DNA of 26,292 nucleotides, from IMG/VR virus record IMGVR_UViG_3300029183_000040, positions 1-26,292 of that record. One strand, 5' to 3'. Shown one piece after another: positions 1 through 26,292 of this stretch. This DNA comes from a virus. Lineage: Duplodnaviria > Caudoviricetes. The notes beneath the pieces were generated by a model. The model was not told the DNA's origin, did no database searches, and saw nothing but the letters and a program-made list of their open reading frames with translations. Each line of letters opens with the position of its first letter. Position 1 is the stretch's first letter. A program made the translations under genes and the position numbers.

Positions 1-17
1 GTTTCCCAGTCACGATC
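1..17 (+). other. Amplification primer/adapter tag (artefact)
   Basis: GTTTCCCAGTCACGATC is the M13-derived random-amplification tag; its exact reverse complement ends the window. Confidence 0.92.
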
Positions 18-35
18 GAGGGGAGGGAGGCGTGA

Positions 36-286
36 GTGGAACTATTGGCGGAGGCACTAAAGGATCTACCGGGGTGGGCTCAGGCGGTGATCTTGGGCCT
101 CGTGGGCGCACTCGCGGCCGTGTGGAGGAGCCTCGTAAGAGCGAACAGGGCCTACGTCAACCTGGCGGAGAAACTGGTCTCTATGACTGGGTCAACCCGT
201 GGCGGCGGGCCAAACAGCTCCAACCCTCCGTCGACCGAGCAATAGATAGACTAGAGAAGATGGCCCAAGAGATGAAGCATGGGTGA
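36..286 (+). CDS. Small membrane protein (TM + coiled coil, holin-like), apparently split by frameshift(s) near 195-212
   Basis: GGAGG RBS before GTG at 36 and a TM segment (AVILGLVGALAAVW). The natural-looking C-terminus (DRAIDRLEKMAQEMKHG) lies in the 32..286 frame and overlaps the next ATG. Confidence 0.5.
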
Positions 287-557
287 AATTCTAGCATTCT
301 TGATGCTCCCGGTCGCGCTATCTGTGCTGACCTTCACCCTAGCTAAAGCCTGGCGAAGGTCAAACAACGGCGGATGGGGCATTTCCGCACTTCTCATAGG
401 AGAATGGGCGATATACCGATGGTACTGGGCAGTCCCTTACCTATGGGGCCTGCATTGGTCCCAATGGGGGCACGATTGGTTCATCGACACATGTGTGTTT
501 GCCATGGGGGCCACCTCAGGGTGGCTAATCTGGTATCTCTATCGCAGGCATATATAA
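279..557 (+). CDS. Hypothetical membrane protein (about 3 TM segments, Trp-rich)
   Basis: Three hydrophobic segments; start overlaps the upstream ORF. Confidence 0.65.
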   Translation: MGEILAFLMLPVALSVLTFTLAKAWRRSNNGGWGISALLIGEWAIYRWYWAVPYLWGLHWSQWGHDWFIDTCVFAMGATSGWLIWYLYRRHI

Positions 558-845
558 GAATTCGACTTCCACACCTGAACAGACCAAGATCCTTTCGGCC
601 AGACACTGATCCTCGTACCAGTAGCTCGAAGGGTCTGGTCTGGGCGCTACCACCTTGTGGATGCCTGCCTGCTTGGCTTTCATGATCGCGGAGACCTCAG
701 CATGCACGTTCCAAGACCGGGCCTTGTCCTTGGCACCTAGGTGATGGTCTATGGGCTCCAGACCACGGGCTGGGCGCGATATGCCTACAGTTGCGCATTC
801 ACTGCTACCCGGATACAGGAGGCAGGCCATCTGGATACGGCTCAC
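525..845 (-). CDS. Degenerate dCMP deaminase-like protein (HAE kept, PCxxC missing)
   Basis: VHAEVSAI and QAGIHKVVAP...W...AERIL..SGVEV resemble phage dCMP deaminases; GTGA overlap with the upstream stop. Confidence 0.6.
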   Translation of the reverse strand: MSRIQMACLLYPGSSECATVGISRPARGLEPIDHHLGAKDKARSWNVHAEVSAIMKAKQAGIHKVVAPRPDPSSYWYEDQCLAERILVCSGVEVEFLYMPAIEIPD

Positions 846-1120
846 TCCTTAATCTCTCGGATTTGCTCGCGTACGCGGCCGTAGTCCAGGATGAGGCGGA
901 GCAGAGCGCTGCATTCGTGGTCGATGGCGTTGCGGTCGCAGGGCTCTCCCAGCACACCGGTTTCCTCGGCCGCGAGGTCTAAAAACTCTTGGGAGTAGTG
1001 GTAATGGGTAGGGGATATGGAGATGGTCACGACCTGACGGTCAGAACCCCCCGCGGCGCATGCGCCCAGCAGTATCAGCCCGACCGCGCTCAGGAACATT
1101 CCCAACCCGAATGGCCACAT
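842..1120 (-). CDS. Lipoprotein, putative o-spanin (Rz1-like)
   Basis: Hydrophobic signal ending in lipobox LLGA-C; 5' end overlaps the preceding gene in another frame. Start is uncertain (1183, 1120 or 1099). Confidence 0.6.
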   Translation of the reverse strand: MWPFGLGMFLSAVGLILLGACAAGGSDRQVVTISISPTHYHYSQEFLDLAAEETGVLGEPCDRNAIDHECSALLRLILDYGRVREQIREIKE

Positions 1121-1268
1121 CGGCGGCCTCGACTGCCGCGTCTCGCTCTGTCTTAAGACGTCCTTCATTACGCATCGCCTCATTGCTGGCCTGGTCTCGG
1201 CGGCGTTGCCCCAAGGCAGAAAGCACCACCGAGACCAACGAGGAAAGGATTTTGGTAAGCCAGGACAT
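1041..1268 (-). CDS. Putative i-spanin (Rz-like)
   Basis: N-terminal hydrophobic anchor plus charged helical tail; TGATG coupling at 1268; overlaps the lipoprotein gene. Confidence 0.55.
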   Translation of the reverse strand: MSWLTKILSSLVSVVLSALGQRRRDQASNEAMRNEGRLKTERDAAVEAADVAIRVGNVPERGRADTAGRMRRGGF

Positions 1269-1495
1269 CAGACCGTGGTATCGACCCGAGCAGCCGCCTG
1301 CCTAACTGCGTTCTGGGTGATAGCGGCCCGCCGGTTCTTGTATTCGACGCCCCAGTCGGCGAGAGCTTCGATCGCGTTGTCGTCGAGCTGCGTTTTAGTG
1401 CTCTTGACAACCTTCTCCAGCCTCATCATGACCCACCCGATGAGCGCCACCAGAAGCGGCACAAGCAGGTCGATTAATTCACTCAGGATTTCCAT
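1268..1495 (-). CDS. Putative holin-like single-TM protein
   Basis: GGAG RBS before ATG at 1495 (MEILSELIDLLVPLLVALIGWVMM); one TM plus charged C-terminus; lies upstream of the spanin-like pair. Confidence 0.55.
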   Translation of the reverse strand: MEILSELIDLLVPLLVALIGWVMMRLEKVVKSTKTQLDDNAIEALADWGVEYKNRRAAITQNAVRQAAARVDTTV

Positions 1496-1529
1496 GGTTC
1501 GCTCCGGTTCAGCTGTTCTATCCTCTCCG

Positions 1530-1558
1530 AGGTTATCAGAACCCCGGCCCTTTGTAAA
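1530..1558 (-). promoter_or_regulatory. Sigma70-like promoter upstream of the holin/spanin-like genes
   Basis: TTTACA-17 bp-TAACCT on the minus strand in the 1496-1620 gap. Confidence 0.45.
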
Positions 1559-1620
1559 TGATCGACGATGGCCGCATTTTTCAGGCGTACAGACATGCGG
1601 AGTGTGCCCTCTGGTGTCTT

Positions 1621-3258
1621 TCATTCTGCCCTCCATCTGCCATCTTTGATAGTGATTAGAGTACGCTTTCCATTGGGGTAAATCAAGGCGTTGGTGTGTG
1701 ACCAGCTACTCGGGCCCTTGTTGTATCCCAGGCGTAGCCTTGATAGGGTCCCCACCTGGTAGGCTCCATCCTGTATGCCCGCGGAGTGGCTGTGGCCGAC
1801 GATGGAACGGACGCCCATACGGGCGAACCCTGCAAGCGTGCCTCGCGATCCGTTAGCCCCTCTGTGACCGTGCATGCCGCACTCCACCCCTGCGAGTACA
1901 AGGCTCTCGTCCTCGCCAAGGAAACTCGCCCCTGACCAGTCCAGAGCCTCTTGGAGGAAGGGTTCGGGGGCTCCATCCCTTACATGCCGGTAGCGATTTG
2001 CCTGCATTTTAAACCACGTCGGGGCATTCCTGATGTCTTTCTTGTAATCGAACTGGTCGAGCCATCGGGTTAGATGATCGTCGTGATTGGAATTGACTAT
2101 GTGGATCGGGGTGGGGTTAACTTGTTCTTGGATATATACTAGCTCGTTTCGGCATATACTTAGCTCATGGCCCACGTCATCTTGGTCCAGAAGCGCTCGA
2201 TGGTAGCGAAGAGAGTGGTTGTCCAGCTCGTGGGGGCTGCCCGCGAATATATCAAGGACGTCGTGCAGTACCACGTGCTCAGCCACGAGTACTTTAGCCA
2301 TGCGGATCGAGGCCTCTAAAGCCACCAGATTGTGCCTGGGGAGATGCAGATCCCCAAACACCGCCCCATGGACGTGCCCGGAGAATACCTCTCCGGAATT
2401 TGCGTGAACCCCCAGATCTTGAAAGTCTCCATTCCTATCCGCAATGATCTGCCGGCAGAACCACCGGCCATCCGCATCGACCTCGACCAGCAGGGCCCCG
2501 AATACATGGTGGAATTCTGCCTTCTGACCAGCAGTTCGCTGAACGTAGTTCATACGAGTGAGGGCTCCTGTCGTGTAGAGCATCTTAACCGGCGTGCCCG
2601 AGGGCATGGCAATGGACTTCATCGCCACCTTGGTGTGGGGGAAAATCCCGGATGCCGATCCGCCGTATCCGTCCCTCCCAGATAGCGGAGTGGCTGCCGT
2701 GGGCATGATATCTGCATCCCCGTAGAACATTAGCCCATCAGCGAGATGCACCCGCTGGTCACAAAACCAATGCTCCGGTATGGAAGGGTCCCAAGACGCA
2801 GTAACCCGGTTGCCCGCCCCGGCCTTGGATGAGCGCTTCCCCTGACGGCGCTCGTGCTCTTCACCCCAATAGGTGCATCGGGACACCATGACCTCGGCGT
2901 CCATATGCTCAGCAAAGGCGGCAAGGTTCTGCACGAAGCCCGCGTGGACCTTGGTGTTGTTCTGGGCCACGGTCAAGAGATACCGTCGGATGCCCTCTTT
3001 ATGCCTCTTGACCTCGACCCTGGTCTCGACGTCGTCGTCCCCTTCCGACATCTCAGGCTCGGGTGTACCCTCGATTTTCAGGTTCTCATCCCACACTTCC
3101 TTGATGGCCCGGAGCAGGTGCCACCCGTACACGTCCAGACGGTGCATGCCCTTGAGGCTCATGCAGTTTTTGCGATCCTCGTACCAAGCCAGCATGTCTC
3201 CAGTTACTTTGTCTTTGAGCTTGTACATGTATTCTACGTGTTTTTGACCCTCAGGCAC
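1621..3258 (-). CDS. A1: T5 A1-like protein (calcineurin-like metallophosphoesterase / putative DNase)
   Basis: Metallophosphoesterase motifs GDLH, HD, SNHD, HGH and GHSH, plus blocks recalled from T5 A1 (AQNNT, NY.Q..AGQKAE.H, NGSRG, GYN.G.SSW, Y.NG.RTLI). AGGAGG RBS. Confidence 0.8.
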   Translation of the reverse strand: MPEGQKHVEYMYKLKDKVTGDMLAWYEDRKNCMSLKGMHRLDVYGWHLLRAIKEVWDENLKIEGTPEPEMSEGDDDVETRVEVKRHKEGIRRYLLTVAQNNTKVHAGFVQNLAAFAEHMDAEVMVSRCTYWGEEHERRQGKRSSKAGAGNRVTASWDPSIPEHWFCDQRVHLADGLMFYGDADIMPTAATPLSGRDGYGGSASGIFPHTKVAMKSIAMPSGTPVKMLYTTGALTRMNYVQRTAGQKAEFHHVFGALLVEVDADGRWFCRQIIADRNGDFQDLGVHANSGEVFSGHVHGAVFGDLHLPRHNLVALEASIRMAKVLVAEHVVLHDVLDIFAGSPHELDNHSLRYHRALLDQDDVGHELSICRNELVYIQEQVNPTPIHIVNSNHDDHLTRWLDQFDYKKDIRNAPTWFKMQANRYRHVRDGAPEPFLQEALDWSGASFLGEDESLVLAGVECGMHGHRGANGSRGTLAGFARMGVRSIVGHSHSAGIQDGAYQVGTLSRLRLGYNKGPSSWSHTNALIYPNGKRTLITIKDGRWRAE

Positions 3259-3267
3259 CGCTGCCTC

Positions 3268-3780
3268 CTACATAAGCTTGAATTCGTGGACCCGCCGGAT
3301 GTGCTCCGCCATGAGCATCGCCTCCGCACGGTCGGCATGCTTCTTGAGGGACCAACGTTCATCTTCGCCCCAGATATCCGTCGCCTTGTCCAAGCTGCTC
3401 TGTTTGGCGCTGGTGACCCCCATGGCGCGTTTCCAGGCCTGGGGGTAGGGCTCTACAATCTCATGGACCAAGGGGGCGAGCACGCCGATAGCAACACCTT
3501 TGGTCACTCCGAAACGGAACCCTGAAACACTGCCTTGGCCTGGACGAGCCCCCACATTCTCCACAACGCCTATGACATTCCACGCCCTGGCAGGGCACGG
3601 GTCGCCAATGGCCAGGTGGATGCAGGTGTACAGAGCTATGGCGTGGATATGACGCTTGCCATCTACCCCGTCATAGGTCGGCATATCGTCAACATGATGC
3701 AGACTGCCATCTGAATTCAGAACCGCCCAGGCTCCATCCAGGCCAGGGTCGATGCCAATGGTGATGAACCCCCTATTCAT
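3268..3780 (-). CDS. RuvC-like Holliday junction resolvase
   Basis: IGIDPG, VVE, FRFG...G, PQAWK and DRAEA motifs; ATGA coupling at 3777-3780. Confidence 0.85.
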   Translation of the reverse strand: MNRGFITIGIDPGLDGAWAVLNSDGSLHHVDDMPTYDGVDGKRHIHAIALYTCIHLAIGDPCPARAWNVIGVVENVGARPGQGSVSGFRFGVTKGVAIGVLAPLVHEIVEPYPQAWKRAMGVTSAKQSSLDKATDIWGEDERWSLKKHADRAEAMLMAEHIRRVHEFKLM

Positions 3781-3917
3781 GGGCATCCGCCCAAGGAGGG
3801 CCCAAGAATGGTTTCAATAGCCACCAGGCTCACCACGGTCGTGATGAACGCGGCCAACATCATGCTCCCAATCAGCCCTAGTAACACGACTATTTTCGGT
3901 ATCTCTTGCCAGTCCAT
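3777..3917 (-). CDS. Small membrane protein, 46 aa (not in ORF track)
   Basis: MDWQEIPKIVVLLGLIGSMMLAAFITTVVSLVAIETILGPSLGGCP; AGGAGG RBS; overlaps the polymerase end; its stop is coupled to the resolvase ATG. Confidence 0.65.
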   Translation of the reverse strand: MDWQEIPKIVVLLGLIGSMMLAAFITTVVSLVAIETILGPSLGGCP

Positions 3918-6070
3918 CCATCGCCTCCTATTGGCCAGTCCTGCGCCCACTCCGGGGCCTGGATCATTACGGATTTGAAATGATCCTTGTCGCCCAGGCC
4001 ACGAAGCTCCGAGAGAGCTTCATCGTGGGTGGACAAGAGTAGATGGTAGCCTGCTTCATCCAGATTGATCAAGGAGAATGCGAGAAGGTCTCGAGCGATG
4101 GCCTGGACCACGTTTTCTGTGATCATCCCGCCGTACAGTCGGACCTTCCGCCACTGTCCATCCTTCTGCATCATAAAGGAGACGCCAAGCTGTTCCTCGA
4201 CTTCTGGGCAGGGCTCTGGGTACTCTGTCCCCCACGCAGCCTGCCACTCCGCCTTTGCTTCCGCCCATTCCTCTCGCGCCACCCGAGACCATGGGGCCTC
4301 TTGCAGGCTTAATGATGGGCAGGGGTAGTGCATCAGCCGGCCGCTGGGCAGGCGTGCGATCAGGTAGGGAATGGTGTTGATGGTCTCCGTCCAGAAACGG
4401 ACGCCTTCCACCTCCGTCACCACGCCTTGCTGAACCGCCTTGATTACGGCATTGTTGAGCCGGGTCCAGAGAGACTTCACCCGAGGTGCGTATTCTTTTC
4501 GATAGGTATCAACGGCGAGCTGAGCGGTCTCCATATCCATGTCGATGCCCATGCCCTCTGCATAGGCCACCAGAGCCTTCGCCCCCATCTGGTACCCCAG
4601 TCCGAGAATAGCGGCCTTGCCTGCGCTGTACTCCTGCGGATGGGTGTGTTTCCCGACTTCGTACCCGTACATCTGGGAAGCGAAGATGCAGTACAGCTTC
4701 CGCCCGGCTCGAATGTCCTCGATGGCGTTGTCTTGCCCCGCCAGGCAAAACAGCACAACGCTCTCGATCGATGTGAAGTCGCAGCAGACGAACTGTTGGC
4801 CGTACCCGGCCTTGAGCATGTGACGGACTGCCGAGACCAGCACTCCTATAGGGTCCCCTTCGCCGACCGCGGACAACCATTCCACCTCTTTTCGAGTGAT
4901 GAGATCAATTAAAACGTCCGGGTCCGTGTCCTCTAACCAAGGGAGTGGCCTCGGAAGGTTCTGGGGCTGCAGCAGCCGGCCCGCCCAGCGCCCGCTGTGG
5001 GCAGCGTGGTACTGCAGGAGCCCTCGCATACGCCCGTCCTTCATGGTCGCTCTGAGGGCCATGTAGAGCTTCTTGACGCTCGACCGACCAACCTGCTTAC
5101 GCAGCTCCAGGACGCGCCGGACATCCGCCGGCAGCTCCCGCTTCAAGCAGGCTTCAACCGTGTCAGCCCGAAGGTCTGGTAGAACCAGGCCGGCGCTCTT
5201 GCACCATGCGAGGATGTTGTCTCTCTGGTTCAAGGTCTGCACTTCATCGTCGGTAAGAACCTTTACTTCCTCTACTGCCTTCTCTTCGATCTTTTCGAAC
5301 ATTTCGATAGCAGCTTTGGCAGCCTTGGTATCGATGCCCACGCCGCGTGCGTTCATCTTCTGGTCCAGAAACCAGAGCTTCAGCTCGTCAGGGGGCAGCC
5401 ACTCGCCGTCAGCCTGTTTCAGCAGGTGGTAGGCATCGATCTCCGCCCGGACATCTTGGGCGCAGTAGTCACACAGGTCCTGTAACAGATCGGGCGAATT
5501 GTTCCAGTAGTACGGTCTTACCCCCTTGCCGAGGTCGAGCCACATAACGCCAGGGGCTGTGATCATGCCCTGGCTCTGAAGAAATAGCTTTGCCTCAGCC
5601 GGGGGCATCCCCATTGTCTCTTTCAACCATTTCTGCGTAACTCCTTGCGGCTTCGACAACTTTTTCAAGAGCGCCTTGCCGGTATCGGCCTTGATGTTCC
5701 CCTTGTTGACGGCCTTGCCGAACGCGTCGAGGCCGAGCGGCATGCTCCGGTAGGCAGCGGAGGCCATGGTGTCACGCCATTGCTCATTGGTGATCGAAGG
5801 AGCCCCGTGCTGGGGCACCATCTTAAGCTCCCACACCGCCCGCTCGAATGCGACGTTCCAGGCAGAGACCAACCCCCCGGCTTCGATGTGGCGGTACAGC
5901 CTCGCGAGGACGTGGTCATTGACGCCAGGACGCCAGACCTCAACATCCTCAGCGTTTGACCCGACAGCCAGGCAGAGGACCTCACAGCTCGCATGCTCCG
6001 CATATCGCCAAGAGCCTACCTGCTTGATGTCCAGGGTGCAACGGGTTTCGAAGTCGATGCAGAGATGCAT
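3890..6070 (-). CDS. Family A DNA polymerase with 3'-5' exonuclease (APSE-type)
   Basis: DFETR (ExoI), AWNVAFE, YCAQDV, SGRWAGRLLQPQNLPR, motif A DFTSIE, motif B GKAAILGLGY, motif C HDE; TGATG-coupled start at 6070. Confidence 0.95.
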   Translation of the reverse strand: MHLCIDFETRCTLDIKQVGSWRYAEHASCEVLCLAVGSNAEDVEVWRPGVNDHVLARLYRHIEAGGLVSAWNVAFERAVWELKMVPQHGAPSITNEQWRDTMASAAYRSMPLGLDAFGKAVNKGNIKADTGKALLKKLSKPQGVTQKWLKETMGMPPAEAKLFLQSQGMITAPGVMWLDLGKGVRPYYWNNSPDLLQDLCDYCAQDVRAEIDAYHLLKQADGEWLPPDELKLWFLDQKMNARGVGIDTKAAKAAIEMFEKIEEKAVEEVKVLTDDEVQTLNQRDNILAWCKSAGLVLPDLRADTVEACLKRELPADVRRVLELRKQVGRSSVKKLYMALRATMKDGRMRGLLQYHAAHSGRWAGRLLQPQNLPRPLPWLEDTDPDVLIDLITRKEVEWLSAVGEGDPIGVLVSAVRHMLKAGYGQQFVCCDFTSIESVVLFCLAGQDNAIEDIRAGRKLYCIFASQMYGYEVGKHTHPQEYSAGKAAILGLGYQMGAKALVAYAEGMGIDMDMETAQLAVDTYRKEYAPRVKSLWTRLNNAVIKAVQQGVVTEVEGVRFWTETINTIPYLIARLPSGRLMHYPCPSLSLQEAPWSRVAREEWAEAKAEWQAAWGTEYPEPCPEVEEQLGVSFMMQKDGQWRKVRLYGGMITENVVQAIARDLLAFSLINLDEAGYHLLLSTHDEALSELRGLGDKDHFKSVMIQAPEWAQDWPIGGDGWTGKRYRK

Positions 6071-6660
6071 CAGAAACCGGCCCTCCTCATGCTCTCGTCT
6101 TGACGGACGCCCTGCATCCAAGCATAGACTTCTTGTGCCAGGTCGTCCAAGTCTCCGTTGTTGTCGATGATTACATCCGCCATCCAAGTCTCGATACCCA
6201 TAGAAGTCGAGGGCTCAGGAGGCAGAACCTTGCTGCGATCAACCCAAACGGTCAGGAAATCCAAATCCGGGGCCCTCTGGGCGGCATGCAGCTCCCGAGG
6301 ATTGCGACAGCCGGCATAGATGTCACACTGGGCAAATATCTTCCGGGTCAGCCGGGTGGGGTCCTCACGACCGTACTCGGCAATCGCTTCGTACCAGAAC
6401 TGTCGGGTCCGGTGACTGTGGTGCCGGTCTTCAAAGCAGTCCTCGATGGTCAGGCAAGTGTCTACGATGCGGCAAGCCTCCTCTTTCATCTCTTTGCTCA
6501 TGCCAGAGCCCCGCCACTTGGCCGCCCTCTCCCAAGCGACACCCGCGGCGATTTTGGAGCTGGTTGTCCACTGGTAATCCCAATCTCTAGCCAGGATCTC
6601 GCATACGGTGTCTTTGCCATGGCGCGCATGGCCGACGATCATCAGTTTGGTTTTAGGCAT
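6070..6660 (-). CDS. Deoxynucleoside monophosphate kinase-like P-loop protein
   Basis: N-terminal P-loop GHARHGKDT, R..NE-like segment (RNPRE), C-terminal ADVIIDNNG. Confidence 0.75.
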   Translation of the reverse strand: MPKTKLMIVGHARHGKDTVCEILARDWDYQWTTSSKIAAGVAWERAAKWRGSGMSKEMKEEACRIVDTCLTIEDCFEDRHHSHRTRQFWYEAIAEYGREDPTRLTRKIFAQCDIYAGCRNPRELHAAQRAPDLDFLTVWVDRSKVLPPEPSTSMGIETWMADVIIDNNGDLDDLAQEVYAWMQGVRQDESMRRAGF

Positions 6661-7303
6661 GCTGACCTCCGTTCGGGACCAAATACTTGAAGCTGATGGG
6701 CCAAACGGGTCTCAGCAAGGCGTCGATCTGTTCAGCGATCTGCTTGGTCTCCCCTTGGACGTCATCATGCTGGCGGATGTGGCACATGTTGGCCCAAGCG
6801 TAGAGAGTGCCGGTCCAGACCACCTTCGTATACACCCCGTAGGGCAGGACGAAGCGGGCTTGCTCAGGGGCGATCCCTTTGAGCAACATCCTGTCATAAA
6901 CGAACATGCAATGTTGCACGGCTTCCTCAAATTCAGCATCCACTATATGTCTGTCAGCCCCGACCAAAGACGCTCCGTGTGATGCCGTGGCCCGGGAATT
7001 CGTCTTGTAACGCCAGTCAGGCGTGTACACCTCTGTGATCCCTGTATGGTACCGCCGGCTGTATTCGTTGACACCAAAGCCCACGCGATGACGGTCAAGC
7101 TGGTGCCACACCGGCATAGGGGCATAGATCTCCAGGGTGGCGGAGCAGTGAAAGAATGGGCTCTTGTGTTGAGGATAACTGGTCGCCATCTTTTCAATAA
7201 GTTTTGTCGTCGCTTCTACAGAGGGCTGCCTATCGTGGTCGACGTAGGCTGCTTTGGCGACGTCTTCATCCGTTCCCGAATACCGTATCAATGTGGCTTC
7301 CAT
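6653..7303 (-). CDS. thyX: Flavin-dependent thymidylate synthase
   Basis: HKSPF, RHRx7S (RHRVGFGVNEYSRRY), GIAPEQARFVLP and R.....Q.E motifs; GAGGAG RBS. Confidence 0.93.
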   Translation of the reverse strand: MEATLIRYSGTDEDVAKAAYVDHDRQPSVEATTKLIEKMATSYPQHKSPFFHCSATLEIYAPMPVWHQLDRHRVGFGVNEYSRRYHTGITEVYTPDWRYKTNSRATASHGASLVGADRHIVDAEFEEAVQHCMFVYDRMLLKGIAPEQARFVLPYGVYTKVVWTGTLYAWANMCHIRQHDDVQGETKQIAEQIDALLRPVWPISFKYLVPNGGQHA

Positions 7304-7325
7304 CTCAATCTCCTCAATGAAGGGT

Positions 7326-7360
7326 AAAAAGGGGCGGATGACGGCGAAAACACCCGCCCC
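7326..7360 (-). terminator. Rho-independent terminator after the YadA-like gene
   Basis: GGGGCGG...CCGCCCC stem followed by TTTTT on the minus strand. Confidence 0.7.
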
Positions 7361-7406
7361 TAGTCAACTAGTCTTACCTCGCGAGGGCATTCAGCTCGCT
7401 GGAGTG

Positions 7407-7868
7407 CTAGAAGCTGAAATTCACCCCGAGGCGGCCGACGCGCTCGCTTGAGGCGGACGCAACGCCGACGAAAGCCGTGATTTGGTTCGGCAGCTTGGCA
7501 GCAAAGTTGATACCAATAGCACCTTCACCGCTGACGCCCGAGCCGATTGCGCTAACGGCGTACCGGTCACCTTCCTCGATATGGGGAACGGTCAGAGCTG
7601 CGCTGGCGGCGGCCCAGCGCTTGGCGCGGGTGCGGACGTCCTGAATGGCGTTCGCGTGGGCTTGGTCAGTGTCGGCTTGGCTCCGGAGCCGGCTGTCGAC
7701 CTCTTCGTAACCGTCCTTGAATGCGTCATACAGGCGGTCGATGTCGGCAGAGTTAGCGTGAATGTTCGCTTTGTTCTGGCGGATTTGATGGAACGGGCCG
7801 GCATCGGCCGGATCGGCAGCGGTGATAAGCAGGGCGGCAGCGGTCAGTGACATGAGAAAGGTTCGCAT
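7407..7868 (-). CDS. Minimal trimeric autotransporter (YadA-like anchor domain protein)
   Basis: Signal peptide MRTFLMSLTAAALL..ADA; coiled-coil stalk (I..N...I..N...I); AAASAAL.VP followed by four beta strands ending in FSF; GGAG RBS. Confidence 0.85.
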   Translation of the reverse strand: MRTFLMSLTAAALLITAADPADAGPFHQIRQNKANIHANSADIDRLYDAFKDGYEEVDSRLRSQADTDQAHANAIQDVRTRAKRWAAASAALTVPHIEEGDRYAVSAIGSGVSGEGAIGINFAAKLPNQITAFVGVASASSERVGRLGVNFSF

Positions 7869-7905
7869 GTGTTGGTTCTCCATGTGCTTGTGAAAAGAGG
7901 TTGGT

Positions 7906-7953
7906 GGGCGTGGATTACAAAGCCCCACTCCACGCCCTTGCCTGGGGAGGCAA
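7906..7953 (-). other. Tandem hairpins between SSB and YadA-like genes (possible terminator or processing site)
   Basis: GGGCGTGGA/TCCACGCCC 9-bp stem (7906-7937) and TTGCCT/AGGCAA stem (7938-7953). Confidence 0.5.
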
Positions 7954-7954
7954 C

Positions 7955-8683
7955 TCAGACCGGCAGAAGGTTGTTTGACGCCAGCGGTGTGTTGGGAACG
8001 CCCTGGCCAACGGCGGCCATGGTGGTCTTGCCCGCAAGGCCCGCGAGGACCTCCTTATCGGATCGACCGGACCAGCGTTCACCATCGCCGACGCGCAGGA
8101 CCGCGTTCAGATATAGCTTGACGCCACCGAGGGCGTTCTGCCCGACGGGCGGATAGCACTGAACATTGACCTCAACGTTGCAGAGACATCCTGCGTAGAA
8201 GTCGCTTTCTTTGAGGCCTTCCGTCTTGACCTGGTCGTTGACCAGAATGCCAAGGGCGGGGGGCTGACCTCGGCTCTCCACGGTCGAAGAGGTGATGCAG
8301 AACTTGCCGGCGAGATGAGAGAGGTTCGAGGTGTCTTTGCCCTGCGCCTTGCGCTTGGCGATGATCGCGTCTCCGGCCTTCCAAGGCATGTGCAGCCGCT
8401 GACGGATCGTCCCGCCGGTATTGTTGTCGATGATTTCATGGCCGTCCAGGTCAGCGCTCTCGCCGAGCTGGGCCTTTACGGCCGCAAGAGCCCTCGCTTG
8501 GATCTTGGAGAGGACCTCCTTCTGAGCCGGGTTGTTCGGGTCCAACACAACGTCCGTCGTGTACGTGGATGCAATCGTGGCACCGGTTGGGAGCTTCTTC
8601 TCGCCCGTGGGCTTCGTGAGCGAACTTAGGTTGATGTTGACGCCTTCGAGAATGAGACGTCCGTCGAACTTGGTTTTGGCCAT
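7955..8683 (-). CDS. ssDNA-binding protein (DUF2815 / Enc34-like)
   Basis: FYAGC..NV.V...Y....N.GV..YLNAV...GDGERW.G signature; AAGGAG RBS; lies next to the DUF2800 gene. Confidence 0.85.
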   Translation of the reverse strand: MAKTKFDGRLILEGVNINLSSLTKPTGEKKLPTGATIASTYTTDVVLDPNNPAQKEVLSKIQARALAAVKAQLGESADLDGHEIIDNNTGGTIRQRLHMPWKAGDAIIAKRKAQGKDTSNLSHLAGKFCITSSTVESRGQPPALGILVNDQVKTEGLKESDFYAGCLCNVEVNVQCYPPVGQNALGGVKLYLNAVLRVGDGERWSGRSDKEVLAGLAGKTTMAAVGQGVPNTPLASNNLLPV

Positions 8684-8727
8684 CAAGATCTCCTTCAAAG
8701 CTGACCAATGGGTGTATCTAGAGCCTA

Positions 8728-9921
8728 CTAAGAGGGCTTTAGCTTGTCAAGTCGCTCGGCCGTGCTCGGCAGCTTGTGCATCCCAGGATCGTCCAAGGCC
8801 ACCAGGCGGGGCTCGCCCGGGGGTGTGTACGCCCACTCTTTGGTGAACACTTTGCCGAGAGGCAGCTTGTCGATCTCAGACGGCGACATGAGCTCTTGCT
8901 TGTACACCGTGTCGCCGAACTTCTCAACAGCGGCCTCCTCCGCCCCGGGCTTCATCACCCGGTTCTTTCGACCCATGACGATCTTGCCGCCGACTTTGCT
9001 GGGCTCCGCACCAGCCATCAGCCTGGCATAGGCCTTTTTGTCGACTTCCTTCGCCCACATCCGCATCAAAGGGAGCAAAGATCGAGCGTGAGCGATCTCA
9101 CCATCCGTCATCGACGACGGATCTTTGAGACCACCACTCTCTTCGATGATTTCCGCTGGCGCGTCTTTGAACTTGGGGCAAATCGACTTGGCCTTGCAGA
9201 AGACGCACCATTTGCCCGGGTTGGGCTCCGGATACGGGTCCAGCTTGTGGGAGACGATCTTGTCATTGATGTCCGAACACAGGTGGCTGTGACGGACTAG
9301 ATCCCAGTGGTACTCGCGTTTAGACTTATGGCCCACGGCGTTGGGCTGGTAGACCGTGGTGATGACTTCGGTCGGCTTCAGGCCCAGGGTATCCATGGCC
9401 CCTTTGGCGTATATGGCCATCTGCTTGTTTCCGACCTCATCGACGTAGCCATAACCGTTCTTGTAGTCGTCCACGCGGAGAATACCGAACAGAGGGTTCC
9501 AGGCTATGCGGTCAGCGGTCCCCCAGACACGTTCGTCAATCGACTTGGCGGTCACTTTCTCCTCGATCCAGACCGTCCAGCCCTCTTCCATGAGCTGCAG
9601 ACCGTCACATATGAATTCGGTAGCGTTGTCGACTAGATCGCGCCAGCCCTGATCCGAGATCAGGTCGTCCAGTATCTCCAGATCACTCGCGGCCTGGAGC
9701 GGAAAGTCCGGTACCGCCCGGCGTTCCGATCTGCTCATCCCTACCGCCATGAAAGGATCGATCTTCTCGTTCTGGCAGTGCGCAGCGATGGCGTGCGCGG
9801 CCGACCCTGTGACGCTGTGGACGCTATTGTCATCGCCATCCACGTAGCGCCCGAGCACCAGGGAGGCGGGGCAGCTCATCCACCGCTCCGCCCCCGAGGG
9901 CCCGTAGATCGAATGCGCCAT
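8728..9921 (-). CDS. Cas4-like PD-(D/E)xK nuclease (DUF2800)
   Basis: HS...PSGAERW..CP, GSAAH, IEEKV, WGTAD, VDDYKNG, QMAIYA and PG.WC.FC.AK..CP motifs; TGATG-coupled start. Confidence 0.9.
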   Translation of the reverse strand: MAHSIYGPSGAERWMSCPASLVLGRYVDGDDNSVHSVTGSAAHAIAAHCQNEKIDPFMAVGMSRSERRAVPDFPLQAASDLEILDDLISDQGWRDLVDNATEFICDGLQLMEEGWTVWIEEKVTAKSIDERVWGTADRIAWNPLFGILRVDDYKNGYGYVDEVGNKQMAIYAKGAMDTLGLKPTEVITTVYQPNAVGHKSKREYHWDLVRHSHLCSDINDKIVSHKLDPYPEPNPGKWCVFCKAKSICPKFKDAPAEIIEESGGLKDPSSMTDGEIAHARSLLPLMRMWAKEVDKKAYARLMAGAEPSKVGGKIVMGRKNRVMKPGAEEAAVEKFGDTVYKQELMSPSEIDKLPLGKVFTKEWAYTPPGEPRLVALDDPGMHKLPSTAERLDKLKPS

Positions 9922-10529
9922 CAGCCGGCGGAAGCATCCGCCAAGGCTGTGCATGCGTCGAGAAGTGCTTGGCGCTTGTTCTCCGGCACCAGTTGCAGAC
10001 CGACGTGCTTGGCATCTTCGGGCATATACTCGCCCAGGACCAGCATAACCGCGTCCGCGCCTTTGGCTGCCGCCAGCGCATTCATCTCCGCGGCGAACTG
10101 CGGAAACGTCATGGTGGACGCATCGGCAGCTTTCGGAGGGGTTGCTGCGATGGCCTGCTCTAAGGCGACCTGCTCTGCCTGAGCCGGTTCTTGGGGCGCA
10201 ACCTCGGAAGCAGGCTGCTGAGCTGCCTCCTCAGCCTTACGCGCCGCCTCCATCTCCGCTTTGGTCCGACGCTTGCGCTTTGGCTTCTCCTCTTTAGTAG
10301 GCTGCTCGCTTGGAACAAACGGGTGCTCTTCTCCGCCGTACACCTCAGATATAGGGTGAAACGTATCCACCATCCCCAGCTGAGCAAATACGACGGAACG
10401 CACCGCGTCACAGGCTTGGTGCAGGTTTTCATCGATCGGCACGCCCATCGTGACCTCGGCCTCCTCGTGCTCATAGTTGCCGAGGTTTTTTCTCTTCATG
10501 AAACGGAATGTTGCAGTCTGTTCAGACAT
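9921..10529 (-). CDS. Hypothetical protein with KRKRRTKAEME basic motif and low-complexity linker
   Basis: AAGGAG RBS before ATG at 10529; its stop is coupled to the DUF2800 start. Confidence 0.8.
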   Translation of the reverse strand: MSEQTATFRFMKRKNLGNYEHEEAEVTMGVPIDENLHQACDAVRSVVFAQLGMVDTFHPISEVYGGEEHPFVPSEQPTKEEKPKRKRRTKAEMEAARKAEEAAQQPASEVAPQEPAQAEQVALEQAIAATPPKAADASTMTFPQFAAEMNALAAAKGADAVMLVLGEYMPEDAKHVGLQLVPENKRQALLDACTALADASAG

Positions 10530-10558
10530 AGTCTTTCTCCTTGTTCGGGTGGTTGACG

Positions 10559-10735
10559 TTAGCGCGTGGCCAGTTGCTTTTGGGACCACAAAATGAGAGC
10601 AGCCCCAGCCGGAACTGGCCACGCCGCCCCCAGGAGGATGCTGTGCGCTACAGGCGCATCCTTAGGGGCCAGGTAAGCCGCGTCAGCTATTGCAGCTCCG
10701 AACGCGATCAAGATATACATTGCGGCGTACTTCAT
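10559..10735 (-). CDS. Small 2-TM membrane protein, 58 aa (not in ORF track)
   Basis: [58 protein letters not shown]; ATGA overlap with the helicase stop; GGAG RBS. Confidence 0.65.
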   Translation of the reverse strand: MKYAAMYILIAFGAAIADAAYLAPKDAPVAHSILLGAAWPVPAGAALILWSQKQLATR

Positions 10736-12315
10736 GCTATCTCCCCCAAGGCGCTGTCAAGGGTTCCATGTATCACCCTGGACTTACCGAACACCTTTTG
10801 CAGGACCAGCTCATCGAAGCTGCCCTCCACTACCAAGAATTCGCCCAGCACTGGCCGTGTTTGACCAAACCTGTCCAATCGGTCAAAGGTCTGTTGGTTC
10901 TGCCCCGGCACCCAATCGGGCTCGCCTATGATGACACGATTACATACATGCTGAAGGCCGTCAACACCCGTGCCTATCGATATCATCTGGCCGAATATGA
11001 TGTTGACTTCCGGGTCCTGTATGAACCGATCCTTCCTTTGCTCTTTCATCAGCCCCGTGCAAGTCCCGTCAATAAGAACCGCCCTTCGACCAAACTCCTC
11101 TGCCATGGGGCGTAGTACGGACTTATGCCACCCCACGAACATGATCTTCTCCTCGCCACCATCGAGCAGTGTCTTCAGGTACTTGATCATCATCGGCACC
11201 TTGGCCTCGCCCATCATGCGACGCACGGTGGAGATCTCGCCGCCTGCTACGTCCTCGGGGGTCAAGTGAGAGGGGTCGATGTGCAGCATCCGCTCAGCCT
11301 TCAGAGCCTTCTTGATATCCGAGTTTTCGCTCAGATAGGTCAGGGATAGCGACACGGGCGGGCGATCCTTGAAGACCTCGTCCTTCAGGCGACGGACCAT
11401 CATGTGGCATCGCATGCGCATCTGCAGCTCGGCTTCACGCCCAACAGCCTCCCCCCGGAACAGGGAGGGATTGTACCTCTCTTGGAATTGGGAGAAGGCC
11501 TCTACACCGACCAGGCTATCCGGGCAGACTGCATTCATGGTGGTGTAGGCTTCCCGGGGCCGGTTGGGCGTGGGCGTGCCTGATAGACAAAGCACCCGCT
11601 CAGAGTAGTCCGCCAGGCCGCCGTCCGCCCAGACACCGAGGCCCCCGCCGAAGCAGGCTTGTGTTCGCTTGGATGTGGGTGTCTTGAGGTAGTGGCTCTC
11701 GTCCACGATCAGTAAATCGAACCGGCCGCGCTTGACCAGAGCTTTGAAGATGTGCTCGTTGGTCACTCCTTCGAAGGATAGGATGGACCAGTTGGCTCGG
11801 GCGTCGATCCAATCCTCTGCGCTCTCGGTTATGTAGATCCGCCCACCGGCCATCATGGACCAGGCTTGTATCTCCTTCGCCCAATGCCGACGCACTGAGG
11901 CCGGGCAGACGATGCATACGCGCTGGGCCATCATCTCGTTTGCGACCACGATGGCCTGGCAGGTTTTTCCGAGCCCAGGTTGGTCGCCGATCAGGCAGCT
12001 ACCGGCCTGCAGCGCATAGCTCACGCCGGCGCGCTGGAAAGGCATTAGGCTCTTGTTGCCCGGCACTGCGCACTCGGTTGCCCCAGCGGTGTCGATAGAC
12101 ATGTCATAGACCCGCTTGAGCGGAGCTAGCTTGTCAGCCGCACTGCCGTGCAGCCCGGTGTCGAGACCAACATAGAGGGCCATGTATGGGCTGTCTGTGT
12201 AGTAACGGTTGGACCCGAGGCTGAAGTCGAAACCGGTGTTCCTGGCTTTGGCGAAGTGCTCAGTGTCTGTACTCTCAAGCCTGTACAGCCCGTTGGCGGC
12301 GTCGAAGACGATCAA
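10732..12315 (-). CDS. SNF2-family (SF2) helicase
   Basis: [42 protein letters not shown] and Q..DRLDRFGQ motifs; probable TTG start in a TTGA overlap. Confidence 0.92.
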
Positions 12316-12908
12316 TATTCTTCCGCCTCTTCTCGGGATAGGAAAAAGTGTATGCCGTGAGTACATCCGACCCGGATGTCATCATCATATCTGTCGGGCC
12401 AAATGGTCTCACCAACCTTGTACAACGTATTACGGTCGCGAATAGACGTTCCCGAGCCCTCCAGAACCTCGGCAAACTCTGCGCGGCACTTTCGGCCTAC
12501 TAAGGAAGCCGTCCTCCTAGCCTCTGGCGGAATGCGCAGTTTGCACACGCCCCCTCCCGCCAGTTTTTTATAAACAATAAGCTCCTCCTCTTGGGGTATT
12601 TGAAATGAGGGAAGGTTGGTTCCGCTCAGGTCAGCTTCTAGCAGATTGGCCGCGTACAGGTTGGCTCCACTCAGGTTGGCTCCACGCAGGTCAGCTCCGC
12701 TCAGGTCAGCTTCTCGCAGGTTGGCCGCGTACAGGTCAGCTCCACTCAGGTTGGCCGCGTACAGGTCAGCTCCACTCAGGTTGGCTCCACTCAGGTTGGC
12801 TCCACTCAGGTTGGCTCCACTCAGGTTGGCCGCGTACAGGTCAGCTCCACGCAGGTTAGACCCTCGCAGGTCAGCTCCTGGCCTGATATCACACCCGCTC
12901 ACTTTCAT
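12312..12908 (-). CDS. Pentapeptide repeat protein with C-terminal DUF5758-like domain
   Basis: About 17 A(D/N)Lxx repeats; C-terminal KLRIP.EA.R....RKCRA...PD.YDDD...CTHGIHFF. Confidence 0.9.
12616..12880. repeat. 15-bp tandem repeat array encoding pentapeptides
   Basis: Units such as CAGGTTGGCTCCACT, CAGGTCAGCTCCACT and CAGGTTGGCCGCGTA, several of them identical. Confidence 0.95.
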
Positions 12909-13050
12909 TTCAATTCCCTCAATGTTAGCTCCGATAGGTCCTGCACCCTGTCACAGGAGAATGCCGCATGTCAACCCCTTTCAATTCCGCCTGGCTTGCC
13001 TTACCATCGACCAACTACACTGCCCTAAATCCGCCTTATCTGGAGGACAT

Positions 13051-15216
13051 ATGTCAAACGTAAAGACTGCGAAGCACTGGGCCTCGCGGGGCTACAGGGT
13101 ATTCCCGATTGTCAAAGGAAAAAAAATTCCTCTGCTGCCTTGGAAGATCAACGCAACAAGCGATCCGGAGGTAGCAGAAGCTATGTTCGGGGACGAGGAC
13201 TTCGCCCATTACGACGAAACTGGCGATGTCGTGACCAGAAGCTTCAAGGATGCCGACGTGGGGATGATCATCCCGGAGGACCAATGCGTCATCGACCTTG
13301 ATGTGAAGAACGGGGTCGACGGTTACAAGGCCTGGGAGGAGGCGTGTGAGGGCGTTTTGGACGCAAATACCCTCCGGGTGCGCACACCCTCAGGCGGTCT
13401 GCATATCTATTATTCTACATCAACTCGCATAAAAAATACATCAAACCAGATCGCACCAGGGGTGGACACCAGGGGAGGTGGTCTCGGCTTCTGCGTAGCG
13501 CCCGGGTGCCAAGGGTATGAGGTGGAGCACGACCCGGGCCCCGACCAGCTGATCGGATTGCCTTATGTAATCGCATCAGACACCCGATTGCATCGAGATG
13601 CATCGGATTGCCCCACGTTGAAACAGGACGTCGATCTCTCGCACATAGACCCGGAGGAGATGGCAGGGTTGACCGATCGGTACATGAATCAACAGAAAAT
13701 CAATGCGGTGGAGGAGGGGTATGGACCAGGCAACAGGGATGTCATCATAAACCGCGTATTAGCTGGGCTACACGGGATTGGTGTGCCTGAAGAAGAGGCT
13801 GGAGATTTAATCAATCGGATGGATGCGGAACTCGCGGACGGCGGGTATGAGGACATAGACAGGGCACTACGGAGCGTCTACAGGAACAACACGACGCAGC
13901 AAGGCTTCGGCCAGGAGTACCACAAAAGGTACGTGGAATACATGGCCGGGGGTGGCGACCAGCATAGCCTGGAGAGGCTGGCGGCTGCCGTCCCCAGGAG
14001 CGAAGCTCGGGCTACACAGGAGACGGGGGAGTTTAGGTGGCTGTCCTGCGAGGACCTGGAGAAGCTGCCCCCGGTAAAGTGGCTGGTAGACGGGTGGGTG
14101 CCAACATCCTCTATGGGCCTGGTATTCGGCCCCTACGGCACGTTCAAGACGTTCATGGTGCTGGACCTGTGCCTGACCCTAGCTAGCGCCGAGGGCCGGG
14201 AGGTGCTGTACGTGCCTGGGGAGGGGTTGCACGACGTGCGGCAACGTGTCGCGGCTTGGAAGATTTACAAGGGGGTGCGGGAGGTTGGTGGTTTTCACGT
14301 CTGCCCCTCCGTCCCCCGGATCGCGGAGGATGAACATTTTGGAGGTTTTCTGCAGGCGTGCAGAGAACAGGGGGGATACCAACCCATTGATTTGATTGTG
14401 TTTGACACGATGTACTATGCGGCCATGGGGTTTGAAGAGAACAGCTCGAAAGAGGCCATGCTGTTCCTCGGGAGATTGCAACAGGGTCTCCGCTCGGTGT
14501 GGCCTGATGTCACAGTGTTGCTCATCGGCCACACGTCTAAGAACAATGAGGACGAGCTTAGGGGCAGCGTGGCCATCCCCTCGGCCATGGATTTTTCAAT
14601 ACAGGTGAAGAAGCGGCAGGAGGGGGTGTCTACGGTCCGGTTATCGAAGCAGAAGGCGGGCGCTGATGGGCTCGAGAGGCATTTTGAGACCCGGGAGGTG
14701 ACCACAGGGTTTGATGAGCAGGGCAGGCCCCTGTCGACCCTCGTGGTCACCTATGACGGCGTGAGGGCCCCTAGGGAAGGCGAGGGGGAGATCTTTGATC
14801 ATGATCGGGCAGCGCGGGCTTTGCAGGAGGATGTCGCTCTGGAGGTGGTCATAGAGGAGCTGGCGCGGCAGTGTGATGAGAAAATCCGGGTTCGCGCTCT
14901 TGTGAATATTGTGGCGGAGGAGTTTTGCGAGAGACTTCATGGGGAGCCTCTCGGGGACCAGGACGCGGCCAGGAAGGCCCTAATGAGCACGCTGGTCGAG
15001 GCCCGGAAATCAGGGGGCAGACTGTCACAGTTCCTTAGCCGGTTCCTGGGTTTCAAATGCGGCAAGCTTTCGGATAATGTGCTGCAGTTCGACCCCGGCA
15101 TGGACAGCTGCCTAGAGCCTAAAGAGGGCACTTATTTTTATGAGGCCGTTAAAACGGCTAAAATGCAAGTGCTTGAAAATAAAGGGCAATTCTCCGTGCA
15201 CCAAAACACCCCTTAA
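13051..15216 (+). CDS. Bifunctional primase-polymerase (Prim-Pol) fused to AAA_25/RepA-like helicase
   Basis: GGAGG RBS before ATG at 13051; GYRVFP, VIDLD, RTPSGGLHIYY and GVDTRG; Walker A GPYGTFKT, LIVFDT, HTSK, LRGS. Confidence 0.92.
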   Translation: MSNVKTAKHWASRGYRVFPIVKGKKIPLLPWKINATSDPEVAEAMFGDEDFAHYDETGDVVTRSFKDADVGMIIPEDQCVIDLDVKNGVDGYKAWEEACEGVLDANTLRVRTPSGGLHIYYSTSTRIKNTSNQIAPGVDTRGGGLGFCVAPGCQGYEVEHDPGPDQLIGLPYVIASDTRLHRDASDCPTLKQDVDLSHIDPEEMAGLTDRYMNQQKINAVEEGYGPGNRDVIINRVLAGLHGIGVPEEEAGDLINRMDAELADGGYEDIDRALRSVYRNNTTQQGFGQEYHKRYVEYMAGGGDQHSLERLAAAVPRSEARATQETGEFRWLSCEDLEKLPPVKWLVDGWVPTSSMGLVFGPYGTFKTFMVLDLCLTLASAEGREVLYVPGEGLHDVRQRVAAWKIYKGVREVGGFHVCPSVPRIAEDEHFGGFLQACREQGGYQPIDLIVFDTMYYAAMGFEENSSKEAMLFLGRLQQGLRSVWPDVTVLLIGHTSKNNEDELRGSVAIPSAMDFSIQVKKRQEGVSTVRLSKQKAGADGLERHFETREVTTGFDEQGRPLSTLVVTYDGVRAPREGEGEIFDHDRAARALQEDVALEVVIEELARQCDEKIRVRALVNIVAEEFCERLHGEPLGDQDAARKALMSTLVEARKSGGRLSQFLSRFLGFKCGKLSDNVLQFDPGMDSCLEPKEGTYFYEAVKTAKMQVLENKGQFSVHQNTP

Positions 15217-15279
15217 AAATGGCACGTGGGGATACCCCGAATGATTTCAATGACTTAGCTTTTTTAACGTGTTCAAAAA

Positions 15280-15380
15280 GTCTATAGGGAGAGGTGTGGG
15301 GGAGGGGATTATTTTATATACATCCCCCCCCCTAAGGGGGGGTGTATGTATAAAATAACCCCTTCCCCACCCCCTTAGAC
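15280..15380. repeat. About 100-bp imperfect inverted repeat (candidate replication origin)
   Basis: GTCTA..GTGGGG.AGGGG.TTATTTTATA..C9-TAA-G7..TATAAAATAA.CCCCT.CCCCAC..TAGAC. Confidence 0.75.
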
Positions 15381-15411
15381 TGACCCAGAAGATATTGGTC
15401 TAAAACATGGG

Positions 15412-15440
15412 TTGACAGGTGGGGTCGGGTTTGTTAGGTT
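15412..15440 (+). promoter_or_regulatory. Sigma70-like promoter
   Basis: TTGACA-17 bp-TAGGTT. Confidence 0.6.
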
Positions 15441-15463
15441 TGGATTATCGAGAACAGCTATTG

Positions 15464-15997
15464 GTGGCGAGAGTGGCCAAGTCGGCAGACAGTAGGCCCT
15501 CGACGGCCAACGGGGTTCAGAGTGTTAGGGCCTACCGCAGGCTTATTGATTTTGCCCTTGATCAGGTCATTGCTGGAAATATCTCTTGCCGGACTGGTAA
15601 GGTCTTGACGGAGATGGCCCGAGCAGGGGCCGAGATGTTGATAGCTGAGCGCCACATGAAGGCTAGTGGGCTTGAGGATTGTGAGGATGCGGCGCACGTT
15701 CTGGGCGCTGACGGCGGGTTGAAGACGGTCAAGGGTTCGATGTCCAGCCTGGCGCTGCAGAGCCCGGAGCTGATCGAGGGAAATGCTATGACCGTGCCCC
15801 ATGACAATCACCCAAAGGGACATTACGACGCTACGCAGCCTGAGCCTGATGATCCTGAGGTGGTTGCTCAGTTCGTTAGTCCTGACGCCTATTTGTCAAT
15901 GCCGAGGCGAGCGAGGAGATACAGTAAAGAGCCTAAATTTGTAGAAGTTCCCAAGGCTGTATTCGATGTGAACACTGGCAAATTATTTGAAGAATAG
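15464..15997 (+). CDS. Hypothetical protein (possible terminase small subunit, unproven)
   Basis: Open frame with helical N-terminal half. If the promoter is real the start lies downstream of it (GTG at 15464 or 15473). Confidence 0.6.
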   Translation: MARVAKSADSRPSTANGVQSVRAYRRLIDFALDQVIAGNISCRTGKVLTEMARAGAEMLIAERHMKASGLEDCEDAAHVLGADGGLKTVKGSMSSLALQSPELIEGNAMTVPHDNHPKGHYDATQPEPDDPEVVAQFVSPDAYLSMPRRARRYSKEPKFVEVPKAVFDVNTGKLFEE

Positions 15998-16060
15998 GCA
16001 TAAATTACCTATAGCTGTATGTGGCCATGAAATATTTTTTCTGTCATGCGATCTTTTTTG

Positions 16061-16089
16061 TTGACAGACGTGGCGGGAGCCCATATAAA
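16061..16089 (+). promoter_or_regulatory. Strong sigma70-like promoter with AT-rich upstream tract
   Basis: TTGACA-17 bp-TATAAA; T-tracts lie upstream. Confidence 0.7.
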
Positions 16090-16127
16090 CGCTGTCATCA
16101 TCAATTGACAAACCTTGGAGCCTTGAA

Positions 16128-16550
16128 ATGACACCCTTTCACTGTGAAGCCGCGGAGTTTCCCAGCGCAGGCAATTCAAGCACGCTTGCCTGTTTGTACA
16201 ACAACCAAAACAAGGAACAGCCCTCGATGGTCTTGGGCCCGAAGAAATACGTGCTGGTAGTGCCCGATATCAAGGACGCAGTCATGCTTCGAACAGCGCA
16301 TGTGCTTGTGAGGAATAATTTCGTCGAGGTCTACGGCGGGTTCTCGAGCTATCAGGGCGTGTCCGCGTGGCAGGATGAACGAGGCAGGCGACACCTGGAA
16401 AACGTCGTCAAGTATGAGATCGTCGACTTCAGACGTATCGGTTCGGGCCGGTTCATCCAGTTTGTACGCTCACTGCTCGACAAGGCCGACGAAGAATGCT
16501 TGTATGTCGAGATAGACGGCGTCCCTCAGATCGTGAGCAATGAGCAATGA
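16128..16550 (+). CDS. Putative S-adenosylmethionine lyase (T3 SAMase-like fold)
   Basis: YGGFS...G...W....G....E.V..Y and EECLYVE patterns resemble phage SAM lyases; GGAG RBS; first gene after a strong promoter. Confidence 0.55.
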   Translation: MTPFHCEAAEFPSAGNSSTLACLYNNQNKEQPSMVLGPKKYVLVVPDIKDAVMLRTAHVLVRNNFVEVYGGFSSYQGVSAWQDERGRRHLENVVKYEIVDFRRIGSGRFIQFVRSLLDKADEECLYVEIDGVPQIVSNEQ

Positions 16551-16861
16551 CCAAACTGCCTGTATGTGAATACCTCATCTACGTCGAAAAGTCGGCAACC
16601 CGCATTGATCCGTTTCGAGTAGGTACTGAGCCTGCAAGAGGTTTGCTGTTCGATCGCGCGTCAATCTCGGCCCGACAGGGCGCGACATCCCCGCGCGATT
16701 GCCTGTACGCTGGGCGAAGGCATTGGACCGGAGCACGGGGTGGACGCGCGCCAGTGCTCCGGGCGGGGATTGGAGCGCTGAGCCCTGGGTCTTCGATCTG
16801 TATGGATGCAAAGGCGAAGTCTTGGCTACGGTGTATGCCCAACCAATCCATGAGTGTGTGA
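16547..16861 (+). CDS. Hypothetical protein
   Basis: ATGA coupling to the upstream gene; no motif recognised. Confidence 0.45.
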   Translation: MTKLPVCEYLIYVEKSATRIDPFRVGTEPARGLLFDRASISARQGATSPRDCLYAGRRHWTGARGGRAPVLRAGIGALSPGSSICMDAKAKSWLRCMPNQSMSV

Positions 16862-16862
16862 G

Positions 16863-16938
16863 TGTTTAACCGATCGGTTAAGCAGCATGTGTCACATGTT
16901 ATAACGTAACATTTTCAAGTGTACAGATCTGTACACTT
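16863..16938. promoter_or_regulatory. Array of four different palindromic operator-like sites
   Basis: TTAACCGATCGGTTAA (16866-16881), CATGTGtCACATG (16886-16898), ATGTTA-N5-TAACAT (16896-16912), AAGTGTACAGATCTGTACACTT (16917-16938). Confidence 0.65.
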
Positions 16939-16971
16939 TTCTCTAACTCACTGATATGAAAGGACAAATCG

Positions 16972-17199
16972 ATGACTGCCCACCCTGGCTCCCTCTCTTG
17001 GAAGCACGACCCGAAGCGTGGATACGCCCTGTTCCACTGCGTTGAGCCGCGTGCGACTGTGGTAGAACTGCCACAGTACAACCGTAAAGGGCATCTCAGC
17101 TGGCGCGCATGGTGGAGCACGTGGGGAGACCTCGACTTGGCTTGCAGAAGAGCTAGATTGAGCTTGACTAAGGGTGGGCGCGTTGATAGTATGAGATGA
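16972..17199 (+). CDS. Hypothetical protein
   Basis: AAGGA RBS; 75-aa ORF followed by a terminator. Confidence 0.55.
   Translation: MTAHPGSLSWKHDPKRGYALFHCVEPRATVVELPQYNRKGHLSWRAWWSTWGDLDLACRRARLSLTKGGRVDSMR
17164..17192 (+). promoter_or_regulatory. Sigma70-like promoter just upstream of a terminator
   Basis: TTGACT-17 bp-TAGTAT. Confidence 0.6.
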
Positions 17200-17257
17200 C
17201 TACTCGGCGTTGACCCCTTTGACCCCGGCTTACTTCGGTTAGCCGGGGTTTTTCTTT
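17198..17257 (+). ncRNA. Candidate small RNA, about 60 nt
   Basis: Bracketed by the 17164 promoter and the 17221 terminator; no ORF inside. Confidence 0.4.
17221..17257 (+). terminator. Rho-independent terminator
   Basis: GACCCCGGCT/AGCCGGGGTT stem, cTTCGg tetraloop and T-tract. Confidence 0.88.
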
Positions 17258-17297
17258 GTTCATTTTGCGGATTTGCGGGAATACATGTTATCGCACT

Positions 17298-17326
17298 TTG
17301 TATGACAGAACAATTTGTGCTATAGT
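17298..17326 (+). promoter_or_regulatory. Sigma70-like promoter with extended -10
   Basis: TTGTAT-17 bp-TATAGT, with TGc immediately before the -10. Confidence 0.6.
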
Positions 17327-17359
17327 GTACTGATGACGTTCGAAACCAAGGAGACTGAT

Positions 17360-17758
17360 ATGGGTAGACCAAGGAATACTGGAGAAATCCCCGCCCACAA
17401 GGTTGAGATTGACGAAGATACTGGTTGCCACAACTGGATTGGTGGACGAACGACACGAGGTTACGGACAGATGCGCGTCGCGGGCAAGACCTATTACGTC
17501 CACCGTTTGGTCTACGCCCGGGTAAATGGTCCGCTGGCCCCGTATGAGGACGTGCATCACGACTGCCGTAACCCATCGTGTGTCAACCCCGCTCACTTGC
17601 GATCACTAAGCCGCTCAGCCCACGCTCAAGAGCATTCTACGGGGCCTGGTACGCAGGATGTGTTCTGTTGCAATGGGCACGTGGCAGACTGGCGCATCAA
17701 CAACCAAGGCCGTCGTGTGTGCCGCCAGTGTAGACGTGAGAGCCAACGCCACAAGTGA
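17360..17758 (+). CDS. HNH endonuclease (HNH_3 / His-Me finger type)
   Basis: GCHNWIG, GYG, VHRLVY and VHHDCRNPSCVNPAHL; C-terminal C.NGH...CRQC; AAGGAG RBS before ATG at 17360. Confidence 0.9.
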   Translation: MGRPRNTGEIPAHKVEIDEDTGCHNWIGGRTTRGYGQMRVAGKTYYVHRLVYARVNGPLAPYEDVHHDCRNPSCVNPAHLRSLSRSAHAQEHSTGPGTQDVFCCNGHVADWRINNQGRRVCRQCRRESQRHK

Positions 17759-17931
17759 GGCGGGTTGGGCATCTGCTCGGCCCGCGAGCGAAGCGAGCCT
17801 TAGACCCCCGCCCCCGGGGGTCGAATTATGTGCGAAGCGCATTAAACCACTGGGGTACCCCGGCGAAGGCCCCACCCCCGGTTTGCATGAGGAGGGGCCC
17901 CGCTGGATACATTCCATATTTTGGATATTAT

Positions 17932-17967
17932 AATAAAGTGGACTTTATTTAGGTTCCCTAGTAATAT
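17932..17967 (+). promoter_or_regulatory. Promoter overlapped by a palindrome
   Basis: TGGACT-17 bp-TAATAT; AATAAAGT-gg-ACTTTATT covers the -35. Confidence 0.5.
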
Positions 17968-17991
17968 AGGAGTTTGCATAAGGAGGTTGAT

Positions 17992-18180
17992 ATGAAATAC
18001 ATCTTGGTCGTGGTTTTCCTAATGTCGGATGGTGGTATGCGGGAGATGTCATCCAGGCAGACGTTTGCGAACATAGAGGATTGTGTGTCCGCAGCCAGGG
18101 CGGTCCCTGCTAACCCCATGCCCGTTGGGGCCGAACGTCCCATCTTGTGGCAGTGCGTAGAGTACGCGACCCCCGTATAG
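17992..18180 (+). CDS. Small exported or membrane protein with two Cys
   Basis: TAAGGAGGT RBS; hydrophobic N-terminus MKYILVVVFLM; F..IEDC...WQC. Confidence 0.75.
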   Translation: MKYILVVVFLMSDGGMREMSSRQTFANIEDCVSAARAVPANPMPVGAERPILWQCVEYATPV

Positions 18181-18185
18181 CAGGG

Positions 18186-18214
18186 TTGACAGAGGACTAT
18201 CAGGGGCGTATAGT
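18186..18214 (+). promoter_or_regulatory. Near-consensus sigma70 promoter for the spike module
   Basis: TTGACA-17 bp-TATAGT. Confidence 0.78.
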
Positions 18215-18252
18215 AGTTGGTATCGACCCAGTGTCAAGCCTTGGAGAATGCT

Positions 18253-18468
18253 TTGTTCGCTAATTCAGCCGCAGTGACCCCCAGTGATAGTACGGAGCAA
18301 TCATTCTCTATGCTCTTCGTAGGCGCCACGGGTAATCTCGCCATAGAGGACGAGAAGGGCGTTCAGACTACCTTTACGAATGTGCAGGACGGCCAGCTGC
18401 TGCCAGTGTCTGGTTTCAAGGTTCTTGCGACGGCAACCACGGCCACCAACATCGTGCGTATGTGGTAG
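18253..18468 (+). CDS. Head spike base protein, RcGTA Rcc01079-like
   Basis: AVTPSD....LFVG..GNL......G...TF..V..G.LLP....VLAT.TTATNIV..W is the recalled Rcc01079-family pattern; GGAG RBS before TTG at 18253. Confidence 0.8.
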   Translation: MFANSAAVTPSDSTEQSFSMLFVGATGNLAIEDEKGVQTTFTNVQDGQLLPVSGFKVLATATTATNIVRMW

Positions 18469-18474
18469 AGCCTG

Positions 18475-19221
18475 ATGAGTTTAGGTTCCCGCCGTTGGCT
18501 TCTGTCTATGTGGGCCTCGCTGTTCCCCGTCGGGGGGGTGGTAGCGTTCACACCCGACATACTCTCTAATCTGACATTCTGGTTAGACGCCTCTGACGCA
18601 TCCACCCTAACCGTGGTGGACGATGTGGGCACTGATCGGGTAACTTCTTGGCGGAGCAAGGCCGGTGCCACCCGGGATATGCAGCCCCCGGCGGCCATAA
18701 ACAGGCCGGAGAGGATAACCGATGGAGTTCGGTTTGATGGCGTCGACGATTTCATTGAGCTATTGGAGAGTTCTGGTCTGGATTGGACTGATGGAACCCT
18801 TGTAGTTGTCTATAAGTCTAATGACACCTCGGTGTCCCCGCATATATTCAATGTATCGTCGGGCAGTTCCGATCGTCTAAGGTCGGGAGTGAACTTATTT
18901 GAGAACCCGACACTGTTCATAGCGTCTGCAACCGGAGACGCCCTTCCTTTTCTCAGCACAACGTCGACTAATTTGCAGACTATAGTCATGGATTGGGAAG
19001 GTGGGGTATCTGCGACGATACGGGATAGGAATGGAAATACAAGCACGGACAGCTCGTTCGGACTTCCCAGCCTTGACTATGACAAGATAACCGTAGGGCA
19101 GAGGCCTACGGGCGTTCGTTTCTCCGGGGATATTTTTGAGATTATACTATATAGTGATAGGAAAACATCCATTGATATTGATCGAATACTTCAGTACACT
19201 TTGGATAAATGGGGAAACTGA
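18475..19221 (+). CDS. LamG/ConA-like jelly-roll head-fibre/spike protein
   Basis: FWLDASDASTL..VTSWRSK..Q....RP..GVRFDGVDD and FSGDIFEIILY motifs; follows the spike base gene. Confidence 0.75.
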   Translation: MSLGSRRWLLSMWASLFPVGGVVAFTPDILSNLTFWLDASDASTLTVVDDVGTDRVTSWRSKAGATRDMQPPAAINRPERITDGVRFDGVDDFIELLESSGLDWTDGTLVVVYKSNDTSVSPHIFNVSSGSSDRLRSGVNLFENPTLFIASATGDALPFLSTTSTNLQTIVMDWEGGVSATIRDRNGNTSTDSSFGLPSLDYDKITVGQRPTGVRFSGDIFEIILYSDRKTSIDIDRILQYTLDKWGN

Positions 19222-19289
19222 GCAGCCCGCTGGGGGCGGGTTTCAGCGACGGAACGTTCTGGACGGATGCCACTGGCTGGGCGGAGTAG
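19209..19289 (+). CDS. Hidden 26-codon ORF / -1 frameshift extension of the LamG protein
   Basis: MGKLSSPLGAGFSDGTFWTDATGWAE; overlaps a G_GGA_AAC slippery site and fills the gap up to 19293. Confidence 0.6.
   Translation: MGKLSSPLGAGFSDGTFWTDATGWAE
19212..19246 (+). other. Putative -1 programmed ribosomal frameshift signal
   Basis: In-frame G GGA AAC, then TGA; hairpin AGCCCGC-tgggg-GCGGGTT starts 5 nt after the heptamer. Confidence 0.6.
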
Positions 19290-19292
19290 TGC

Positions 19293-21509
19293 ATGGTAAG
19301 TAACATAGATGCTACAAAACCCGTGGACGGTGTGCCTGCTGTGAAGCAGGATATACGGGACAATTGGACGGCCGCCAAGACAGAGGTAGAGAGCCTGCAG
19401 GGTGAAACAGCTTCCATATCGACACCGCTTGGCACGCCCTCGGTGTTCCCTTTAGGCGCTCTCCGGGCAGTTAATCAGGGCCTGTCACCTTTCCACTTCA
19501 CCCCCGACCCCACTTTCATAGGGCGAGGAGCGGCGAAGCGTTTGAGCACCGAATATGCTACAGTTGCGGATGCTCAGATGGCGTTCCCCCTGGTGGCGTC
19601 GGACTTAGCGGGGCAGGATCTGTCCGACATTACGTTTGACGAGGTGGCGTTGCAATCCATGAGCGAGGCCGCACAGCAGAACGGCAATGGCGTCCCTCTG
19701 CAGCAAGTACCATCCGGCATATTCGATGTAAGAACATGGAAAGTGGTCCGGGGGGATGCCTTCAGGACTGCGGAAGTCCGGGGAGCCGGTCGAGGCAAGG
19801 GGTCGGATCTGGCCGGCACGTGTATACGATCCTACGTTGGTGACAGACCTTGCGTATCCATACAGGGCGCTCGCCATGTGAAATTCGGGGGGCTCACTCT
19901 GCAGGGGATTAACACTGCAGGGTCCTACTCCTCCGGGAAACTAGCCGCTAAAGATCCCTCCTTGTGGTCTCTGGGTCCCTCTACTATAAATGAGGGGAGG
20001 TATAGTCCGTACGTAGGGCTGGCCGTGGACCCCTACACTACGGACCCCGGCTCAGGGCAGGGGTACTCAAGTGATCCATATGGGAGAGGTACATCAAGCC
20101 AGGTCCACATAAGTGATGTGCATCTACAGTGGTTCTATGCGGGGTTTGGAGTAGGGTTGTCTGATGATGCGGAACTTGGTGACAGCTTAACCTTGTTCAA
20201 GGTAGATTGCAATGCAAATGCCTACGGATGCGTGTCGGGCGGGTCTCAGAATAGAATACTTAGTTATTTAGATGGGTATATGGAGGGAGGTTTCCGTTGT
20301 TTTGACAATACAACATTCGGTCGTGGAGCAGGAAACGCTTTTCAGGTAAGTAATCTTGTTATGGTTCTATTTTATGAGTTATTCAACTATTCTGACACTG
20401 ATCCAATAACTTTTGACAGTGCTCATCTAGAGCAGTTCGTCAGGTTGGGGACCTATATCGGGGGCGTGCAGAAGTTCCCGTTTACTATGCGAAATAGTCA
20501 TGTGAAATTTTGGGGCAGTTTGGACGACAGTGTGCATCGTCCCGCGTCTCACATGCTCAACAAGGGGGGCAGGGCTGTGTTCTCTGCAACCCGGTTTGAT
20601 ACTGTGACAAGCGCCGCTACGTCGTTCCCTGGGCTTTTTAATTTCATAGGGCGTGGGGCGGCCGACTACGTATTTACTGAAAGCTGTACTTTCTTCCAAA
20701 ATGCTATACAGCCTAACAGGTGTCGTATCGGGTACAGTCGATTGGATGAGAACCCGGTGAAGCATGACGGAACCGTGTTCTCCAGCGGGCTGTCCGCTGA
20801 CAATTCCCAGGTAGCGGTGCGCCAGGGCGGTCTGGACGATGTTGTCAATGTATCGAGCATTGCTAATCAGGGCATGAATTTGCCGGCCCGTATTGGTGCC
20901 AGTGTCCGAACTCACACCGTTCACATCCGGGGGGCAGGAACTTTTCGGTACGAGCCCGGCTCTGTGGTCCCCGGCATCTCGGTACCGGGGGTTACTAACC
21001 CGTCCATCACTGATCAGACCTATGACGTGGGCGGCACATCGTATGACTATCGGCGTCTGCAGTTTGACACAACTGACGCGGCCATGTTTCAGCTGAATGA
21101 CATCCTGGCCGCCAGGCATCTGGAGGACAGCCCTACCGAGACGATGATAGGGTATGTCGAGAATATAAGTGGCAGCACCGTCGACGTGTTTCTGACCGTC
21201 GACGACGCGGAGTTGGTCAGCCCTGTAACAGCCCTTCAGTTGGTTGTTCATTCGGAATGGGCCCCGAGAACATCCCCCCAGGGGGTGTGCAGCACCTCGT
21301 TAGATACAGTTACATTTTCCACAGACATATCCGACACGATATACCCCGGGGACCACATTCAGGGCTCTGCCGGTACGTGGACGAACTTCCGGGTTGTGTC
21401 TGTGGCTGGTGACGGGTTGTCGCTTGTTTTGAATAAGAACGCCCCGGTCACCGGGGTTGTCGATTTATACTGGGGTCGGCTTCACGAGCTTACGGGGACG
21501 GCACAATAG
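19293..21509 (+). CDS. Tailspike/fibre with probable beta-helix (pectin-lyase-like) depolymerase domain
   Basis: Anchor-like N-terminus (SNIDATKP...RDNW.AAK.EV..LQ), VPSG.F and VRGAG entry to a beta-helix, Gly/Ser/Asn-rich beta pattern; GGAG RBS. Confidence 0.75.
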   Translation: MVSNIDATKPVDGVPAVKQDIRDNWTAAKTEVESLQGETASISTPLGTPSVFPLGALRAVNQGLSPFHFTPDPTFIGRGAAKRLSTEYATVADAQMAFPLVASDLAGQDLSDITFDEVALQSMSEAAQQNGNGVPLQQVPSGIFDVRTWKVVRGDAFRTAEVRGAGRGKGSDLAGTCIRSYVGDRPCVSIQGARHVKFGGLTLQGINTAGSYSSGKLAAKDPSLWSLGPSTINEGRYSPYVGLAVDPYTTDPGSGQGYSSDPYGRGTSSQVHISDVHLQWFYAGFGVGLSDDAELGDSLTLFKVDCNANAYGCVSGGSQNRILSYLDGYMEGGFRCFDNTTFGRGAGNAFQVSNLVMVLFYELFNYSDTDPITFDSAHLEQFVRLGTYIGGVQKFPFTMRNSHVKFWGSLDDSVHRPASHMLNKGGRAVFSATRFDTVTSAATSFPGLFNFIGRGAADYVFTESCTFFQNAIQPNRCRIGYSRLDENPVKHDGTVFSSGLSADNSQVAVRQGGLDDVVNVSSIANQGMNLPARIGASVRTHTVHIRGAGTFRYEPGSVVPGISVPGVTNPSITDQTYDVGGTSYDYRRLQFDTTDAAMFQLNDILAARHLEDSPTETMIGYVENISGSTVDVFLTVDDAELVSPVTALQLVVHSEWAPRTSPQGVCSTSLDTVTFSTDISDTIYPGDHIQGSAGTWTNFRVVSVAGDGLSLVLNKNAPVTGVVDLYWGRLHELTGTAQ

Positions 21510-21797
21510 ATGACCAGGACCGTTGGCGCGTATAACAAGACCGGCACCTATGCGAACGGCAGTCAGCTATTTTGCAAGCGTGGCCATGCTGTCATTGGTG
21601 ACAACGCGGCACCTAGGAAGCAGAAGACCAAAGATGGCCGCTGGAGGTACAGCGTTCTATGCGTGATATGTCGACGGGCGAACTGGAGGGCCTATCATTC
21701 CCAGGGCTCGGCCGCCATCGCGCGTATGATCAATAAAGAGCGGGACAGTCGTCCACAGATAACGGCCTTGGATATCGCTAAGAGGAGAGCCCGGTGA
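21510..21797 (+). CDS. Small basic protein resembling the HNH-associated C-terminal Cys/His domain
   Basis: FCKRGH....N.......CVICRR; no HNH catalytic core. Confidence 0.6.
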   Translation: MTRTVGAYNKTGTYANGSQLFCKRGHAVIGDNAAPRKQKTKDGRWRYSVLCVICRRANWRAYHSQGSAAIARMINKERDSRPQITALDIAKRRAR

Positions 21798-21828
21798 GCG
21801 ATATTAATCTCTCGGAGGACGTAGGACG

Positions 21829-23283
21829 ATGAGCTTTATCGGGTCGATCGATAAGATTGCTAAGGCTACGGCGGCTAATACGGAGGCGGCCGAGCTGAAC
21901 CCCGACCCCAGGGCGATGACAGGGTTCGAGCCCCACCTACTGCAGGCGATGGTTCTCCCCACCTTGCGCAGGTTCAATGTAGGCGTGTACCATCGGCGCT
22001 TCGGTAAGACTGTCATGATGGTCAACAAGCTTATTGAGCACGCGTTGCATTGCCCTTTCACGAATGGCAGGTATGCGTACCTAGCGCCGACATACTCACA
22101 GGCCGAGGATGTGGCTTGGATGTACCTTGACCAGTACACGGAGGGTATCCCGGGCCGAAAGGTGGAGCTCGCAAAGTTGGCTATCACGATCCCGACGTAC
22201 CAGGGCGGGGAGGCTCGTATAAGGCTATATGGGGTCGACAGTCCGAAGCAGCGTCTACGGGGGTTGTACCTCGACGGGGTGGTGTTGGATGAGTACCCAT
22301 GGATGCCTTTGTCTGTGTGGACAGACCAGGTACGCCCCATGCTGTCCGACAAACAGAGATCCGGGGCTGACGCCCTCGGCAGGCGCAATCAATGGGCGGA
22401 CTTCATCTTCACCCCCTTTGGTCGCAACCACGCCTACACGATGTACAAGAATGCGAAGATCTGGCAAGAGGGGGGTACGGTTGCTGTTGATGATGGGGAC
22501 GGCAACGAGATCGCTATAGGCCAGGACGACTGGACGGCGACCCTCATGCCGGTGTCGGAAACCCAGCTCATTGATGCCGAAGAGTTGCGCGCCGTGCGTG
22601 CCACCGCCGGGCGGTCGAAGTACGAGAGGGAGTATGAGTGCTCTTTTGATGCGGACATCGAAGGGGCCATCTTCGGCAAAGAGATGAGGTGGCTGCACCG
22701 CAAGGGCCGGCTCAAGTCCTACCCCGTAATCCCCGGCATCCCTGTGAATACCGCATGGGACCTTGGCTGGGACGATCACACATCCATCGTCTTTTTCCAG
22801 GTGGTCAACCCGGAGGACATTCGGATCGTCGACCACTATAGCAAAGGGTTTGCGTCTCTATCTCATTATGCGGATGTCATGGTTGAAAAAAACTATATGT
22901 ACGGGTACAATATATTCCCTCATGATGTGGAGGTCACAGAGCTTGGCACGGGCAAGAGCCGGAGAGCCATACTCCAGAGCCTGGGCGTTCGGGTGTCGAC
23001 CATACCGGGCAAGGCCTCCCTGTCGAAGCAGGATATGATCCACGCAGCGCAGGCTTTGCTGCCTTATTGCCGGTTCAACTCCGAAAACTGCGAGGCGTTG
23101 GTTGACAATCTGTCCCTATATAGGCGAAACTTCAATGAGACGACACAGACCTACGGCCTGGAGCCTGCGAAGGGCCCCCAGAACCATGACGCCGATGCGC
23201 TCCAAATGTTGGCTCTCGGTTTACGGGTGTCCGGGTCGGACCTCGAGCAGGCGCAGTCCTCCGGCGGGAGAGCTATACGATGA
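21829..23283 (+). CDS. terL: Terminase large subunit
   Basis: HRRFGKT (Walker A), YLAPT, LRGLYLDGVVLDE (Walker B), FTPFG.N, EYECSF, nuclease WDLG..D, PHD and HDADA; GGAGG RBS. Confidence 0.95.
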   Translation: MSFIGSIDKIAKATAANTEAAELNPDPRAMTGFEPHLLQAMVLPTLRRFNVGVYHRRFGKTVMMVNKLIEHALHCPFTNGRYAYLAPTYSQAEDVAWMYLDQYTEGIPGRKVELAKLAITIPTYQGGEARIRLYGVDSPKQRLRGLYLDGVVLDEYPWMPLSVWTDQVRPMLSDKQRSGADALGRRNQWADFIFTPFGRNHAYTMYKNAKIWQEGGTVAVDDGDGNEIAIGQDDWTATLMPVSETQLIDAEELRAVRATAGRSKYEREYECSFDADIEGAIFGKEMRWLHRKGRLKSYPVIPGIPVNTAWDLGWDDHTSIVFFQVVNPEDIRIVDHYSKGFASLSHYADVMVEKNYMYGYNIFPHDVEVTELGTGKSRRAILQSLGVRVSTIPGKASLSKQDMIHAAQALLPYCRFNSENCEALVDNLSLYRRNFNETTQTYGLEPAKGPQNHDADALQMLALGLRVSGSDLEQAQSSGGRAIR

Positions 23284-23816
23284 GCAAAAAGTCAAAAGGA
23301 TCACGCTCCACTAAGCTGAGGCTGGCCCACAGCGGGGAGCCTAGGAAGGAGACGCCAGGGGTGCGCCGTAAGGGGGGCGTTGAACCACCTCAGAGCTTGC
23401 AGGACCTTTGCGAGCAGAGCATACCGGTGTCCGCCACGGTCCGCCGCCCGCTAACTCCAGGAGAGCTGTCGATTATAAGGAAGATCTTCGGGCCCAGAGC
23501 CCCGATCCCGAAAGGAGTGGCGGTATCCCCGGTCAACGCGGTGCGGGCCGAGTTGGACCCGGAACAGCCCAATGGAGTGTGGGCTGACATCCTGTTGAAG
23601 CCCAATACGACCTCGGCGGAGATGATCCATGAGTATGCCCATTGGTTGGCCTTCTGGGTTTTAGGCCCTAGAGCATTGGACCTTCCGAAAAGTGTGCACG
23701 AGGAGTGGTCCGGCAAGGTGGTTGAAATGCACAAGTATGGGCAGTGGTTCTTGACAGGGCATAGAGATGCATGTCGGGTGCACTTTTTATCTGCTTTGGC
23801 CCCTGATCGTGCTTGA
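23280..23816 (+). CDS. Hypothetical protein with HExxH zinc-metallopeptidase-like motif
   Basis: MIHEYAHW followed by HEEW; ATGA coupling to terL. Confidence 0.6.
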   Translation: MSKKSKGSRSTKLRLAHSGEPRKETPGVRRKGGVEPPQSLQDLCEQSIPVSATVRRPLTPGELSIIRKIFGPRAPIPKGVAVSPVNAVRAELDPEQPNGVWADILLKPNTTSAEMIHEYAHWLAFWVLGPRALDLPKSVHEEWSGKVVEMHKYGQWFLTGHRDACRVHFLSALAPDRA

Positions 23817-24073
23817 TGCCCGCGCCGGTTCCGCCCGACAAAGAACTCCGGAGCGTCGCATACGGTATGCCACCGGGTTCCTTGGCATGGCCCCTATGGA
23901 CCAGATTGACAATCCGGACAGCGAAGTGTTTGTGCCCCTGGAGGATCGAACCGAGAAAGAGAAGGCGAGGTTCTTCAATAGAGCAAGCCGCAAGCAGAAT
24001 GAAAGACTTGTTATATGGGATTGATTGGGGTATGATTGTCCGGTGGACCTCTTGGTCACGGAGATATGCATGA
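23816..24073 (+). CDS. Hypothetical protein
   Basis: Coupled at both ends (TGATG at 23814-23818, ATGA at 24070-24073); an alternative frame ends at 24024. Confidence 0.45.
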   Translation: MPAPVPPDKELRSVAYGMPPGSLAWPLWTRLTIRTAKCLCPWRIEPRKRRRGSSIEQAASRMKDLLYGIDWGMIVRWTSWSRRYA

Positions 24074-24411
24074 GCGTTAGGAAGGCAATTGAGTCTGTGG
24101 CCAGAGTTGCGAAGAGGGCGGCCAAGTCTGTTGTCAAAGACCCCATCGGCTCGGCCGTGGGTTTTGCTACACTCGGCGGGGTCGGATCGGCCGCGTCTCT
24201 GCTTGGCGATGCGGCTACACCAAGGCCAGGGCCTGCCCCGGAGGCCGCAGTAACAAGGTCGCAGCCTGAAGATGTTGACGCTGTGGAAAGGGAAGCATCG
24301 GGCGCAGTCGATGATGAGACGCGTCAGCGGCGGGGCAGGGCGTCTACGCAGGTTGTTAGAAGCTTGCTCGGCCCGTCCGGGTCTGGCCGCCGAACTCTAC
24401 TGGGGGTATAG
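24070..24411 (+). CDS. Small virion protein preceding the portal
   Basis: GGAG RBS; C-terminal RRGRAST...RTLLG pattern typical of the pre-portal gene of BPP-1/T7-like podoviruses. Confidence 0.75.
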   Translation: MSVRKAIESVARVAKRAAKSVVKDPIGSAVGFATLGGVGSAASLLGDAATPRPGPAPEAAVTRSQPEDVDAVEREASGAVDDETRQRRGRASTQVVRSLLGPSGSGRRTLLGV

Positions 24412-26022
24412 ATGGCGCAAACCGCCGCCACGACCATCATCAGGAAAGAGGAGCAGCTACGGGGGTCCGAAGCTCGCTCCAACTTTGAAAATCTGTGGCG
24501 CGATGTAACTCAGCTGGTGCTCCCTCATCAACGGGGGTTCACTGAGCAGATCGCCCCCGGCGTGGAGCGGACATCTCGCATTCTGGACAGCACTGCAGGC
24601 AATGCGCTGGAGCTTTTCGGCTCCTTCATGCTGGTGAACATGGCGAACCCTGCGGTGGATTGGATGGGCTCTCGCGTTCAGTATGCCGATGACCGTCCGG
24701 AGGTCCCGAGATCCGCCCAACGGAAGCAGTTTGATGAGCAGATCACAAAGCTCACCTTGAACGAGCTAAAACGCCCGGAGGTCGGTTTCTACAGTGCTCT
24801 CCATGTTGCGTTTCTCACTGATGGGTCTCTCGGGACGGATGTCCTGTCGATCGATTGGCACGAAGATCGCCTCCTGGTCCAGAACGTCCCTGTGCGCGAG
24901 ATCGTCATCGAAGAGGACCTGAACGGTCGGCCGGCGTGTTACATTCGGAAACGCACGGTCCCGATTACCAAGGCGGCCGTGCACCCCAGGTGGGCCGAGT
25001 ATTTCCAAAGGGAGTACAGCTCGCACGAGCTGACGCAGGACAAGGAGTGCGAGCTTCTGCACTACGTTGCCAGGGTGGATGCGCTCAATAGGCAGTGGCT
25101 GCCCCCGGCGGCGCGGAACTTCAAGTGGGCGAGTGTCTGGGTCGACAAGACCAAGAACAAAGTCATGTGGGCCGGCGGTGACGACACGGCGCTCTATGTT
25201 GCCACTCGGTGGATGAAAGCCATAGAGGACGGTCCCTACGGAAGGTCTCCGGCCATTACTGCCCTGCCTGATATCCGCCTGGTCAACGCTATTTCAGACA
25301 CGGTGCTCCGATCTGCGGAAAAGCAAACCGATCCTCCGTTGCTCATGCGCCAGGGCATGCTGCTTTCGCCGCTTCGCGTCGGTCCCTCTACCATATCGTT
25401 CACTGATGGCGACCCCAGGGCAGAACTGTTGATCCCGCCGGGGGGTGCTCGGGTGGAAGTGGGTGAGCTGGTCCTACAGAAACGGCAGGAGGCCATACGC
25501 ACTGCGTTCTTCACGCCGCTGTTCTTGTCGCCGGAGACGCCGGTTAAGACGGCCACAGAGATCTTGCTGCAGGCAGACGAGCGCAACAAGGCGGTGGCTC
25601 CCATGGTGATCCGTCAGCAGAATGAGCGGTTTGCGGCCATGATGCCCCGGGTCTACCAGCTGCTAATGCGCCACAACCGGCTGCCCCCTCTGCCCGAGGA
25701 CGCCACGGGCATTGAGACGGAGTATAACAGCCCTGTGTCGTCGAGCCAGCAGGTATCCGAGGCCTTGGGCGCGCAGAGGCTGCTCGAGGGCGTTGGTCTT
25801 CTGGCTCAGTTTGACCAAAATGCCGCGGATACGATCGACGTAGACCGGACGGCCGAGGTCATGCACGCGGGTTCCGGAGCCCCAGCCCGGGTCCTGACCA
25901 CAGAGACGGAGAAGAAGGCCCGGCGCAAGGCCAGGGCAGAACAGGTCGAAGCTCAGCGGACCCAAGAGGCGGCTTTGAACGCTGCGCAGGTGTCCGGAGA
26001 ATTGGCAGCAGCGAGGTCTTAA
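24412..26022 (+). CDS. Portal (head-tail connector), T7/BPP-1 type
   Basis: W.D...LVLP, DSTA..AL, RW.....YGRSP...ALPD...N, DPPL, IR.AFF and TATEI motifs; 536 aa. Confidence 0.93.
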   Translation: MAQTAATTIIRKEEQLRGSEARSNFENLWRDVTQLVLPHQRGFTEQIAPGVERTSRILDSTAGNALELFGSFMLVNMANPAVDWMGSRVQYADDRPEVPRSAQRKQFDEQITKLTLNELKRPEVGFYSALHVAFLTDGSLGTDVLSIDWHEDRLLVQNVPVREIVIEEDLNGRPACYIRKRTVPITKAAVHPRWAEYFQREYSSHELTQDKECELLHYVARVDALNRQWLPPAARNFKWASVWVDKTKNKVMWAGGDDTALYVATRWMKAIEDGPYGRSPAITALPDIRLVNAISDTVLRSAEKQTDPPLLMRQGMLLSPLRVGPSTISFTDGDPRAELLIPPGGARVEVGELVLQKRQEAIRTAFFTPLFLSPETPVKTATEILLQADERNKAVAPMVIRQQNERFAAMMPRVYQLLMRHNRLPPLPEDATGIETEYNSPVSSSQQVSEALGAQRLLEGVGLLAQFDQNAADTIDVDRTAEVMHAGSGAPARVLTTETEKKARRKARAEQVEAQRTQEAALNAAQVSGELAAARS

Positions 26023-26270
26023 TGGATGATATAGTGGTGGACACCAGAAAACTGGTGGAGGCTTATCGCGAGGTTTTCGAGGGCCAGGCGGGGGCCATCG
26101 TCGTCGCCGACTTGTCAAGGAAATTCGGTTTCGTTAACAGATCGATGTTTCATGTCGACGGAATGCGCATGGCGCATGCAGAAGGCCAGAGGTCGGTCTT
26201 GCAAGAAATCCAAAAGTACCTCATAAATGGAGATCAACTGATCCAAGTCGAAGGAGAAAGCAATGCGTAG
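26022..26270 (+). CDS. Bbp19-like conserved protein
   Basis: YREVF....G..V.ADL...F.....F.......EGQRSV...I pattern; TAATG coupling after the portal. Confidence 0.75.
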   Translation: MDDIVVDTRKLVEAYREVFEGQAGAIVVADLSRKFGFVNRSMFHVDGMRMAHAEGQRSVLQEIQKYLINGDQLIQVEGESNA

Positions 26271-26275
26271 ATTTG

Positions 26276-26292
26276 GATCGTGACTGGGAAAC
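26276..26292 (-). other. Amplification primer/adapter tag (artefact)
   Basis: GATCGTGACTGGGAAAC is the reverse complement of bases 1-17; it interrupts a gene starting at ATG 26263. Confidence 0.92.

Follow-up and report, generated by a model that had tools for sequence, protein, structure and literature searches.

The window analysed here is an entire virus record of 26,292 bases, which carries replication genes, a terminase gene, a portal gene (PF12236) and a Bbp19-like gene. Judged from its sequence, the record is a podophage-like fragment that ends ahead of the capsid and tail genes. A cassette of base, fibre and spike genes, flanked by an HNH gene on one side and the terminase gene on the other, has the following features.

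18186..18214, + strand: sigma-70-like promoter match (TTGACA-17-TATAGT, 11/12), 5' of the base/fibre/spike cassette and putatively serving it

18217..18468, + strand: head-spike base protein of the RcGTA Rcc01079 family (NF048002, 55.8 bits against a cut-off of 28; PDB 6tb9, E 8.8e-8)

18475..19221, + strand: LamG/ConA-like protein of 248 aa that probably forms the head fibre held by the base pentamer, its head location suggested by gene order

19293..21509, + strand: 738-aa spike, predicted beta-helix (pectate-lyase-like), probably enzymatic and trimeric

The promoter-like match at 18186..18214 is the best of eight in the region, where shuffled sequences gave 3.2 +/- 1.7. The base protein probably has its true start at TTG 18253, where the Shine-Dalgarno (SD) score is -6.4. 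A first reading made from the sequence alone (hereafter the sequence-only reading) had labelled the LamG product a head-fibre protein, and gene order supports this label: the gene upstream encodes an Rcc01079-family head-spike base, and we call the LamG protein a head fibre because a base gene followed by a fibre gene is the order in RcGTA and in phage P8625. The LamG-like protein itself has no Pfam match, and PF13385 is present in three of its seven homologues. Its structural model is of low confidence (pLDDT 55), the best Foldseek matches being trypanosome sialidases and a cyanophage tailspike (E about 1e-7); its N-terminus is hydrophobic, without the alternating Leu-Gly repeat of the RcGTA fibre. 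The 738-aa spike has an Atlas feature score of 0.95 (PF12708 cluster) and no match in Pfam, PHROG or NCBIfam.

The LamG ORF terminates in TGG GGA AAC TGA, with the stop TGA at 19219-19221. Several features crowd around this gene end.

19172..19200, + strand: weak promoter-like match (9/12), ending 8 nt 5' of ATG 19209; near chance level

19206..19208, + strand: TAA shutting the -1 frame just 5' of ATG 19209

19209..19289, + strand: ORF in the -1 frame; started at its own ATG it has 26 aa, entered by a frameshift it would give a 23-aa extension (19218-19286)

19212..19218, + strand: slippery heptamer G GGA AAC, properly phased as X XXY YYZ, immediately 5' of the TGA stop

19224..19242, + strand: 7-bp stem-loop with a 5-nt spacer to the heptamer, its stability marginally above expectation

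The stop codon of the -1 frame is TAG 19287-19289, followed by the spike ATG at 19293. The sequence-only reading had described an in-phase heptamer, a 7-bp stem 5 nt downstream and a -1 frame open to 19289, and every one of these coordinates is right. Because the TAA at 19206-19208 closes the -1 frame, a -1 shift can enter only within the 13 nt of 19209-19221, and the heptamer falls inside this sole permissive stretch. In-phase heptamers occur at 11 per 7628 codons, and among the ten examined, only G GGA AAC at 19212-19218 stands at a gene end. From the codon usage of the window, the probability of the full heptamer given W-G-x is 0.012. An alignment of eight LamG family members shows K245 to be invariant and W246 to be present in seven; in this conserved K-W-G end TGG GG gives the XXX of the heptamer and AAA TGG gives the ATG, and the heptamer signal is therefore partly forced by the protein sequence. 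ATG 19209 would likewise come from any Lys-Trp pair written AAA-TGG, AAA making up 32% of Lys codons. The SD ahead of this ATG is poor (-2.4 kcal/mol), and the ORF that it opens overlaps the LamG gene by 13 nt, against overlaps of 1 and 4 nt in the other window gene pairs checked.

The hairpin stands at a canonical distance from the heptamer (5-9 nt being usual for a stimulatory structure) and folds at -12.8 kcal/mol (32 nt), with a z of -1.39 and 17 of 200 shuffles equally stable. Its stability was equalled in 67 of 1500 synonymous recodings and at 15 of 464 coding positions, and longer folding windows around it were unremarkable (z -0.12, -0.16 and -0.77). It had also been proposed that reads might reveal a missing base that fuses the two frames. 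We found contigs of depth 366 and 1060 that cross the junction without difference or gap, both from runs that are possibly the source of the window and so not independent of it. Assembly error at the junction of LamG and the -1 frame was dropped as an explanation, there being no indel in either of these deep contigs from possible source samples. No RNA sample was listed as containing the sequence, which carries no information on expression.

The peptide encoded in the -1 frame contains a motif built on three aromatic residues.

19242..19280, + strand: three-aromatic motif FSDGTFWTDATGW, likely a fibre-docking loop, with aromatics at positions 1, 7 and 13 (F1, W7, W13)

The general motif, [FW]-x-D-G-T-x-[FW]-x-D-x-T-G-[FW], is met again in many mini-proteins and, as an in-frame segment, in tail and neck proteins of phages. 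The window matches it at every consensus position save one G-to-A change, at a position that varies in relatives too. The motif expression matches the window once, against 0.015 times per shuffled window; by this measure of its sequence, the -1 frame peptide is not a chance product. Scans with the exact motif found no locus in one case and one locus in the other, and a looser scan of viral contigs found 68 loci. Four of the 68 (L104, L114, L125 and L132) seem to be repeats or chance matches and were set aside. At the remaining loci the motif is in frame in distal-tail proteins (PHROG 1302), in tail proteins of about 600 aa, at the C-terminus of a beta-helix family and in a 49-aa ORF; head-closure proteins are also among its carriers in relatives. 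We take the motif-bearing tail proteins of about 600 aa to be nozzles from their size and position, without a library label.

A profile search extended this set to 270 longer motif proteins and 120 of at most 86 aa. The best 120 of the 270 longer proteins comprised 60 with a C-terminal motif, 33 of nozzle size, 21 of distal-tail size and six others. Conservation of the docking tail as an in-frame fusion in homologues, a check named in the sequence-only reading, did not emerge, as we found neither a PF13385 row nor any in-frame LamG-plus-motif fusion among these best 120 of the 270. Among the 120 short proteins, 56 are of at most 50 aa with the motif at the end; these come with no genomic context, and some are possibly fragments. 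The motif was seen also on Tat/lipoprotein-like leaders. A tblastn search of GenBank phages gave no match with the peptide and two chance matches only with a mini-protein, and PDB sequence and Foldseek searches gave no match for either the peptide or the spike N-terminal domain. A sample of 401 genomes, of the class of one MAG titled Alphaproteobacteria, yielded no match to the mini-protein or domain profiles, a result that came without a positive control and is uninformative.

The likely partner of the motif is the beginning of the spike itself.

19293..19403, + strand: spike N-terminal domain of 37 residues, an extended arm plus helix 18-39; widespread attachment module and likely dock partner

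The first 37 residues of the spike recur in 121 proteins (E<=0.001), and the model of this domain has a pLDDT of 88.7. At 36 of 78 N-terminal-domain loci (20 of 48 clusters), a three-aromatic motif of period 6 or 7 occurs no more than 2.5 kb away on the same strand, while an opposite-strand motif was found at 0/78 and control loci gave 0/62; the motif expression used for these counts was written after the loci were seen, and the controls were unmatched to phage structural regions. The reverse link is looser, with the domain found within 2.5 kb at only 13 of 68 motif loci, and one motif-bearing record that is 82% complete had no match to the domain. The motif often closes the gene directly 5' of the domain, as in RP13 ORF46/45, L056, L061 and L187, and tail proteins of about 600 aa with two motif copies stand 5' of N-terminal-domain genes in relatives. 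Scans for motif plus domain returned 30 metagenome and 20 genome matches, of which one in the 50, L187, was real.

These recurrences suggest that the motif and the 37-residue domain make up a recurrent plug-and-socket pair. The peptide is very probably a working dock of some kind, and docking of the spike by it is predicted as likely, because the motif resembles the three-tryptophan fibre-dock loops of phages SU10 and Pa223. The idea that the -1 peptide is a spike-docking tail, already put forward in the sequence-only reading, thus gains support both from this resemblance and from the co-occurrence of the motif class with the N-terminal domain. Since the record breaks off soon after the portal gene, the main site of the spike could nevertheless be a dock loop on a tail protein encoded outside it.

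To see how relatives express the motif, we inspected 34 motif loci, namely the window, 29 of the 36 co-occurring loci, L122, L187 and two annotated phages. A heptamer in the overlap with the upstream gene was found at 0/33 of the motif loci other than the window; L020 and L045 do have heptamers, placed where the frames cannot be joined. No heptamer closes the LamG genes of L001, L082 and L126/L212 (the last two being one contig). In L126/L127 the LamG stop is followed by an in-frame, motif-tailed beta-helix gene, for which we considered stop readthrough and dropped it, a GTG with GGAG upstream making a separate gene simpler. We found no orthologous base-LamG-dock-spike locus, a viral scan with the base protein returned no locus, and the motif was absent from five annotated base loci.

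Stand-alone motif mini-genes were found at eight loci (L187, L122, L016, L038, L048, L051, L027 and L014). Six of the eight lie in the -1 frame via TGATG, TAATG or ATGA overlaps of 1 or 4 nt, and because these six share that frame relation, it is by itself no evidence for recoding. Two, L187 and L122, have an SD as weak as that of ATG 19209; L187 is the closest parallel to the window, without a slippery site. The gene 5' of the L122 mini-gene was tried as a spike base and dropped, having no such similarity. As a free protein, the window peptide would have a lead-in of 11 residues with two hydrophobic ones, where the short motif proteins have a lead-in of at least 15 residues in 56/56 cases and at least three hydrophobic residues at positions 2-11 in 46/56, a comparison biased by the fact that gene callers overlook very short ORFs.

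How the docking peptide is made is therefore the point on which the readings part. We put at about even the chance that a -1 frameshift fuses it to a minority of RcGTA-type head fibres, a figure that balances the low prior set by relatives against how rarely heptamer and hairpin would arise together. This makes it the single most likely route. Frameshifting as originally suggested stays plausible in that heptamer, hairpin and open frame are all present, and is weakened in that the hairpin is marginal and the other 33 motif loci have no heptamer in the overlap. Under frameshifting, most ribosomes would stop at the TGA to give a 248-aa fibre, while a part of them would shift back at G GGA AAC and read 23 more residues to TAG 19289, giving a 271-aa form. 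Each base pentamer at a capsid vertex may hold a single LamG chain, as in RcGTA; where that chain is the 271-aa form, the three subunits at the spike N-terminus would meet its F, W and W. As in SU10 and Pa223, the three aromatics would thereby bridge a 1:3 symmetry mismatch, and the shift rate would set the proportion of vertices with lectin only to those with lectin plus beta-helix spike. Fusion to the fibre would also supply the anchor that the short lead-in of a free peptide would miss.

The sequence-only reading had named an independent 26-aa peptide as its alternative, and this has become a serious rival, because relatives carry the motif in frame or as mini-genes without a slippery site. 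Here the ORF would be a separate gene read from ATG 19209 by translational coupling or from a near-leaderless transcript, its product a free adaptor that holds on to the virion by its short N-terminus and receives the spike at its motif, with the heptamer a by-product of K-W-G-N. The eight mini-gene loci, the 56 motif proteins of at most 50 aa in the protein collection and the 9/12 promoter-like match ending 8 nt before the ATG all speak for such a gene. It would be atypical, however, in its 13-nt overlap, unlike the 1- and 4-nt overlaps of the known mini-genes and of the window gene pairs checked, in a lead-in that falls short of known mini-proteins in both length and hydrophobicity (subject to the bias noted above) and in its poor SD, a trait it shares with L187 and L122; it also supposes that a 1.2% heptamer and a 4.5% hairpin happened to fall together. 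We regard it as possible rather than probable, and it could also be that the frameshift and mini-gene routes both operate.

Two further readings are each unlikely. The ORF may be a relic, of a dock that came with the spike by recombination or of an in-frame fusion lost through the loss of one base in the G run. It would then be of no use in expression, and the spike would dock elsewhere, for instance on a tail protein beyond the record. The LamG stop lies at the usual C-terminus of the family, motif tails often travel directly 5' of an N-terminal-domain gene, the two-motif tail proteins of about 600 aa precede such genes in relatives, and no known expression signal is strong, all as a relic would have it; but the motif is intact save for the one G-to-A change at a position also variable in relatives, the deep contigs hold a single fixed sequence, and heptamer and hairpin would both have to be coincidence. 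More doubtful still is that the G4-A3 run at the junction fuses the frames through slippage during transcription or through phase variation, or that the fused tail binds a target other than the spike. Occurrences of the motif without an N-terminal domain nearby, and on Tat/lipoprotein-like leaders, would suit another target, whereas adjacency and co-occurrence make the spike the likelier partner. G4-A3 runs are short for polymerase slippage, and the contigs contain no indel variant, though contigs drop rare variants.

Building on the -1 frameshift, we tentatively propose, with distinctly less confidence than the frameshift itself, a branched head appendage in which a recoded plug carries a trimeric depolymerase on the vertices and slippage sets the ratio of lectin to enzyme. 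The plug and its 37-residue socket would then be a mobile pair, used on nozzles, distal-tail proteins, head-closure proteins and mini-adaptors as well as on a recoded tail. If this is true, recoding would control the count of enzymatic capsid spikes, beyond adding a folded domain, and two known devices, the frameshift extension and the fibre dock, would be joined in a new way. Even without the frameshift, the analysis exposes what appears to be a recurrent plug-and-socket pair, an aromatic loop of 13-15 residues with a 37-residue N-terminal domain, which went unmatched by Pfam, PHROG and NCBIfam models in this locus and which is often encoded on ORFs too short for annotation. The pair gives a rule by which the virion attachment sites of unannotated spikes can be predicted.

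In the passages covered from the accessible literature, neither a head fibre with a recoded dock nor the motif-domain pair was described; the accessible portions of PMC13320782 and bioRxiv 2026.07.19.739414 describe other attachments. The individual components have clear counterparts. The accessible text on the RcGTA head spike describes a base pentamer (Rcc01079) that grips one fibre chain (Rcc01080) by its N-terminus (PMC7296036). The likeness to the window lies in a homologous base (NF048002, PDB 6tb9) followed by a gene for a likely carbohydrate-binding fibre. The RcGTA fibre differs in having an I-A-L-G-L-G-L-G-L repeat at its N-terminus, which the fibre of the window is without, and no recoded tail or trimeric spike is described for it in that part of the article (PMC7296036).

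It is established that frameshifting extends virion proteins, as far as the available parts of three papers go (PMC5009743, PMC5221750, PMC10885494), C-terminal modules being among the additions (PMC5009743). The T3/T7 major capsid protein, A2, A118/A500 and PSA share with the window a slippery site at the gene end that yields, or in the window would yield, a long and a short virion protein (PMC5009743, PMC5221750). From the available descriptions, those systems add a folded Ig-like domain to a major capsid or tail protein; here it would be a 23-aa docking peptide on a vertex fibre. The same heptamer, G_GGA_AAC, is reported as a natural shift site in the haloarchaeal virus HCTV-1, and A_AAC is far less shifty in E. 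coli than A_AAG, so that a low shift efficiency would be expected (PMC5009743, from the portion available).

For the docking itself, Pa223 offers two comparisons in the accessible part of its description. Its capsid spike gp52 is, like the spike proposed here, a trimer held on the capsid through an N-terminal domain of roughly 40 residues, but it binds the capsid directly at threefold axes, without base, fibre or adaptor peptide. Its tail hub docks a trimeric fibre by the FAL loop W363/W370/W377 (bioRxiv 2025.06.11.659172), much as the nozzle of SU10 does by its W839/W847/W857 loop (PMC9509320, in the part available). Searches of PDB chains and Foldseek gave no sequence or fold link from the peptide or the domain to the SU10 or Pa223 structures. 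Both loops lie, on the available accounts, inside a tail hub or nozzle chain, whereas that of the window is in a short out-of-frame ORF behind a head-fibre gene; it would act like these loops without being classed among them. The aromatic spacing is 6 in the window, 8/10 in SU10 and 7/7 in Pa223, the last being matched by period-7 W-D variants among the relatives of the window peptide. What the three share, so far as those sources describe the loops, is three aromatics in a short loop, an arrangement that could dock the N-terminus of a trimer with pseudo-threefold symmetry.

Homologous head-closure proteins (PHROG 25) differ in whether they carry the three-aromatic motif likely to form a fibre-docking loop, here in the variant W-D-D-G-A-T-x-W: comparison of the viral locus L009 with L043, L061 and L065 finds it present or absent as a C-terminal tail, and in the homologues at L060 and L066 it is inserted internally. 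These three states, with tail, without tail and with internal insertion, show that the motif is mobile.

The motif also occurs in small proteins. Stand-alone families of 32-42 aa (among proteins P0256-P0351 of the motif profile search) have a hydrophobic N-terminus, of the MLISAYYG or MIGAMRAL type, and end in the motif; an NCBIfam search with two of them gave no match. Twin-arginine-like leaders, by a loose pattern, are found in 39 of the 120 short motif proteins (86 aa or less; P0255-P0366), with W-S-D-G-T almost immediately after the leader and, in many of the 39, a lipobox-like Cys. Examples are:

P0272, P0309, P0332 (Marinivivus): twin-arginine-like leader followed by the motif

The leader-bearing proteins may be forms of the dock that are secreted or lipid-anchored, serving as anchors on the cell surface or as decoys; alternatively they may be precursors of peptides.

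In two further loci a LamG gene ends in TAA or TAG and the very next codon in the same frame is GTG (L126 1286-1291 and L127 147-152, reverse strand numbering). The gene opening at this GTG encodes a 421-aa beta-helix protein with the motif at its C-terminus. A separate start for this gene is likely; readthrough of the stop is a lesser possibility.

The window holds another in-phase slippery heptamer, G GGT TTT, mid-gene in an ORF:

24025-24411: ORF containing the heptamer
24158-24164 region: G GGT TTT; the hairpin here is stronger (-14.1), and the -1 frame stays open for 34 codons

At 17903, in an intergenic stretch, contigs of sequencing runs X1 and X2 differ from the window in having 18 nt inserted. 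Lower-depth contigs of both runs share a 44-nt stretch (window 21537-21580) with different flanks, which suggests either a related phage or an element that is repeated.

The longest ORF of the head-spike base gene, of the RcGTA Rcc01079 family, begins within the likely transcription start region (window 18217-18253 stretch); translation more probably starts at TTG 18253, which has GGAG upstream of it.
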